From Porphyridium purpureum (taxonomy: Eukaryota): a stretch of DNA of 64,000 bases. The notes under the pieces are model-generated. The model saw only the letters and a list, made by a program, of their open reading frames with translations. It was not told the origin of the DNA and did no database searches. A program made the position numbers and the translations under genes. The stretch covers positions 558,001 to 622,000 of the forward strand of contig VRMN01000003.1 of the NCBI GenBank assembly GCA_008690995.1, read 5' to 3'. The first letter of the stretch is position 1. Every line of letters starts with the position of its first letter. Below, piece after piece: positions 1-64,000 of the stretch.

Positions 1-1206
1 ACTCGTACGCGCGCTTCATTTGCGTCCCCGTCGCTCTCGTCGCCTTCTTTCTCGGTGATCGTTGTCAAGTTGGCAAATGGCGAGACTCGTTTTGAGTGCT
101 CCTTGTGCGAGTCGCGTTTCACGCAAAAGTACAATCTTACCAAGCACGTCCGCAGTGTTCACGATTGTGTACGCCGCTTTGCATGCGACTTGTGTGCGTC
201 CAGATTTAAGCAGAAGGATCACCTGCGCAAGCATATGGCAGGCGTACATAGGATGCCCAACGCAAAACCTGTTGTTTGTACAGTATGTCCAGAGTCATTC
301 GTAGGTGACCACGCGCTACAGGAACACATGAAAGAGGTTCACAGTTTGGAACCGCATGCAAAAGCACAATTAGAAGGCCAAGCCAGCATGAAGCAAGGCG
401 GTAACTCTCCCGCACTGGCTTCGGACGATGCTATCGTGGATATGGATGGATCGCCGCATCGCACGTCTTCATGTGGGTCGGGAAAGAACGCATCGCACTT
501 GCACTCGCATTCTCATTCTAGCTCAACGGAGTCTGATCAGAGCTTTCAGGCACGCGTACCTGCGTTCACAGAGTCACGTCCCTTAGTACCAGTATCGACG
601 GGCAACGAAGTTTTGAATGTGAATTTGAACGGCCAAGACGCACTCACGACGCCAAGGATGGTGTGCACCGAATGCAACGCGGCATTTGCAAATCGCCGGG
701 CGGTGCTTCTTCATCAACGTAGAATGCATCACGCCGGCGAAAATCTCGCCGTGGCCGTTGAAAGATCGCCAAATGTTCCCTTGGCACAAAGTACCAGTGA
801 TCTTCGAGCAAAGACACCGCGTGAAGAAATGACGCGCTCGCTTTCCAGAAGGTCTTTCCATCGACCGGCAGAGCACTTTTCAAGTGCGGAAAATAGCGAA
901 AGCAGACCACTTCATACATCTGGAAGCGATGTGCTAGAACGCCTGACTGCGAGTCTCTTCCCGTCAAAGACTGAATCTTTGGAGTATCCTACGGAACGGC
1001 ATGCGATGGAGCGATTAGGCTCGTCCGCAGATGCGTACGACTCGTTTCTGGTAGACTGTGAGCCCGAGAGCCTGGAATTCCTGCTTGGGCAACGTACACA
1101 GTCCCGCGCCGGCTTGGAGACATCAATTTCGAAACTCCGTGACATGACCGTGAGCGACATGGAAGACGGCTCACGCGCACTTGAAGCGCTCAGATATCGA
1201 ATTTGA
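1..1206 (+). CDS. C2H2 zinc-finger protein (5' partial)
   Basis: Four CxxC...HxxxxH fingers (CSLC..HVRSVH, CDLC..HMAGVH, CTVC..HMKEVH, CTEC..HQRRMH); frame is open from base 1, so the start lies upstream of the window. Confidence 0.85.
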   Translation, partial: TRTRASFASPSLSSPSFSVIVVKLANGETRFECSLCESRFTQKYNLTKHVRSVHDCVRRFACDLCASRFKQKDHLRKHMAGVHRMPNAKPVVCTVCPESFVGDHALQEHMKEVHSLEPHAKAQLEGQASMKQGGNSPALASDDAIVDMDGSPHRTSSCGSGKNASHLHSHSHSSSTESDQSFQARVPAFTESRPLVPVSTGNEVLNVNLNGQDALTTPRMVCTECNAAFANRRAVLLHQRRMHHAGENLAVAVERSPNVPLAQSTSDLRAKTPREEMTRSLSRRSFHRPAEHFSSAENSESRPLHTSGSDVLERLTASLFPSKTESLEYPTERHAMERLGSSADAYDSFLVDCEPESLEFLLGQRTQSRAGLETSISKLRDMTVSDMEDGSRALEALRYRI

Positions 1207-1469
1207 AGGCCGTTTCACTACCTCGTGCGTCAGCCGAAGCGTACCGTAGATTCCGATACTAATGCTAAACTCCCATTCGTATTTTGTATTGGCTGTGACG
1301 CTCGCGGGTCATCCGCATTGTTTCGCGTTGCCTGCCGGTCCACATCGGGCCATCCTTTTTTTAGTTCCCCGCACTTTGAAATGATCCGGCCACACCTCAG
1401 GTGATTCAACAGGGTCGATCAGTTCCCATCAGGTTCAGACAGTTCGTCTTCGTTTGGCAATTGGGCGGA

Positions 1470-2096
1470 ATGGGCGGGGTCGATGGGGACCCGGCTGCTG
1501 TCCCGCTTTTCGATACACCCTTGGAGACACCTGACGGTACTCGCGTCCTCGTAGCGCAGCGCAGTTCTTCTGCTCCGACAGGTGGGGAACCGTTCTTGCG
1601 CTTGACGGGCCCTGTGGTTCGCGGATTCGGACGCGGGAGCAAGGAGTTGGGCTGCCCCACAGCAAACATACCCGTGGAACCGTATGAACTTCTGTTGTCC
1701 GGAATGCCCACTGGGGTATACTACGGCTATTGTGTGGTGCAGGGCGCGGCGCATGTCGAGCCAGATCTCCGGAAAATGGTGATGAGCTGCGGGTACAACC
1801 CGTATTATGGAAACACGAAGCGCACGATTGAAGCACATGTCCTCGACTTGGTGTGCAAAGACTTTTACGGCTGCGAGTTGACGCTTTACGTGGTGGGGTA
1901 CATCCGAGCCGAACGAGATTTTGTTTCACTGGAGGCACTGAAGACAGCCATACTGGCCGACTGCGTGAGCGCCCGAGGAGCCCTTGAGCTAGATCAACAA
2001 GCCTTGGAGGCCGTGCAGGTGCACTGGTCGGCGACGTTGTCACAACCTAGCAACCAGTCCGCGTGGGGGCCCTCAGAAATACGACCCAGTGTCTGA
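1470..2096 (+). CDS. RFK: Riboflavin kinase (monofunctional, eukaryotic type)
   Basis: GPVVRGFGRGSKELGCPTAN, GVYYG, MVMSCGYNPYYGN, EAH, YIRAERDF motifs; first ATG at 1470. Confidence 0.93.
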   Translation: MGGVDGDPAAVPLFDTPLETPDGTRVLVAQRSSSAPTGGEPFLRLTGPVVRGFGRGSKELGCPTANIPVEPYELLLSGMPTGVYYGYCVVQGAAHVEPDLRKMVMSCGYNPYYGNTKRTIEAHVLDLVCKDFYGCELTLYVVGYIRAERDFVSLEALKTAILADCVSARGALELDQQALEAVQVHWSATLSQPSNQSAWGPSEIRPSV

Positions 2097-2194
2097 GCGA
2101 TCTGGACGGAATCTTGCCTTGTTGTTCATTTGTTCGCAGGTTGTAGTAAAACGGAAAGAAATTCTGTCGTGTACTACTGCATTATTATGGTGAC

Positions 2195-3664
2195 TTAATG
2201 GTCCATGATTGCGAGGGAGCCCGTGACGACTTTGTTCTCCAGGATCGCGCCGTCCGGAATCATGATAGAGCTTCCCTCCTGGCACACGATGATCACGGTA
2301 CCGCGCAAAGAAACTTTCTTGCCAAAGCTCACATTTCCACTCACAGTTAGGTGGTCCAGCTCGATCACGTCCGGAATCGATCCAAAGCGGGCGTTGTAGC
2401 CAGCAACTTTCTTGAACTCTGGACCAAGTGTGATTGCGGGAGTGCTCGAAAACATGCGCTCTGGATTCATCACCAAGGTGCCCTTGTTCAGCGTGTACAG
2501 GTTGCTTTGGATCAGCAGCAGGTCCGACGTCGTTTTGACGGGGAGAAAACGTGAGCGTGGCACGTTGGCGCCGCAGGCGTTACTGAAGTACGAAATTCCG
2601 GCCCCGATTGCAGTCTCGAGCTGGATGACTTTCTGGCCCCGAGCTTCCTTGCCGTTTTCAATGATATCGAGCTCCATACCCTTCTCCATAATTCGCTTGA
2701 TCGCGCTGAGGCTCATCCAGATGTTGTTCGTGTTGAACACCTTGAACTTCTTGATCGACTTGAACTCTCCCACGTATTCCTTTGGCACCTGCGCCACTTC
2801 CAGCAGGGAGCTCTTGCCCTCGTAGTTGATGAGCGTGCCACCTTTGATGTCTGCGCGCGTCTTATCCGTAAGTTCCATGCAGTACTCAGAGTTGCAGTCC
2901 GCCATCATCTTGAGAATTTTGGTGTCCACGACAGCACCCAGGTTGTCCACGTTACTCACAAAGATGTATTCTTTTCCCTCTGCAAGCATCTTGTCTACAA
3001 TACCTGAGTTCATCAGCGCGGCGTACACATCGCCGTGACCCGGAGGATACCAATCCTCCGCGTCATAGTCCGAGTGTGTCCAAGGCAGAGGCTCGAGCGT
3101 CTCCGTGAGGATGCGCGGATATCGCGACTGGTTGAACGTCAGAACGTTCACCTGGGCGTCTTTGTACTTGCGGATAATCTTATCGGTGTCGTCTGCTGTG
3201 TTGAACGAGTTCATGAGCACGAGGGGAACGTCCACGCCACTGTTCTCCTTGTTCAGCGTCTCGATCTGCTGCACAATGAGGTCCAGAAAGGTCGCGTTGC
3301 TGCGCACGTCGATGATGGATTTGGGTCCCTTGCATCCCATGGACGTACCGAGACCACCGTTTAGCTTGCACACCACGAGCTTGTTGAGAAGCGCGGCCTC
3401 CTCTTCCGGGCTGGGCGACGGGAGCTCGGCGTACGGCTTCAGCATGTTATCATCCGGCGACTGAATCTTCGCCCAGTCCAACTGAGCCTTCTTCTCGCCC
3501 TTGCTCCGGACAAAGCGCTCGTAGAGCTGCATGAAGCCATTCAGCTCCATGTCGCTCATCTGCGCGTTCGCCGGCGCCGCGGCGTTCTTCTGTTTCATGG
3601 ATTCCTCCGACACCAGCGTCATCTTGCCCAGCTGCTCCGTCACCTGCGCCGTCGCCGCAGCCAT
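2195..3664 (-). CDS. UGP: UTP-glucose-1-phosphate uridylyltransferase (UDP-glucose pyrophosphorylase)
   Basis: KLNGGLGTSMGCKGPKS, WYPPGHGD, SNVDNLGA, RFLPVKTTSDLL. Confidence 0.97.
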   Translation of the reverse strand: MAAATAQVTEQLGKMTLVSEESMKQKNAAAPANAQMSDMELNGFMQLYERFVRSKGEKKAQLDWAKIQSPDDNMLKPYAELPSPSPEEEAALLNKLVVCKLNGGLGTSMGCKGPKSIIDVRSNATFLDLIVQQIETLNKENSGVDVPLVLMNSFNTADDTDKIIRKYKDAQVNVLTFNQSRYPRILTETLEPLPWTHSDYDAEDWYPPGHGDVYAALMNSGIVDKMLAEGKEYIFVSNVDNLGAVVDTKILKMMADCNSEYCMELTDKTRADIKGGTLINYEGKSSLLEVAQVPKEYVGEFKSIKKFKVFNTNNIWMSLSAIKRIMEKGMELDIIENGKEARGQKVIQLETAIGAGISYFSNACGANVPRSRFLPVKTTSDLLLIQSNLYTLNKGTLVMNPERMFSSTPAITLGPEFKKVAGYNARFGSIPDVIELDHLTVSGNVSFGKKVSLRGTVIIVCQEGSSIMIPDGAILENKVVTGSLAIMDH

Positions 3665-4073
3665 CTACTCCCCACAGCCACTCTGCCAGTCCACACGCAC
3701 CGTCCGTCTCCTCCCGTCTCCCACCCGGCCCTTCCGTCTCCTCCCTGCACTGGGTACATCTGTGGGACGCGGCTTTATATCTCGAGCCACGCAACTGGCA
3801 GCTGCTTGTGATCCACACGTGCCGCAGCGCCCCTGAAATTGCGCGGCTGAGCTTGTGCGCCATTTCGGATCGTTTTTGTGCGGTGCACACGCGCTTTGCA
3901 CCGAAGGGAAAACGCCGCGTAATGCATTACGATGCAATGCCGCATGACGTCGGCCACCGTGTGCTCGGGCCACGGAGAAAGAGCAGGGAAGCCGGCGCAC
4001 AACTAAACGACACGTGCTTTGATGTCACGTTCCTACCACGGCGGTCGGGACGCTGGCGACCCGCCCGCACAAA

Positions 4074-4907
4074 CTACGATGGAAGCAGCTCGTTTCGTCG
4101 CAGCGCGACGCACAGGCTCTCGAAAATCTCGTCGGGGCTGCCCTCAGAAGGCACTTCGTTCAGAATGCCTTGCGCGCTGTACTTCTGGATAACCGGCATC
4201 GATGTGTCCAGAAAGGTGCGGAAGCGCGACTCGATGACATCGCTGCAGTCGTCCACCCGCCCACTCGTTTTGCCGCGACCGAGAAGGCGCTCACGCATCG
4301 TCTCAATCGAGCACGAGAAGTACACCACCAAATCGATCTCGCCAATCCGCTTCTCATACTCCACGGCCTGATCAAATGCGCGCGGGAAGCCGTCAATCAG
4401 AATGCCCGGCGTGCCCTCAGCCGTTTTCTGGATCTCCTTGTCCAGCAGCTCAATGGTGACGTATCCTGGCACAATATTGCCACCGTCGATGATTTCCTTG
4501 ATCATCCGACCCAGCTCTGAGTCCCGTTTCGCCTCGGCCCGCAACAGCTCGCCGGCACAAATTTGCTTCCATCCATATTTCTCCACTAGCATTTCACACT
4601 GAGTGCCTTTGCCGCTTCCAGGGCCGCCGAGCACAAAGACGATAGGTCGCTTTGGCGCACTGAAACGGGCATGTTCCCCGTCTATGTTCATCGCGACCGC
4701 AGCTGCGCGGTTGGACAAAGGCGCGTGGCTTCGCGCTACTTCCAGTTCACACCGCAGTGAGGAAGCTGTGCGTCGTGCAAAACGATACTGCCGTGCTGAC
4801 CTGTACGAACGGCACGTGGCCTGGCGTGAAAACGCGTAGGAAGCGCATGCTGAGGCGACGCATTGCGGACACGCACGCATGCCGGCGGCTCCAGCAAATC
4901 CGAGCAT
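4074..4907 (-). CDS. UMP-CMP/adenylate kinase family protein with N-terminal transit peptide
   Basis: VLGGPGSGKGTQC P-loop, LIDGFPR, GKTSGRVDD; Ser/Arg/Ala-rich N-terminal extension. Confidence 0.9.
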   Translation of the reverse strand: MLGFAGAAGMRACPQCVASACASYAFSRQATCRSYRSARQYRFARRTASSLRCELEVARSHAPLSNRAAAVAMNIDGEHARFSAPKRPIVFVLGGPGSGKGTQCEMLVEKYGWKQICAGELLRAEAKRDSELGRMIKEIIDGGNIVPGYVTIELLDKEIQKTAEGTPGILIDGFPRAFDQAVEYEKRIGEIDLVVYFSCSIETMRERLLGRGKTSGRVDDCSDVIESRFRTFLDTSMPVIQKYSAQGILNEVPSEGSPDEIFESLCVALRRNELLPS

Positions 4908-5255
4908 GGCGGAAGCGCCTGCTATATATGCCTACTCGAAAGACTTTTCTCGTTAGCGCGGCAGACGTCGAACGTTTCCGAGCCGCACTTCGTACCAATA
5001 TGCGGCACGCATTCGCACCCAGAATGCACATGGCGCCGCCGAGCACAACCACCGAGCTGAGGAGGTACTGTGTGTCGCGCGCTGTACTCTTGCGGTGGTC
5101 TCACGTGTGTGGTTTAACGGGTTATTGGCTTAAAGGTTTCATCTCTGGTTTTGGTTAAGAGTCGGGGTAGTGCGTTGGACGCTCAGGACAGAGGGCGGCG
5201 GCGTGCAAAGCTTCGTCGCGGACGGGAAACCATCGAGGGCTGGAGCTGTCGTGAG

Positions 5256-6314
5256 ATGGAGCCGACAAAGGCGCCGTGGGCAGCGCCTGCTAGCGTGCCA
5301 CCGACAGTGCACCCGGCGGTGCTGGAAAGCATGAGAAGGCGTCAGGAGCAAGGAGTGGCGGCGATTGGCGATGGCTCTCAAGCGGACCCGCACGAAACCG
5401 AGCCGTACCCCGGTTTGCGGAAACGGATCTTCGCAGATGCGCAGCTCGACAAACTGCTCGCCTCTGAGCTGTTTCAGGATCTCTGGGAGTTCCTGCTCGA
5501 ACTGAACGACAGCGTCAGGAACGTTCCGGGCTCTTCCCCGGACATTACTTGCTCGCCTTTTGTGACCAAGCTCGTGGGCATGTTTGCGGAAATTGCGACA
5601 TGGACGGCGGACATCCCTCCTGACAGTGGCCCGAAAAGGTTTGGAAACCCCTCGTTCCGGCTTTGGTGGCAAAGGCTTCGCGAAAGGGATGGCGGAATGT
5701 TAAGCGCCATTTTACCCGAAGGCACCGATGTCGCGGTGGTTGAGCAACTCTGTGCATACTTGGAACAGTCTTTTGGAAATCGAACGCGTATAGACTACGG
5801 AAGTGGCCATGAGGCGAGCTTCTTAGTCTTTCTGTTTTGCCTCAGGAACCTCGGCTTTGTCAGTCCCGACGACAACAAGGCCTTGGTCCTTCGAGTGTTT
5901 TGGGATTACCTTTCGATCACGCATAAATTACAAGACGTGTACATGCTGGAACCTGCGGGCTCTCACGGAGTGTGGGGACTAGATGATTACGCGTTCCTTC
6001 CATTCCTGTGGGGCTCCAGCCAGCTTCGTGACAACGTGCGTATTCCGGCGAATGCCATCCTCAACGAGAGTGTCGTCGAGACATACAAGGACGAATACAT
6101 CTACATGAAAGCGATCGCATTCATCCGACATGTCAAGAAAGGACCGTTCTTCGAGCATTCGCCCATGCTGACAGATATCAGTCGCCTACCCGGTGGCTGG
6201 CCCAAGATCAACGAGGGACTTTTGAAAATGTACAGGGCAGAGGTGTGGGGAAAGCGCGTAGTGATTCAGCATCTTGTCTTTGGGACGTTGTTTTTCTTTC
6301 CAGAAGAGATGTAG
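5256..6314 (+). CDS. PTPA: PP2A phosphatase activator (PTPA/RRD family)
   Basis: RFGNPSFRLW, SFGNRTRIDYGSGHE, LEPAGSHGVWGLDDY, KGPFFEHSPML. Confidence 0.95.
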   Translation: MEPTKAPWAAPASVPPTVHPAVLESMRRRQEQGVAAIGDGSQADPHETEPYPGLRKRIFADAQLDKLLASELFQDLWEFLLELNDSVRNVPGSSPDITCSPFVTKLVGMFAEIATWTADIPPDSGPKRFGNPSFRLWWQRLRERDGGMLSAILPEGTDVAVVEQLCAYLEQSFGNRTRIDYGSGHEASFLVFLFCLRNLGFVSPDDNKALVLRVFWDYLSITHKLQDVYMLEPAGSHGVWGLDDYAFLPFLWGSSQLRDNVRIPANAILNESVVETYKDEYIYMKAIAFIRHVKKGPFFEHSPMLTDISRLPGGWPKINEGLLKMYRAEVWGKRVVIQHLVFGTLFFFPEEM

Positions 6315-6377
6315 TCAAAAATGGACGCAAAACTTGAGAAAATAATCGTAGAAATGGAACAGGAATAAGAGTCGCAG

Positions 6378-7550
6378 CTACTTCTTGTCGGTTGCCGCAA
6401 CACTTTGCTGTTGCAGCGCTTTCATCCTCTCTTCGGCCTTTCTCTGTTCCTTCTCCGCCTGTGTCAAGAGCTTACCCTCGTTCTTCAATTTCTCCTTGCG
6501 CTCGCTGTATCGATTCGTAAGATCGCCAGCGACCGGCGTCATCACTGCGGTGAATTTCGCGAATTCCTCAGCACAATCTACAGCACGATCACGGAAATCT
6601 GACTCCTTCATGCGCCCGGCATCGTCAAATTCAGTCCACGCTTTAGCGACACTGCTCTGGTTGGTGCAGCATGGCATGCGCATCCACCTCGCAAGCAATC
6701 GCAACGCGTTGACCGCGTTGAACGACTGACTGCCGCCATTGACCTGAGCCACCAGCGCGGTGCGACCCTGCGTCGGTCGGACCGAGCCCGTATTGAGCGG
6801 AATCCAGTCGATCTGGTTTTTAAAGACTCCCGTGATTGTGCCATGCATCTCCGGGCTGACCCAGACGTGCCCATCACTCCACAAGGTAAGCGCGCGCAGC
6901 TCGCGCACTTTGATCTCGTTCTCGAGCTCCGGATCGCGAGGTGGCAGGCCCTGCGGGTTGTAAACGCGCACGTCACAGCCAAGCACGTCCAGTAGACGAG
7001 CAAATTCGTATGCCATCTTGCGACTGAAGGACGAAGGGCGCAAGGAGCCATAGAGAACCAGGATCCGCGGCGGACGTCCAATGGGCAACGCGGCGTAGTC
7101 AAAGCGCGTGAGATAGTCTGCTACTTCATCTCGTACCCAGCAGTGGGGCCGAACTCCATCCACAGGCTCCTGCGCGGCGCGATGCGCGAGCCAGCCGCCC
7201 GCGTGCGTCACAGGGTCGCTCGCCAACGCATATCCCGGATGGTTCAAATCTGCAAACGCCTCGGGATTCTCGTTGGAGAACAAATCACTCGACATATTTA
7301 CGCCTGCACTACCCATGACTGAAAATCCCCGCCGGTCCCTTCCTCGCCCCTGCTGGTGATAAGAGTGCCTCGCGAAAATGCCCACTGGACTCGTACGTGC
7401 GCCACTCACCACCGGTACGCCGGTCAGGACCGCGGCCGTTTTCACGCCTTTTCGCAGCGCAGGGTGCACGCTCAAGCGCCGCGAGGATGCCGACACGATG
7501 CGCTGGATCCCACCACAACCACACTGTCCGGCAAAGGCGATTGCAGACAT
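6378..7550 (-). CDS. arsH: ArsH, NADPH-dependent FMN reductase/organoarsenical oxidase, with putative plastid transit peptide
   Basis: PRILVLYGSLRPSSFSR, WVSPEMHGTITGVFKNQIDWIPL, VRPTQGRT, QVNGGSQSFNAVN, RWMRM, NQSSVAKAW. Confidence 0.93.
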   Translation of the reverse strand: MSAIAFAGQCGCGGIQRIVSASSRRLSVHPALRKGVKTAAVLTGVPVVSGARTSPVGIFARHSYHQQGRGRDRRGFSVMGSAGVNMSSDLFSNENPEAFADLNHPGYALASDPVTHAGGWLAHRAAQEPVDGVRPHCWVRDEVADYLTRFDYAALPIGRPPRILVLYGSLRPSSFSRKMAYEFARLLDVLGCDVRVYNPQGLPPRDPELENEIKVRELRALTLWSDGHVWVSPEMHGTITGVFKNQIDWIPLNTGSVRPTQGRTALVAQVNGGSQSFNAVNALRLLARWMRMPCCTNQSSVAKAWTEFDDAGRMKESDFRDRAVDCAEEFAKFTAVMTPVAGDLTNRYSERKEKLKNEGKLLTQAEKEQRKAEERMKALQQQSVAATDKK

Positions 7551-7732
7551 CGCTGTGAGGTTACCCACAGTTCACGGCCGCCCTCGCCCCGTGCGGCCGC
7601 ACGCCACTTTTAGTTGCACAGCGGAAATTCATGTTCAAATTACAGCGCTGAAACAGAACCTGCCACGTCCATTCCGCGTGTGCATGGATGCGTGTGGGCG
7701 CGAACGGCGAGTCGCCGCAGGTTGAAGATACA

Positions 7733-8908
7733 ATGATTGTCGGGGCATTTGCGCACTGCGCGATAGCAGGGCCCGTCGCGAGCACGCACAAGTACAGCAC
7801 GTGTGCGCTCCTTGCGGGCGACGGCGGTCGTGGACAGAGCGTGCGTCCAGCGCATCGGCGCTTGGCGCGATCCAGGACGCTGTGTCACCGGGACACCTTG
7901 TCTGGCAGTAGCGATGCGGCGAGCCGTGCGGGTAATGAGGCATCAATTACAGAAACATGGGCAAGATCCTACACGCAGGCTTTGCTGCTCCCATCAATCA
8001 CTAGCAGTTCATTTCCGCACGAGGAGCAGTTCGCGAGCACCGAGCTGTTGACGCGGACGAGAGTGCTGGAGACGGACTTCATTCGAGTGACGACAGGCCA
8101 AGTGGTCAGCGCACGAGCTGGAGCCGTGGCATCTCTAGGTGACGCTGCAGGATTGGCAGTGCAGCAATACGCGGAGCACCGTGCACGCGTTTTCGCGCGA
8201 GATTTGCCATTCGTCGAGCTTGCATTGAAAGGCGTTCGCACGAAAACTACAGCCGAGAGTCTGACGGATAAAGTCCAAGTAGAATGGCGCTTGTCCTGGG
8301 TTCCACCGAGCTTGGAGTGGATCGTCAAGCTTGCCTCAAGCTTGCCTTGGCGTTGTGAAATTCAGCGCGTGGATATTACGCCATTTGTAGGGCGAAATGT
8401 GCAGTTCTCGTGGCGCGTGTTGTTCAAATTTTGGGCGGACTTTGTGTTCCGAAGAACGTTACGCATTCCAGAGGCAGCTATTGAAGGTCGTACGGTGATT
8501 GAATGGACTAATGCTGATGGACAAGGCCCTGTGCATGTTGTCAGCGTTCGTGAAACAGCGCTGCTCGTATCTGACTTTCTTTCAAACCGTGTGAAGAACC
8601 GCCGCATCGCGGCAGATTTCTTGTTGTACGCTGATTGCTGCCGCCCTGGAGGCACGAGCATTACCGAGTGGAATGAGCGCGTTCTTCAAAAGATTCCCAT
8701 GGCGCAAAAGGTCGCCGGTGGAGATAAGTCAAGTGTGCTTGAAGTTGACGGGTTATCTGAACAGAGCCAGACTGAGCTCCTGGAATCAGCACAAATCTTT
8801 TTATTTCTCGCAACGTGCGTCTCACTCCTTTGTGGCTCGCTGCTTATTTCCCAGACTTTTCATCGCCTTCATCATGACGCGTATCTGTACCAATACCTTC
8901 AGCAATGA
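7733..8908 (+). CDS. Hypothetical protein, probably plastid-targeted, with C-terminal TM helix
   Basis: Long ORF (alternative ATG at 7688), transit-peptide-like N-terminus, hydrophobic IFLFLATCVSLLCGSLLI near the C-terminus. Confidence 0.7.
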   Translation: MIVGAFAHCAIAGPVASTHKYSTCALLAGDGGRGQSVRPAHRRLARSRTLCHRDTLSGSSDAASRAGNEASITETWARSYTQALLLPSITSSSFPHEEQFASTELLTRTRVLETDFIRVTTGQVVSARAGAVASLGDAAGLAVQQYAEHRARVFARDLPFVELALKGVRTKTTAESLTDKVQVEWRLSWVPPSLEWIVKLASSLPWRCEIQRVDITPFVGRNVQFSWRVLFKFWADFVFRRTLRIPEAAIEGRTVIEWTNADGQGPVHVVSVRETALLVSDFLSNRVKNRRIAADFLLYADCCRPGGTSITEWNERVLQKIPMAQKVAGGDKSSVLEVDGLSEQSQTELLESAQIFLFLATCVSLLCGSLLISQTFHRLHHDAYLYQYLQQ

Positions 8909-8961
8909 CACTGTATTAAACCGACAACAGCCGAATGCGGCGCCTCCCAGCAATCCCCCGG

Positions 8962-11133
8962 CTACCTCCTTCCCGTACGAATTGAGGAGCCCAGCGCCTC
9001 GCGCAGCACGCGTGAATGAGCGGCTGCCATGGCTTCGTGGTCGACCGCAAGCTCGGTCTCCAAACCGCTGGAAGGATCAAGCACGCGCAGGCTCCGACCG
9101 CGCCCCAAAGAGATGGGCAAAGGCTGCGGTGCGCTGTCCTGTCTCTGCATTGGAGTCGGCTTCTGTTCCTGATCTTTGGCCACCGCACGAGTGATCTGCT
9201 CAAGGAGCTGGCCTGCTTGAGTTCGAGCACGTTGCACGGTCGCAAAAGGCGACTCTGCGGGCATCGTGGCCAGAATGCGCTGACAGGCATCAGCAACGTC
9301 CAACGGCTCCACACTGATATCGCACGGAAGTTCAGCAAGTGCAGTTTCAAGGCTCTTCAAACTGACCTCTAGAGCGCTCACGTCCAGCGACAGAGTAGTC
9401 TTCTCGTCCCGCTGCTGCGTCCGGAGTGCAACGGACAGGCGCTGCAAGCCCAGCAGAATTTGCGTCTTAAATTTACCATGCAGCATGAGCGGGAACATGC
9501 TCGTGCTCCCAAGAAGGGCCTGTTGCACCCACGCAACAGAGTCCACGCATGTTCCGAGCACCAAGTAACCGCCCTTCCAGAGACCACAATCTCGACTCAC
9601 GAGATTGTTCACCACCGCGCAGAGCCCAAATAGTTGCATAACCTGGACGCACTGCGCAGAATCCAGCATGCTACCATGAGTCACGTAGACGGCTTTGTCA
9701 TTTTGCCAGCGCCGATCCACATCTTGTCCACTCTGAAATCCCGTGAAACCCTCTGTGCCTTGGTAGGCTTGGATGGCACACTTGAGCTGGACATACTTGC
9801 CACGTACTCGAAACTCGACACAGGTATGAGGTAGCAATACTACAATTTCATCGCCCGGTGGCCCATCAAGCGGTTGAATCCCCGTGCGGAACGGCATTCC
9901 TACACCCACATGCATGAAAGGCGAAGAATCGCAAGTACTTGCGAGCTCAGATTCTTGCTTCTTCACGCAAAACGATAAACCGAACGACGTCACATCAGAA
10001 CAAAATCGCGTGGTCACTTCATGGCCGGTTTCCTGAAGGGCTTTGACAAGCGAGCCGACGTCATAAACAGGCTTTCCTTCGACCAAAACAGCAAATAGCT
10101 TGCGACATGAAGGTACCAGACCCGCTTCAATTGGTACGTTGAGCGCCAGTCGGTTCAAAATGCAAGAAAAGATGCGGCTGCGCGCATGCTCAGCCGGGGA
10201 TTCTAAATACTTTAAGTGTCCATCACCAAAGTACAAGTCCGGGAGAAGCTCCAGATCGACAGGTGTCGGTTCAGGTACCCTTCGTGCGGCTTGCTGCTCT
10301 TCGTCTGAGAGTTCCTGATTCTTGAGCAGGTCACAAATCTCCCCCATCTTTTCGAGATCGAAAGGATTCGGGAGATCAAATCCAAGCGCTCCATCTGCCA
10401 TCAGCGTTAGTGCGTCCATACTATCCGACGGGGCTGAATTTGCCGCTGAAAGTTCGTCACTTGCAAGCTCTACATTCATCCCGGCTGCCGCATCCACAGA
10501 GGTAGGTGCGCCTTCCCCTGGCTTGGGCAAGCGGTCTGCTTGCGCTTCGCCAGAATCAAGAACTTGCTGGGCCACTCGGCGACTGTTGTAAGCCAGCGTA
10601 AGTTCAACAGCCGACACTATGTTTGCGGCGCTCGGAATCAGGCTGAGCACTGTTTTGAGACGCACCAAACCGACGTTGAAGGTAGATGGAAGAAGCCCGA
10701 TGATTGGAATTAATACGGTACCTCCCATTCGACTCAGAACGGTAGCTAGAATGCGCGACTCGACGTGCTCCTGATTGCCACGTACCTCGAGGCTGTTGAG
10801 ATAGTCATCCAAACCAATCAATTGCACAGCGTCTCTGCATCTCGCACGTGCCTGCTTCTGCAGGATTGTCAAGTGCTCCAACGCGTCTGCGCTCGATGCG
10901 GATTCAGGCTCTGCAGCATCTTGCTGGGTGATCGCAACGATAGGCTTTCTATCAACACACGAAATGAGAATCGTACTCTTCGCTTTCATCAGTCGCGTTG
11001 CGTACCACACTGCAAGACACAAGGCCCCCAGCGCGCACGCTAATCCGAAACTCGCCAGTACGAAAACTACTGCACTGACCGCCACGTGCTCTTTCCAGTG
11101 CGTCAAGGGATCCTGCAGCACTTGTTCAGCCAT
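8962..11133 (-). CDS. Hypothetical 723-aa protein with N-terminal TM helix
   Basis: Long ORF with globular composition; N-terminal hydrophobic segment; no family recognised. Confidence 0.75.
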   Translation of the reverse strand: MAEQVLQDPLTHWKEHVAVSAVVFVLASFGLACALGALCLAVWYATRLMKAKSTILISCVDRKPIVAITQQDAAEPESASSADALEHLTILQKQARARCRDAVQLIGLDDYLNSLEVRGNQEHVESRILATVLSRMGGTVLIPIIGLLPSTFNVGLVRLKTVLSLIPSAANIVSAVELTLAYNSRRVAQQVLDSGEAQADRLPKPGEGAPTSVDAAAGMNVELASDELSAANSAPSDSMDALTLMADGALGFDLPNPFDLEKMGEICDLLKNQELSDEEQQAARRVPEPTPVDLELLPDLYFGDGHLKYLESPAEHARSRIFSCILNRLALNVPIEAGLVPSCRKLFAVLVEGKPVYDVGSLVKALQETGHEVTTRFCSDVTSFGLSFCVKKQESELASTCDSSPFMHVGVGMPFRTGIQPLDGPPGDEIVVLLPHTCVEFRVRGKYVQLKCAIQAYQGTEGFTGFQSGQDVDRRWQNDKAVYVTHGSMLDSAQCVQVMQLFGLCAVVNNLVSRDCGLWKGGYLVLGTCVDSVAWVQQALLGSTSMFPLMLHGKFKTQILLGLQRLSVALRTQQRDEKTTLSLDVSALEVSLKSLETALAELPCDISVEPLDVADACQRILATMPAESPFATVQRARTQAGQLLEQITRAVAKDQEQKPTPMQRQDSAPQPLPISLGRGRSLRVLDPSSGLETELAVDHEAMAAAHSRVLREALGSSIRTGRR

Positions 11134-12148
11134 GTTTGGCCCTCCTCACGTAGAGCCCGTGGCCTTCTTATCGCCGCGCGTCGTCTACGTTGTGACGGGT
11201 GCTCTTCGTGGCATAGGCGCCGAGCTCGTACGCCAGCTTGCCGGTGCTTGTCTCAGCCCTGTGGTGATTGTAGCTGGTGGGCGATGCGTGGAAAAGGGTA
11301 AGCAGTTGCAGGAAAGATGCAGAAGCCAGTCTCAAAATGCACAGGTTGTATTCGTGCCGCTGGAGCTCCGTGAGCCGGCATGTGTGGCTGCTTTCGTTGA
11401 CCGCGTGCTGGCTGACTTTGGCGTGCCAGACGTGCTTGTCAATAATGCAGGCCTTTGCCTTGACGCGCCGAGCATGGACGCATTGGAGCAGTGCGTGCGT
11501 GTGAACGCAGACGCGCCGTCTGAGCTCATAGAGGCGTTCTTGCCGCTCATGCTCCGCCGTGGAAGCGGCAGGGTCGTGAACATTTCAAGCGGTGATGGCG
11601 AAATCGCGTACTTCGCAAGTGACGCGTTGTCGGTGCTTACAGTGCCTCGAAAGATGAGTTCAAGTGAGTCGTACGCTGGGCCAGAGCTCGACGTGCGCCA
11701 GCTGTACGAGCAAGCAAGGCGTTTCTTTTTCGACTCGGCTCGACGACATGGAGGTGATGTGAGCGCCGAGCTTGTGCATGGTACGCAGCCATGCTACAAA
11801 GTCTCCAAGGCGCTGTTGAATTTGTTTTCTCGTGCTCTTATCTACGAACTCGAAGCAAGAAGGTCAAGCAGTGTCGCGAAAGCGAAGGACAGCGCCACGT
11901 CGAGTCCAGGCGAGCTGGCGGCGGCGGAAGGCCTTGAAAGAATTCAGATATACTGCGTGTGCCCCGGTGACGTGGACACGGACATGGCCAATGACGTGGA
12001 CCAACTCCTGGATGCCGGGTCCAGTCTCCTGTCGTGCGCAGAAAGTGTGTCGCGGTTTCTCGAGCTAGTGCTCGTGCCGCCCGCGCAATCTTGCAAGCCA
12101 CCACCACCCTGCGGCTTCTATCGCGATGGGAAGCGCATTGCGTGGTAA
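11132..12148 (+). CDS. Short-chain dehydrogenase/reductase (carbonyl reductase-like)
   Basis: VVTGALRGIG, LVNNAG, VVNISS, YKVSK catalytic motif, CPGDVDTDM. Confidence 0.9.
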   Translation: MFGPPHVEPVAFLSPRVVYVVTGALRGIGAELVRQLAGACLSPVVIVAGGRCVEKGKQLQERCRSQSQNAQVVFVPLELREPACVAAFVDRVLADFGVPDVLVNNAGLCLDAPSMDALEQCVRVNADAPSELIEAFLPLMLRRGSGRVVNISSGDGEIAYFASDALSVLTVPRKMSSSESYAGPELDVRQLYEQARRFFFDSARRHGGDVSAELVHGTQPCYKVSKALLNLFSRALIYELEARRSSSVAKAKDSATSSPGELAAAEGLERIQIYCVCPGDVDTDMANDVDQLLDAGSSLLSCAESVSRFLELVLVPPAQSCKPPPPCGFYRDGKRIAW

Positions 12149-12372
12149 TTCTGCATTCCATTCCAATGCGGCAGCAGGCGCGCGCCCGTTGGAATGCGTC
12201 GTGAGGTGTACCCACAAGTACAGCTCGTTGACGCAAGCAAGTGAACGCCGTGCTGGCAGCTGCGTTGGGGAAAGGTGCCAAGGCGCTTCGAGCTGAGGTG
12301 AAGGCCACTCTCGAGAAGTCGCGCGGAAGGAGGAGGAAGAACAGGGACAACACGGCAGAGGGCTCTAGCAGC

Positions 12373-13731
12373 ATGATGGACAACGCAGGCGAGAGCGCAG
12401 GTGGATCTGGAGGAGGCGCTGCCGCGGGAAGTACCGCGGGGGCGCCCGTGGGGCCCGCGGCTGCTGCGCCCATCGAAGTAGCGCCAGAAGTGCTGGCGGC
12501 GTCCGCAGACGAGATTTTGCAGCGCGCGCGGTTACTCGAGACAGAGGTGAAGGTGTACAAGACGGAAGCACAGCGGCTGGTGCACGAGAAGAGCCGCATG
12601 ACTGAGCGTATCAAGGAGAATGCGGACAAGGTCAAGATGCACAAACAGTTACCGTACCTTGTAAGCAACATTGTGGAGTTGCTGGACGTCGAGAAGGACG
12701 AGGACGAGGACGGCAATGACGAGCATGGTCCACCCTCTCACGCGCAGGACGCGTCCTCCAACTCAAAGAAGGCAGTGGTTATTAAGACAAGCACGCGACA
12801 GACGATCTACCTGCCTGTGATTGGGCTCGTTGATCGCGACAAGTTGAAGCCTGGCGATTTGGTGGGCGTAAACAAAGATTCGTACCTTATTCTTGAGGAT
12901 CTGCCGGCGGAGTACGACTCGCGAGTTAAAGCCATGGAAGTTGATGAGAAACCGACGGAAGACTATGGAGACATCGGAGGTCTGGACAAACAAATTCAGG
13001 AGCTCATCGAGGCAGTTGTGCTCCCAATGACTCATGCGGAACGCTTTGAAAATATTGGAATCAAGCCGCCCAAGGGCGTGCTGATGTACGGCCCACCGGG
13101 CGTGGGCAAAACGCTTCTTGCGCGCGCGTGCGCGGCGCAGACGAACGCCACATTTTTGAAGCTCGCGGGCCCGCAGCTAGTACAAATGTTCATTGGAGAC
13201 GGCGCAAAGCTGGTTCGCGACGCATTTGAGCTTGCCAAGGAAAAGGCACCGACAATCATCTTTATTGACGAACTGGATGCTGTGGGCACCAAACGCTTTG
13301 ACTCCGAGCTGAGCGGTGATCGTGAGGTACAGCGAACCATGCTTGAGCTTCTGAATCAGTTGGATGGATTTAGCAGCGACGACAGGATTAAGGTTATTGC
13401 CGCGACGAACCGCGTAGATATCTTGGATCCGGCTCTGTTGCGCAGCGGCCGCATTGATCGCAAAATCGAATTCCCGCATCCTGATGAAAATGCTCGAGCT
13501 CGTATCCTGCAAATTCACTCCCGAAAGATGAGTACGGACCCGGAGATCAACTTTGCCGAGCTCGCAGCAAGCACAGAAGACTTCAATGGCGCGATGCTCA
13601 AGGCCGTGTGCGTTGAAGCCGGGATGCTTGCACTTCGCGCGAATCGGAGCCAAATCGTGCACGAAGACTTTGTTGAGGGTGTTATGCAAGTGCAGGCCAA
13701 GAAGAAAAAGTCGCTGGATTACATGGCGTGA
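12373..13731 (+). CDS. RPT5: 26S proteasome AAA-ATPase subunit RPT5 (6A/TBP1)
   Basis: [78 protein letters not shown]. Confidence 0.97.
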
Positions 13732-13827
13732 GCGGAGCACTCTGTATCCAGAATGTGTATTAAACATACTCGTACCGCGTCATGTGAGTCGAATCCGCCT
13801 GTCCCGTCTGGCCGAGCCGATGAGCCA

Positions 13828-14892
13828 TCAGATAGCCAGTGTCCTGCTTTCCACCATCTTGGTCGCAATGTATTCGGCCCACCTTTCGTAGCCCGCACTG
13901 TTGGGATGAATTCCATCCATTTTGCTGTAGTACTTGACGTGCTCATCGCGGTCCATATCCTGATAATTTTCAAGCCCAGCCTCGATGTACGTTACGTTTT
14001 TCATAGTCCGGGAGACGTCTCGCTTCTCGTCGTCCCAGATCCGCGAGACGTACGATAAAACCTTGCGCAAAATAAAGGGAAAGCGCGGAGCAAAGTATAC
14101 ACCTGCCTGGACTGCAGGGAGGAAAATGTGTACATCATGCAAGCCCAATTTTGCGCGCACGCCGCATATTAAGCTTTCGAGTCCCTTTCCAAATTCGGCC
14201 GGGTCAATGCGCTTTTTCTCCCAAAACCGCCACGCGCGCTTCCAGTCATTTACACCACACACAATCACGACAGCGCAGACACGTTGTCGCACAGATGCCG
14301 ACAGCTCGTCCAAACAAGGCAAAATGTGCTCCTCAAGCTCCCTGACACCGCCACCCGTTAGGCCCAGAGCGTGCCACTGAAGTGGCTCGTGAAGCTGCTC
14401 CGCAAGTGACTTCGCGAGGCCTCGGGCCAGTGCCGGCCCTTCACATGCCTGCTTCAGCGCCTCGTCATCACAGCAGCAGCCCACTCCTGTCACCAGCGAG
14501 TCACCGATTAGAAGCACCACACGGTCGGTAGGGTGCTGCGTCCACGTCCGGTCTGTATCTGACGCCGAACGGAACACAGCTGATGCTGAGCTGTGGTGAT
14601 GGGGATTCATTGCCACCAGACGAGAGCGCGCCTCGCTCAACAAGCCTTCCATGCGTTGTCGGGTGGAACGCTGCAGCTCCTGTGTGCGCATCCGGAAGTC
14701 ATGAATGTCCTGTGCCTTGAGCATCTCCAGCTTTTCGACAAAAAGATGTGCGCGCTCGCCGAGCGCTGTGCCCACGCGCGGGCCCTCGCACTCCGGCGGC
14801 GACTCGTATGTGTACTGCAGGTAGGCCGCCTGGCCTATTGCCACAAGGCCGAGTGCGGCGCCTGATGCGAGCAGAACTTTCCGTAGCCGCAT
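13828..14892 (-). CDS. SGNH/GDSL hydrolase with N-terminal membrane anchor
   Basis: LIGDSLVTGVG block I, CGVND block III, DGIHPNSAGY block V. Confidence 0.88.
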   Translation of the reverse strand: MRLRKVLLASGAALGLVAIGQAAYLQYTYESPPECEGPRVGTALGERAHLFVEKLEMLKAQDIHDFRMRTQELQRSTRQRMEGLLSEARSRLVAMNPHHHSSASAVFRSASDTDRTWTQHPTDRVVLLIGDSLVTGVGCCCDDEALKQACEGPALARGLAKSLAEQLHEPLQWHALGLTGGGVRELEEHILPCLDELSASVRQRVCAVVIVCGVNDWKRAWRFWEKKRIDPAEFGKGLESLICGVRAKLGLHDVHIFLPAVQAGVYFAPRFPFILRKVLSYVSRIWDDEKRDVSRTMKNVTYIEAGLENYQDMDRDEHVKYYSKMDGIHPNSAGYERWAEYIATKMVESRTLAI

Positions 14893-16229
14893 CGCCAGTC
14901 GTTCACAGTCCACTGCCCGGGCCGGCAGCCACACCGTGAGACACTAAACCAGCGCCCGCAATCATTGCTGGGGTCGCCCGCACGGCGCATGGAATCGGAT
15001 CCCTCTCCCACATCAGTCGCAAATTTACAGATAACTGTACACCCTGCCTCGGTGTACAGTCTTTGGCTGACCTCCCACTCACGTAGCGGCAAAAGAGTCC
15101 ACTTCGAAGGCGGATGCGCGCATTCGGACTGGTGTGAAGCCGACCCGAAATCCACGACCGTGACTTTGATTGCTCATGCAGTGGCAGGTGGCATGTTTCT
15201 GTTGTGCGCGACTCTTCACATCGCTGGGAATAACACAGTCGGCCTTGGCAGAGCGTTCTTCCGCTCAATTTCTTGTGGTCCAATAAAGATTTTCCCGGTG
15301 GCGTGGACTGGACCCACCGTCAGAGGTTCGTCTGCTGCGGGAGGCTGCGCGCCATCGCCAAGCACTCGCAGAGTCAAGTTCATGCTAGTAAGCGAAAGGG
15401 CTTGGTTCTTTCCGTGTGGATGGCCTAACGGAAGGCGCGCAATCATGTTCGTCTCTACTGCGCAAGTCGCGTCTGTGAATACGTGTGGAGGAATGGCGAC
15501 AAAAGGCAGAATCTGCGGAATCACGTCAAAGCCGGATGTAGCGAGGGAAAATGAAGTCCTCGGGAGACTGGACCTCTGATTTCGCGTGAGCTGTGATGCG
15601 AGCACCGCGCTCGACCCAGTGTGCTTCGTACAAGCACTGGCTCGCCACCCAGGCGCGATGAGCTGTTGGCGCCCAGGTTACGAGACGCGGGTTTTGGGCA
15701 GTTGATTGCGAAGACACACAGCCGCTCAACAACGAGCCTGGCGTTAGGCCTGAAGGTCATGTGGAATGAAGGACTTGGCGTGGGGCACTACAGAGCGCAG
15801 TTGGAAAGCCTCCGCATACAGCTCGGGTGGATTAAATGTGCAGGCTCGTGTAACGCACAAAGCACTCGTCATAATTGGCACGTTTGTGCCGAGTACCGTG
15901 CTGACTCGTGCCTCGCAGTCAATCTTGCACCGAAGCAGTGGGGGTCGAGAAGCAATGGAAAAGAGATGCAAACGACCAGTTCACTTTTTCCCCAGAGGAG
16001 CGACTTGTCTAGCAAGTCGACATGCCAGTGCACGACGCCAAATACTGGCGTGCAGCACTACACGTAAACTCCTCGGTGCTTCAATGTGCTGTTCCTGTAA
16101 AGACAATTGAAACAACAGCCATGATTCCCAGGCTGTCTTTGGCAAACTTGGCATGCGAGGCAATCAGCAAGAGCCAACGCAGACCACGTGAGGTATACCT
16201 AGGCGCTGCACGCTTTTTCTTGTTGTTTT

Positions 16230-17870
16230 CTATGATTTTGACACATTCCGGCTCTCCAGTTCCGCCTGTGCAGCTTCGGCAAAGTGCGCAAGTAATTTTG
16301 CGCCAAAACTCGTCGGCACATTAGCCTTGAAATCCCACGCCGAAGGTGCGATATCAAGGTGTGCCCATTTTCGACCCTTCTGGACAAATTTTTCCAAAAA
16401 CAGCGCCGCGTTCATAATTCCTCCGGCTCGCTGCCCCGTATGCTTCACGTCAGCAATATCACTTTTCAACACCTCGGCATACTCGCGGTCAAGCGGCATT
16501 TCCCACACAAAGTCGCCCGTGCTTTGTCCGGCACTGTAGAGTAGCTTGATGAGCCCTTGATCATTGCTGAGCATTGCAGCATATTTTGGCCCCATCGCGA
16601 TGACAGCAGCGCCGGTCAGCGTTGCAATATCTACCACGTAGTCTGGGTTCAATCGATCTGCAAACGCCAAGGCGTCGGCCAATGCGAGACGACCTTCGGC
16701 ATCTGTATTTACCACTTCAATGGACATGTTGTTCATCGCCAAAATCACATCGCCTGGCCGATAGCTGTTCCCGTCGACCGCATTCTCGCACGCAGGCAGC
16801 ACAAAATGGATCTCAATATTTTGCAAGGCGCGTTTAGCAATGATGTCAGCAGCACCCAGTACAGCGGACCCACCGCCACAGTCAAACTTCATCAAGTGGA
16901 TCATGCTGTCAGCACCTGTCTTGAGATTCACCCCGCCTGTGTCCATGGTAATCGTCTTGCCCACGAACGCAATCTTTGTCGCACACGTTCCATGGCTATA
17001 CTTGAGATGAATGAAATACGGCGGCATTGCAGATCCTTGCGCGACACTCAAGTACGATCCCATCTTCATCGCTGCACACTGCTCGCGATCGTACACCGTC
17101 AAGTCCAGCGATGCGTGCTTGGCCGCCAGAAGTTCGGCGACTTTTGCAAACTGGAAAGGCGTAGCGACGTTTGGGGGGGCATTGACCAGCTCTTTTGTAA
17201 TGACGGTCCCGCATGCACCTGTCAGCGCCACAGTTAGCGCATCAGCGAAAGTTTCCTTCAACGCCGGCGACGCGGTTTCGGGCACTCCCACCATTACGCT
17301 AAGCACGGGACCGGAGGGCAACGTACCAGAGATCGCTTTCTTTGCCTGAAAGCGTGTGTCCTTGTAACCGCCATGGATGATGCCTTCAAGGAATCCACAA
17401 GCTCCAGACGCAGAGATGGAGCTCGAGCAAAAGATCACATGTGCCGATTTGACCGCTTTGGAATACTTCTTACATGTTCCGACGATCGTTGCACCTGCTT
17501 TGTACATCACTTTGTATGCCGGAGCATCTTCATTTGCGAGTGAGTACACTCCGATGAGCGTCATCCGGCCGTCCTGAGCTCCGGCTTCGTTTTCCACAAG
17601 GGAGGACACCTCCTCGCCTGCCTTCTCTGGATCGATGTTCCGAAGCAAGTACGTAAGGGCCGGTAAATGTGCTTCGCCAGCATGCACTTGCAAGTCTGGG
17701 AACTTTCCCACCAGGAATAGGGCATCGACGGCGCCATCCACGGCCGTTGCAAGCGGCTCTCTGGATACGGTCACGCCCGTCAGGTGAGCGGACGCAGCAG
17801 CATCGCCCACGCTCCACAGGTTCTCCCCCGCCGGACTGAAGTCCTTGAGCAGCTCCAGCGTTAACGACAT
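16230..17870 (-). CDS. LAP: Leucyl aminopeptidase (peptidase M17)
   Basis: VGKTITMDTGG, MKFDCGG, NTDAEGRL, ATLTGA, WAHLDIA. Confidence 0.95.
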   Translation of the reverse strand: MSLTLELLKDFSPAGENLWSVGDAAASAHLTGVTVSREPLATAVDGAVDALFLVGKFPDLQVHAGEAHLPALTYLLRNIDPEKAGEEVSSLVENEAGAQDGRMTLIGVYSLANEDAPAYKVMYKAGATIVGTCKKYSKAVKSAHVIFCSSSISASGACGFLEGIIHGGYKDTRFQAKKAISGTLPSGPVLSVMVGVPETASPALKETFADALTVALTGACGTVITKELVNAPPNVATPFQFAKVAELLAAKHASLDLTVYDREQCAAMKMGSYLSVAQGSAMPPYFIHLKYSHGTCATKIAFVGKTITMDTGGVNLKTGADSMIHLMKFDCGGGSAVLGAADIIAKRALQNIEIHFVLPACENAVDGNSYRPGDVILAMNNMSIEVVNTDAEGRLALADALAFADRLNPDYVVDIATLTGAAVIAMGPKYAAMLSNDQGLIKLLYSAGQSTGDFVWEMPLDREYAEVLKSDIADVKHTGQRAGGIMNAALFLEKFVQKGRKWAHLDIAPSAWDFKANVPTSFGAKLLAHFAEAAQAELESRNVSKS

Positions 17871-18080
17871 GATGAGTCGTTTGAAGGGAGATCGGCCAAG
17901 TTCTACGGAGGCCGCGAGTCCCGCTCCCTCGCAACGACTGCCGAGGGAGCGCCGCGATGTTGTGTGTCTGCGCATGCTGTACAGTGCGCGTCACACTACT
18001 CGACGTCGAAGTGGGAAGACGCGGGTACAGCGGTACACTAGGAATTGAAGGTCAGCAACCTCTCGGACAAGTGAGCCGCC

Positions 18081-19286
18081 ATGGTTGACGAGAGGATGGA
18101 GACAAGGCTGACGGCGTTTCTGGCGAAAGCTGGCACAGTCATGACTGCAGTCGGACGTGGACCACCCGGAAAGGAGCGCCTTGGCCCGGCAGAGAGGAAT
18201 AGCCGTGTTGGTGTGGCACGCGGGCGATGCCGCAAGTTTGGCGCCCTGTTGAGTACCTTCCAGGTCGCGCCGTTCCGGCCGCCACCCATGATCAGAAATC
18301 ACCACGCGCAAACGATTCTCGGAGTCCTGTTTCCGCGGGTGCAGCCAGTTGGGTACCAGAGGAAGATATTGGAAACGCCGTGCGGCGACCAACTTCGGCT
18401 GGACGTGCTCGAACCCACCGTCCCAGTGGAAGATGAGGCGATGACCGTTGTGTTTGCGCATGGGCTGGAAAGCAACTCCCGCACCGTCCAGTCTTTTCGT
18501 ATTGTACGCGCCTTTGCCGACCGCGGCTTCAGAGTGTACGCGATGAACCATCGTGGATGTGGACTCGACAAACCTGAGGACCATGCACATTTCCTCAAGG
18601 AGTATCATCTCGGATTCACTGACGATTTGGAACTGGTCGTCAAGCATGTCAAAAGTCAGCACCCGAACACCAGGATCCTTCTGTCTGGCTTCAGTCTCGG
18701 GGGCAATATGGTGTGCAAGTTTCTCGGTGAGATTGGCGAGCGTGCGTCTGAACTTGGCATCATAGGCGCTGCAGTGACCAGTGTTCCCTTTGACCTTCCC
18801 AACAACCAGGCAAAGGTCAATCGGCCTTTCACAAAGCATGTCTACATGGCTCGATTTTTAAAAAGCCTGAAGACACGAGCTTTGGCGAAGAGGAGGCATT
18901 TTGAAAGCAAAGGCGTGGTTGACTTTGACAAGATTGAACAGGCGCGAACCGTTGGTGAATTTGATGAAGCTTACATTGCCAAGGTGTATGGATTTGACTG
19001 TCGGCATGACTACTACAAACGTGCAGATTCGAAGCCGTACTTGAAAAGAATTCGAGTACCAACCTTTGTTCTGCAAGCAGTCGATGACCCATTCATTGAG
19101 ATTACGTCCATTCCCGCGGATGAGGACTTGGAAGAAGCCCCCGTCCTTATCCATGTGACCTCAGGCGGTGGGCACTGCGGTTTTGTGGACCGCTTTTCCG
19201 GGCCTGGCTACATGGCGACCGAACTAGCGAGGTGGCTGTCGCATGTACGGGATGGACTTCAGGAAAGCGGAGATAAACAAGCATGA
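18081..19286 (+). CDS. Alpha/beta hydrolase, YheT/ABHD1-3 family
   Basis: NHHAQTI, HGLES, NHRGCG, GFSLGGN nucleophile elbow, DDPF, GGHCGF. Confidence 0.92.
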   Translation: MVDERMETRLTAFLAKAGTVMTAVGRGPPGKERLGPAERNSRVGVARGRCRKFGALLSTFQVAPFRPPPMIRNHHAQTILGVLFPRVQPVGYQRKILETPCGDQLRLDVLEPTVPVEDEAMTVVFAHGLESNSRTVQSFRIVRAFADRGFRVYAMNHRGCGLDKPEDHAHFLKEYHLGFTDDLELVVKHVKSQHPNTRILLSGFSLGGNMVCKFLGEIGERASELGIIGAAVTSVPFDLPNNQAKVNRPFTKHVYMARFLKSLKTRALAKRRHFESKGVVDFDKIEQARTVGEFDEAYIAKVYGFDCRHDYYKRADSKPYLKRIRVPTFVLQAVDDPFIEITSIPADEDLEEAPVLIHVTSGGGHCGFVDRFSGPGYMATELARWLSHVRDGLQESGDKQA

Positions 19287-19409
19287 AGTTGTTCTTGAAT
19301 ACTACTTTTTTTCGTAGGACGAATACCAAGAATGTGTTTCGCCCGCAATTTTGGATTCTAACCCTTTTGAGCGCAGAGGGACAAGGAAGACACACACAGG
19401 ACGTGATGG

Positions 19410-19937
19410 CTAGAAAGTCACATCGTTCTCTACGTGACAGCCTTCGCCCTGCACCGCAAATGCGCGGTTCTCGCCCTGCTCCCACGCCGTCTCGCCCGCG
19501 AGTGACCTTTTCAGAAACTTGAACTCGATTACACCATGGAAGTCACAGTGCATCTGAATCTGGCACACGAAGGTTCCTCGGCGCGCGCCCCGCTCCAGCT
19601 TGACAGCAAGCTCTGGATTCCAGCTCCCGAGCTCCTCGCAACCACCGACCACAAACAATTGAGACTCGTCGTCCACGTTCTGCACGGACAATACTTCGAA
19701 CTCGACTGCTTGCAGGGGGAGCACGTCCTCGACGGCCACTGTGCTCTCCTCCTCGTCGCCCAGCGTGCTGCCAATGATCGAGTCTGTGGCCAGCACGTCC
19801 TTCTCAGCCTCCACCGCCGACTTCTTCATGTCGCCGCTCTTGCTGCGTGACAGCGAGCGCACCAGCGAGGCCGTGGCGGCCACAGCCGCGCCCGCGACCA
19901 CGCCCGCCAGCACCTTCTGGCTGCTTTCCCGCTCCAT
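19410..19937 (-). CDS. CBM20 starch-binding domain protein with N-terminal hydrophobic anchor
   Basis: LFVVGGCEELGSWNPELAVKL, IEFKFL, WEQGENR; N-terminal VLAGVVAGAAVAATASLV. Confidence 0.88.
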   Translation of the reverse strand: MERESSQKVLAGVVAGAAVAATASLVRSLSRSKSGDMKKSAVEAEKDVLATDSIIGSTLGDEEESTVAVEDVLPLQAVEFEVLSVQNVDDESQLFVVGGCEELGSWNPELAVKLERGARRGTFVCQIQMHCDFHGVIEFKFLKRSLAGETAWEQGENRAFAVQGEGCHVENDVTF

Positions 19938-20510
19938 GGCACACTGCTCCGACGCTGCAATGTGCGTGTGCAGCTCGCCCCGTCCACACCTGTCCCCCGC
20001 GCCGCGCCAAACCACGAGCGCACCGCCACAGAGACGCACCGCGCGCAATCTCTCGATGCCCGAGTCGGTTGGTTCGGTGCAACGAGAACCAGCGAATGCA
20101 GACCGCTAGCACAAACGCATCGCAGTCCCGCTTTCGCGCTTACCACAAGCGCATGCAAAACCGGCCCCGTTTTGCGCGCTTCCAGACCGCATGACGCCCG
20201 CCCACCCACTGTACACCCAGCCGCGCTGGTCTGCGCCGCACAGTACCGCGCCCGCGTTCCGAGATGGCAATGCAATGCTACAGTCTGTGGGTGTATAGTA
20301 TTGCTGTACCGCGCCGATTTCACGAGCTGCCGCGCACGGCTCCCAGCGAAGGCTCGGAGCTCGCGCACGTGCTGTCCGGGCTGCGATATTGAGCAGGAGA
20401 CGACAGCGCGCCGGTAACAGGATCGGAGAAGGATAGGCACTGGCCAGGGGACAATATACGATTCAGATTCGCGCACGGTCTTGCGTTGATCAGAACCGCC
20501 TGCAGCAGTC

Positions 20511-22139
20511 ATGTTGGGTTTCGTGGGGGTCTCGTCCGCGCCTGCGCTAGGGAGCTTGACTCGCTTGGATGGTCCGTCAGGCACACTGTGCGCGCCGAAC
20601 GGTGCCTTGCGAATCCGCCGCCCTGACGGGCGGTGTGTGCTAAGGATGACGTCGGCCGCCCCGGTAAATGCTGCCCCGGCGGCTGGACCGGAAGGCGAGC
20701 GTGCGGTAGACGTGCTGGTGGTCGGGTCGGGCATTTCGGGGAGCTCGCTGGCGTTTTCGCTCCACCAGAAGGGCATTGACGTACTGATGTGTGAGTCTCG
20801 CGATCGTGTGGGCGGGAACGTGACATCTCGCAACGAGAACGGATACACGTGGGAGGAAGGACCCAACACGTTCCAGCCGGCACCACACATCATGCGGATT
20901 GCGGTAGATCTAGGCCTGAAGGACGAGCTGGTACTTGCCGATCACACGCTCCCGCGATTCGTGTACTGGGATGGGAAGCTCTTCGCGCTCCCCATGGGAC
21001 CTCAGGACATTCCCAACTTCCGCCTGCTTTCGCCTCTGGGAGCCATTCGCGCAGGCTTGGGTGCGATGGGCTTTGTGTTGCCCAACTTGTCGGGCAAGGA
21101 GGAGAGCGTGAAAGAGTTTATTACCAGGCACCTTGGAGCTGAGGTATTTGCAAAGATGATTGATCCATTTGTCTCAGGGGTGTACGCAGGTGACCCCACC
21201 AAACTATCTATGCAGAGTGCGTTCAAGAAAATCAAGGCACTGGAAACGCTGGGCGGTACGCTCGGCATCGTTGAAGGCGCGATCATCCGATTGGGTCAGC
21301 GGAAGAGAGAGGCACCCCCGTTTGACCCCGAGCTACCAACTTACAAAGGAGGCTCACTGGGCTCATTTAAGCGCGGGCTAGCCATGCTTCCAGAATCTGC
21401 GGCGAAGCGCCTGGGCAGTGATCGAGTTCTTTTGGAGCATTCTGTGTCATCCATCGAGTACGTGCCTGAGCAGGAGCGCTACCGAGTGACTTTGCAGCAG
21501 ACTGACGGAGATACCAAAGTCATTCTTGCCAAAAAGGTCGCTCTCACGACGCCAGCAAACGCCACAGCAAACATCCTGGACAGCGTACTGGAGAGTGCGG
21601 CCGACTTGCGCAATATTGTGTACCCCACCGTCTTTTCAGTGACACTTGCGTATAAGAACGAGGCGTTTCGCGAACCGCTGCGCGGTTTTGGAAACCTTAT
21701 CCCGAGAACAATGGGCGTGCGCACGCTGGGTACGATCTGGTCATCGTGCCTGTTTCCTGGTCGCTGCCCACAAGGCGAGACGCTGCTTTTGTCGTACATT
21801 GGTGGCGCTCAGGATCCTTCGATCAAGAGTTTGACAGACGCAGAGGTCGCTCAGCAAGTACATGAAGACATTGCGCGCATACTTCTGAAGGAAGGGGGCG
21901 TGAACGAGCCGTACAAGGTCGTTGGCGTGCGTAAATGGGATCGCGCCATTCCGCAGTACAACATTGGCCACAATGAGCGCATCGAACGCTTTGTTCACGA
22001 GGCCGCAGAAAAATGTCCTGGCATGTATTTGGGAGGGAACTACATCAGCGGCGTTGCCTTTGGTGACTGCGTTCTGTGGGGTGTCGAGACCGCGAAAGAA
22101 ATCGAAAGGGCGTTGAGCCTCGTTCGTCCGTCGACGTGA
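20511..22139 (+). CDS. PPOX: Protoporphyrinogen oxidase, plastid (HemY type)
   Basis: VVGSGISG FAD motif, WEEGPNTFQP, DPFVSGVYAGDP, LGTIWSS, AIPQYNIGH; transit peptide. Confidence 0.96.
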   Translation: MLGFVGVSSAPALGSLTRLDGPSGTLCAPNGALRIRRPDGRCVLRMTSAAPVNAAPAAGPEGERAVDVLVVGSGISGSSLAFSLHQKGIDVLMCESRDRVGGNVTSRNENGYTWEEGPNTFQPAPHIMRIAVDLGLKDELVLADHTLPRFVYWDGKLFALPMGPQDIPNFRLLSPLGAIRAGLGAMGFVLPNLSGKEESVKEFITRHLGAEVFAKMIDPFVSGVYAGDPTKLSMQSAFKKIKALETLGGTLGIVEGAIIRLGQRKREAPPFDPELPTYKGGSLGSFKRGLAMLPESAAKRLGSDRVLLEHSVSSIEYVPEQERYRVTLQQTDGDTKVILAKKVALTTPANATANILDSVLESAADLRNIVYPTVFSVTLAYKNEAFREPLRGFGNLIPRTMGVRTLGTIWSSCLFPGRCPQGETLLLSYIGGAQDPSIKSLTDAEVAQQVHEDIARILLKEGGVNEPYKVVGVRKWDRAIPQYNIGHNERIERFVHEAAEKCPGMYLGGNYISGVAFGDCVLWGVETAKEIERALSLVRPST

Positions 22140-22225
22140 ATTTGATTCCTGTATGAAAAGTGTGTACAAGTAGAGAACTGGACGAGAAACCTCTTCAGAA
22201 AGTACCGGCAGATTCTTGTCCAAAT

Positions 22226-23638
22226 TTACCGTGAAGAGGGGCTGCCCGGCATGAGCCACGGTAGAGTTTGTGCTTCGTCCCACATTCCTGCGAGGTCCTT
22301 TGACCAAGAGTCACCCATCCGGACGGTGAGAATAGTCAAGCAGTGAGCACGCAGCCTGCGCCGTGATGCATCAGTCACGGCAGCCCCGCTGCGATACAAA
22401 ACCATAAATGCCTTTTGCGCAAGGTCTGCACGCACAAAAATGGCCACAGGCGAGGAGCACAAGCAGCCAACCAATACGTATCCCGTTTCGTGCGCCAGCT
22501 CTTCAAGCGCTGCGAGGCTCGCGCCGCCAAACAATCTTGCGCGCTTTTTGCTCTTACCCGTATAAGAAAAGCGAGCCCAATGCCGATCCAAGTCGGTCTC
22601 GGTTCGAGCTGCCGGGCTGTACACACGCTCCTCGCTTCCAAAGTATGGCTGATACTCGAGGGCGATCACGCGCGGGCTAATCTTACCAGAAGACAGGCTT
22701 CCTGAAACAAGCGATCGCCACAGCTGGTATTCGATCGAATTAATGTTGATGCTTAATAAATCCAGCTCGCCAAACCAGCCCTGTGCTTCTAACATGTCAT
22801 GCGTTCGACCCAGGCTGTCTGGCTTTTCCAACGTTGAAAGCTCGACCACCGAGACAAGACCTTGAGCCCGCGCATGTTCGTACAGGTGCTGAGCCATAGC
22901 AAGCGAAGACCAGCACGAATATACAAGAGCAGCGCTAAAGCCATGAAATGCAACAAGATTCGCGGCCTGTGTGTACGCGCCACGCATGCACTCGGAGTCC
23001 AGTTCAAGCACCAAGCGTCTCGCGCCGAACCCGACAGCTGCCAAAACCAAAAGCAGCGGCCCGTCGCTTTTTTCCAGTGCCAGTGTACTCCACTCCGCTC
23101 TGCAAAGAACTCCACCCGTTGGGTGCAAGTCCAAGTGCATGACCTCCTGGATCCGCTCTATCAGAGCAGCTCTGCTGACGTTGCCTCGTTGATGTTGATC
23201 GTGGCTCTCATCTTTACCGTACGCACGCATATACCAGTACTGCCAATGAGATGCGGATCTGCGCACCTCTCGCTGGAGGCTCTCCAATTCTTGAAAGCGC
23301 TCACTGCGAAGCACAGACTCGTCCCCTTCCACACCCACTTTAAATCGCGCGCTGACGCTTCTGGCCTCAACTGCGCTTGCCAGTACAGCGGCGCGCAATC
23401 GTGCGGCAGCTCGGCGCACGTCAACTCGTTCTAAATCGTGTCTCATGACGCCCAGAAAGCCAGAATCGACGCTGCTACCAGCAAAGTGCAGCAGCACAAG
23501 CCACACACACAGCAAAGCAAAGAGCACGCCGAACAACAAGACAAGCCCACCCAGCAACAAGCCGCGCCGCCGGGACACGAGTGCATTTACGATGGGGTTA
23601 CGAGTCTGGTGCGTCTTTTTGTCGCTGTCGCTGCCCAT
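22226..23638 (-). CDS. Type II membrane protein with divergent FkbM/Methyltransf_21-like domain
   Basis: N-terminal TM; ELDLLSININSIEYQLW, PRVIALEY, GASLAALEELAHETGYVLVG pattern. Confidence 0.7.
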   Translation of the reverse strand: MGSDSDKKTHQTRNPIVNALVSRRRGLLLGGLVLLFGVLFALLCVWLVLLHFAGSSVDSGFLGVMRHDLERVDVRRAAARLRAAVLASAVEARSVSARFKVGVEGDESVLRSERFQELESLQREVRRSASHWQYWYMRAYGKDESHDQHQRGNVSRAALIERIQEVMHLDLHPTGGVLCRAEWSTLALEKSDGPLLLVLAAVGFGARRLVLELDSECMRGAYTQAANLVAFHGFSAALVYSCWSSLAMAQHLYEHARAQGLVSVVELSTLEKPDSLGRTHDMLEAQGWFGELDLLSININSIEYQLWRSLVSGSLSSGKISPRVIALEYQPYFGSEERVYSPAARTETDLDRHWARFSYTGKSKKRARLFGGASLAALEELAHETGYVLVGCLCSSPVAIFVRADLAQKAFMVLYRSGAAVTDASRRRLRAHCLTILTVRMGDSWSKDLAGMWDEAQTLPWLMPGSPSSR

Positions 23639-24671
23639 TGTGAGTGCGGCGCTTGCATCGCCGTTGAGCGACGAGCTAGTTTCAACTTGGTTGATGAAAA
23701 AGTTTGAAGTGCGTGCGAGCCACGATCTTGTCCGTGGTCGAGGCTGGGATGATTACAAATGTGCGCAGTTGGAGTGGCCGGGTGAGCGGAGAAGCGCGTT
23801 GATCTGTCGTGTGCTTGAGAAGATACCCGAGGGCGTAAATGTTGAACGCATTCCAGTCGGCGATGGTGGCTGCTCTGAGATTCCGGAGCTAGTCGTGCGA
23901 CTGATGGCCCTGCAGGAGCTGTCTCAAATCATGGAGCAGCAGAATGCATCATCGTCCCAGACTGTTCCTGTGCAACTAGTAAAGCTGCCATGGCGTCTGT
24001 TGAGGAAGAGCGCGCGCACGAGCTCCAAGGAAGACATGAAACTGCTCGAAGCACAATTAGCTGCCACAGTAGGGCCGGGGATAAGCATTGGACAGAATGT
24101 AAACTTGACGTTCTGGTCGTTCATGTTTCCGGCGGGTGTGCGTATGTCGTCTTTGGTTCCCCAGCACACTAGTTTACAACCCTACTTGTGGGCCTCTCGT
24201 GAAAAGAACGTGCAGGCACAATCAGACCAGAGAAAGTTGATCTGGCTGGACCAGCTCGTACTAGATTACTTTGGCTCTTGTCTGCGCCCGAACAACGCAT
24301 ATTATGAACGGGAAAGCGATATTGGATATGCACCGTTTGCCGCACTAGGGATTGGCTTTTGCTCTCTGGGAAATGACGCGGACGCTGTTGCTCTTGACGA
24401 CCTGCTTATTCAGATTACTCGCGCGGGCGTTTTTCGTCTGCAGACTATGCGCACTTTACACAGACTTGAGAGGCTCCTTGATGCTTCCCTTGTACTCGAA
24501 GTATTGCGCGCGCAATATCAGGATCAAAATGAAAGGGCGCCGCTGCCTGAAAATGCTAGCTCCATTATTGCGGACTTCGTGCAGGAGATTTACGGAAAAG
24601 CATCAGAACTGAGGCGTCAAGTTGGCGAGCTGATTGCCCGCTCTGTCGTTCAGACAGTTCCCGCTCTCTGA
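23592..24671 (+). CDS. Hypothetical protein (possible signal peptide; alternative start 23694)
   Basis: Long ORF; MGLRVWCVFLSLSLPIVSAALA resembles a signal peptide. Confidence 0.6.
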   Translation: MGLRVWCVFLSLSLPIVSAALASPLSDELVSTWLMKKFEVRASHDLVRGRGWDDYKCAQLEWPGERRSALICRVLEKIPEGVNVERIPVGDGGCSEIPELVVRLMALQELSQIMEQQNASSSQTVPVQLVKLPWRLLRKSARTSSKEDMKLLEAQLAATVGPGISIGQNVNLTFWSFMFPAGVRMSSLVPQHTSLQPYLWASREKNVQAQSDQRKLIWLDQLVLDYFGSCLRPNNAYYERESDIGYAPFAALGIGFCSLGNDADAVALDDLLIQITRAGVFRLQTMRTLHRLERLLDASLVLEVLRAQYQDQNERAPLPENASSIIADFVQEIYGKASELRRQVGELIARSVVQTVPAL

Positions 24672-25387
24672 ATGTGCTCGCTACGGCCGGCAGCTTATTC
24701 ATGATCACAGCTCTTTTCCACCTTGCTCAATATTACGACCTCGGAACACATGTCGTCCTGGGCTACTTCAGCGGTCAGCCAGTAAGTGAACCAAAGTCTG
24801 TCCGTGACGTACCACAGGGGGGTGGATGCGATAGGTAGTCGGATGGGAGAACCGCAGTCCTTCGAATGAGTCGGCAGAAGCATCCGTTGCTTGCGAATGG
24901 CCGCATTTTACACAAGCCAAGCAGATCAAGACGAAAGCGTGTGCTCCCATTTCGACGCCAGCAGTCAAACCGGCTGCGCAAGATTTTCAAAGAATGCTGG
25001 GGAAGACGGACACGGCGTAAAGATTGCCGCGCGGGCCGAACGAACGTCAGCCTGCGCGGCTACTCGGGTGACATTTCGCAGAGACGGAGCCAAAGCGTGA
25101 ACGGTTCGCCGAGCATTCCGCTGCCAGTTTCCAAGCTCGCCGGCAGGTGGAGGTACAGTGATCTTCACGAGCTTGTATCCAAACATGCATATTTTGCAGT
25201 GCTGCGGGAGCCTCCTTTCTCGAAGCCGATTCGAGCCACTTCATGCGCGTGGCGGTGGTTGTCGCCCGACGTCATTCTCAGTGATGTCACCCGGTGTTGC
25301 TCTGCACATGCTCGCTGTCGGTGAACAGTGGCGAGACAGAGGAGGGCCCGGGCACGTTGTCCATGAGGAAGGGCAACGTGGCGTCCG

Positions 25388-26452
25388 ATGGCGGGTAGCG
25401 ACGTGTATATCGCGGCGCGAGCGCTGCGGCTGGGCACCAGACATGGAGGATTGACACTCAGCCCAGTGATGCACGGCCTCTGGCAGCTTGAAGGGATGCG
25501 CAACTTCAATTATACGCCACGACGCGAGGAGACAGTGGCAGACATGGTGGATTGCGTGCAGCGTGGACTAGGCACGTTTGAGTTGTGCTCCGCCTACCTG
25601 AATGCGCAAGAGCTCGTGGGAGATTTGCACCAGGAACTGGGCCGGCAGTTATTCGAAGAAAGTGTGACAGGCGTGTACACGTGGGCGCCTCGCATAGACG
25701 CCATACCGGGCGGCGCCTTGACGAGTAAATTTGTGGAAGACGGGATCGACGAAATGCTGCTGGCGTGTAAGGTGGATTATCTTGACCTCGTCCAGCTGCA
25801 CTGGCGACCTGGCGCCAAAGATGGTCGCTTGGTGGCCGCGTTTCGGTACCTGGAAGACCTTAAGAGTAAAGGCAAAATACGCGCGATCGGGGCGGCAAAT
25901 TTCGGGGCCGAGGAGCTGGAGCTCGCATACAGTGAGGGAATTTCTTTGGCTACAAACATGGTAGCCCTGTCGCTCATCGATCGGCGCGCTCTACGGAAAG
26001 TAGCGGCGCTCTGCGAACAGAATGGCACTAAGCTTATCGCCTACGGCACACTATTGGGTGGGCTCATGACCCAGCGCTTCATGGGTTCCTTCGAGCCAAC
26101 TATGGCCGTGTTGGATGGGGTCGCCCAACAAAAGTACTGGACGTTTTTGCAGAGGTGGGGACCGTGGAGCCGTTTTCAAGAGCTCCTGTTTCAACTGAAG
26201 CATCTTGGAGAAAAGTACGGCTGCTCTGCCGAGCAAGTGGCGATGAAGTGGGCTTTGGATCAGAGAAACGTTGGCGCCATTGTGGTCGGTTCGCGGTTTG
26301 GTTACCGGAACTACATTCATGATAAGGAAGCGACGCTACGCGTGCGCCTGACGGACGCCGACACAGAGATTCTGGAATATTGCGCGAAACTTGGTAATGA
26401 CTTATTTGATGTATTCGGCGACTGTGGAAATGAGTTTCGTCCGCGGACTTGA
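25388..26452 (+). CDS. Aldo/keto reductase family protein
   Basis: HGLWQL, DYLDLVQLHW, GKIRAIGAANF, IAYGTLLGGL, QVAMKWAL. Confidence 0.9.
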   Translation: MAGSDVYIAARALRLGTRHGGLTLSPVMHGLWQLEGMRNFNYTPRREETVADMVDCVQRGLGTFELCSAYLNAQELVGDLHQELGRQLFEESVTGVYTWAPRIDAIPGGALTSKFVEDGIDEMLLACKVDYLDLVQLHWRPGAKDGRLVAAFRYLEDLKSKGKIRAIGAANFGAEELELAYSEGISLATNMVALSLIDRRALRKVAALCEQNGTKLIAYGTLLGGLMTQRFMGSFEPTMAVLDGVAQQKYWTFLQRWGPWSRFQELLFQLKHLGEKYGCSAEQVAMKWALDQRNVGAIVVGSRFGYRNYIHDKEATLRVRLTDADTEILEYCAKLGNDLFDVFGDCGNEFRPRT

Positions 26453-26493
26453 AAATCCAGTGACCGGCGCTCACTGGAGTCACTGAGCTGTTT

Positions 26494-26832
26494 TCAATGG
26501 GCGCCGCTTGCAACGAGCCGGACAGAAACCGCGTCTGCGGGGATACCTGCAAAAGCTGCGATCACCTCGGAAACAAGCTTAAAAAGGAGGTGCCGCTCTG
26601 TCCTGAGCATCTGGATGCACGACGCACTTATCTTGACGTCGGTGGCCAGCTGGGAGACCTCACTTTGAGAGTTCCGATGCTCTGGCTGGAAGCCACCCAA
26701 TAAAATGACGAGAACATGTTGAGCGTCGATATTGAGCACCGACCCTACGCTATTCGCGAGCTCATCTGACAGCCGCTTCAATCCCGCGGCACCACCGCAA
26801 CTTCCCACGGCGTCCACTATGACACTCACCAT
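26494..26832 (-). CDS. Small tautomerase/MIF-fold-like protein (112 aa)
   Basis: Two beta-alpha-beta units: LSDELANSVGSVLNIDAQHVLVIL and LFKLVSEVIAAFAGIPADAVSVRL; MIF-like length. Confidence 0.5.
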   Translation of the reverse strand: MVSVIVDAVGSCGGAAGLKRLSDELANSVGSVLNIDAQHVLVILLGGFQPEHRNSQSEVSQLATDVKISASCIQMLRTERHLLFKLVSEVIAAFAGIPADAVSVRLVASGAH

Positions 26833-27047
26833 TTCGAAACACACCTCGTGACATTCAATTGTGCTGAGCTGCGGCCACATTTGCCACCGAGATTCGTCTC
26901 CCCTTCAAGCTGTTTTGAGTTGTTTTTTTAAGAAAGCCCCGCATGCTTTTGGCGCGTAAGGTTGCACAAGTTTGAAGAGGTCCGTGAGTGGGTTGGTCCT
27001 GGGTAAGGATTTCCGAATCTCGAGTGGCTGGACTTGGGATCGAGGGC

Positions 27048-29249
27048 ATGGCACCAAAACGAGCGGCACCCGTGCCCGGGTTGGGCGCGCCAAGGAAGCG
27101 GGCGAACAAGCAGGACGTCCGCATGCAACAGAGCAAGCTCAAGTTTCGGTCCCCGGCAGAGTTTTTCGCGGAGAACAAGAACATTGCTGGGTTCGATAAT
27201 GCCGGCAAGTCGCTGTATACAACAGTCAGGGAGTTTGTAGAGAATGGGCTCGATGCTGCCGAGGCAGTGCACGTTTTGCCGGACATCTTGATTAAGATCG
27301 AGGAGCTGTCTGTTCATATGTACCAGCAGCTCACCAAGACATCGCACCAGGAAAAGGTGCTGGATCCTACGCTGTATAAGGAACACGTCGAGCAGAAAAG
27401 GGCCAAAGGTATTGCTGCCAAAAATAAGAAGAAGGCAGGATCGCAAATGCAGGAGAAGGACGAAGTTGATGATACCTTAAGTGATGATGTGCCACTCAGA
27501 GCCGGCAGCAAAAGTGGGACGGCGGCGGCCGCGACCGCGGGGGACGCAGACGCAGCTTACTTACCTAGTAACATGTTTCGCATAACTGTGACAGACAATG
27601 GGTCCGGCATGCCACACGAATCGATCCCGCAAATGATGGGTCGCGTGCTGGCGGGAACCAAGTACTGCGTCCGCCAGAACCGTGGCAAGTTTGGGCTGGG
27701 TTCGAAAATGGCATTGATTTGGAGCAAGATGAGTACAGGGCTTCCTATTGAAATTTGGTCGCAACAGCGCGGCCAGAAGCAGTACTCGCATGTGATCTTG
27801 GACATAGATATCACGAACAACGCGCCGAATGTGATAGAGCAAACGCGTCATTCGGCGAACGAGTCTACCCCTTTCTTTCCGTCCGGGCACGGCACGACTG
27901 TGAGTTTGATAATCGAAGGGAACTGGACTTCTTATCGCTCCAAAATTGTACAGTACACGCGACAAATGGCTGTGATTACTCCCTACGCCGAATTTAAGCT
28001 TCAATTTATCGCCGGTTCGCGAATGGCGGAGCAGGACTCGCGTTCTTTTTCGGTTGTCTTCCAGCGACGTGCCGACAAAATGCCGCCACAAGCTCAGGAA
28101 GTGAAGCATCATCCTAGTTCGGTAAATCAGCTGCTCATCAAGCAGCTCATTGACCAACTCAGCGAAAGCAAGCAACAATCGATGTGCACTGTTGATTTTC
28201 TGCACAAGGAGTTTAGCAATATTGACCGCAAGCTCGCGGAAAGGTTGGGTCTGGAGCTTGGTGAGGAATTGGCTGACAAATGTTTGGAGGCGCTCGATGT
28301 GGATGATATCCGCCGGCTCGATACGCTGCTCAAAGCCGCACACTTTGACCCACCCGACGGCAATTGCCTGAGTCCTGCTGGTGAGTACAACTTGAGGCTG
28401 GGAGTTCTCAAGGAGATCCGACCCGAGCTGATCGCGACACACGCAGAACCTGCCGAGGCATTCGAGGGACATCCATTCATCGTGGAGGTAGCGGTATCGC
28501 TAGGAGGTGTTTCCATAAAACCTGGCATTACAGTGCACCGCTTTGCCAACCGCATTCCGCTGCTTTTTGAAGCAGGCAACGACGTGGTGACTAAGACTGT
28601 GCTCAAAAATATTCCTTGGAGCACGTATAAGATCTCGACGACCAACGATCGCATCGGTGTTTTTGTGAGTATCGTGAGTACAAAGATTCCCTTCAAGGGT
28701 ACGGGCAAGGAGTACATTGGCGATGACGCCACAGAGATCCGGCAATGCGTGCGGCGCGCTATCATGCAATGCTGTATTCAGCTGAGAAGCAAGATCAGCC
28801 GCCGGAGCGAACTAAAGGACCAAGCTGACCGCAGGCGCAATCTGATCAAGTATGTGCCAAACGTGGCGCGCGCCCTGAGCAGTCTGTGGAACGCAGTATC
28901 AATAGACGCTTCGACGCAGGAGGATGAAGACCTTCAGGCGCCAGATATTCGTAAGTGGGTGCAGACACCTCCGACCGAGAAGCAGCTCGCTCAGCAGCTG
29001 CTACGCAGTGTAGAGAAGCAGGATCTTGCGGACGCGTTGGAGCAGCAGCAGGCGGTAGCTGCGGACGGCATTGGCGGGCGCGGGAGAACGAAGGACCTGG
29101 CAGAGGCCATACTTTTGCTCCCCGTGCCGCGCGCCACGTCGAACGCGCTATTCGCGTGCTTTCCAACCTCTGTTGATGTGGACGGGAAGGAGAAACCAGG
29201 CGGCAGCTGTAGCGTATTGCTTCTCAAGCGCCTCGCTGTTGGTTTGTGA
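27048..29249 (+). CDS. TOP6B: DNA topoisomerase VI subunit B
   Basis: SPAEFFAENKNIAGFDN, REFVENGLDA, DNGSGM, RGKFGLGSKMAL, RFANRIPLLFE, STKIPFKGTGKEYI. Confidence 0.97.
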   Translation: MAPKRAAPVPGLGAPRKRANKQDVRMQQSKLKFRSPAEFFAENKNIAGFDNAGKSLYTTVREFVENGLDAAEAVHVLPDILIKIEELSVHMYQQLTKTSHQEKVLDPTLYKEHVEQKRAKGIAAKNKKKAGSQMQEKDEVDDTLSDDVPLRAGSKSGTAAAATAGDADAAYLPSNMFRITVTDNGSGMPHESIPQMMGRVLAGTKYCVRQNRGKFGLGSKMALIWSKMSTGLPIEIWSQQRGQKQYSHVILDIDITNNAPNVIEQTRHSANESTPFFPSGHGTTVSLIIEGNWTSYRSKIVQYTRQMAVITPYAEFKLQFIAGSRMAEQDSRSFSVVFQRRADKMPPQAQEVKHHPSSVNQLLIKQLIDQLSESKQQSMCTVDFLHKEFSNIDRKLAERLGLELGEELADKCLEALDVDDIRRLDTLLKAAHFDPPDGNCLSPAGEYNLRLGVLKEIRPELIATHAEPAEAFEGHPFIVEVAVSLGGVSIKPGITVHRFANRIPLLFEAGNDVVTKTVLKNIPWSTYKISTTNDRIGVFVSIVSTKIPFKGTGKEYIGDDATEIRQCVRRAIMQCCIQLRSKISRRSELKDQADRRRNLIKYVPNVARALSSLWNAVSIDASTQEDEDLQAPDIRKWVQTPPTEKQLAQQLLRSVEKQDLADALEQQQAVAADGIGGRGRTKDLAEAILLLPVPRATSNALFACFPTSVDVDGKEKPGGSCSVLLLKRLAVGL

Positions 29250-29298
29250 GTGTATGTCAGGGCGGAACGCAGTAGAGGGGGTGCGTAGGTTCATTCTT

Positions 29299-29745
29299 GT
29301 GCCCTGTTTTAGAATATTTTCAATATAGGCCGAGCAGGGCACTTTTTCGTCAGAGCACATGCTGTCACCAGGTGTGGAGCGGCCACGTCGCACATGCCGG
29401 TTCGCCTTTCTGGCCTCAGGGTGTGGAAGCAGGGAAATCTGGCGGGGAGATTTGGGTCACCTCGGTCCGCCAACTCGTTTAAGGTTGGGGAACCCACCCG
29501 TCCAGAAAGGGGGGTTGAGAAAAAATGACCCAAATGGCGGTTTCGTGGGCAGGGTTCCTTATTGTGGTAAATTGTGTGACCACGGCAGCAACGGTCCATC
29601 GGTGAAGCGTCCCTTCCAGACGGGCGCCTGATCCGTGGTTGGCCTCGCGCAAGTAATCCGCCCCCGTTTTGGTATGAACGCGATGGCTGGCTGAAGACGG
29701 CAGCCAGCAGGCACCCTGGTGTGAACGCGCGTGGGTATATAGTGT
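29299..29745. ncRNA. Candidate structured non-coding RNA (family unassigned)
   Basis: Several perfect or near-perfect inverted repeats in an intergenic region with no credible ORF; TATATA at 29736-29741. Confidence 0.35.
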
Positions 29746-29834
29746 CGACCTAGACACTTGGGGCACACGGGGCTGCGCAGACGGAGGCGAGGAGATGGGA
29801 GGTCGCGAGGAGGTAGGTTGGGAAACATTTCGCA

Positions 29835-31145
29835 GTGTCTGCAATGGACGGGCTGAAGCATTGCGTGGGACTCGAGACATGCCGCGTGCAGAGGCCCCCG
29901 CCGGAGCACGAGCTGGCTCCCAGCGGTCACGACTCGAGTGTGAACCTCGGCATTATGCATCGGCAGGTGAACGACCAGCTGTTTTACATGCGCGTGCAGA
30001 AAAACGCTTCCGCAGATACGCTGGGCTATGCGTTCCGCGTTAACCCGGAGTTTGTCAGCGAAAACTGGATCACAGGTGGCTCGGAGCTCAGGGAGTACGA
30101 GTACAAGCAAGAAGTAGTGACTTTAGAAAATGATAGCATCGAAAAGCGAGCTCTCTCGGCGGTAGACCGAGCTCGCTTGAGTTTCCCCGTGAGCCCAACC
30201 AACCTGATGTTTGCGCTCCAGAAGGCCGCATGCGATGCGGAGGGCCCTGGTCACTGTGGCGGTTTCTCGCAGGTGCGCAAGCATGAAGGTCTGACATTGA
30301 CCGCGCAAAGCCTGGTTGAGAAGCACGGCTCTTCACTTTTCTGTTCGGTGCAATCGAAACTCGCGCTGCATCGCGCGGACGGCCTAGTGCGTTACGTTGA
30401 GTTTAGCGTGCATGGAAACTCGGTCATGGAGCAAAAGTTGCCGTCAAGCAGCGAAAGGCCGGGCTGTGGCGTATGCTTTGGGCTTGCTACGGATGAACTG
30501 CAGCCGAACCGCATGCCTGGAACCAATTCGAGTTCTGTTGGTTACTATGCCACAGGTGACGTTCTTTGCGACAACTCATACTTTGGCTCGCATCCTCGTG
30601 TATTCGAGGGTGATGTGGTGGGCATGCTGGTCAAGTTTTACAAGCTGGAGTCGCCGCGCTCCTCCGCATCTCGAGTCGCTGCGGCTGCCGCTTACGCAGC
30701 CAGTAGCAGCAGCCGCGTTTTCTCCTTGTTAACATCAAGCGGGGCGTCTGGCTTAAGCAGCACATGCATTGCAGGTGACCAGATCAGCACGCGCACTTTG
30801 AATGACGACAAGAATGTTCAGTGGCTGGCTCAGGTATCGTTCTACATTAACGGCAAGCTCGCTGCGCGCGCACCACGACCACTCGCGGCTTCCTCAGACA
30901 TCCAGTTGTATCCAACCGTGTCGCTGTACCACAAAGATGTCAAGGTTTCGTTGCGCTGCTGCAAGAATGAGCTTCAGTATTTACCGCAGTCTGACATCGA
31001 GAAGAGTCTGAGCGACTCGGATGGAACTGCTTGCGTCACTCTTTGCGGTCAGACGATCGACTTCGCGAAAGCGCTGTCCCATACAGAAGAGGATTGCGAG
31101 GGCGAATCAGGCATGGCGAGCGTGCTGACCCAGGAGAGCGCCTGA
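29835..31145 (+). CDS. SPRY/B30.2 domain protein
   Basis: RYVEFSV, VCFGLAT, MPGTNSSSVGYYATG, EGDVVGMLV, VSFYING, LYPTVSL; exact start uncertain. Confidence 0.82.
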   Translation: MSAMDGLKHCVGLETCRVQRPPPEHELAPSGHDSSVNLGIMHRQVNDQLFYMRVQKNASADTLGYAFRVNPEFVSENWITGGSELREYEYKQEVVTLENDSIEKRALSAVDRARLSFPVSPTNLMFALQKAACDAEGPGHCGGFSQVRKHEGLTLTAQSLVEKHGSSLFCSVQSKLALHRADGLVRYVEFSVHGNSVMEQKLPSSSERPGCGVCFGLATDELQPNRMPGTNSSSVGYYATGDVLCDNSYFGSHPRVFEGDVVGMLVKFYKLESPRSSASRVAAAAAYAASSSSRVFSLLTSSGASGLSSTCIAGDQISTRTLNDDKNVQWLAQVSFYINGKLAARAPRPLAASSDIQLYPTVSLYHKDVKVSLRCCKNELQYLPQSDIEKSLSDSDGTACVTLCGQTIDFAKALSHTEEDCEGESGMASVLTQESA

Positions 31146-31337
31146 TGTACTTTTTATTTTTATTTTTTGCCGATTGAGCTTCAGGGCTTGTATTTTACTA
31201 AACGTAGCTTTCTTGCTTGTTTGCTTTTTCCTGGTTTTAGTCTTCGTCTTCGTGCACTCTGAGACTTCGCGCACTCGCCTCTCTGAGTCCGAACATTACA
31301 AGAGCATCCACTTGAAGAACAAACAGCGGTAGAAAGC

Positions 31338-32189
31338 ATGCTTCGTTCCGCTCGTGCCGGAGACGGCGACGTGGATTGTCGCATTGCAGTGGTCACCTTG
31401 GATCGCCCGTCTCAAAGAAACGCGCTGACATCAGCGTTTTTCCGTGAGTGTCGCGACCTGTTTGAGAGCTTCAACGGCAGTGATGTACGCGCGGTCGTCA
31501 TTCGCAGTAGCGGGAGCGACTTTTGTGCAGGAATCGACCTGGAGCTTCTCGTTGACATGGCACGCCGTAGCGACGCACTTTCGTCAGGACCAGGGACAAG
31601 TGTTGCACAAGTGGCGCTCGGAATAAGCAAGGAGCTTGAAAGCATGCAAGCGGCGTTTGATGCAATTGAAAGATGCGATGCGGTCGTGGTAGCTGCGGTG
31701 CAAGGCGCATGCTTGGGATCTGGCCTGGAGCTTGTACTTGCGGCAGATATTACCGTGTGCGAGGCCGAGACGGCAACCTTTGGGCTCATTGAGCCGCGGT
31801 TGGGACTATGTGCAGATCTCGGCGGAATCCAAAGACTGGGCAGAAAGTGTTCAGCGTCCTCTGAGCTGGCTGAACTGATGTATACAGCACGAATCTTTGA
31901 CGCAGAGACGGCAGCACGGCTGGGCATCGTGTCGCGCGTGTCCAATCATGATGCATTTGCTCAAGCCATCGAAATTGCACGCCAGGTGGCTCGCCACGAT
32001 GCGCTGGGCGTTTTGGGAACGAAGCAGAATTTGCGCCTTGTACGAGACGGCCACTCCATGCAACACGCTTTGCTCCTTCAGCGACTCTGGAGTTCAAGTG
32101 CTCTGCAAAGCCCTGCGATTCTAGAACGTGGACAGCAAATGCTACAGGCTAAAAGGGAAACCACGCCGAACCGAGCGTCGAAGTTGTAG
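31338..32189 (+). CDS. Peroxisomal crotonase-family enzyme (delta3,5-delta2,4-dienoyl-CoA isomerase-like)
   Basis: LDRPSQRNAL, FCAGIDL, VQGACLGSGLEL, GLCADLGGIQRL; C-terminal SKL (PTS1). Confidence 0.9.
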   Translation: MLRSARAGDGDVDCRIAVVTLDRPSQRNALTSAFFRECRDLFESFNGSDVRAVVIRSSGSDFCAGIDLELLVDMARRSDALSSGPGTSVAQVALGISKELESMQAAFDAIERCDAVVVAAVQGACLGSGLELVLAADITVCEAETATFGLIEPRLGLCADLGGIQRLGRKCSASSELAELMYTARIFDAETAARLGIVSRVSNHDAFAQAIEIARQVARHDALGVLGTKQNLRLVRDGHSMQHALLLQRLWSSSALQSPAILERGQQMLQAKRETTPNRASKL

Positions 32190-32251
32190 TGGCATTATCA
32201 ATGCAAGCAAGCCATCTTCATCCGCTTGTACTGCCAAGTTGTTTATGTTCT

Positions 32252-34099
32252 TTAATCCAATAGGTGCTGCCTACGATCCTGTTCCTTCAGAATGATGAAG
32301 CGGAAAACTTCATAAATCACCAAGCTAAAAGTAATCAAAAGCGGTGCGATCAAAAGGCCCTGCTGTCCAAATACAGAAAGTCCCAAAACCGAAGCAACTG
32401 TCAGCAGCTCATAGTTCAGGATACTCTTGCCAACTACCATGCGCTCTTGCACTGTTTCTAGATAATCTTCTTGATCTGACGCGTAAAACATGTGCACAAG
32501 AGGAAGAGCAGCAAATTCGACCCAGCGGCGCTGCGCAATAAGCTGCGGCGCGGAAAAACACAATGAAAATACCCAGGCAGGCGGCATGAAAGGTAACACC
32601 TGTGACAGTCCGGCCAACAATGCTGCGATAAATTCAAAGTTCAGCCCCAGGGCAGAAAATGAAATCCAAACAAACGCAACGTGCAGCATAAAGAAGCGCA
32701 TACTCACCCAGAAGATCGCCGAGATTGCACTGCGAAGATCTCTCTCGATCATATTATTCAAGCTCTTTGTAGGCAGCGGCAACATGTTCGTCAGGTAGCT
32801 GATCGCGCTGTCCTCGCTTCGAAGGAACAGAAACAGGAAGGCAAGGAAACTCCCTATCCAGCTGAGCGAGCTGATCACCTCGACGAGTTTGGAAAACCCC
32901 TTGGCGAGAAGTGTAAGACCCTTGCCAGTGTACTCCCTGGCCATGTCAAGGTACTGCTCAACATTCCCAAGCCGTTCTTTTGCGCTACCGATCAACTCCT
33001 GCACTTCTCCGACTGACCTTGGTACGTACGGTTGAAGGTTCTCATACAACTCCCGCGCCTTGTCTTTCAACAGTTCCGCATCCATCAGGGCGAGGAGTTC
33101 CGTAGCATTTGTCTGCATTCCGCCCAGCTCTGAGCCACTTGCGTTTCCACTTTGTAGCGCCAAGGGAGAGCTTGGATCTCTACCGAGTGCGGATTGCAGG
33201 CCCGCCTGCACATATGGCATCACGTCGACGCCAGTCACATTCCCAACCTGAGAGGCAATCCTTTCAATATTATGCACGTTGTCAACTACGTACGTCTGGG
33301 CCTTGTCCTGTACTTCGCCCATTTTTGCTTGTATCCATTCAACTTTGCTCGGGTCGTCCTGCACAATACGAATCAAGTACTGGGTTCCGTCTCGCGCACC
33401 GGACACGACATCGATGGCACTACCAGTCAGGAAAAGCCCAAGAAAGATGACGGCAAAACCTACAAAGGAGAGCATCGTGAGGCCCGATGCCGCGCTGTTG
33501 GGATCCACCATATGAAGCATGACCAAAATGCGCGTCACAATGACGCCGGCGGCAAGCATGGTGCCGTAGATCACGAGAACAGACACGAAGAAGGCAAAAA
33601 GTTTTGGCTGGCGGACGGCCAGAAGTATGATCACTGCCAACAGCATCAGGTGGTTTTTCCGTGACACCCAGCCAGACTTGGTCCAGCGAGCGTATTCATC
33701 GCCGTCTTCTAGGGCGCTGATACGCTTAGTTGCAGCAGTGCCGTCATCCTTTTCCCTATCATCGTCCTGCTTCTCGCGCAACTCCTCCGCGGCACACGAC
33801 GCGCTACGTGTCTTGGCGGTCTGTCTGTCGCGCTGCGATTTCGCCACCGCCGGAGCAATGACCATCAGGAACCCGTCCCGGATGCGGCGCATCGATGTAC
33901 TGACGACAGCTGCGACGAGTAGCGGAAGCATGTACGGCTCAAAGAGCGTGTAGTTATACCAGAGGATCCCGATCAGCCCGGCGCCCAGCGCGATGCCCAG
34001 CGCAACATCCAGAGCTGCCGACGACGCGCTCCAGCTCACCACATGGCGCACCAACAAGTCCAGCCCGTCATCGCGATCGCGCCCTGCCTTCCCAACCAT
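32252..34099 (-). CDS. AI-2E/TMEM245-like multi-pass membrane protein
   Basis: Many TM helices; C-terminal LTVASVLGLSVFGQQGLLIAPLLI matches the AI-2E family end motif. Confidence 0.8.
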   Translation of the reverse strand: MVGKAGRDRDDGLDLLVRHVVSWSASSAALDVALGIALGAGLIGILWYNYTLFEPYMLPLLVAAVVSTSMRRIRDGFLMVIAPAVAKSQRDRQTAKTRSASCAAEELREKQDDDREKDDGTAATKRISALEDGDEYARWTKSGWVSRKNHLMLLAVIILLAVRQPKLFAFFVSVLVIYGTMLAAGVIVTRILVMLHMVDPNSAASGLTMLSFVGFAVIFLGLFLTGSAIDVVSGARDGTQYLIRIVQDDPSKVEWIQAKMGEVQDKAQTYVVDNVHNIERIASQVGNVTGVDVMPYVQAGLQSALGRDPSSPLALQSGNASGSELGGMQTNATELLALMDAELLKDKARELYENLQPYVPRSVGEVQELIGSAKERLGNVEQYLDMAREYTGKGLTLLAKGFSKLVEVISSLSWIGSFLAFLFLFLRSEDSAISYLTNMLPLPTKSLNNMIERDLRSAISAIFWVSMRFFMLHVAFVWISFSALGLNFEFIAALLAGLSQVLPFMPPAWVFSLCFSAPQLIAQRRWVEFAALPLVHMFYASDQEDYLETVQERMVVGKSILNYELLTVASVLGLSVFGQQGLLIAPLLITFSLVIYEVFRFIILKEQDRRQHLLD

Positions 34100-34764
34100 C
34101 GTCGCGAGCGCCCCCTCCCACCTTCTCGGTGCACCCGGCTGCCACCCGCACAGCAGCAGCGTGAGACTCGCGCGCACGCGGTTGCGTTGGCTGCAACGGA
34201 GCGTCTTCAAAGTTTGCGTACAGCGGCTGAACACCCGTCGGGCCTATCCTGCGTAGCGCACGCGCAAAGGAGCGCGTTGGCGACCCGAATGTTTGTCGCA
34301 GCTGGCCAAGATGCCAGGAAGGCAGCGCGTACACTCGAAACACACGGCACAAGATCTCACATGTTCTGGGTACGCCCGAAATGATCGCGCCGCTCTATGC
34401 GACACTCGCTTGCCTAATCTGCATTCTCGCCGGTCGCACGGCGTCCGAGCACCTTTGTGAATCGCTTGGCGACACACGGACCGCCTCGGCGTCCGCCTTG
34501 ACGCGCCAGAAGCCATGCAAGCGTGTGTCGGCCCGCGCTGGACCTACTGCAGCGGACATGCCTGCAGTGCCGCCGCGGGCGGAGGCACCGTTAGCCGAGC
34601 TCGCACTTGACGAGGCCCATAGTGCGCACGTGTTCAAGAACAGCCGGCCCACACACCGCATGAACCAGTACCCCGTCAGCGCACAGCAGCGTGCGCTTTG
34701 TACGACAAGAGTGCTACTTCCGTATCTGAACCCTGCGCTCGACACGGACGACCTTCGCTTCCTG

Positions 34765-35213
34765 ATGAAGGGGATTTGCGCGTTTGGAGTGCGCATGGCG
34801 CGTAGTCATGCGTTGACTGTGCACATAATGGCTCAAAGCGTGAAGCAGTTTGGGATCTGAGCGTGTCCGTTCTGGGTCTGCAATAGTCGCTTGCACCAGA
34901 AATTCGTACGTCAAGGGAGAGTTGATCAAAGAGATTGCGTGCGCGACTCCGGCTGGTGTATCTGGGACCGGAAATCACCGACGATCATCTGGATGTTTTC
35001 ATATTTGTACACTCAACAGATGCGCAGGGAGCCGAAGGCGTTGTCCCATTTCTAGACTGCCATCCGTTGGAGAAGGACGGCGTCCGTGTGCTGGTCAACT
35101 CTGATTTCGTACCGCCTGCGAGCGACACTGCGGTCACCGGTGTGTAGACATTCATCTGTTCCGCCTTCCACAGTTGGCGCCAACCTGAATTCTGGAACCG
35201 GACATACCTGTAA
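34765..35213 (+). pseudogene. Degenerate IS607-family serine recombinase (TnpA) remnant
   Basis: AIVACTRNS..GELIKEI resembles YARVSS..DL.RQ; LRLVYLGPEITDD resembles L..YP..EII.D; LEKDGVRVLV; ends RTYL* at TAA 35211-35213. Confidence 0.45.
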
Positions 35214-36286
35214 TGACTCCCTTCCGCCCAGTCTTTGAGCGGCCACCCTCTACGAAGCACTTGCGCGTGAGGGAGCAAGGCACTCTACGGTCCAGTTTTT
35301 CGAAGGATGTCCGAAGAATCGACCATCGCACGTCGTATGACCCTTCGGTAACATTCCATCAAGATGAGGCCATAAAGGCTCAAACGCAGAGAACTGGAGC
35401 TTCGTTGAAGCCTCATCGTAACGTGTCGCTATACGTAAAAGCAGCGCCAGCGCCCGCAGCGGCGCGGGGGGAAATGATTTGATCCGCATCATGTGGCCGT
35501 CCGTCCAAATGCCGGTTTCTTGTCGATTTAATGCTCCATGGCCGTCATCGCGGCCGCAGCCGCAAGAGGCCCAGGACAGAGGCCACTTTCCTGCGAATCT
35601 GCATGTCGTTGTGATGGACCCGGGCGTGCATACATTCGAGACGTTATTTGACCTGAGCCGGTGTCGCGCACTACCGATGAAGGCAACACATGGCGCATGG
35701 TCTAGCTATGCGTTGGCCTGGATGAGCTGACGTTCAGTACTGATGCAGCGGCTAACACGCACGAGTTATGTACGCTGTGTCGCAGCGCGTTGTGAGCACG
35801 CAAACGCATTCACAAGCTTGTGAATCAGGTGCGCGAGCAGCTGGCCCCGTTTTTCCTGTGCATGGACGACGTCAGCATCTGCCCGCGTTTGATGTGACCA
35901 AATTGACTCTTGCATGTGGCCACAACATCGGTTCCAAACCTGTGCGTCAGATGAACTGGCGGGCCCGCTACCGCTGTCAGACGCGGCTTGCGCTCAAGGT
36001 GCGTTGGGCCGGCTTGAAGCTAGTGCTGATCAAGGAGGCGCGCGTGCAAAAGACTTGCAGCGCCTACGGGACCGTCAAGGCCAACATAACCGGGGCTAAC
36101 GTCTCCACGCATGGCTCTGCTGCCTGCAGTGCTACAGCCATGAAGCTGGACGCCATCGGCGCCAAGAACACTTTAAAATGGGAACTTCCGAGAGTTGCAC
36201 ACCCGGGTATAGCCATGGGAACAACTGCCAGAGCATTTCAGGCCATTGCGAAAAATTCACACCTTCTGCACCTGGGACGCCTCTGA
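35213..36286 (+). pseudogene. Fanzor2/TnpB-family RNA-guided endonuclease pseudogene
   Basis: RuvC-I VVVMDPGVHTFET (D at 35617-35619); LCVGLDEL..L*ARKRIHKLVNQVREQLAPFF; LPAFDV; IKEARVQKTCS (E at 36035-36037); KLDAIGAKNTL (D at 36149-36151); internal stops and frameshifts. Confidence 0.85.
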
Positions 36287-36541
36287 GGAGCTCGAAGAAG
36301 GGAGCTATGGGACGCGAGACCACTATCCATATGTTCACGCCAGCTCTTTCAGCCTTTTACGTCCGTTGAATTTTTATATAGATTCTAAGGGTCTTCAGGT
36401 TTTCGAAACGTAGATTGGGTGACAAACAAGCGCGACCATCCCGTCGCCTCCATCACACGACAAAACTTCCACGCCCTCGTCCCCTTGAGTTGGCCTTGCC
36501 TCATTCAAGTCGTCGTGAGAGACCCGCATTAATAGATCACC

Positions 36542-39500
36542 TTACGACTTATATTTAGACATGATTTTTTCTTCGTCCACGGACGCCTCGCTGCTCGACT
36601 CACTTTCTGATTCGACGCTCCTGCTCTTTCTGCCTTCCGTCTCCACGGCTTTCTTACTCTTCTCTCGGTTCTTGTCGCCATGCTCTTTGTCTGCCTTCGA
36701 TTCCGATCTTGAAGAATCAGCTCGACTGTCCTTGGTCACGATCCTCTCCTCGTTCGCAGAGGTCTCACTGCCAGTGTCACTTTTTGACTCGGCGCTTTTA
36801 ATCGTCTTGTTCTTTTTGTTCATCTTTTCAGCAGCTTTCTTACTCTTCTTTCGGTCCTTGCCACCATGCTCTTTGTCTCGCTCCGATTCCGATCCTGAAG
36901 AATCGGCTCGACTGTATTTGGCCATAATCTTCTCCTCATGGGCTGGGGTCTCACTATCCGAAGCGCTTTCAGCACTTGATGAAGTAACAGTGGCAGCCCC
37001 TTTCTGTGCACTTCTCTTTCTTTTGATATTCTCGGAAAATTCATCCCCACTCGACGCCTTTGTTGAGTTCGATGTTTGACGAGCAGGCCCACTTGAATGC
37101 GACGTTCCTCCGGTCCCCTTTTCCTTCATCCTCCTATCTTCGCTCGACGCTTCGTGCTCCTGCTCTAGAACAGGAGCTGACGATTCTGCTCTTCTCTCCT
37201 GCTCCTTGATGTCTTCAAATGTGATCCCTGGTCCGTCAAACTCATGAAGCAAAGAAGAGTCTGGTGATGCCCGAGACTCAAGCTCAGCGGGTGCGGACGC
37301 TGCAGAACTATCACTATGTCCTTTCGCGAATGCGAGCGCTGGCGTCAGAAGATCTCGAACTCGAAATGCTTTATGCACATGCTCTTCGCTGCCGAGCTTT
37401 GAAACATCCTGATCACGTCCAGAAAAGGATCCGCTCTGAAGCTGTCCCTCACCATGGCGACCTTCTTCGTGTCTTGAACCACTCCCGTTTTGCGACTTTT
37501 CTCCGTCGCCTGTGCTTCTCTCTCGCGTATCGCTCAAAGCCAAAGCTGGTTGAGCTTCTTGCTCTTTGGCTTCGTCCTGCGCCACAACAACCGCCAAATC
37601 CTTTTGCGCACTATCACGATCGGCTTCAGATTCCTTACTTTTGGCTGCGCGTGACTCCAAAGTATCTGCGCCTCGAAGTCTTTCACTTTGACTTCCCTTT
37701 TCATCTGTGCTGCTTCCTGGCGAGATTGCATCATCAGGTTTTTTCTTGTTGTTGTCCTTTTCAGATTCATCCTCGCTTCTGGTCGTATCCTGATCTTGCT
37801 TACGCTGCTGTATATCTTCGAATGTCGTGGCAGGCTGTTGTGCTTGTTCCTTTTCCTCCTGTATGCGTACTTCTGCAGGGACGTCCCCTCCCGAGCGACC
37901 GCTTCCTGCAGTAGAGTTCGGGCTTTGCATGTCATTCCCATCAAAGTTAGTCTGAGGGTCCTCTTCCATATCACGCGGTGAGTCACCATTGTTGGACGAG
38001 TGACTGTGACTCATTCCGCTGTAGCTTCGGACGATCTCTGTTTTCCCAGAATGAATCAAAAAGAAAGCATGCTCTGTGGCGTACGTAATTGCTTCGAACT
38101 CGGCAGAGTTCTCGCCGTGCTTCCGCTTGGCCTCATCTAGAACGAGACTCAGATGGTATTCAACGCGCTGAATACGTGACGAAAGCCGCATCTTCTTGGC
38201 TCCCTGCACGAGAGCGACTTCCTGATTGACACGTCGTCCGACGGCACCAAGCATGTACTGAAGCCGTCTCGCTACGTACACATCAGGCACGCCATACTTC
38301 CGTAGCGGATGGGCGACACTGTCAATTAAAGCATTGAAAGACGGACGAGGAATCGCAACAAGAACTCGGAAATCGCCGTGTTTTGCGCGAATGATTCTTG
38401 GATCGCAGCGCCGGGCCGCAATGTCAGATAAAAGCCTCTCGTGCCGGTCCAGGGCCTCGGTCGCCGTCGTTGGGTCATTGACGCCGGGACTCAGCGCCTT
38501 CAGCGCCACGTCGGTAATTTGATGCAAACCAAATTCCACATCCTGTAAAATAGAGCGATTAAAACCATATCGAAAGCATGCGCGCACGTCCTTCTCCAGC
38601 CGCCTTCGATACGATCTACTAAGTGCTTCCGTGCTCTTGCCAGGAAACCACAGCCAAGCCATCAGAGTACCAAATGTTATGTACTCACCGATCCGCGGTC
38701 GCAATCTGATCACGAAGCCTGACGCGTTTGCCATGCGTGTCAAGTACACTTCACTGACACTTCTCAAATAGCCGCTCTTCTCTGACACGATCTGAAGCGC
38801 CCCTGGTGGCACCATGGGAAGCCCAATGATCTCGTCCAATTGGTACGGACCATGCTTTTCGGATCTTTCGAGATCCTGCTCGAACATGGTCAACTTGTTG
38901 AGCGAGTCGTGAATCTGGGGAATCGTAGCAAGCGTATCGGTAGCCACATTATCCATCAGGACCGATACGTTCATGCTCGTCACGACGTAGTGTAAATAGT
39001 ATACCAAACCGAGAACAACGGCAACCACATGGATCACCATCACATTGACGGCCACGGATGGCACAAAGGGCATTTCGGTATCAGTTTGCGTGCACATGAC
39101 GCCTGCATAGGAGTACGCGAAAGTGCCCAAGAAAATACAGAGCACAATTTTAGTGGGTCGCCGGCTCATCAAACCTGTGAGTAAGCGTGCGGAGTATGTC
39201 ACGCCGGCCACTTGAAATGCAACAATGCACAACGAAAAGACGGTTCCTGTGAGACTGATGACGAAACCTCCGACGTACGTGAAGATGGTAAGTGCGTCGT
39301 CCGCTGTTCCGTTGAACCACCACTTGTACCCATTGCCTGTTTGTATATTACCCTCTCCGACGGACGCGATGAGCGCGCCTACAATGAAATTGACTGTGAT
39401 TGAGATGATCGGTAGCGTCCAGAGCGAATTCTCAAAGTACTCCAAGGCGCGAGTCAACCATAACGTAACTCGTGCACGCCACACACTCGCCTTTCGCTGC

Positions 39501-39709
39501 TTAGAAGATGCTTCGTCCGTATCAACGCTGTCTCGGCATTGTGTCTGTGCAGAGCCGTGCAGCCGCGCATTCGATCCCTGTTCGGACTCAACCGCTCCTT
39601 CTCTCCGGGCAGCAGCCAACGGGTTCCCGGTCCCATAGAGTTCGGCGCGAAATCCTGCCTCCCACGTTTCCTTCTTGGTCAGCGTTCGCTTCACGGCATC
39701 GTTCTCCAT
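36542..39709 (-). CDS. DUF2254-family membrane protein with long charged C-terminal tail
   Basis: TVFSLCIVAFQVAGVTYSARLL, LCIFLGTFAYS, SGYLRSV, QDVEFGLHQITDVALKALSPGVNDPTTA. Confidence 0.9.
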   Translation of the reverse strand: MENDAVKRTLTKKETWEAGFRAELYGTGNPLAAARREGAVESEQGSNARLHGSAQTQCRDSVDTDEASSKQRKASVWRARVTLWLTRALEYFENSLWTLPIISITVNFIVGALIASVGEGNIQTGNGYKWWFNGTADDALTIFTYVGGFVISLTGTVFSLCIVAFQVAGVTYSARLLTGLMSRRPTKIVLCIFLGTFAYSYAGVMCTQTDTEMPFVPSVAVNVMVIHVVAVVLGLVYYLHYVVTSMNVSVLMDNVATDTLATIPQIHDSLNKLTMFEQDLERSEKHGPYQLDEIIGLPMVPPGALQIVSEKSGYLRSVSEVYLTRMANASGFVIRLRPRIGEYITFGTLMAWLWFPGKSTEALSRSYRRRLEKDVRACFRYGFNRSILQDVEFGLHQITDVALKALSPGVNDPTTATEALDRHERLLSDIAARRCDPRIIRAKHGDFRVLVAIPRPSFNALIDSVAHPLRKYGVPDVYVARRLQYMLGAVGRRVNQEVALVQGAKKMRLSSRIQRVEYHLSLVLDEAKRKHGENSAEFEAITYATEHAFFLIHSGKTEIVRSYSGMSHSHSSNNGDSPRDMEEDPQTNFDGNDMQSPNSTAGSGRSGGDVPAEVRIQEEKEQAQQPATTFEDIQQRKQDQDTTRSEDESEKDNNKKKPDDAISPGSSTDEKGSQSERLRGADTLESRAAKSKESEADRDSAQKDLAVVVAQDEAKEQEAQPALALSDTRERSTGDGEKSQNGSGSRHEEGRHGEGQLQSGSFSGRDQDVSKLGSEEHVHKAFRVRDLLTPALAFAKGHSDSSAASAPAELESRASPDSSLLHEFDGPGITFEDIKEQERRAESSAPVLEQEHEASSEDRRMKEKGTGGTSHSSGPARQTSNSTKASSGDEFSENIKRKRSAQKGAATVTSSSAESASDSETPAHEEKIMAKYSRADSSGSESERDKEHGGKDRKKSKKAAEKMNKKNKTIKSAESKSDTGSETSANEERIVTKDSRADSSRSESKADKEHGDKNREKSKKAVETEGRKSRSVESESESSSEASVDEEKIMSKYKS
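36545..36976 (-). repeat. Coding tandem repeat of about 59-62 aa (about 2.4 copies)
   Basis: EEKIMAKYSRADSSGSES..DKEHG.K..KSKKA / EERIVTKDSRADSSRSES..DKEHG.K..KSKKA / EEKIMSKYKS. Confidence 0.9.
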
Positions 39710-39899
39710 CACGCGCGCCGCTCTAGACTGACGGAACGAGCGGACCGCGCACCGACCTCCGTATGGGTACCCGCGTCACGCCCTTCGCACCGAGTGCGAC
39801 CGAAGGGCTTCTCCAGCTGCGGCACTGGGTGCGCCCGATGTTCTTCCGTTCATAGAAACCTCAAACTACGGCGCTCGTCCCTGCGCGTTTGTCTGGTTG

Positions 39900-40800
39900 T
39901 CTGAGCTTGGCGCGTTTACGTTAAAGCAGGCCGTTTGGATATGAAGGCGTTTGAGCTCGGTCTGACTGAACGGATAGATTACAGCGAGTGCTGCTTCGCA
40001 AGCGTTGCGGAGCACGTCAGAACGGTTGTGCTCAATACGGCGGGAGCGACGCACAGTGGATGCAAATCGCAATGAAATGGCGCTCACTAATTAGTACATG
40101 TTTGCCCGGTAAAACGGTCGATGAGAGAAGCGCCGTTGCGATGCGACGGGACGTGTGCCAGATCCGTGGATGTCGTCCGTGATCGTCTGACGCTTGTTCA
40201 CGCCTGTTGTTGTTTGGTAAGAGCATTCCTTGCCGTCCGCTCTCGTCGTTGTTCGAAGGAAGAAGAGAACATCACAGACGTCTTCGTATAGTCCGACTCT
40301 GGAAGTAAAAGATCCCGCGCGGAGGTTCTGCTGCAAACGTTTGTCCAGAAGGAATTGCATGTGAGTCACATCGAAATGCAGGTGCTTCTTGTGAGGAGAA
40401 GGGTTTCTCAGTGCGCGTCGAATTGCAGGTCCACTCTCTTTTGGGGAAGAGGAACAAGTGTGTCGGCGCCCGGAAGTCAGGACATTGAGTGAACGGGTTG
40501 AAAATACGACAAATGCTGGCCTGACCCGTCTTCACCGAGCGCAACCAATTGCTATACCCCATGAAGACTGAAAGTTCTACTTATCGTATTTCGCGAGCAA
40601 GCGCACGTGACCGCCACCGCAAGTTCCATTCCTGAGCGCATGTGCGACAGCGCGGTCATTCCAGGTAGATTTCTGCAGGTCTTGGTTTTCATGCCAATTT
40701 GCAGGACGTGCGACAGTCGCGTGTGCATGTTGCGCAAACCAACTTCTGCGGCACTGTGGCCCAATCCAAAGTACAATGCACCTTACACACATACCTCCAG
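39900..40800 (-). mobile_element. Decayed Mutator-like (MULE/FAR1-type) transposase remnant
   Basis: Collinear fragments LYEDVCDVLFF, TGVNKRQTI, IATALLS, SDVLRNACEAALAVIYPFSQTELKRLHI across several frames. Confidence 0.5.
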
Positions 40801-41348
40801 CGCACATTGTGCATACAAACCATATCTGTCAGGTGGATTAACCGCTTTAGGGCGACCGAAAACAACAGGTGGCACTGTCAAGGTGAGTTTGCTGAGCAAA
40901 GAATCTTAAAACATATTTTTTTGGAGTCTCCGGATTGAAGTGGAACCAGCCTTTCCTGCGTCCTCGAAGATCACAGATGTTTGCTTCGCAAGGTTGTTCG
41001 ACAACGCAGTCGCCGGACCAGGCGACGGTCTCGAACACTGCCGGTTTAAAACTTGCCAGTGCGTTGATGGGTATAATGATTTGGAAACCGACGGTGACCG
41101 CTAGAACCGCACACGCGGCACGAGTACATGTAAAGTCTCCTGGATGGCCTCTCTCCACCTCGTCTGACAGACGCAGCGAGCGAGCTTGCCTGTCCGGACG
41201 CTCGATCGCAAGGTGTACAGTGTGACTTCGGCCACATCGCGTGCTGACCCCTCCGTACGTCGACGATTTGCACTTCGAGGAGCTAGTCTGAAGCACGTAG
41301 CCTACGCCTTGGCGCTTGAATTTCGTACCACAAAGGGCCGCCCTGGTC

Positions 41349-42188
41349 ATGCGGACCGCACAAAGCTGCTTGGGATGGGCGCTTCGTCTTCCGAGCCCTG
41401 TCGGTACAGCAGCTTCCCGCGCAAGTATGTCCGAGCGTACAAGGGGCATCCCCCCCGCCTTTGCGACACAGCCGCGTGTGCGCCGTCTCGCACGGCAACG
41501 CGGTACGCGCTGGTGCACTCCTCATGATGGGGATGGCCAGCCCGGTGACAAAAAAGCGGCCGGTAATCTGGATGCTCGTGCGATGAGCGCCCAGGACAAA
41601 CTGCTTTTGAAGCTCGGTAAGAACGTGGACAGCACACGCGCAGCGTTCGCGGCCAAGGTCAAGGCAAGCGAGGCGAAGGAGCAGCGCATGCAGCGCGGAA
41701 AAATTCTGTCAGCTCTTATTTCGGTAGGCTTAGGTTTTGTAATTCACTTTGTGTTGACACACAGCCAGCTGTCTCCAACAGTTATCATGCACGAACTCGA
41801 GAAGAAGAACCCGCCGATCGAGGTAGCGCTGTCAAACGGAAAGCCCACGGTCATTGAGTTTTACGCTGACTGGTGCACAGACTGCAAAGTGATGGCCCCG
41901 AAACTTAGCAAGCTGCATGCTACTTTTTCTCCCACGGTCAATTTTGTGGTGGTCAATGGCGACGCGCCGGAGAATCAAGACTTGGTATCGCAATTTCGTG
42001 TCGATGGGATTCCTCACATATCATTCATCTACGGAGGAAAACGAATTCCTGATACCACTTTTATTGGCTTGGTACCCGCCGACGTCATGACACAACAGAT
42101 CGATGCCCTGAGAGCACGCGCTCCTCTGCCGTATCAAGGTTTAGAATTATATTCAGATGAGTTTGAAGAAGCGTACGGAGCTGAATGA
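41349..42188 (+). CDS. HCF164: Thylakoid thioredoxin-like protein, HCF164/TxlA type
   Basis: Transit peptide, one TM helix, ALSNGKPTVIEFYADWCTDC, FRVDGIPH. Confidence 0.85.
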   Translation: MRTAQSCLGWALRLPSPVGTAASRASMSERTRGIPPAFATQPRVRRLARQRGTRWCTPHDGDGQPGDKKAAGNLDARAMSAQDKLLLKLGKNVDSTRAAFAAKVKASEAKEQRMQRGKILSALISVGLGFVIHFVLTHSQLSPTVIMHELEKKNPPIEVALSNGKPTVIEFYADWCTDCKVMAPKLSKLHATFSPTVNFVVVNGDAPENQDLVSQFRVDGIPHISFIYGGKRIPDTTFIGLVPADVMTQQIDALRARAPLPYQGLELYSDEFEEAYGAE

Positions 42189-42270
42189 TTGGGACATGGC
42201 ATACGCAAATAAGATCGTTTTTCTTGTGCTTCAAAGTAAATAACCACGAGCTGGTCTGCGAATACCATTT

Positions 42271-43989
42271 TCAATTTCTTTTCCTTGCGCACACATCCTT
42301 CACCGCGGAGTGCAAAGTATTGTAAGCCGCTTGGACCCCTGCGTCTTCATGTTCTTTCATTTGCTCGAACGTCGACAAGAACATGCCTTCCATACCTTTT
42401 CGATTCATGAAGCCAGATGCCATCAGCATGAGAGCGGTGCAGCGAGTCACCATATCACGCACCAGCGGTGGGCAATCCCTCTGGGTATCCCATGCCTCCG
42501 ACTTTGTTTCTCGGTCAATCCGACCGAGGTACTCCATGCAAGACCGTACCAGCGCACCAGCAAATTCCATTGTGTACTGAGTATTACCTTGCGCTCCTCT
42601 TCTGTCCGGTTTGGCCACGTCTTGATCGGCATTTTCTGTGCTTTCTAATTCCAGTTTTCGACGAACAAATAAGCCGGTGCCAGCGGTACCGTTTCCAGTT
42701 AGCTGATGAAAGGATTCCAGAACAAAGTCGCTCATATATGAGCCCGCCACCAAAGACGACTCGCGAACTTTCGTCATTGCGGCTTCCAACTGAGCATTGA
42801 CGAGCGTTAGCTCTTCCACATGCTGGGCCACTACGGGTAGATATGCGTGGCGCTGGTCGGGTGCCATCTTCGCGGCATTATCATTCAAAAGCCTCAATGC
42901 GTCCGTCCTTTCCCGCTTTTGATCCAGCAGCCGCATCACCTTTGCCATTAGAAGAAGGTCGAGAGTAAACATATTGCTCCCCGGACTCTCTTTCTCCGAC
43001 GTCTCCATCCATTTCAACCATGTCCGTTTGTTTCCTGTGGGATCCTTGACAACACCCTTCGTCTCCTGAATCTCTTCTAGAGACCAGATGTAGGTGTCTA
43101 TCACCTCTTCGACAGTCTGCATAGAAAGGGACAGAGAAGCTGCACCGTCAGACGACCGACGTTGTACGCGATAAACAAGAGCTTTCTTGTCATTTCCCAG
43201 AGAAACGCCAGAAACAAGCTTTCCGCACCGTAAAACGCCGTCACAATCTAGATAAAGAACACGCGAATCCACAAATAGAAGACTTGAGCAATGAAATGCA
43301 GTTTCAAGCCGTTCTTGCATGGTATGCCGTCTCCTCAAGTCCGATTCCTGGAGCACGGCAGTGATTAACTTTCTTAAATGATCGCGCCTATCTGCCAGCA
43401 CTGCTCTTTGTTCTTTCATGAATGCACGCGAGAAGCGTCTAGGATAGGCTCCACCTTCTAGCTCGCATAATCCTAGCTTAAGCAGCTTCCACAGCGACCG
43501 AGGAAGAATCAAAGAAAGTGATCCGTCCATGATTCCTGCAATGGGTCCGCCTTTTCGTTCCCATGCTTGGCCCGGGCTGCGTGCCACCATTGGAGCCGCC
43601 GCCGTCATCGTACTGAAATTGTCGTGCTGGGCTTTCCGCACGCCGACAAATCCCTTATCAGTGCCTGAGCCCTCGTCGTTCCCGGGATTCCCAGCGTCCT
43701 CGGCAAACTTCGTCTGGGCACGCATTAGCCCCGTAAGCGCCGGTACATGATCGACTAGCAAGCGTAAGAATTCAGAGTTAGATGGATCAAAAAACGCTGC
43801 GCGGTCAAGAGTGCTGCCGAACCACTCAGCGCGCATCCATCTTTCAAACGGGGTCTCATTTCCGCCCTCATTCCTTTTCCAAAATCTCCTCGCTGGCACC
43901 ATGGGCTTGCGCGCTCGCTTTCTCACGCTTGCAGACTCATGCTCATGCGTCTCTTTGCGCTTCCCGTGAACCCGCATCCCTTCTTCCAT
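42271..43989 (-). CDS. LIN9/ALWAYS EARLY-like DREAM subunit (DIRP domain)
   Basis: WMRAEWFGSTLDRAAF..NSEF, LPRSLWKLLK, PRRFSRAFMKEQRAVL match DIRP; alternative start 44079. Confidence 0.75.
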   Translation of the reverse strand: MEEGMRVHGKRKETHEHESASVRKRARKPMVPARRFWKRNEGGNETPFERWMRAEWFGSTLDRAAFFDPSNSEFLRLLVDHVPALTGLMRAQTKFAEDAGNPGNDEGSGTDKGFVGVRKAQHDNFSTMTAAAPMVARSPGQAWERKGGPIAGIMDGSLSLILPRSLWKLLKLGLCELEGGAYPRRFSRAFMKEQRAVLADRRDHLRKLITAVLQESDLRRRHTMQERLETAFHCSSLLFVDSRVLYLDCDGVLRCGKLVSGVSLGNDKKALVYRVQRRSSDGAASLSLSMQTVEEVIDTYIWSLEEIQETKGVVKDPTGNKRTWLKWMETSEKESPGSNMFTLDLLLMAKVMRLLDQKRERTDALRLLNDNAAKMAPDQRHAYLPVVAQHVEELTLVNAQLEAAMTKVRESSLVAGSYMSDFVLESFHQLTGNGTAGTGLFVRRKLELESTENADQDVAKPDRRGAQGNTQYTMEFAGALVRSCMEYLGRIDRETKSEAWDTQRDCPPLVRDMVTRCTALMLMASGFMNRKGMEGMFLSTFEQMKEHEDAGVQAAYNTLHSAVKDVCARKRN

Positions 43990-44102
43990 CACGCCCGACC
44001 ACCGGCTCTCTCGACTGCGGATGGGCTCTCTGGCTACAGGAGGCGGCCTCTTGAACACGGAAACATTTTCAGATATCATGATTTACAAGCCATTAACTGG
44101 AA

Positions 44103-45476
44103 TTACACATTGCTTCGCGACTGTTTTACGGGTTCGGACGTGAGGCTGACTGGTGAGTCGAGCCGCGCTGAGGCCGCGTGCTGTCTCATGGCTTCCTGTA
44201 CGGCTACCTGCTGTTCCACCGTGTGCTTGATGAATCGGCCCTTGACCCGAGGCCGAGAATCCGCGAGTTGTTTGCGGCAAGTGTATCGAACCTTCGTGTT
44301 GAACGAGCGCTCTTTGCGCTTCTGTCGGAGCCTCAGAATTGCTGCCTCTCGAGCCTTTTTCTTGAGCAGGCGGTCGTAATCAATTTCACGTTGGCTCTTC
44401 GAGCCGTGGTAGTGCTGAGATGACCGCGCATTTGCAAAGGGAATACCGTCACTCTGCTCAAAAAGGGCCTTGCTACCGCCAAGACCATCCACACATGCGT
44501 GCTTTGCCTGAGCCGACACTGCGCTCGATGTGACCTGGGATGCTGTCGTAAGAGCTGGAGCAGCTGATACGGCTACTTTCGCCCATCGCTTTCCCGCCTC
44601 TCCCGCAGCCGCCACATAGCTACTGTTGACTGCCTGATTCTGCATTGCACCAGTTGCATGACTCGGAGTGTTCCATAGATCGCCACTCCGCTCCTGCTTT
44701 TGCCCCGCCACTGGTTGCGGTGGCTGTTGTGGATGGAGCTGAGCAAGGTCAAGCAGCTGGAGGCCTGAACTTCTCATATTCGCAATTGCGTTACCAGTGT
44801 AAGTCGACCGTTCTCCCGGAGAGAACAAATGTCGAGACTGAAGCGCCTGCGGGAGTGTTCCAGTGAAGTCGGCAAGAACGTCCGGCGACATACGGCGGCC
44901 ACTTTCTGGCACTAGAGGAAGCCCGTCCCGTTGCGAATGCACAAACTGCGGGGTCAAACGCGTCGACATGATATCCATCCGCACGTGCGGATCGTATTGA
45001 GGACTGAACAGAAACGGCGTCGCATCGTTTGGTCCTGCGTAATTTTGCGTTACCGTGGTGTCGACCAACTGCGGCGTGAAAGGACCCAGTGCACTGATTT
45101 CTGGGGATGCATTAATGTTCAACCCACACCCCGACGGAGGGGCATAGACTTGCGGCGTCGACTGCTGCGGCGTCGGCTGCTGCGGCAAAGTTGGCGTGCC
45201 AAACACGACCTGCAGGGAGCGGAACGAGTCGAGCGTGGCTTGCCTGAAACATGAGACAGCATTTCGAAACTGCACGTTTCCGTTCACTACGGGCGTCGTT
45301 GTGATCGCGGCTGCGCCAACAGCGGCGCTCTTGTGCCCGGAGGCGCCATGCAGCTCGTCGACGGGGATGCTCCTCCCCATGTCGACTCCCGGCGTCATAG
45401 TCCATCCAAAGCCCGCGCTAAGCTCCGGCGTGAAACCGCCGAAATCCATGTTTGATATCTCCGCGCTCCTAGCCAT
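44103..45476 (-). CDS. CCT-domain protein (CONSTANS/TOC1 motif)
   Basis: REAAILRLRQKRKERSFNTKVRYTCRKQLADSRPRVKGRFIK. Confidence 0.93.
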   Translation of the reverse strand: MARSAEISNMDFGGFTPELSAGFGWTMTPGVDMGRSIPVDELHGASGHKSAAVGAAAITTTPVVNGNVQFRNAVSCFRQATLDSFRSLQVVFGTPTLPQQPTPQQSTPQVYAPPSGCGLNINASPEISALGPFTPQLVDTTVTQNYAGPNDATPFLFSPQYDPHVRMDIMSTRLTPQFVHSQRDGLPLVPESGRRMSPDVLADFTGTLPQALQSRHLFSPGERSTYTGNAIANMRSSGLQLLDLAQLHPQQPPQPVAGQKQERSGDLWNTPSHATGAMQNQAVNSSYVAAAGEAGKRWAKVAVSAAPALTTASQVTSSAVSAQAKHACVDGLGGSKALFEQSDGIPFANARSSQHYHGSKSQREIDYDRLLKKKAREAAILRLRQKRKERSFNTKVRYTCRKQLADSRPRVKGRFIKHTVEQQVAVQEAMRQHAASARLDSPVSLTSEPVKQSRSNV

Positions 45477-45943
45477 CAATCACCGCTCACCGACTCGACG
45501 ATTTCTGCGTCCTACGCGCCACCTCCTCACCTGCGGCTGTCCCCCTTTTGCCACCGTGACGATTCTCTCCACCACTAAATCGAAAGGACGTGGCCGAGAC
45601 ACAAAGACGTGCTGAAAAGGGCCGCTTGCGCAGGCGAACAGGCATGTGCGTGGTAGGACCGGAGCGGCTCGAGCTCACAAAGGTACAGTGGATCAACGAA
45701 CCCCTTTGATTCACGACTGTACCGCCGCACGCTCGGTTGAATGGTGGATTCGGAGACGTTCAGCGCGCGTGACGAGCACGCTGTCGCCTGCTGCGGCTTC
45801 TGCAAGGTCCCTCACTGGCCACGTCGGTCCGCGACTGCACATTTATAATCTATCGCAACCTGCGAATCTCGGGCTTACACACTAGAACATCGAACGTGGA
45901 GACTCATTTCAAAACCTGGCGCTGAAAGAGCGCTCAGCTTCGA

Positions 45944-46825
45944 CTATGTGCAGTGGGCATGTGCATGAGGCGTCCATCCGATCTGGACAAAGCCACGCAG
46001 CATGTAAATCGACAGGTAAACCATCGCGGAGCTGCCGACGACGTCTTGCACCGCCGTCTCCAACGGACCAGCCCATTTGCCCGCGTCGCGACCGGCCACA
46101 AAGGCGAAAAAGAGCGGGGCGCACGTTCCACTGATTCCTGCCGCCAAGATACTCAGCATCTGTGCCGTGGCAATGGTCACCGCAAAACCGAAATCCAATG
46201 AATTTGTAAACGCGTAAACCCACAGAAGTGCTAAGGAAGCAAGGGCGGCTGATACTGCCAAGGAAAGAGCGCATGCCACGCAAAACTCCTCCTTCATCCA
46301 AGTCATAAAATTATTGCGCGTCACAAGCTCGTGACTGATTGCGCGCGTTGTCAGATTGCTTGCTTGGAGTCCGACGTTACCCGAGATCGCCGAGCAAAGC
46401 GGCAGAAACGCGAGCAAGATCGTGTACTTTTTGTTGCCAAGCACTTCACAAATGGATTTCCCTCCCCCACTGATCACGAGTACGACGGGAATTTCGATTG
46501 CCAGCGTCACCAGCAGCGCAAGGTATCTCTCTGGGAAGGCCCTGGACAGGACGGAGCCGGCGCTATACGCGGTGGCCGCGTGCGTGATGGCCTGGAAAGA
46601 AGCTTCGCTCTCTGACCTGATCTCACTGAACGCTTCATTCAAGTAATTTTCCAGATTCTCGAACGAAATTCGGTTGTGCGTTGGAAGGCCTGCGTCGCTG
46701 TTTACCCCCGATGTGACGCACCCGTCCACCACGCGTTCACCGCCGTATTGCACAAGTATGCCTGCCTCGGATGCGCTGGTCTGCTCCTGCTCGTGCGCCT
46801 TCAGTAAAGCCTTACGCTCATCCAT
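45944..46825 (-). CDS. MgtE-family magnesium transporter (TM domain only)
   Basis: FLPLCSAISGNVGLQA..TTRAI and DAGKWAGPLETAVQDVVG; no CBS domains seen. Confidence 0.88.
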   Translation of the reverse strand: MDERKALLKAHEQEQTSASEAGILVQYGGERVVDGCVTSGVNSDAGLPTHNRISFENLENYLNEAFSEIRSESEASFQAITHAATAYSAGSVLSRAFPERYLALLVTLAIEIPVVLVISGGGKSICEVLGNKKYTILLAFLPLCSAISGNVGLQASNLTTRAISHELVTRNNFMTWMKEEFCVACALSLAVSAALASLALLWVYAFTNSLDFGFAVTIATAQMLSILAAGISGTCAPLFFAFVAGRDAGKWAGPLETAVQDVVGSSAMVYLSIYMLRGFVQIGWTPHAHAHCT

Positions 46826-46905
46826 GGCGGAAGACGATGTTCCCAAAATTGACAACCACTCCTCGCTCGCGCTCGCGCCGTTTGTGACGACCAAACGCTC
46901 TAATC

Positions 46906-46972
46906 CAGCCAGTAAGCTACTTCTAAAAATTTTACGCCGAGGTACAGCCAGTAAGCTGCCTACCAAGAATTT
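46906..46972. repeat. Imperfect direct repeat with 39-bp period (13-bp identical core CAGCCAGTAAGCT)
   Basis: Core copies at 46906-46918 and 46945-46957, each followed by a similar tail ending AATTT. Confidence 0.7.
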
Positions 46973-46985
46973 CGTGGCTGAGCGC

Positions 46986-47270
46986 AAAAACAGGGCGGGG
47001 TTTACAAACCTTGCCGTAGCAACAAAGCAGCATCACCTACAGGGAGCTACACGGCGTTCGTGACAAATCCAGTGGCGCAGAAGACTTGTACGACACACAT
47101 TCGTTTTACAAGTAGGTTTCTTCGGTATCATACCTGGTGGCTGCCGAAGCCCACCACCCATAACGCACATGGGAGATGACTCTCACCCCCGCCCGTAGGA
47201 TCGGAGTGCGACAGGGAAACCGCAAGTCCTTGCTATCCATTACAGAAAATCCGCAACCAACAAGTAAGCT
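46986..47270 (-). ncRNA. Candidate structured non-coding RNA (family unassigned)
   Basis: Long-range GGGCGGGG/CCCCGCCC stem, cUUCGg tetraloop hairpin on the minus strand, other stems, and T5 just after the closing stem on the minus strand. Confidence 0.4.
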
Positions 47271-47272
47271 TT

Positions 47273-48718
47273 TCATCTTGCATCCTTGGCCTTATGCTGT
47301 CGCTCGGCGTCCACGGTAGGCTTGCCGTAGAGCACAACGGCAGTGAACACAATTAGGCTTCCCATCATAACGAATGCACTCGCGTAGTAGGGGTAGGCCT
47401 GTGGGATGAAGCGCTCATACTCATTGTGCCAAAAGGGCCTCACATTCACATTCTCCATCAGCGCCACATGAGAATAGCCTGTGCGAACGTAGGCAATTTC
47501 AAACTTGTAGATCCCAATCACATCCGGAATCGTGAGGTTCGCGTGCATGCTCGCTGACTCACCACTGGACTCGGACACTAGGGGCACCAGGCGTGCGCGG
47601 ATGTATGGATTCAGCATTGTAAACTCCACCTGCATGTCCTCCGGTGTCGTGGGGATCCAGTGACCGAGCGCACCAGCCCACTCAAAAACGTCCAGGGCAA
47701 AGCCAATGTCGTCCTGGACCTTGTACGTCCCGCGCTGCTCACCGTTGTTCGCGAGCCAGTGGCGCACATTCTCTGCTTTCAATACGCCGCGCTCCCCGCA
47801 CGTCCACGAGAGCAAATCCAAATAGAAGTCCCGATGCTTGACGCCTGCGAGCTGCATGACCTGATCCTGCAGCATCGCCACGCCTCCAATGTACGCCCCG
47901 CGCCCCGTGCCAGTATTCCGCGCCTGCAGCACCGCACCGAGGACAACCTCATTGCCGCTTGCGAGCGGAATATCTGTAGCTGACTCGAACTTTCTTCCGC
48001 AATACGCAGAAGGTGAACCCCACAGCACAGGCTCTACGAGCTCATTGGACGTATACAGGCTAGCACCCACGCCCTTGAACAGAATGGAAGAAGCTGAAGG
48101 ACTCCCAGCATTCACGATTGGTTTCGCTTTCGTTACCCCTCCTGCCTTGATGAAAGAATGTGACCCGTCCTGGTCCAGACCAGCATCAAATGAGCCGTGG
48201 TCAATCACAACATTCAATTTGTCGTCCAGTTGTACACCCAGACCAGCGGCGAGCTGCTTCGTGAAAGCTCCATAGTTATAATCTGCCGCGACAAAGACGG
48301 ATCCCCCTTGATCAACGAAATCGAGCACGGCGCCGGCGCTCCATCCGGGGCCGAGGTTCTGAGCACGCGGCACCAGCGAGACAGCTGTGTCAAAGACGTA
48401 CTCGCCGTCCTGCATCAGAAGAATCTCGGCCGTATCTGGTGCATCCAGCGCTTTCACTGTGACAGCATACCCCGTTTCCACTAGATGTTCCTGGATCGTC
48501 TTGTACTTCTCTTGCATATCTGACAGGGTCGGCACAATTACGACAACGCGATCGCGCCCATCCGGCCCGATCGCGACAACCCCTGCTCCGCCCATGACTA
48601 TCAGAAGCATGAATATCATCCCAAGCATTGTGAGCACCCATCGCGTACTCCCCCTCGGTTGAAGCCGGTACCAGAAGCTCCCTGCCATGGGACCACACCA
48701 CGTGTTCTGCAACCGCAT
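47273..48718 (-). CDS. OST48: Oligosaccharyltransferase 48-kDa subunit (WBP1/DDOST)
   Basis: DFVDQGGSVFVA, VIDHGSFD, DMQVEFTMLNPYIR, PDVIGIYKF, VRPFWHNEYERFIPQAYPYY, C-terminal TM; start uncertain. Confidence 0.95.
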   Translation of the reverse strand: MRLQNTWCGPMAGSFWYRLQPRGSTRWVLTMLGMIFMLLIVMGGAGVVAIGPDGRDRVVVIVPTLSDMQEKYKTIQEHLVETGYAVTVKALDAPDTAEILLMQDGEYVFDTAVSLVPRAQNLGPGWSAGAVLDFVDQGGSVFVAADYNYGAFTKQLAAGLGVQLDDKLNVVIDHGSFDAGLDQDGSHSFIKAGGVTKAKPIVNAGSPSASSILFKGVGASLYTSNELVEPVLWGSPSAYCGRKFESATDIPLASGNEVVLGAVLQARNTGTGRGAYIGGVAMLQDQVMQLAGVKHRDFYLDLLSWTCGERGVLKAENVRHWLANNGEQRGTYKVQDDIGFALDVFEWAGALGHWIPTTPEDMQVEFTMLNPYIRARLVPLVSESSGESASMHANLTIPDVIGIYKFEIAYVRTGYSHVALMENVNVRPFWHNEYERFIPQAYPYYASAFVMMGSLIVFTAVVLYGKPTVDAERQHKAKDAR

Positions 48719-49038
48719 CTGCTCAGACCACTCCGTCGAGAGCGTACTCGCGGGGGGGTTTGCTAAATATTTGACACTTTCCGTACAGCCTGCCCGCACG
48801 GTCTCTACGTCCGTCCTGCGACTGATTCAAGTCACTGTCGCCCCGAAATTGTCGGCCTGTTAGTTCAATCTGCCAGCCGTGGCCTTCGTCCCCCTTTAAA
48901 AAGTTGGTCTGTGCCGAGTCGTGGTCGTGCTCGCGATCTGAAGATAGTGACACATCACCACGAAGTCAAAACAGAATCGCACGGCGACGCTATCGGGGAC
49001 TTCACACATGAGCGGTTGCGGCTGCATCGCTCCGGACA

Positions 49039-49737
49039 ATGTGGAATCGGTCTACTCCAAGAGGCGCATCGGACAGCGCTTGTTTGGGCTACATTTCTGT
49101 GCACGGATTCTTTGATGAACGCAAGCCGATGGCGAGGCCCCGCTCGCAACAAGCCGGATGCCCCTTGAGATCAGAGCCATTGACTCGTCTTGGCCGACCC
49201 CGGTACGTCGCTTTGCGGATTCCTGGCACGGGATCAGCTAGAATGCTGGCCAGTAAGGAGGTCCGCACGCACCCGGATGAAAGCGATTTCGTGCCGACGT
49301 TGATTCCAGGCGTGGAGTTGGCCTCCCGCACAGGATGGATGCGCATGTGGCACACGGTGATGCCATCAGAGACTGATTACTCTGGTAACATCTGGCATGG
49401 TCGGTACGTAGCGCTTCTGGAACAGGCACGCGTGTACGCACTAGCTGTAAGCTTCGACACCAACTATGGCGAGCTAGTGCGTCAGACTCAAACCGAACTG
49501 GTGGTGCATGAAATGTTTATTAAGTACGTGAAGCCCGCAGCCATGGGCGAGCGTTTGTGGGTTTATGCCAAGCCATATAGACGTGGCATCCGAATGGCAG
49601 TCCACAGCAGCCTTGAGAATGCTGACGACGGGTCCCTCCGCGCGCAGTCAATTGTCACACTCGTGCCTCTGGATATGAAAATGGGCCGTCCGCTACGCCG
49701 GTGGCCGTCTCAATTTTCTATCATTGAAGGTGAATAA
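49039..49737 (+). CDS. Hot-dog fold acyl-CoA thioesterase (4HBT/YbgC family), probably plastid-targeted
   Basis: ETDYSGNIWHGRYVALLEQAR, IKYVKPAAMGE. Confidence 0.85.
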   Translation: MWNRSTPRGASDSACLGYISVHGFFDERKPMARPRSQQAGCPLRSEPLTRLGRPRYVALRIPGTGSARMLASKEVRTHPDESDFVPTLIPGVELASRTGWMRMWHTVMPSETDYSGNIWHGRYVALLEQARVYALAVSFDTNYGELVRQTQTELVVHEMFIKYVKPAAMGERLWVYAKPYRRGIRMAVHSSLENADDGSLRAQSIVTLVPLDMKMGRPLRRWPSQFSIIEGE

Positions 49738-49809
49738 ACCAGAACGTTTGCGCGTGTGCCCTTTGTCAGACGAGCTCGCTTTGTGGTTTTGCGCCGACAG
49801 AGTTGAGAA

Positions 49810-51390
49810 CTACGCACCGAGCGCGATCCATAGAAGCAGGGATCGAAATGGTGGAGTTGCGCATAAACACGTACTGAAAATTCCCACAAGCGTCATGGCA
49901 ATGACTGCAAACGGAAACGGCTCTCCCTCGCCCAAAATCGCTGCAGAACCCAGCCCGTGTGCAGCGCTACCTGTCGCCAGCCCACGTGATATGGGCGACT
50001 TGAACCCAAAAATGTCCAGAAGCGGAGCGTGAAAGTTGGCCCCTAGCAATCCCGTAATGGACACGGCGCTAGCCGCTAAGGCGGCATCGGTTCGCAGCAT
50101 CTGCGCCATGGCAATTGCCAGAGGCGCTGTAATCATGCGGGGCAGAAGCACAAGACGATATTGCGGGGCTATGCCAATCAACCGCACTGCCGCTGCCGTC
50201 CCGACCAGACTCAGGACCGACGCTGTGAGAGTAGTACCGAACACTTCTAGCTTGTGCTTCAGAATCAGCTCCCAGCGGTCGTACATCTGAAACGCGAAAG
50301 ACAGAATTGACGGGCCAAGCAAATACAGCAGTACATCACCGGCACCAAAGGCAGACATCTGCGGGCTCTTGGACAGATACTCGCGGAGCAACACAAGCAG
50401 CGAAGCGCCAGATAACTGCGCGGCCACGGTCAGACCAGTCAAGGTAAAAATCGTACAGGAAATGAGCGGATGTATCACCTTCTTCAGACGCGCTGGAAAC
50501 ATTTGGCCTGCGCAGAAGCCACACAATGTTAGTGCCAATCCATAAACGAGTCGGAATGCACGCACGCGTGGCGAGAAGCGAGAGGCTGCGAGAGAAGCCA
50601 GAGCAGTACCTAGCCACCCAAGCGCCGTACGCTTAGCGAACGTCGGTGGAGCCGCAGCTGCTGTCTTCGGCTTGCTTCCGGCCTTTGATTTGTCTCCAGT
50701 ACCTCCTTGCAGCCTTGTCGAAAGGGTTGAGAACTTCTCGGCAACAGCAGCTGTCGAGAGGAGCGAGCAAACAAAGCCACCAATAACAACAAACCCACAC
50801 TTCCATGCGTCTGCAACTGGTGGAAGCTTTGCAGCAGGGAGCGCCACAAGAATTGGGACAAAGAATACGGCAAGCCACTTTGCAAAAAGGCTGACACCAG
50901 GTCGAAACCAAGCGGTCACAGCATCAGCCTTTTCCTTATCCACTTGTCGTAGTGCGAGCAGCGCAGTCAAGAGGGTTAACATGCCACCCAGGGGCGCCGG
51001 AAACGGAATTTGCAATGTTCGGAAAGCAGCAGCAAAGCCTGCGTTCAGCACAAGTAGAAGTCCGACGGAAGGCGCTGCTTTCAGCGCCAACGTGCCAGTC
51101 CCACTTGCAGCAGCCGCACGCTGTTGTGAGGTCTCTTGCAACGATTGCTCCTGTTTGCGCAATTCCGATGCAGTAAACGCCTCTGGTGGAGCAGCGTTTC
51201 CACCATCAGCCAGTGCAAGCACGCGCGAACGTGTTCTCGCTTTTTGAACGGACGTGAGCCCACGGCTGGCGAATCGACTGATACGGACTTGTCCCGTAGT
51301 CCCTGCTGCGCGCTGGGACGACCATGACACAGAGGACTTGCAGTCCCGCGAAAGCCCCGAGACCGAGGGCACGAACAGAACGCCAATCAT
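49810..51390 (-). CDS. PLGG1: Plastid glycolate/glycerate translocator, LrgA-LrgB fusion
   Basis: PFPAPLGGM, WLAVFFVP, LLGPSILSFAF, PRMITAPLAI, RGLATGSAAHGLG; transit peptide. Confidence 0.92.
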   Translation of the reverse strand: MIGVLFVPSVSGLSRDCKSSVSWSSQRAAGTTGQVRISRFASRGLTSVQKARTRSRVLALADGGNAAPPEAFTASELRKQEQSLQETSQQRAAAASGTGTLALKAAPSVGLLLVLNAGFAAAFRTLQIPFPAPLGGMLTLLTALLALRQVDKEKADAVTAWFRPGVSLFAKWLAVFFVPILVALPAAKLPPVADAWKCGFVVIGGFVCSLLSTAAVAEKFSTLSTRLQGGTGDKSKAGSKPKTAAAAPPTFAKRTALGWLGTALASLAASRFSPRVRAFRLVYGLALTLCGFCAGQMFPARLKKVIHPLISCTIFTLTGLTVAAQLSGASLLVLLREYLSKSPQMSAFGAGDVLLYLLGPSILSFAFQMYDRWELILKHKLEVFGTTLTASVLSLVGTAAAVRLIGIAPQYRLVLLPRMITAPLAIAMAQMLRTDAALAASAVSITGLLGANFHAPLLDIFGFKSPISRGLATGSAAHGLGSAAILGEGEPFPFAVIAMTLVGIFSTCLCATPPFRSLLLWIALGA

Positions 51391-51805
51391 TGTGTGCCGT
51401 GCGTAGACTTAACGAGCACGCGAGATGATTGTGCGGCGATGGATGTGTTCCGGCCCGCGACCCGATCACTGGACTGCAACCGCGGCCGTTTCACCCGCTG
51501 CTCATGTGTGACTCCGCACGCGGTCGATCAGCTAAGCATGCAGCGAGCAAACTAGTCGGCGGCGAAGAGCGTGTTCCTCACAAACATGGAGCGGACGTAG
51601 CGGCCTTCCATTCTTCCAGGCGACGCAATTTGAACCACGAAACGGAAATTCACGTCGGGCTGACAGGTGGCGGTGCTGCGTGCATTTTGGTGGCTGCGCG
51701 GGGCGCGCTTGCGTTGGTTCTGCGGGGGTACACTGTACACTGTGCGCCGATTTGCTGAGCGTTGCAGGTGTTTATCTCCATGTCGGGGTGACTGGCGCGC
51801 CCCAG

Positions 51806-52546
51806 ATGAGGTTGCGCTCCGCATTTCACACGGAGTGCCGCCAGCGGCGGGATTGGACAATCATGTTCCACCGGCCGTGCGCTTTTACTCCCGCGTCGCC
51901 ATTGAGCGGGATGCCGACGCCCGGCGACGTGCTCAAATTCTGGTACCCAGACCCTGACACACAGGCTCGGCCCGACCACGCGCGATGGTTTCAAGGAGGA
52001 GAAGAGTTGGACAGGCAAATTGCACAGAGATTCGGCGGTCTCTGTGACGCATTGCGAGACAATCATGGACAGCGGGCGGCGCTCGTGACTTCCTGGCAAA
52101 CGGAGCACGGGCCGGCAGGTGTCCTTGCCCTGACGATTGTCGCCGACCAATTTTTCCGGAATGTTTTTCGAAAGACCGCCACTGCCTTCGAAGGCGACAG
52201 GCTGGCATTATGTTGTGCGAAAATGTCGATGGAGCGAATGTATGACGCCAAAACTTACGGACGATACGGGCGCTCCTTTGGAGTCATTTTACCCCTCATG
52301 CATTCGGAGAACTTGCATGATCATGATTTGCTGGAATCGCGATTCAAACTTTACCGTTCGTTGGATTTGGAAAATCATGGTGAGGACATGGCTCTTTCAT
52401 ATGACGGAGAACAGGAGTTTGAGAGGAAACACCGTGTCATTCTCGAGCGCTTCGGACGCTATCCTCATCGAAACGCGGTACTGGGTAGAGTTTCATCGCA
52501 GGCCGAGATTGAATTCTTGGTAGACAGCGACTCTTTTGGCCAGTGA
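51806..52546 (+). CDS. DUF924 family protein
   Basis: VLKFWY, WFQGGEELDRQI, IVADQFFRNVFR, LPLMHSE, ILERFGRYPHRNAVLGR; start uncertain. Confidence 0.92.
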   Translation: MRLRSAFHTECRQRRDWTIMFHRPCAFTPASPLSGMPTPGDVLKFWYPDPDTQARPDHARWFQGGEELDRQIAQRFGGLCDALRDNHGQRAALVTSWQTEHGPAGVLALTIVADQFFRNVFRKTATAFEGDRLALCCAKMSMERMYDAKTYGRYGRSFGVILPLMHSENLHDHDLLESRFKLYRSLDLENHGEDMALSYDGEQEFERKHRVILERFGRYPHRNAVLGRVSSQAEIEFLVDSDSFGQ

Positions 52547-52779
52547 TGTCATGCGTCTAATGTATTGCACCGCAGCCAAGTCGGGTCGAGATGGATGCAC
52601 AAATTGACTCTTTCGAGTGATCAAGGAGACAACGTCAACATTTTGCTATCCGCGTCCGTCTAGGAGACCATAAAATCCGTTCCGTGTCTTTTTGCTTTCC
52701 GTCGCTGACCCGTCTGTAAGATCAACACGATGGTCACTCACCTTTTTCTTCTTCTTCTTCATTATTTTTGAATGAAAGC

Positions 52780-53986
52780 TCATTTGTACAAAAGCTTCTC
52801 TACGCTAATCAAGCCTGGCTCACTTACGACCGAGTCACAGTGCTCTTGCAACGCCGCTAAGCATGCTCGTGACTCTCTAGCCTGGTCCATGGAACGACTT
52901 GTTCTCATCCCAATGACCGAATGAAAGCCTAGCCGCCTTGCGGCACGCGCATTTTGAGCAGAAGCTGTGATGAAAGTTGCGCGAGGAGCAGATGTGCCCA
53001 CTTCTTGTAAAGCTCTCTTCATGACCTCACGCGCAGCAAATGTATTTCCTGTTTGCACCGCGTCTGCCGTGACAAGGTGGTCAAGGATTACATGTGCCTC
53101 GTCAAACATACGTGCACTACTCACTTCGTCCGTGCTCACCGTCTGGTCATCTCGAACGTGAATATCAAGATTGTTGAGAACGCGTGCAGTCTTCGAAGCC
53201 GCGCTCAAACTGTAACCGCACACTAGAACGCCCGCCATTTGAAGTCTCCGAAGGAGCGCCTTCTCGGATCAAGTTCACACGTTCTTCAAGAAAGTTCTCA
53301 CTTTCCAAGTGCTCATAGAACAATTGTGCAACGCTCGACTTTTCCGACGCGGTTAGACTTACAGCCGAAAGACGCGTGGTTTCCGTCAAAAGAGCCAGGT
53401 CGCCATCACAAACGCGCTTCGCAATTTCCGTCAACTCTTTCCGATACTCCACGTGCTCCCGCTTGCTACCGGATTTGCCAATGCGCTGAGCATGCCGCTC
53501 GAGAGCATAAGTAGCGGCAAGCAGGCTTATAGCGCTCGTGTCAAAGCAGACGCCTTCCAAATCTACCAGTACGGCGTCAATATATCGCTGTTTCTCGTGA
53601 TCCACGAATACCAGTGCGCGTTCCGCGGCCATAGGTGCCCCAAACAGATGTGGCTCCAGGTGGTCCAGGCTACGGTTTAGAAGCGAGTCCACATACCTGG
53701 ACACGGACGTCCCATACTCCTGCGCGTAGCGGTTGACTACATTGTAAACTTGCCGCCGAATGAGGAGGCGAGGCTGCGGCATCTGCCTCGGTTTATCTGA
53801 GCGAGCGGTGCCGTCCTCGTCATCCGTCGAACGATCTGTGCACGCAACGAAATAGTTCCTTTGGCGCGCACGCCCAGCGGCTCGTGCCACCAAATAGCTC
53901 TCTGGGGAGGCGCGCTCGGAGCTGCTTGGTATCAATGCGGAGCTAGGCAGTCCTCCCACGAATGCTGCCATCCCGACGGTACCCAC
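52780..53986 (-). pseudogene. HAD-superfamily protein, probably plastid-targeted, split by a frameshift near 53255
   Basis: VLVDLEGVCFDT motif I in ORF 53165-53986; the HAD core continues as LLRRLQMAGV..ARAARRLGFHSVI in ORF 52780-53238. Confidence 0.65.
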
Positions 53987-54146
53987 GTTCTCGAGTCTGG
54001 GAGCGCCGCCGCCGCATCACCGCATGTTCAATTTCCATTTCTGGTTGAGTATTTTATTGGTTTGCGTGTGCGCATAAGAATCCAAGGATTATATGAAACG
54101 ATGCCAAACAAGATCTGAATATTGGAGTCGGTCAGCAAGAGCTGCC

Positions 54147-56039
54147 TCACGGTCGCGACGCGCACCATATTGCCATAGGATCACCAAGCTCAGCCTCAAA
54201 TTCTTGCGCTGCGGAAACAGTGCCGTTGCCCTGAGCACTCCAGCGGAGCGCTACGCGGACTTTGATAGTACCTTCCTTCCCTTCGTCAACACACTGAGAT
54301 GTGAAAGTTGGCGAGTGCTGTCCCACTGTCAGAGCACTTGTCCAAGAGACGCAAGGAATAAGACAGCGGCTAAGTCGCACTCGCGAGCCCATTTCATGCA
54401 CATCGACGTACGTCACGATGCGCTGGGAATGATGAAAACAGTCGTCAACAATCAGAAAATGAGAACGGTCCTCGCACGAAGCAAGAAACGACACTCTGCA
54501 GCAGTCTGATGCATCCCGTGGAATCGCAACTTTGCCACAAAAGGAAACATCCGGCCGCTGGGCGAGGCAATCGAGTTTCCACAAGCACAGCAGTCTCTTG
54601 TCCGTATCGAACGACGCGATGATCGCGACGCGCTGAGACTCGGATACAGAACCTGCACACATATCGACGCGCGCACTGGGAGTGAGCAAAAGCCATCTCG
54701 TAGCTTCATTCGGCGCTCGTTCCCATACCACAGCGAGCGCTTTGCCGGACCCAAAAAGCATCAACTTCTTAAGCTTGGCCGAGCAAAGAACTTCTGCTGA
54801 GTTTATGACGCAGCCGTCCATACCATCAATACTACACATTGAAAGGTTGCGCACAGCTAAACTTGAATCCAGGGATTGGCGATGCACAACAAGTCGGCAC
54901 TTCCAATCCAAAAAGATTACAAAATCTGCGAAGGTTCCAATTCCGCGGAGCGCAAGCTCACCTAAGTCAGATTTCTGCACATACCAACGGTGTGGGGTCG
55001 TGCAATAAATCAGGAGAATCCGACGCTCAAACGGAAGCACCAAGATATCGCCATCTTCCGAATCGTGCGCCTCAATTCGCAATTCTGCCAGTACATGCGG
55101 CAAGGCAGAGCGTCCAACATTGAGCCACGTTAGAAACCGGACGGTTGAACCGTTCGAAAATGACTCGCACGTGGAAGACAGATCCACAATACTATTTTTA
55201 CCTGTATCCCAGCAAAGTCTCCACTGGTTCCCGTTTCTTGCAAAGCACTGACAAGCACCACTGGACCAGCGAATCGCAAGGTAGCGCCCAGACCTCGAAA
55301 ATTCTATGGCAGAGATCAGGTTTTGCGCCTCACGGAAAGGTTCAGGATGCAGCTCTAGGGTCTGTACGAGCACCCATTCGGGAATGTCACTCGCACCGCT
55401 TTCATCAACTTTTGCGTGGCCATCTTTTTGCTGCCACAAGAATACACGCCCGTCCAAGGATCCGACCCCAAGCCAGTCATCGTCGTAAGAGAATGAGCAG
55501 CAGGATGCGAAGAACGTACCAACATTTGGGCGAACCGTGGACAGCTGCGAGAGTCGAAACTGAATACTTCCATCTGCACCCTCCTGCAATCGAAGCGCGA
55601 AGATACTGACACCGTACGCATTCGCTGCAGAGAGTAGTACGCTTCCGCGATGCGTGCGACCCCAATGTAAGCTCCTGGTTTCTGTGCGAATCAGGTAATC
55701 CCATGCCCGTGCATACACGACAGGAAAAAGACCTTCACGAACAAACACATGCAAGCGATCAGTCGTGGCAATGGCTAGCATGGAACCGTCAGCCGAAACA
55801 GCATGTGCCAGACATCTTGAACGGCTTGTCTGGAATCTGAAAAGCTGGGTTGGAATGAACGGCCCCTCACTTTTGCCCGAGTCGAAGTGAAAGCGAAAAA
55901 GAGTGCATTCATACTCACCTAGAACCGAGCAAAATGATTCGAGTGAGCGGCTACAGTCGCCCGATATGTTCAGACAGTTTCCCAGTGAAGGAGAAAGTCG
56001 CGTCGAGTTAATGAACTCGCTTTGCCAGACTCCGCCCAT
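54147..56039 (-). CDS. WD40-repeat protein
   Basis: AVSADGSMLAI, CSFSYDDDWLGVGSLDGRVFLW, IEFSRSGRYLAI. Confidence 0.8.
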   Translation of the reverse strand: MGGVWQSEFINSTRLSPSLGNCLNISGDCSRSLESFCSVLGEYECTLFRFHFDSGKSEGPFIPTQLFRFQTSRSRCLAHAVSADGSMLAIATTDRLHVFVREGLFPVVYARAWDYLIRTETRSLHWGRTHRGSVLLSAANAYGVSIFALRLQEGADGSIQFRLSQLSTVRPNVGTFFASCCSFSYDDDWLGVGSLDGRVFLWQQKDGHAKVDESGASDIPEWVLVQTLELHPEPFREAQNLISAIEFSRSGRYLAIRWSSGACQCFARNGNQWRLCWDTGKNSIVDLSSTCESFSNGSTVRFLTWLNVGRSALPHVLAELRIEAHDSEDGDILVLPFERRILLIYCTTPHRWYVQKSDLGELALRGIGTFADFVIFLDWKCRLVVHRQSLDSSLAVRNLSMCSIDGMDGCVINSAEVLCSAKLKKLMLFGSGKALAVVWERAPNEATRWLLLTPSARVDMCAGSVSESQRVAIIASFDTDKRLLCLWKLDCLAQRPDVSFCGKVAIPRDASDCCRVSFLASCEDRSHFLIVDDCFHHSQRIVTYVDVHEMGSRVRLSRCLIPCVSWTSALTVGQHSPTFTSQCVDEGKEGTIKVRVALRWSAQGNGTVSAAQEFEAELGDPMAIWCASRP

Positions 56040-56453
56040 ATCCGTAGATCACAGGCTGGAAGAAAGAGAGTAGGATTTGCCGAAAGCCTGAGATTTGGCA
56101 GGAGTTCCGTGATGCCGCGCTTGGCTGCGCGTCTGGACATGTAGATCTTTCCCTTCAGCGAGGGTGTTCGAGCGCCGGTCTTCCGCGCACTCGCATACCA
56201 CTCCGCCCTTTCGCAACAGAGGATGTGGAGGCCATGTGCTCTGTGACCAGCCGCTTGGAAATGTTGCTCTCGGCAGTCAACGTTCAAATGCAGGCGCAAT
56301 CACCCCGCTGTCTGCCCGACGCTGAGCGCACACCCATCCGCTCCCAGCCACCGCACCCTGATTGTGGTGAGGAGGGTACAGTCTGCCCTGTACAATGAAG
56401 AAGCGTTTGGCCGCGGACATCTGCTCGGCGCTCGACGAGAGTTTCCGGGTGGA

Positions 56454-57494
56454 ATGGCTGCCAACAAAAGATGCGCCTTTGCCTCTGGGCTCAGCCGAAA
56501 CTGGAACGGAGTCGTTGCTCAGGCCCGCAGCTCTACGCCTCTTTGTTTGGGTCGCGCACCGCGGCAGCCCGCAGCATTGACCCGACGAAGTTTCTGCACG
56601 TTGACGAGGATGGGATCTATTGACGTCATTGACACCCATCTCCATGTATGGGACGGCACCGCTGTGCCTTTTGTGCAAGGCAAGGAGCCCCCAGAGTCGC
56701 TTCGCAACGCAGGGTCGATCGAAGCGCTTCTGAACGAGATGCAAAAGGCAGGCGTAAAAAAGTGTATCGCCATCCAACCTATCAACTACGGATTCGATCA
56801 CACATATCTGTCGGATTGCATCTCTAAACATCCAAAGATTATCCACGGGATGATGCTTGTGAGCGGCACAACGAACAGCGAGCATGTGGAGCTAATGCAC
56901 TCGCTGAAAGAGCACGGAAACCGAAGCTTTGTTGGTATGCGGATGAACCCGTCGTTGTTTATGGGCGGACAGCTGGACTCGAATATTGGGCGCTTGATGT
57001 ACAGCACGGCCGCCGACCTTGACCTGATTGTTGGTTTCATGTGTTTTGACGGAGGTCTCGCAAAACATTACGAAGCGATCACCAATTTGATTGCAAGCTC
57101 GCCGTCGACGAAATGCGTAATTGATCACTGGGGATTTTTCAGAGCTGATCCGGCGCAAGCGCCTAGCGCAGCCCTGGCGCATGACGAAGTATCATGGAAC
57201 AACCTGCTTGCCCTTGCCAAGTATCCCCAAGTATACGTTAAGATCTCTGCTCTTTTTAGAGTGAGCCGTGATGCCGAGAATATGTACGGTGACCTGCAAT
57301 CTCGCTTCGAAGCGCTCATTGAAGCATTTGGAACCCGCCGGCTAATGTATGGTTCTGATTTCCCGTTTGTCGCACAGTTCGGCTACAAAGAGCACCTAGA
57401 CGCTGTGAAGCAAATGTGTGATAACGCACGGCTCAGCGAGCGTGACATCGCCAATTTATTTTCCAAGACCGCTGAGAGACTATTCTTCATGTGA
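56454..57494 (+). CDS. Amidohydrolase_2 family protein with transit peptide
   Basis: IDTHLHVW, VIDHWG, VYVKISA, RLMYGSDFP. Confidence 0.92.
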   Translation: MAANKRCAFASGLSRNWNGVVAQARSSTPLCLGRAPRQPAALTRRSFCTLTRMGSIDVIDTHLHVWDGTAVPFVQGKEPPESLRNAGSIEALLNEMQKAGVKKCIAIQPINYGFDHTYLSDCISKHPKIIHGMMLVSGTTNSEHVELMHSLKEHGNRSFVGMRMNPSLFMGGQLDSNIGRLMYSTAADLDLIVGFMCFDGGLAKHYEAITNLIASSPSTKCVIDHWGFFRADPAQAPSAALAHDEVSWNNLLALAKYPQVYVKISALFRVSRDAENMYGDLQSRFEALIEAFGTRRLMYGSDFPFVAQFGYKEHLDAVKQMCDNARLSERDIANLFSKTAERLFFM

Positions 57495-58296
57495 AAGAAA
57501 GTTTGCGAATGGAAAACTGAGGAACCGAGATTAAGGGCGACGTTGTGAACCTTGGAGAGCCCAAGCCTTTCAGAATGAGACGAAGAATTGAAGCATTATG
57601 TTGTTAGCGTTTACATCGTGAAAGGGGGAGGAAAGGGACGTTTGACTCGGACGCTCTTTCGTTTGCGCAAGGGGCAGCAGCATGGAAAGCAGTAGTGCCA
57701 GAGCTATGCTACCGGGTAGGATCGACGATAAAGCGCTGACGTCAGGGCTTGAGCCCTGGCGGATGACGTATTCGTAAGAGGATCTTCGCATGGGCAGGCC
57801 ATTCGGCCAGGTAAACAAGAGGAGCCGCAAAGTGGTACAAGAACTGCACCTGGTGATACTCTGGCAGACTCGGAGGAATGATAGCTTGCATCCTTTCGTG
57901 CGCTGACCCGTCGACACCTCGAAATAAAAGGAGGAGTCTTGACAGCCCGAGTAGAAGAATTCTTACCCGTTTCTCCGAAAGGAGACAAATAAGATACTGA
58001 CTGGACAACTGGAAAACCAAAACAGGACGAAAATAAGTTGCAATTCTACGAATCTACCATTGCAATACCTCTACGAACCAGCGAAATGAAGACACGGTAG
58101 GCAAGGACGGCCCCCGCCGCATCAGCGGGAACCTCGGTCACCTGGAGGACGATCTCTCCAGCATGCCCAGTGCCAGAGGAAGCAACATCGCACCACCTGA
58201 ACGCTGAAGGGCTACTGACTCACGATTCCGAGAAATGGGGTGTCTTCTCGACTCGGGGATCGAAACCGATAAGAAAAGCCGGTGTCCGGACGGACC

Positions 58297-59406
58297 ATGG
58301 ATGCCTTGGGACGCGCGTGTGCAGGCTGGACACTGGAGCGCGACGCCGAAGAAATCGGCGCCGCACTGTTTAGAATGGGAGCAGTGGAAGACGTCGAGCG
58401 GCGCGAGGCAGGACGTGAAACCGGAAAGGCAGTGAGCACGCCGCGGCTTTCCGTGGCTGAGTATCAACTGGCGGCCGGGGCGGCAGGCGCAATTAGCAAA
58501 CTTCTGCTCTTCCCCTTTGATACTGTCAAAACGCGCCTGCAGTTCCTTCGCTCGCGCGGCCCCCAATCCGCTCGCTTTTCGTCTCGGAATGCGATCTTAA
58601 AGTTCGTGAAACGTGAAGGCATCGCGGGCCTGTATCGCGGGATCTTTGGTGCGTTGGTGGGCGTGCTTCCTTACTCACTTTGCTACATGCCAACGTACGA
58701 AGCTCTCAAGCGTGAGCTTGGTATGAACGAGAATTTGAGTCCATTTCTCAGGCAAGTAATTGCTGGCGCAGGAGCTGGGCTCGTAGGGTCCGTGGTCCGC
58801 GTGCCCATCGAAATGGTTAAGAAGCGAGTCCAAGTCGGTATTTACGACAATTTCTTCCAATCCTTTCGAAGGATCTTCCTAGAGGGTGGGATCATGGCCT
58901 TCTACGGCGGGTACGGGAGTGCACTAGTGTACGACGTGCCGTACAATGCGATTCAATTTGCCGTACTGGAGAATATCAAACGAGCCTTTCTGCTGCTTAA
59001 ACAGAAATCGATCGGGAGCGGACAAGAAGTTGTCATTCGCGACTGGGATAATGTCTTGCTCGGAGGCTTCACCGGTGTCATCACCAGTCTTTTGACTGAG
59101 CCCTTCGATGTTGTTCGAACACGTCTAATGACGCAACGAGCTTTAGCTCTGCATGAAAGTACTGTCGCTTACAAGGGTGTTCTCGACTGTATTGTCAGAA
59201 TCGTCCGCGAAGAAGGCGTCCCTGCTTTGTGGAAGGGTACCGTTCCGCGACTCATGTGGGTTGCGCTTGGAAGCAGTGTCTGGTACACTTCGTACGAGTT
59301 TATTAGGAAGCGCATCGCCGCGCGGAAACTGAGGTCCGCGAAGTACTCGAGTCGCTGTCCGTGGCGTTTGACGTCAGTACGACAACTAAAGAAACCTCTT
59401 GCCTAA
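58297..59406 (+). CDS. Mitochondrial carrier family protein (SAM-carrier-like)
   Basis: PFDTVKTRLQ, PIEMVKKRVQ, PFDVVRTRLM signature repeats. Confidence 0.93.
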   Translation: MDALGRACAGWTLERDAEEIGAALFRMGAVEDVERREAGRETGKAVSTPRLSVAEYQLAAGAAGAISKLLLFPFDTVKTRLQFLRSRGPQSARFSSRNAILKFVKREGIAGLYRGIFGALVGVLPYSLCYMPTYEALKRELGMNENLSPFLRQVIAGAGAGLVGSVVRVPIEMVKKRVQVGIYDNFFQSFRRIFLEGGIMAFYGGYGSALVYDVPYNAIQFAVLENIKRAFLLLKQKSIGSGQEVVIRDWDNVLLGGFTGVITSLLTEPFDVVRTRLMTQRALALHESTVAYKGVLDCIVRIVREEGVPALWKGTVPRLMWVALGSSVWYTSYEFIRKRIAARKLRSAKYSSRCPWRLTSVRQLKKPLA

Positions 59407-60605
59407 GCTCCACTGCGTGGCCCTCGGCCCGACCCCAGCCTTTCAATGACCAAGTGCTGTGCAAATGTTAAGAGATTATTTGGAATCCAATAACAGAAGA
59501 GTACAGAGGGAAAATAAGACATGACTGGAATCGACAAAATCATTACGGCTCGCATCGCTTTCCTCATCACCTTTCCCACTTCAGCAGCTGGAAAGGACTT
59601 CACTTCCTTGTCGACCAAGCTTTGATTGTTGGATTCCAAGGTGTCAATAGAAGACTTTTCGCCGCTCGTCGGTTCCTCCTTCCGCGGAACTGTGATCTGG
59701 TCAAAATTCTTACCGACAACTTCGAATGAGGCCATCGCAGTCAGTCCTGTCAGTACAGGAAGGATCAAATACGGATCGCGAGCTGACAAATCTGTGAACC
59801 ACAATACGCCTCCGTGAGTCAGGCCTGGGGTTACGACTGCCATGTGCTGCAAGGCCCAGAACGCTCCAATGAATATTGGTGCTTGTACGAGAACAGGAAT
59901 GACGGATTTCTTCGGGTCGGCGTCGTGCTTCTTCAGTATCTCTTGGTGCTGAAGTCGGAACTCATGCACAGCGTCCTTATTTCCCTCGTTCGCTAGCTTA
60001 AAATATTTTTGCTGAAGTTCCTGCAATTCCGGCTGAGCCGCACGCATTTTCTCCGCGTTGCGATGCGCATTTAGCGCGACTGGGAAAAGAACAATGCGCA
60101 CTGCGCACGTGCACACCACAACCGTCGCCCACCACGGCAGATTCGAGACGTCGTGTACGTACTGAAGAGAGTCTACCATTACGTCCCAAAAATGCCACTT
60201 TGTATCAATTTGCGATGTCAAGGCATCCATCGCTGGGACGGAAGCCTCCAAATTAAGGTCAAACGACGGCTCATGCAGCACAGTTTGGTCGGATGACGGC
60301 TCTTCCGATGTTGACGACGCACGCGTTTGTACAACACCTGGCATGGCGGCTAAGGAAGCAATCCCCATCTTCCCAGATTCAGTACTTGATCTCTCCAACC
60401 TGAGCAATCCATCCTTCTGCTGCGTCTCCGCTCGGTCGTCGTCGCGACGAAACGACCCGCTCAGCAGGCTGCACTCGCCTGTTCGGCGCCAAGCTTCGGC
60501 ATGGAAGACACTCGGCCTGCAGCGCAATGAGAGGGGCCGCGCGATCAGATCGCAAACCACGATTGCCCGCGAAGACCATGCCCGAGGCCACCGCCGCATT
60601 TTCAT
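59403..60605 (-). CDS. Oxa1/YidC membrane insertase (mitochondrial type)
   Basis: LPWWATVV..VRIVLFP, LVQAPIFIG, GGVLWFTDLSARDPYLILP, YWIPNN. Confidence 0.93.
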   Translation of the reverse strand: MKMRRWPRAWSSRAIVVCDLIARPLSLRCRPSVFHAEAWRRTGECSLLSGSFRRDDDRAETQQKDGLLRLERSSTESGKMGIASLAAMPGVVQTRASSTSEEPSSDQTVLHEPSFDLNLEASVPAMDALTSQIDTKWHFWDVMVDSLQYVHDVSNLPWWATVVVCTCAVRIVLFPVALNAHRNAEKMRAAQPELQELQQKYFKLANEGNKDAVHEFRLQHQEILKKHDADPKKSVIPVLVQAPIFIGAFWALQHMAVVTPGLTHGGVLWFTDLSARDPYLILPVLTGLTAMASFEVVGKNFDQITVPRKEEPTSGEKSSIDTLESNNQSLVDKEVKSFPAAEVGKVMRKAMRAVMILSIPVMSYFPSVLFCYWIPNNLLTFAQHLVIERLGSGRGPRSGA

Positions 60606-60879
60606 CACCGCCCGTGGTACAGGAGCCAGCGTAACCTTCACCTCCGCACGGATGCAAGTGACATGAAAACAAAATTACCAAGGCTGAAGCTGAAAATACA
60701 GTGATCGTGCGTTTAATATTGAATCCGCTGCAAGTCGGGAGCTTTGCGAATCGTCTTCAACTTGTCTGGACTTCCACGCGAACATGGTCATCGTGCTCAA
60801 GTGCCTTTCCGCCACTTCGACAAGATTCCTTTGTCGCTGCAACGCATCAGTCAACCACTCGTGTCATATCTTCATGCGC

Positions 60880-63234
60880 CTACAAAGGTTTGGATGTGCT
60901 ATTCACCTCTGTGTGCATCCTCTGGTCCCACGACATGTGACCAGGTCCTGCGCTCCTGGCAGAGTTTGGTGACTTGGACGAGGCGGGTCCACTGCGAGCA
61001 GTGTTGAATGACTTCGTGCTCTCAGGTAGTTTCGCGTCGCTTGAGCCTGATGCGGCCTTCGATGCGGTGTTTGCAGCTAGCGATTGCTTCTCAAACTCCT
61101 TCCATCGAAGATAAAAAGTCCTTACGACACCAGAGTGTTCGCGCCGAAAGCGTTTTGACTCACTGTTAAACTGCTGTGTCCACATAACACGCGTTACGAT
61201 GTTAGTACGGGCGAGGTAGCGCTCGATCATACCTTCTCGAAGCGGCTTGTCGCGAACCCAATCGACCAGCATAAGGAAGACCATGTGCGGGTACTGGACG
61301 CGCCGGATGTACTGGAGCGCTTGCATTTGATATGCTTCCACTTCCGCCGCGCTGAAATTCTTCTTGATCAGTTCCGGAAGAATGCGCATCTCCGCATTGA
61401 ACAAGGGCACGACTTCCACGGCTAACTTATCCACAAGTTTGACCACGCGACCCAAGCGTTCCCCGTGAGGACAATTATCCTGGTCCAGCACTTCATAGAT
61501 GGAATCAATAAAAAGACTGATGCGGTCACGACGAGCGTTGCGATTCGTCTCCAGTACATCTGGCTCTTTATGTCCGCCGCCTTCGAGGTCTATTTTAGAG
61601 CAGATCCACGGATACATGATCACTTTCTGAACCTGAAACATAATAAAGATCAGGTACCGGAAAAGCTCAAACCACATAATGAAGAGGTCAAAATCGTCGT
61701 CGCCGATAAAGAATTGTCGCTTGATCAGGGAGTTCACGATATAGTACAGGTCCATCATTTCCTTGCGCATAGCGTTTTGATAAAATGTAATGGCATCTGT
61801 AGCAAAATCGTCGCCGAAGCTTTGAAGTGCTAGGTTCGGCTCTTGAAGAGGAAGCGCGCCTAATTTTTGACGTAAGTATGAGCTCCCACTGCGAGGTGAC
61901 CCGCCAGACTCCTGGCTTCCTTGTTTTACGACGCGCTTCGTTGACTGAGACAAAACACGCGGCATGGGCCCAGCAGGAAGCCCGGATGGCCGACGCCCTT
62001 CGTCTTGTATCGTGATGGCGTCGAAGTCAAACGCATCCTCTCCGTCTTCGCCGTATGTATACCCGGATTCCATTTGCCCATCGACGCTGTATCGAAGTTC
62101 GTGGTACTTTTCCGTCACGTCCAAGAGTCGCAGAACGCGGTCATCGCGCTTTTGCGCAGCTGAGTTGATAATGAGTCGTTTGCTTGTCGAGGTTGCGTTG
62201 GAATCCTGCCGAGAAACCACCGGCGGAAACATGCCCGGCTGCGTCCCTGGAACCAGCTGGTTCATCGGAACCTGCGTAATCGGATGCAGGGTTGTCTGGA
62301 AGCGTTCTTGCAAGGCTGTGAGCTCGTCTTCAGCTTGAATGGCGCGTTGCTCAGCAAGGTTCCGCTCCTTGCGCAGCACATGAATTTCCATCTCAAAATC
62401 TGCGTTCTGCATTTTGGATGTGATCAATTGCTGCTCTAAGTCCTCTAAATTCCAGACTGAGTTTGCCCTTCCGACCAAAGATAGATCTAGAGCCTTCCCT
62501 TCACTCCCCGTGTGATTTTCAAGAAGTCGCCGAAAGTCCTTGTTTTCTGCAATGGCCTGCTGTAGTTGTAAAGAATCCCGCTCGCGTTGCTTCTTCAGCG
62601 CAGTGATCTCTTGCAACAGAACTTCGTTTTCCTGTGCAGCCTTTGCTAGCGTCTTGCCATTTGAGCGCTTCATACGTAGGAGCTCCCCGCGGAGCATCTC
62701 GACCTCCTCTTCTAGTGATTTAAGATCGTATGATTGTTGCTCCAGCTGATACGCAAGATTTCGATTTTCGCGAAAGAGCTCCGTCGCGGAGGTTCCAGTG
62801 CTTTTCTCGTTCATGATCCCATCCCCAGGACCAGGAACGCGCGGTGACACAGCAATACCACGCTTTATCGGCTGCTTTGTTCCGACGCTGCTTGCGGAGT
62901 TTGGCGTAGAATCTACTTTATCGTCTCGAGCCCGACCGCTTGCTTCCCTATCGTCTGCAGCTTGCGCTCCTGGTTCAGGCGGAGCCACGGCAAGAATGCT
63001 GCTAGCTTGGTCTTCTTTTGGGGACAAGGAAGATTCAGCGTCATCATGCCCTGCATGTGCCTCTTGGGCACTTACAGCGCCAGAAGCGTCAAGTCGGTTA
63101 CCTTCGTTTTGAGCGTCTTCGCTCTGCCTCGTTTGGGACGCCGTCCCAATTTGAAATGCTCCTGAGGACGACACCAGAGGCGCTTGCTGTGACGAGTCCT
63201 CAACCTGATCCCGCTCGTCTGCTCTAGTCGCCAT
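60880..63234 (-). CDS. Coiled-coil protein with C-terminal hemerythrin-like helical domain
   Basis: Heptad-rich segments; FYQNAMRKEMMDLY..WFELF..VIMYPW..FNAEMRILPELI pattern. Confidence 0.75.
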   Translation of the reverse strand: MATRADERDQVEDSSQQAPLVSSSGAFQIGTASQTRQSEDAQNEGNRLDASGAVSAQEAHAGHDDAESSLSPKEDQASSILAVAPPEPGAQAADDREASGRARDDKVDSTPNSASSVGTKQPIKRGIAVSPRVPGPGDGIMNEKSTGTSATELFRENRNLAYQLEQQSYDLKSLEEEVEMLRGELLRMKRSNGKTLAKAAQENEVLLQEITALKKQRERDSLQLQQAIAENKDFRRLLENHTGSEGKALDLSLVGRANSVWNLEDLEQQLITSKMQNADFEMEIHVLRKERNLAEQRAIQAEDELTALQERFQTTLHPITQVPMNQLVPGTQPGMFPPVVSRQDSNATSTSKRLIINSAAQKRDDRVLRLLDVTEKYHELRYSVDGQMESGYTYGEDGEDAFDFDAITIQDEGRRPSGLPAGPMPRVLSQSTKRVVKQGSQESGGSPRSGSSYLRQKLGALPLQEPNLALQSFGDDFATDAITFYQNAMRKEMMDLYYIVNSLIKRQFFIGDDDFDLFIMWFELFRYLIFIMFQVQKVIMYPWICSKIDLEGGGHKEPDVLETNRNARRDRISLFIDSIYEVLDQDNCPHGERLGRVVKLVDKLAVEVVPLFNAEMRILPELIKKNFSAAEVEAYQMQALQYIRRVQYPHMVFLMLVDWVRDKPLREGMIERYLARTNIVTRVMWTQQFNSESKRFRREHSGVVRTFYLRWKEFEKQSLAANTASKAASGSSDAKLPESTKSFNTARSGPASSKSPNSARSAGPGHMSWDQRMHTEVNSTSKPL

Positions 63235-63604
63235 GTTTTCCGCGCTCGGGCCTGGCTTGCCTGAGACAAGCGAAGCCTGCAGCGCGCTCCGAAACGGCGG
63301 TGCGGAGGGACGGCAGGAGCGCGACACTCTGACGCACTTGAGCGCCCACCTTCTGACCAAGCGCGCGGGTTGGCCCCCGCCCCTCCCCCGTTTCTTCCCT
63401 CAGCCCGGACCTATGTCGCCGAAGTTGCCTGTAACGGCAAAAAAGCCTTGCCTCCGTGCCGTGTGAGGGCTGACGCTCCGCAGCACTGGCGCGTCCAACA
63501 AAGCGCGACGTCGACTGTACTGCGCGTCGGCAGCGCGCACTGTACCGCAAGCGCCAGTGGAGGCGCGAGAGGGGAAGACGCTGCGCGCCGCGACACCTTG
63601 AGCC

Positions 63605-64000
63605 ATGGAGCGGAGCGCGGGAACCCGCTGCGGCTCGGTGACTCTGTCGCGGCGGGGCTGGCCAGTGCTCATATGTGTGGCCTCGTGCGCATTGGCGCTG
63701 GCCATTCACGCGTTGCCCGCCGAACAGTCGACGCAGCGCCACGCGCAGCAAGACCCTTTTGCGCATCACGCATGGCAGGATGATGCAGAGCAGGAGCTCA
63801 TGCAAAACGCAAAAAGCGCCCTCAACTCATTCAGTCTGGTTTTCGTGGATCATAGCGTTGCCGGCGTCAAGGGCAAAGATCTTCCGTCGGAGCCCGCGCG
63901 CGGCTCCAGAATGGTCCATCTCATTGAGAACGGAGTGCCGAGAACGGCTTTCCTGGAAACGTGCATGGTGAGCGGATCATATTCCACCTCGCATGACGCC
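63605..64000 (+). CDS. Hypothetical secreted/ER protein (3' partial)
   Basis: ORF open from ATG 63605 to the window end; MERSAG..WPVLICVASCALALAIHA is signal-peptide-like. Confidence 0.6.
   Translation, partial: MERSAGTRCGSVTLSRRGWPVLICVASCALALAIHALPAEQSTQRHAQQDPFAHHAWQDDAEQELMQNAKSALNSFSLVFVDHSVAGVKGKDLPSEPARGSRMVHLIENGVPRTAFLETCMVSGSYSTSHDA

What the first reader, a model, noticed from the sequence alone, without database searches (positions are those of the whole stretch)
35213..36286. Fanzor2 (eukaryotic TnpB-derived RNA-guided nuclease) pseudogene with the rearranged RuvC triad intact
Seen: joining three frames gives VVVMDPGVHTFET (RuvC-I D, 35617), then LCVGLDEL..*ARKRIHKLVNQVREQLAPFF, LPAFDVTKL, RQMNWRARYRCQTRLALK, IKEARVQKTCS (E, 36035), a decayed zinc finger (CSAY..HGSAAC) and KLDAIGAKN (RuvC-III D, 36149). 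Known: DPG at RuvC-I, loss of the canonical RuvC-II Glu (here LPxF) and an alternative Glu before the zinc finger mark Fanzors and their IS607-linked TnpB relatives. This copy is dead: TAG 35703, TGA 35793, frameshifts near 35670 and 35870, and apparent loss of the N-terminal region. Inference: this alga hosted, or still hosts elsewhere, an omegaRNA-guided Fanzor family, and it is split across small ORFs that gene callers would miss.
Basis: partly seen in the sequence, partly recalled or inferred. Interest (0 to 1): 0.9.

Follow-up and report, generated by a model that had tools for sequence, protein, structure and literature searches.

The report
Dead Fanzor2 gene in an alga
This is the broken back half of a gene for Fanzor2, a known RNA-guided DNA-cutting enzyme of jumping genes, lying between two ordinary genes of what is likely a single-celled red alga; it is predicted to do nothing today and is of interest mainly as a likely new host record.

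Summary
Confirmed: a decayed Fanzor2 gene at about 35543-36184 (+). Three collinear pieces in three frames match a profile of intact relatives (E 1e-5, 8e-5, 1e-19), and a DNA profile spans both frameshifts (E 7e-23). D35617, E36035 and D36149 align with the rearranged triad. The stops and frameshifts recur in two other DNA runs, so they are real. It is more ruined than reported: about 70 WED codons are deleted, the N-terminal half and TnpA are undetectable, 2 of 4 zinc cysteines and the RD arginine are gone, and only 27 of 44 clade-invariant residues remain, so the intact triad is chance (about 0.23). It nests (95-100 bootstrap) in a clade of IS607-type Fanzor2 elements from giant-virus and eukaryote-like contigs. 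Relatives carry a clear omegaRNA; here only a non-significant trace (E 0.26). All four runs hold a second, roughly 80% identical copy that shares both flanks and lacks RuvC-I and the catalytic Glu: a segmental duplicate, not an active family. No intact copy was seen, but no whole genome could be searched. Host likely a unicellular red alga, a group for which I found no Fanzor2 on record. The scan had not noted this before.

The parts
35543..35596 (+). Remnant of the REC-to-WED linker of Fanzor2 (matches residues 133-146 of P0005), in its own frame; abuts RuvC-I, so about 70 codons of WED strands are deleted at about 35590-35598
   Evidence: Best N-terminal local match for 4 of 6 Fanzor queries; ungapped profile score 34.25, reached by 1 of 413 other 305-nt windows and 1 of 300 shuffles
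35590..35673 (+). RuvC-I strand with DPG motif, catalytic Asp codon at 35617
   Evidence: Profile positions 268-295, E 1.1e-5; tblastn
35664..35873 (+). Helical middle part after a +2 frameshift; in-frame stops TAG 35703 and TGA 35793, both at columns where relatives mostly have Arg
   Evidence: Profile positions 301-361, E 7.9e-5
35879..36184 (+). C-terminal piece after a -1 frameshift: LPxF (no canonical Glu), shifted Glu 36035 six residues before the first Cys, zinc finger C-x2-Y...H-x4-C (36056-36127), RuvC-III Asp 36149 with RD changed to LD
   Evidence: Profile positions 366-461, E 1.3e-19; PF07282 E 9e-4; NF040570 E 2e-3
35951..36286 (+). 111-aa ORF annotated as a protein in public databases; a fragment of the pseudogene, lacking RuvC-I
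   Evidence: P0001; Atlas model pLDDT 0.50 with PF07282 look-alikes
36302..36421 (+). Candidate only: decayed omegaRNA and right end; equally the AT-rich 3' end of the neighbouring host gene
   Evidence: Full-length match to the relatives' RNA model, 4.1 bits, E 0.26 in 396 nt; absent from the whole-window list; AT-rich patches as strong sit at 7 other places near gene ends
34381..35150 (+). Left flank: orphan 159-aa ORF that seems to run on past a TGA and a frame change (probable pseudogene of unknown family); 34897-35043 is shared with the second copy
   Evidence: No family or homologue
36542..39709 (-). Right flank: host DUF2254 membrane-protein gene, convergent; its 3' part to 36997 is shared with the second copy
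   Evidence: PF10011 E 1e-80

Best explanation
This is the broken, internally deleted back half of a Fanzor2 nuclease gene, likely left by an IS607-type transposon that likely came from the giant-virus and protist gene pool, and predicted to be inert today. Shown: homology, three frame breaks, two stops, a deletion of about 70 codons, loss of 17 of 44 clade-invariant residues, no detectable N-terminal half or transposase, and a second, more broken copy with the same flanks. Inferred from the intact relatives and the literature: the ancestral element carried a serine recombinase (TnpA) overlapping the 5' end of Fanzor2 and an omegaRNA of about 100-145 nt at its right end; TnpA moved it through a circular DNA intermediate, and the Fanzor2-omegaRNA complex cut DNA beside a short motif at sites matching the flank-derived guide. 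Inferred history: one insertion between two host genes, loss of the left half, long decay, then duplication of the whole segment with its flanks and independent decay of the two copies (about 20% apart).
For: Profile and DNA-profile hits across the breaks. Breaks present in independent contigs: X1 records 1 and 3 and X3 record 19 cover them with 5, 5 and 6 single-letter differences, none at the stops, and no gaps. End branch 1.6-1.7 against 0.3 for its sister. 27 of 44 invariant columns kept against 45 of 45-49 in each of 17 intact members. Clade support 100/96 and 95/93 with none of 5 and none of 16 bacterial-genome rows inside. Clade loci include a giant-virus MAG (L001, L002), neighbours Erv1/Alr (L089) and a Sar1/Arf GTPase (L099). 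7 of 16 loci checked have a YARVS recombinase motif; L001's passes NF033518 IS607 transposase. Profile of relatives ranks mimivirus Fanzor2 (9b0l) first at E 3e-60, next natural TnpB 4e-22. Second copy in 4 of 4 runs shares 34897/34989-35043 and 36419-36997, skips RuvC-I and reads AAT at the Glu codon.
Against: No element end or TnpA survives here, so IS607 carriage is inferred from relatives only. An AU test does not formally reject placing the relic with a 14-row bacterial pro-Fanzor-like clade (p 0.07). dN/dS between the two copies is 0.51 over 55 codons, below 1 though not significantly (Fisher p 0.12). The whole genome could not be searched. The host lineage is inferred, not tested by a tree.
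Confidence: 0.85

Rival explanations
1. The relic is one dead copy of a family that is still intact and active elsewhere in this genome.
For: A second copy exists; Fanzors are often multi-copy (PMC10530073, passages); the genome could not be searched.
Against: The second copy shares both flanks and lacks RuvC-I and the Glu. Laying four runs at 80% likeness showed no further long copy among the pieces listed (table cut, 20 pieces not shown). No protein above 43% identity among 1.84 billion representatives besides the ORF itself; the search for longer relatives found none (weak). The relic's branch is five times its sister's.
Confidence: 0.06
2. Part of the relic has been kept for a new job: the 111-aa ORF as a nucleic-acid-binding protein, or the 3' region as a stand-alone guide RNA.
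For: The last 136 codons are open; the ORF is annotated; dN/dS 0.51 between copies; a full-length trace of the omegaRNA model on the right strand.
Against: The open piece has lost zinc ligands and core residues; the second copy changes the ORF's start codon to ATA; dN/dS is not significantly below 1; the RNA trace is not significant; no RNA run showed transcription, as only contigs were available.
Confidence: 0.05
3. It came straight from a bacterial pro-Fanzor TnpB (for example cyanobacterial IS607) and was never a eukaryote-adapted Fanzor2.
For: Pro-Fanzors share DPG and the shifted Glu (PMC10711439, passages); AU p 0.07 for grouping with 14 bacterial rows; the window holds other bacterial-type genes (ArsH, DUF2254).
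Against: Best trees place it inside the virus/eukaryote-like clade, sister to P0005 (96/84); the linker remnant matches that clade; the named phmmer hits are eukaryotic (Klebsormidium, Pharyngomonas).
Confidence: 0.04

Closest known systems
Fanzor2 of IS607-type elements, e.g. mimivirus ApmFz2 (PDB 9B0L; PMC11832414, passages read)
   Same: DPG at RuvC-I, Glu shifted next to the zinc finger, Asp after it (ApmFz2 D324, E467, D501; spacing 143 and 34 residues against about 139 and 38 codons here); top PDB hit of the relatives' profile.
   Different: No N-terminal domain, REC or intact WED; stops, frameshifts, broken zinc finger; no recognisable omegaRNA or TnpA; about 37% identity at best to any intact protein.
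Unnamed Fanzor2 clade from freshwater, soil and giant-virus contigs (P0005, P0002, L080, L001, L099)
   Same: Nearest relatives, 33-43% identity; same clade at 95-100 bootstrap.
   Different: These are intact, often with overlapping TnpA and a conserved omegaRNA (GCCUAC/GUAGGC closing stem, right end GAGTAGGCG).
CMe-1 of the red alga Cyanidioschyzon merolae (PMC3627910, Table 1 and passages read)
   Same: An old, decayed Fanzor family in a unicellular red alga.
   Different: CMe-1 is Fanzor1 and multi-copy; this relic is Fanzor2 with two copies seen.
Pro-Fanzor TnpB of bacterial IS607 (PMC10711439, passages read)
   Same: DPG and shifted Glu.
   Different: Bacterial rows fall outside the relic's clade in both trees; not formally rejected by the AU test (p 0.07).

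Membership tests
TnpB/Fanzor superfamily | Split RuvC with a C-terminal zinc-ribbon region, in the order D, E, zinc finger, D | tested here: met
   Collinear profile hits in three frames; DNA profile E 7e-23; PF07282 E 9e-4, below the curated cut-off
Fanzor / pro-Fanzor | DPG at RuvC-I | tested here: met
   MDPG, D at 35617
Fanzor / pro-Fanzor | Glu shifted to six residues before the zinc finger; canonical Glu absent | tested here: met
   E 36035, six residues, then C 36056; LPAF aligns with the IPxF column of relatives; definition from 10.1101/2023.08.09.552727 passages
Fanzor / pro-Fanzor | C4 zinc finger and the [TS]-[TS]-x-x-C ... RD motif | tested here: not met
   C-x2-Y, H-x4-C, VQKTC and LD in this copy; read as decay, since the aligned columns are invariant or nearly so in 17 relatives; His could be an older ligand
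Fanzor2 (not Fanzor1) | Compact TnpB-like RuvC region grouping with IS607-linked Fanzor2 | tested here: met
   Relatives' profile ranks 9b0l first (E 3e-60) and lists no chain named Fanzor1 among 29 hits; D-to-E spacing about 139 codons; Klebsormidium rows labelled FZ2 in PMC10432273 Table 1 resemble hit P0006 by eye. No reference Fanzor was in my trees.
Fanzor2 (not bacterial pro-Fanzor) | Placement among eukaryote or eukaryotic-virus sequences | tested here: inconclusive
   Best trees: inside a clade with no bacterial-genome row (100/96, 95/93); AU p 0.07 for the bacterial alternative; most clade members come from unlabelled contigs
Fanzor2 | N-terminal HTH/REC/WED half | tested here: not met
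   Only an 18-codon linker remnant; other N-terminal scores at shuffle level
IS607 element | TnpA serine recombinase upstream | tested here: not met
   TnpA profile of 7 relatives finds nothing in the window (best E 1); present in 7 of 16 related loci
OMEGA system | omegaRNA at the right end | tested here: inconclusive
   Model from 12 relatives: no hit at the locus in the whole-window scan; best local match 36302-36421, E 0.26; no Rfam hit
OMEGA system | RNA-guided DNA cleavage | not testable with these tools
   Predicted absent: the reading frame is broken and WED/REC are lost

The most novel reading that the evidence does not exclude
The first Fanzor2 from a red alga: a fossil showing that an IS607-Fanzor2 transposon of the giant-virus clade once entered a unicellular red alga's nucleus, pointing to past giant-virus traffic in that lineage and to intact Fanzor2 elements waiting in related red algae.
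Probability: 0.35. Interest if true: 0.5.

Novelty: new member of a known kind. Interest (0 to 1): 0.28.

Why it matters
As a dead fragment it offers no new enzyme or mechanism. Its value is distributional: if the host is a red alga, it extends Fanzor2 to a group where the catalogues I could search list only Fanzor1, and ties it to a virus/protist clade. The by-product is more useful: the intact relatives found here (L080, L081, L083, L099, L001) come with TnpA, a sharp right end and a short, conserved omegaRNA, so they are ready candidates for ordinary nuclease assays.

Tried and rejected
Whole-genome search: no genome held. Direct searches with the decayed piece found nothing in PDB, among longer proteins, viral contigs or plasmids: too diverged for word-based search. 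N-terminal half and TnpA: frameshift-aware alignment, profile and DNA-profile searches at shuffle level; the 89-aa ORF at 35213-35482 has no family. Terminal repeats: none bracketing the relic among 10 inverted and 8 direct repeat families. omegaRNA: Rfam none; own model not significant; pairwise alignment of 9 relatives' RNAs reached by 5 to 112 of 200 shuffles, 3 of 9 ending at 36421; exact right-end motif absent from the window. 'Triad kept by selection' rejected: 0.61 cubed is about 0.23. Assembly error rejected (X1 may be the assembly's own source, X3 differs at 6 sites). Second copy is not in this window. Expression: only contigs were available and the one run on record as RNA covers intergenic DNA evenly, so nothing is shown either way. 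Upstream orphan ORF unidentified (the Atlas did not answer). The AU test with all 16 bacterial rows (p 0.013) is set aside because those rows are not one clade. The two Porphyridium rows labelled Fanzor in PMC10711439 Table S5 look like pattern false positives (recalled as a TFIIH subunit and a peroxin). No structure or complex prediction was run.

Full report
Setting. The window is gene-dense eukaryotic DNA of about 55% GC with long uninterrupted ORFs. Several probable plastid proteins begin with a Phe in the first residues (ORFs at 4074-4907, 20511-22139, 53165-53971), the motif that PMC7038456 (passages) gives for red algae and glaucophytes. Runs that hold the stretch mostly assemble to about 17-43 million letters. 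I infer a unicellular red alga; the likeness to Porphyridium is recalled, not tested. No whole genome is held. The finding lies in a 2.4-kb gap between an AI-2E transporter gene (32252-34099, -) and a DUF2254 gene (36542-39709, -).

Observation. All motifs, stops and coordinates are as written. The last piece (35876-36283) finds 20 proteins at E<=1e-3 among 1.84 billion representatives: itself and 19 others at 33-43% identity; 19 of 19 pass the PF07282 cut-off. tblastn of these links three frames (sum E 1e-21 for P0005). A profile of 16 relatives hits 35590-35673, 35685-35867 and 35879-36175 in order (E 1.1e-5, 7.9e-5, 1.3e-19; next best in the window E 1); the first two are independent tests, since the relatives were found with the last piece only. 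A DNA profile of 7 intact elements gives one hit, 35615-36175, E 7e-23. The piece by itself is weak in Pfam (19.7 bits, cut-off 26.3) and NCBIfam (E 2e-3); the Atlas returns PF07282 clusters at 0.95.

Damage. Frameshift-aware alignment puts a +2 shift in 35664-35694 and a -1 shift at 35879, with stops at 35703 and 35793. An 18-codon stretch at 35543-35596, in a further frame, matches the REC-to-WED linker of the closest relatives (reached by 1 of 413 control windows and 1 of 300 shuffles) and abuts RuvC-I, so about 70 codons are deleted there. Nothing of the N-terminal half or of TnpA is detectable. Of 44 columns invariant in 17 intact clade members the relic keeps 27; each intact member keeps 45 of 45-49 (a few losses near the joins may be alignment effects). 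Lost are the Thr before the zinc finger, two of four zinc cysteines (Tyr, His) and the Arg of RD. At 61% retention all three catalytic residues survive by chance about one time in four, so the intact triad says nothing about function. The breaks are real: contigs of X1 and X3 cross them with no gaps and only 5, 5 and 6 listed substitutions, none at a stop.

Family. 10.1101/2023.08.09.552727 (passages) defines Fanzors and pro-Fanzors by DPG and a Glu six residues before the zinc finger; both are met. The relatives' profile ranks mimivirus L79 (9b0l, ApmFz2 by PMC11832414, passages) first at E 3e-60, the next natural TnpB at 4e-22, and none of 29 hits is named Fanzor1; through the profile the three residues correspond to D324, E467 and D501. 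Named hits are from Klebsormidium and Pharyngomonas. Of 264 loci fetched, 134 gave an extractable ORF; with 13 hit proteins these were thinned to 87 rows. In careful trees the relic nests in one clade, 100/96 among 45 rows and 95/93 among 39 rows including 16 bacterial-genome rows thinned from 47 of 80, sister to P0005, on an end branch of 1.6-1.7 against 0.3. No bacterial-genome row is inside. The clade includes a giant-virus MAG (L001, L002), a locus beside Erv1/Alr (L089) and one beside a Sar1/Arf GTPase (L099). Against this, an AU test does not reject grouping with a 14-row bacterial clade (p 0.07), the branch is long, and no reference Fanzor was in the trees.

What the intact element looked like. 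7 of 16 related loci checked carry a YARVS recombinase motif; PF00239 is confirmed for L001, L087 and L099 and NF033518 for L001. In L001 it overlaps the 5' end of Fanzor2. Their 3' ends hold a 102-145 nt RNA closed by a GCCUAC/GUAGGC stem and ending at GAGTAGGCG (12 of 134 loci by pattern, two of them duplicates; 18 of 25 predicted pairs with a double change). PMC10711439 (passages) describes IS607 movement through a circular intermediate and guide use of the right flank. In the window the RNA model finds nothing at the locus in a whole-window scan (4 matches at E<=10, all elsewhere). Locally the best of 6 matches is full-length at 36302-36421, 4.1 bits, E 0.26, about 90 nt further out than in relatives, and AT-rich patches as strong occur at 7 other places near gene ends. 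This is inconclusive.

Second copy. 4 of 4 runs hold another contig about 80% alike (108 substitutions and 11 gaps over 35730-36287 in X1, at depth 292 against 222-260). It also matches 34897/34989-35043 and, in pieces, 36419-36997 inside the DUF2254 gene, and jumps from 35043 to 35730 (X1) or 35906 (X16, X19). It therefore lacks RuvC-I, and it reads AAT at the Glu codon. Shared flanks mean segmental duplication, not transposition. Each copy keeps ancestral residues that the other lost, while some changes are shared, so decay ran both before and after the duplication. dN/dS over 55 codons is 0.51, Fisher p 0.12 (the tables omit differences near contig ends and were cut). The copy is not in this window.

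Novelty. Fanzor2 is well described. For red algae, PMC3627910 Table 1 (section read) lists one Fanzor1 family in Cyanidioschyzon; PMC10530073 names rhodophyta among hosts without detail, and its data table gives no species names, so a red-algal Fanzor2 may sit there unseen; PMC10432273 supplements have no red-algal name among those searched (one scanned file not searched); PMC10711439 supplements give CMe-1 and three pattern rows that do not look like Fanzors; 10.1101/2025.02.11.637652 (one passage) mentions uncharacterised Fanzor elements in Bangiophyceae. Searches 'Fanzor + Porphyridium', 'Fanzor2, IS607, red alga', 'Fanzor + rhodophyt' and 'IS607, eukaryot, red alga, TnpB' gave no report of a red-algal Fanzor2. 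The scan's own notes hold no look-alike and two notes on the Cyanidioschyzon Fanzor1.

Verdict. A real, ancient, dead IS607-type Fanzor2 relic with one more-broken segmental duplicate. New member of a known kind; a likely new host record; interest 0.28.

Noticed in passing
L080, L081, L083, L087, L099, L001 (3' ends and 5' overlaps): An unnamed clade of intact IS607-Fanzor2 elements with TnpA overlapping the Fanzor 5' end in another frame and a short conserved omegaRNA ending at GAGTAGGCG; good candidates for nuclease assays.
   Followed up: partly
window 34381-35150 (+): Orphan 159-aa annotated ORF with a signal-peptide-like start that seems to continue past a TGA and a frame change; part of it is shared with the second copy, so it may be a pseudogene of a small host family. 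No family or homologue found.
   Followed up: partly
window 36542-39709 (-): DUF2254 (PF10011) membrane protein, a family I recall as bacterial, with a long low-complexity tail holding a 186-nt repeat (36619-36955); it has a paralogue at the duplicated locus. No paper joins DUF2254 and alga.
   Followed up: partly
window 6378-7550 (-): Bacterial-type arsenic resistance protein ArsH (TIGR02690 at its cut-off) with a plastid-like N-terminal extension; a likely horizontal acquisition.
   Followed up: no
second copy, runs X1 against X16 and X19: The duplicate differs between runs: it resumes at 35730 in X1 but at 35906 in X16 and X19, a likely strain-level deletion.
   Followed up: no
window 39710-41350: A 1.6-kb stretch without a convincing gene, unusually long for this window; not examined.
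   Followed up: no
PMC10711439 Table S5: Rows labelled Fanzor for Porphyridium and Gracilaria look like unrelated cysteine-rich proteins caught by the search pattern.
   Followed up: no

Follow-up and report, generated by a model that had tools for sequence, protein, structure and literature searches.

The window analysed here, that is, the whole 64-kb stretch of DNA, has 55% GC, is compact and gene-dense with few introns, and encodes Topo VI-B. The interval of interest measures 2.4 kb and separates two minus-strand genes, one of the AI-2E family and one of the DUF2254 family. The following features were located in and around this gap:

32255..34099, minus strand: host gene of the AI-2E transporter family (Pfam PF01594, E=1.6e-12)
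34381..34857, plus strand: P0130, a catalogued orphan ORF of 159 aa (exact sequence in NCBI/UniRef/nr/eukprot; one-member cluster)
34770..34885, plus strand: weak resemblance to the HTH and wing of IS607 TnpA, not significant, in a frame different from that of the fragment quoted in an earlier note on this DNA
34971..35006, plus strand: weak resemblance to TnpA helix E, not significant; a Fanzor REC motif also aligns there
35211..35215, plus strand: TAATG stop/start overlap (TAA 35211-35213, ATG 35213-35215), likely coincidental
35549..35596, plus strand: probable short Fanzor2 pre-RuvC basic motif (ungapped profile score 37.1 against a null maximum of 22.2)
35596..36175, plus strand: Fanzor2 pseudogene, RuvC/bridge-helix/zinc-finger half (Pfam, NCBIfam, subclade HMM, frameshift DP and nhmmer)
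36545..39709, minus strand: DUF2254 host gene (Pfam PF10011, E=1e-80), whose 3' end is duplicated along with the relic

The proteins of the flanking genes are present in eukaryote protein collections, and the genome around the relic is probably an algal nuclear genome. Contigs from 6 public runs covering this copy of the locus showed 0 indels over 34100-35720 and scattered substitutions only; hence the frame breaks in this stretch are not assembly errors. The DUF2254 family is mostly bacterial, and the C-terminal half of the one found here is a long charged low-complexity tail containing an internal 186-nt repeat (36619-36955). Two further genes were observed elsewhere in the window, namely an intronless gene for DNA topoisomerase VI subunit B at 27048-29246 (Pfam E 1e-51; archaeal Topo VI-B in PDB, E 3e-79) and, on the minus strand at 42274-44079, a gene for a DIRP/LIN9-like protein (Pfam PF06584, E 7e-7) which is likely a DREAM-complex subunit.

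The RuvC half at 35596-36175 is a real Fanzor2 sequence and was seen by every method used. It was matched by the Pfam TNB model (E=9e-4) and by NCBIfam guided_TnpB (E=5.5e-4), and a subclade HMM recognised its three consecutive frame pieces at E=6e-7, 2e-8 and 4e-17. The frameshift DP scored 256, where the null reached at most 52, and nhmmer gave E=2e-12. The reading frame is broken by frameshifts near 35680 and 35875 and by stops at 35703 and 35793, and the half retains 38-43% of the score of an intact element. The RuvC-I aspartate (35617), the shifted RuvC-II glutamate (36035) and the RuvC-III aspartate (36149) are all kept. The DPG motif together with a shifted glutamate was described as a signature by Yoon et al. 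(10.1101/2023.08.09.552727); in the relic the DPG at 35617 and the C-terminally shifted glutamate at 36035 are both aligned to the consensus. The zinc finger, given by Bao and Jurka as a Fanzor2 feature of the form TS-x-x-C4 followed by RD (PMC3627910), has decayed: the TS, two of the four cysteines and the arginine are gone, and the aspartate, the position and the spacing remain. A complete Fanzor2 ORF with its WED/REC half is absent, the N-terminal half being undetectable and the remainder carrying the 2 frameshifts and 2 stops.

The reference loci used for placement were IS607-Fanzor2 elements from viral and metagenome contigs, together with 120 of 911 related proteins. In a FastTree phylogeny of the RuvC halves, which took in 72 of 144 sequences and had no Fanzor1 as outgroup, the relic sits on a long branch and joins P0070 and the TnpA-bearing locus L076 (0.84) in a clade at 0.94. 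It nests among IS607-associated Fanzor2/pro-Fanzor sequences, with P0070, L076, P0093 and P0106, and L076, the closest relative having DNA context, carries a TnpA. The tree placement and the HMM matches bear out the earlier note in assigning the downstream gene to the IS607 clade of Fanzor2. This holds from about 35550-35596 onwards but not for the ORF opened by the ATG at 35213, which up to its stop at 35480 gave no significant Fanzor match (241 and 148 of 1404 null segments scored as well). A homologue search using the RuvC fragment and a metagenome scan with the window's own fragment found nothing, and searches of PDB, plasmids and PHROGs were empty or spurious. Among the related loci proposed, L001 (a tail-fibre repeat), L002 (a match of 12 residues) and six of the seven in a further set were rejected as spurious. 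As regards a guide RNA, Rfam gave nothing at E<=5 across 34000-36700 and the folding of 36170-36400 was no better than that of shuffles (z=+0.79), both being weak tests for a decayed copy.

Detectable Fanzor homology ends at about 35550-35600, and upstream of it nothing significant was found. The basic motif at 35549-35596 probably belongs to Fanzor2 as judged from sequence comparison. Its mean score over the 15 nearest relatives was matched by 4 of 975 null segments, and in gapped DP across a wide region it was not significant (11 of 81 null segments). If it is a Fanzor2 piece, about 68 codons would have been deleted ahead of RuvC-I.

Another copy of the block is present in all four runs compared, whereas self-BLAST found none inside the 64-kb window. 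In three of the four runs this second copy matches 34897 or 34989 to about 35080 and resumes only at 35730 or 35906. All four runs carry it on through RuvC as far as the 3' end of the DUF2254 gene, with contigs covering 36419/36481-36900. The two copies are 77-84% identical upstream, 80-81% identical across RuvC and 85-89% identical at the DUF2254 end, and copies were sought with a limit of at least 80% identity, which more diverged ones would escape. Depth in run X1 was similar for the second copy (292) and the main copy (222-260); as the RNA status of the runs is presumed, depth is uninformative on expression. Of the 23 differences listed for 35938-36101, 8 are at first, 6 at second and 9 at third codon positions (hand count), as expected for neutral decay. 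Since the second copy spans the 3' end of a host gene, segmental duplication rather than transposition or independent insertion is indicated, and the stretch 34897-35080, being common to both copies, is older than the duplication. For the DUF2254 gene itself, each of the four runs thus shows a further sequence of 85-89% identity, either a paralogue or a partial duplicate.

The stretch 34765-35215 had been taken in the earlier note for the remnant of an IS607-type serine recombinase. The peptides quoted for it are indeed present, with KGICAFGVRMAR at 34768-34803, AIVACTRNS at 34880-34906, GELIKEI at 34916-34936, LRLVYLGPEITDD at 34947-34985, LEKDGVRVLV at 35067-35096 and RTYL at 35199-35210, the first of these fragments being the end of P0130. 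They lie in order just upstream of the Fanzor, but not in one reading frame. The pieces are spread over three frames, with an in-frame TAG at 35145 between the last two, so that a stitched gene would need two frameshifts and one read-through. No profile of Resolvase or IS607 TnpA matched: Pfam and NCBIfam found no resolvase, HTH or IS607 match in the fragments or in six read-through frames of 34300-35600, and custom HMMs built from 37 and 87 Fanzor2-linked TnpAs found none in the upstream region. The TnpA of L075, used as positive control, was detected at E=8e-20 and 4e-43 (PF00239 and NF033518).

TnpA was further aligned to the DNA by frameshift-tolerant, deletion-tolerant and end-to-end methods and by a codon model of neutral decay for which the RuvC half served as calibration, with other segments of the window serving as null. 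The frameshift-tolerant alignment was equalled by 72 of 84 null segments, the alignment with free internal deletions by 59, 38 and 66 of 138, and the neutral-decay model by 27-57 of 138, while the end-to-end (glocal) alignment gave z values of 0.06 and 0.04. The TnpA of L076 itself was equalled by 91 and 101 of 138 null segments, the five nearest TnpAs stood at null level, and DNA alignment with the 5' halves of four elements was equalled by 7-92 of 95. Scaled by the ratio retained in the RuvC half, which is approximate, an equally decayed TnpA would be expected to score about 197-310, whereas the region scores 35-38 and the null maximum is 55-64. The catalytic-domain profile was reached by 53 of 248 null segments, and the best alignments of the region contain none of the catalytic serine, GSG and DRL motifs of the 87-sequence consensus. 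All whole-domain tests, though amply powered, are at chance level and the catalytic motif is absent; the assignment of 34765-35215 to TnpA is unsupported.

In an amended form of the earlier reading, 34770-35010 would be a TnpA cut by internal deletions to its HTH, a mid piece and helix E, with the TAATG still not being the native junction. Three weak TnpA-like pieces do occur in the fitting order, at 34770-34885, at 34886-34939 (the mid piece) and at 34971-35006. The first is matched pairwise by the TnpA of L097 at 39% over 38 aa; its best pairwise score was reached by 5 of 120 null segments and its top-10 mean by 1 of 120, this being one of six frame/family tests. The helix-E-only test was reached by 2 of 248 null segments, and the frame of the HTH-like and helix-E-like pieces would place the long open frame at +1, as is usual in the family. 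The expectation of a TnpA is also sound, as the earlier note had held: 64 of 80 metagenome loci carry one, and so does L076. Against this, the chain of pieces is not significant (38-66 of 138 null segments), the HTH-only profile was equalled by 38 of 248 with its best match not at 34770-34885, and the whole profile was equalled by 44-51 of 138 at the helix-E piece. TnpA blocks below threshold numbered 6 of 36 and 8 of 46, against about 9 and about 11 expected, and a false TnpA block of equal strength was found inside the RuvC gene. The deletions would moreover have to strip exactly the three best-conserved motifs. As many tests were applied to one region, isolated p-values of 0.01-0.05 are to be expected, and a reduced TnpA is considered unlikely.

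The TAATG, with its TAA overlapping the ATG by one base, is present as reported, yet the coupling of a recombinase to the Fanzor that was read into it is not supported. One-base stop/start overlaps of this kind number 100 on the plus strand of the window and 4 within 34700-35600. The junction was compared with 102 of 114 loci that have both genes, namely those in which the Fanzor ORF reaches 380 aa or more, with duplicates included and the first Met as start. The Fanzor lies in the +1 frame at 100 of these, and the overlap exceeds 10 nt in 99 (>100 nt in 93 and 11-100 nt in 6), is 8 nt in 1 and is replaced by a gap in 2, so that a 1-nt overlap occurs in none; the TAATG has a +2 frame and 1 nt. 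The distance from the ATG at 35213 to the RuvC-I aspartate is about 135 codons, against at least 190 in 48 of 50 relatives. The TAATG also falls in the stretch missing from the second copy and is likely a coincidence. A placement of the TAATG inside a Fanzor REC motif was tried and failed against nulls.

The upstream DNA could instead be the decayed and rearranged N-terminal half of the Fanzor itself (overprinted extension, WED and REC), with the TAATG inside its coding sequence. Intact relatives need 190-470 codons before RuvC-I, which would reach back to 34200-35050; the Fanzor of L075 aligns nearly without gaps over 53 aa at 35032-35190 (21 of 792 null segments), and REC-like pieces can be seen at 34950, 35285 and 35363. 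This reading is nevertheless very unlikely, since at least four by-eye mappings are mutually exclusive and the profiles stand at null level (9-55 of 138; z of -0.5 to -1; 28 and 50 of 88 for the nearest clade), where a score of about 410-430 would be expected if the half were present. Three other by-eye Fanzor mappings of the upstream DNA failed against nulls.

Over 34231-35235 the frame of P0130 has two stops (34858 and 35053) against 13 and 10 in the other frames. Both stops are variable, that at 34858 among runs and that at 35053 by its loss from the second copy (read by hand). Runs X1, X8 and X19 have G in place of A at 34860, which changes the P0130 stop TGA to TGG (Trp); with this allele the ORF would reach 35052. 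The excess of open frame is modest, being attained in 90 of 3000 simulations for an interval picked after looking, and the six alleles in it (4 amino-acid changes, 1 silent and 1 stop change) look neutral. The host-codon score favours this frame at 34250-34850. P0130 and the open frame have no family in Pfam or NCBIfam, and the AlphaFold model of P0130 (pLDDT 42) is too poor for a fold search. The ESM Atlas gave no usable match for two ORFs of the open frame, and nothing was found in a viral scan with P0130 or in a homologue search with a 95-aa upstream piece, which covered longer proteins only. The best reading of the 1.3 kb upstream is therefore an orphan ORF that shares the frame of 34381-34857, has no relation to the Fanzor element and is probably in decay.

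The same open frame could be regarded as the upstream gene of a non-IS607 element that carried the Fanzor2 (a Fanzor2*, as Yoon et al. use the term). Capture of Fanzor2 by non-IS607 transposons has been described (10.1101/2023.08.09.552727), and the scarce and variable stops, the favourable codon score and the presence of 34897-35080 in the second copy would fit such a carrier. No transposase family was matched in six frames upstream, however, and no convincing terminal inverted repeat was found in 34000-37000. Just one other copy was seen at 80% likeness or above, and it includes the 3' end of the host gene. The carrier is accordingly rated as highly doubtful, and there is a similarly slim chance that an undescribed mobile element captured the Fanzor2 in an algal nuclear genome, with the orphan gene in the open frame 34231-35235 as upstream partner in place of IS607 TnpA, intact copies being still to be found. 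A Y1/HUH transposase suggested by eye was rejected, having no Pfam/NCBIfam match and its putative first histidine changed in the second copy.

The reading preferred here, with a probability of roughly 0.63, is that 35596-36175 is what is left of a Fanzor2, its RuvC half in broken form, likely derived from a giant-virus-type IS607 element minus its front, with no significant recombinase match in 34765-35215 and a TAATG that is likely coincidental. An IS607-Fanzor2 element would have been inserted between two host genes, its source probably being a giant virus; the reference locus L005 is a giant-virus MAG contig. The tnpA and the WED/REC half may then have been lost through deletion, and the element would never have been maintained, decaying neutrally with a best-fit extra divergence of about 0.25 substitutions per site. 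A later duplication would have taken in both the block and the adjoining 3' end of DUF2254. At present the locus can encode neither a nuclease nor a recombinase. The prokaryote- or virus-style two-gene IS607 cassette proposed for this nuclear genome is not found: TnpA is undetected, the junction is atypical and the Fanzor is broken; the relic is an ordinary 5'-truncated dead Fanzor2, for which the recombinase and the coupling are unsupported.

Serine recombinases were reported by Bao and Jurka in some Fanzor2 elements (PMC3627910). Like the IS607-Fanzor2 elements (ISvMimi, ISvNY2A_1 and ACa-1 in PMC3627910 and 10.1101/2023.08.09.552727; L076, L075, L005 and P0070 here), the relic nests in this clade and shows the DPG in RuvC-I, the C-terminally shifted glutamate, a zinc-finger region and the RuvC-III aspartate. 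Unlike them, it is detectable in its RuvC half only, has no TnpA, no WED/REC and no long +1 overlap, and its frame is broken. Gilbert and Cordaux described 80 IS607-like sequences in 14 species of Amoebozoa, Ascomycetes, Basidiomycetes and Stramenopiles, and most eukaryotic IS607-like copies were single-ORF or fragments (PMC3673617). The relic, with ORFB only, stops and frameshifts, resembles these degenerate nuclear ORFA/ORFB fragments, whereas its host, judging by the compact intron-poor genes, Topo VI-B and 55% GC, is probably a unicellular red alga, a group outside that list. A Fanzor1 family of Cyanidioschyzon merolae, CMe-1A (PMC3627910), is likewise decayed and red-algal, with copies about 80% identical and no TIRs; it is classed as a Fanzor1 and has about 150 copies, whereas the relic is a Fanzor2 with two copies seen. 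The Fanzor2* of Chloropicon primus and molluscs (10.1101/2023.08.09.552727) also lack TnpA in a nuclear genome, but are intact with TIRs and TSDs, none of which were found at the relic.

Rhodophyta are among the Fanzor hosts of Jiang et al. (PMC10530073). In the portion of the literature on Fanzor in red algae and Porphyridium that was covered, this locus is undescribed, although accession-indexed supplement tables could contain it, and no red-algal Fanzor2 appears in the Fanzor literature covered, including supplement rows. In the part of Table S5 of PMC10711439 that was covered, two Porphyridium rows and one Gracilaria row labelled "Fanzor" look by eye unrelated, being cysteine-rich/zinc-finger proteins caught by a regular expression. 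As fragmented IS607/Fanzor2 copies in nuclear genomes are already known (PMC3673617), the relic matters little in itself, and being dead it offers neither an enzyme nor a guide RNA. Should the host prove to be a unicellular red alga, a lineage would be added to the Fanzor2 record, and the relic would be a hint that elements of giant-virus type once reached this lineage. An intact two-gene cassette, which is absent here, would matter more as a sign of IS607 activity in the nucleus.

Two observations were also made on the reference loci. In L005, L006, L008, L011, L075, L076 and others, the Fanzor frame continues upstream without a stop through most of tnpA (+1, often for 330-725 nt). The Fanzor would thereby gain an overprinted extension at its N-terminus, in which FW and WP motifs recur; the literature search found no paper devoted to this extension. 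In L006, the minus-strand ORF at 4457-5884 adjoins an intact IS607-Fanzor2 element and by eye is like a giant-virus major capsid protein.
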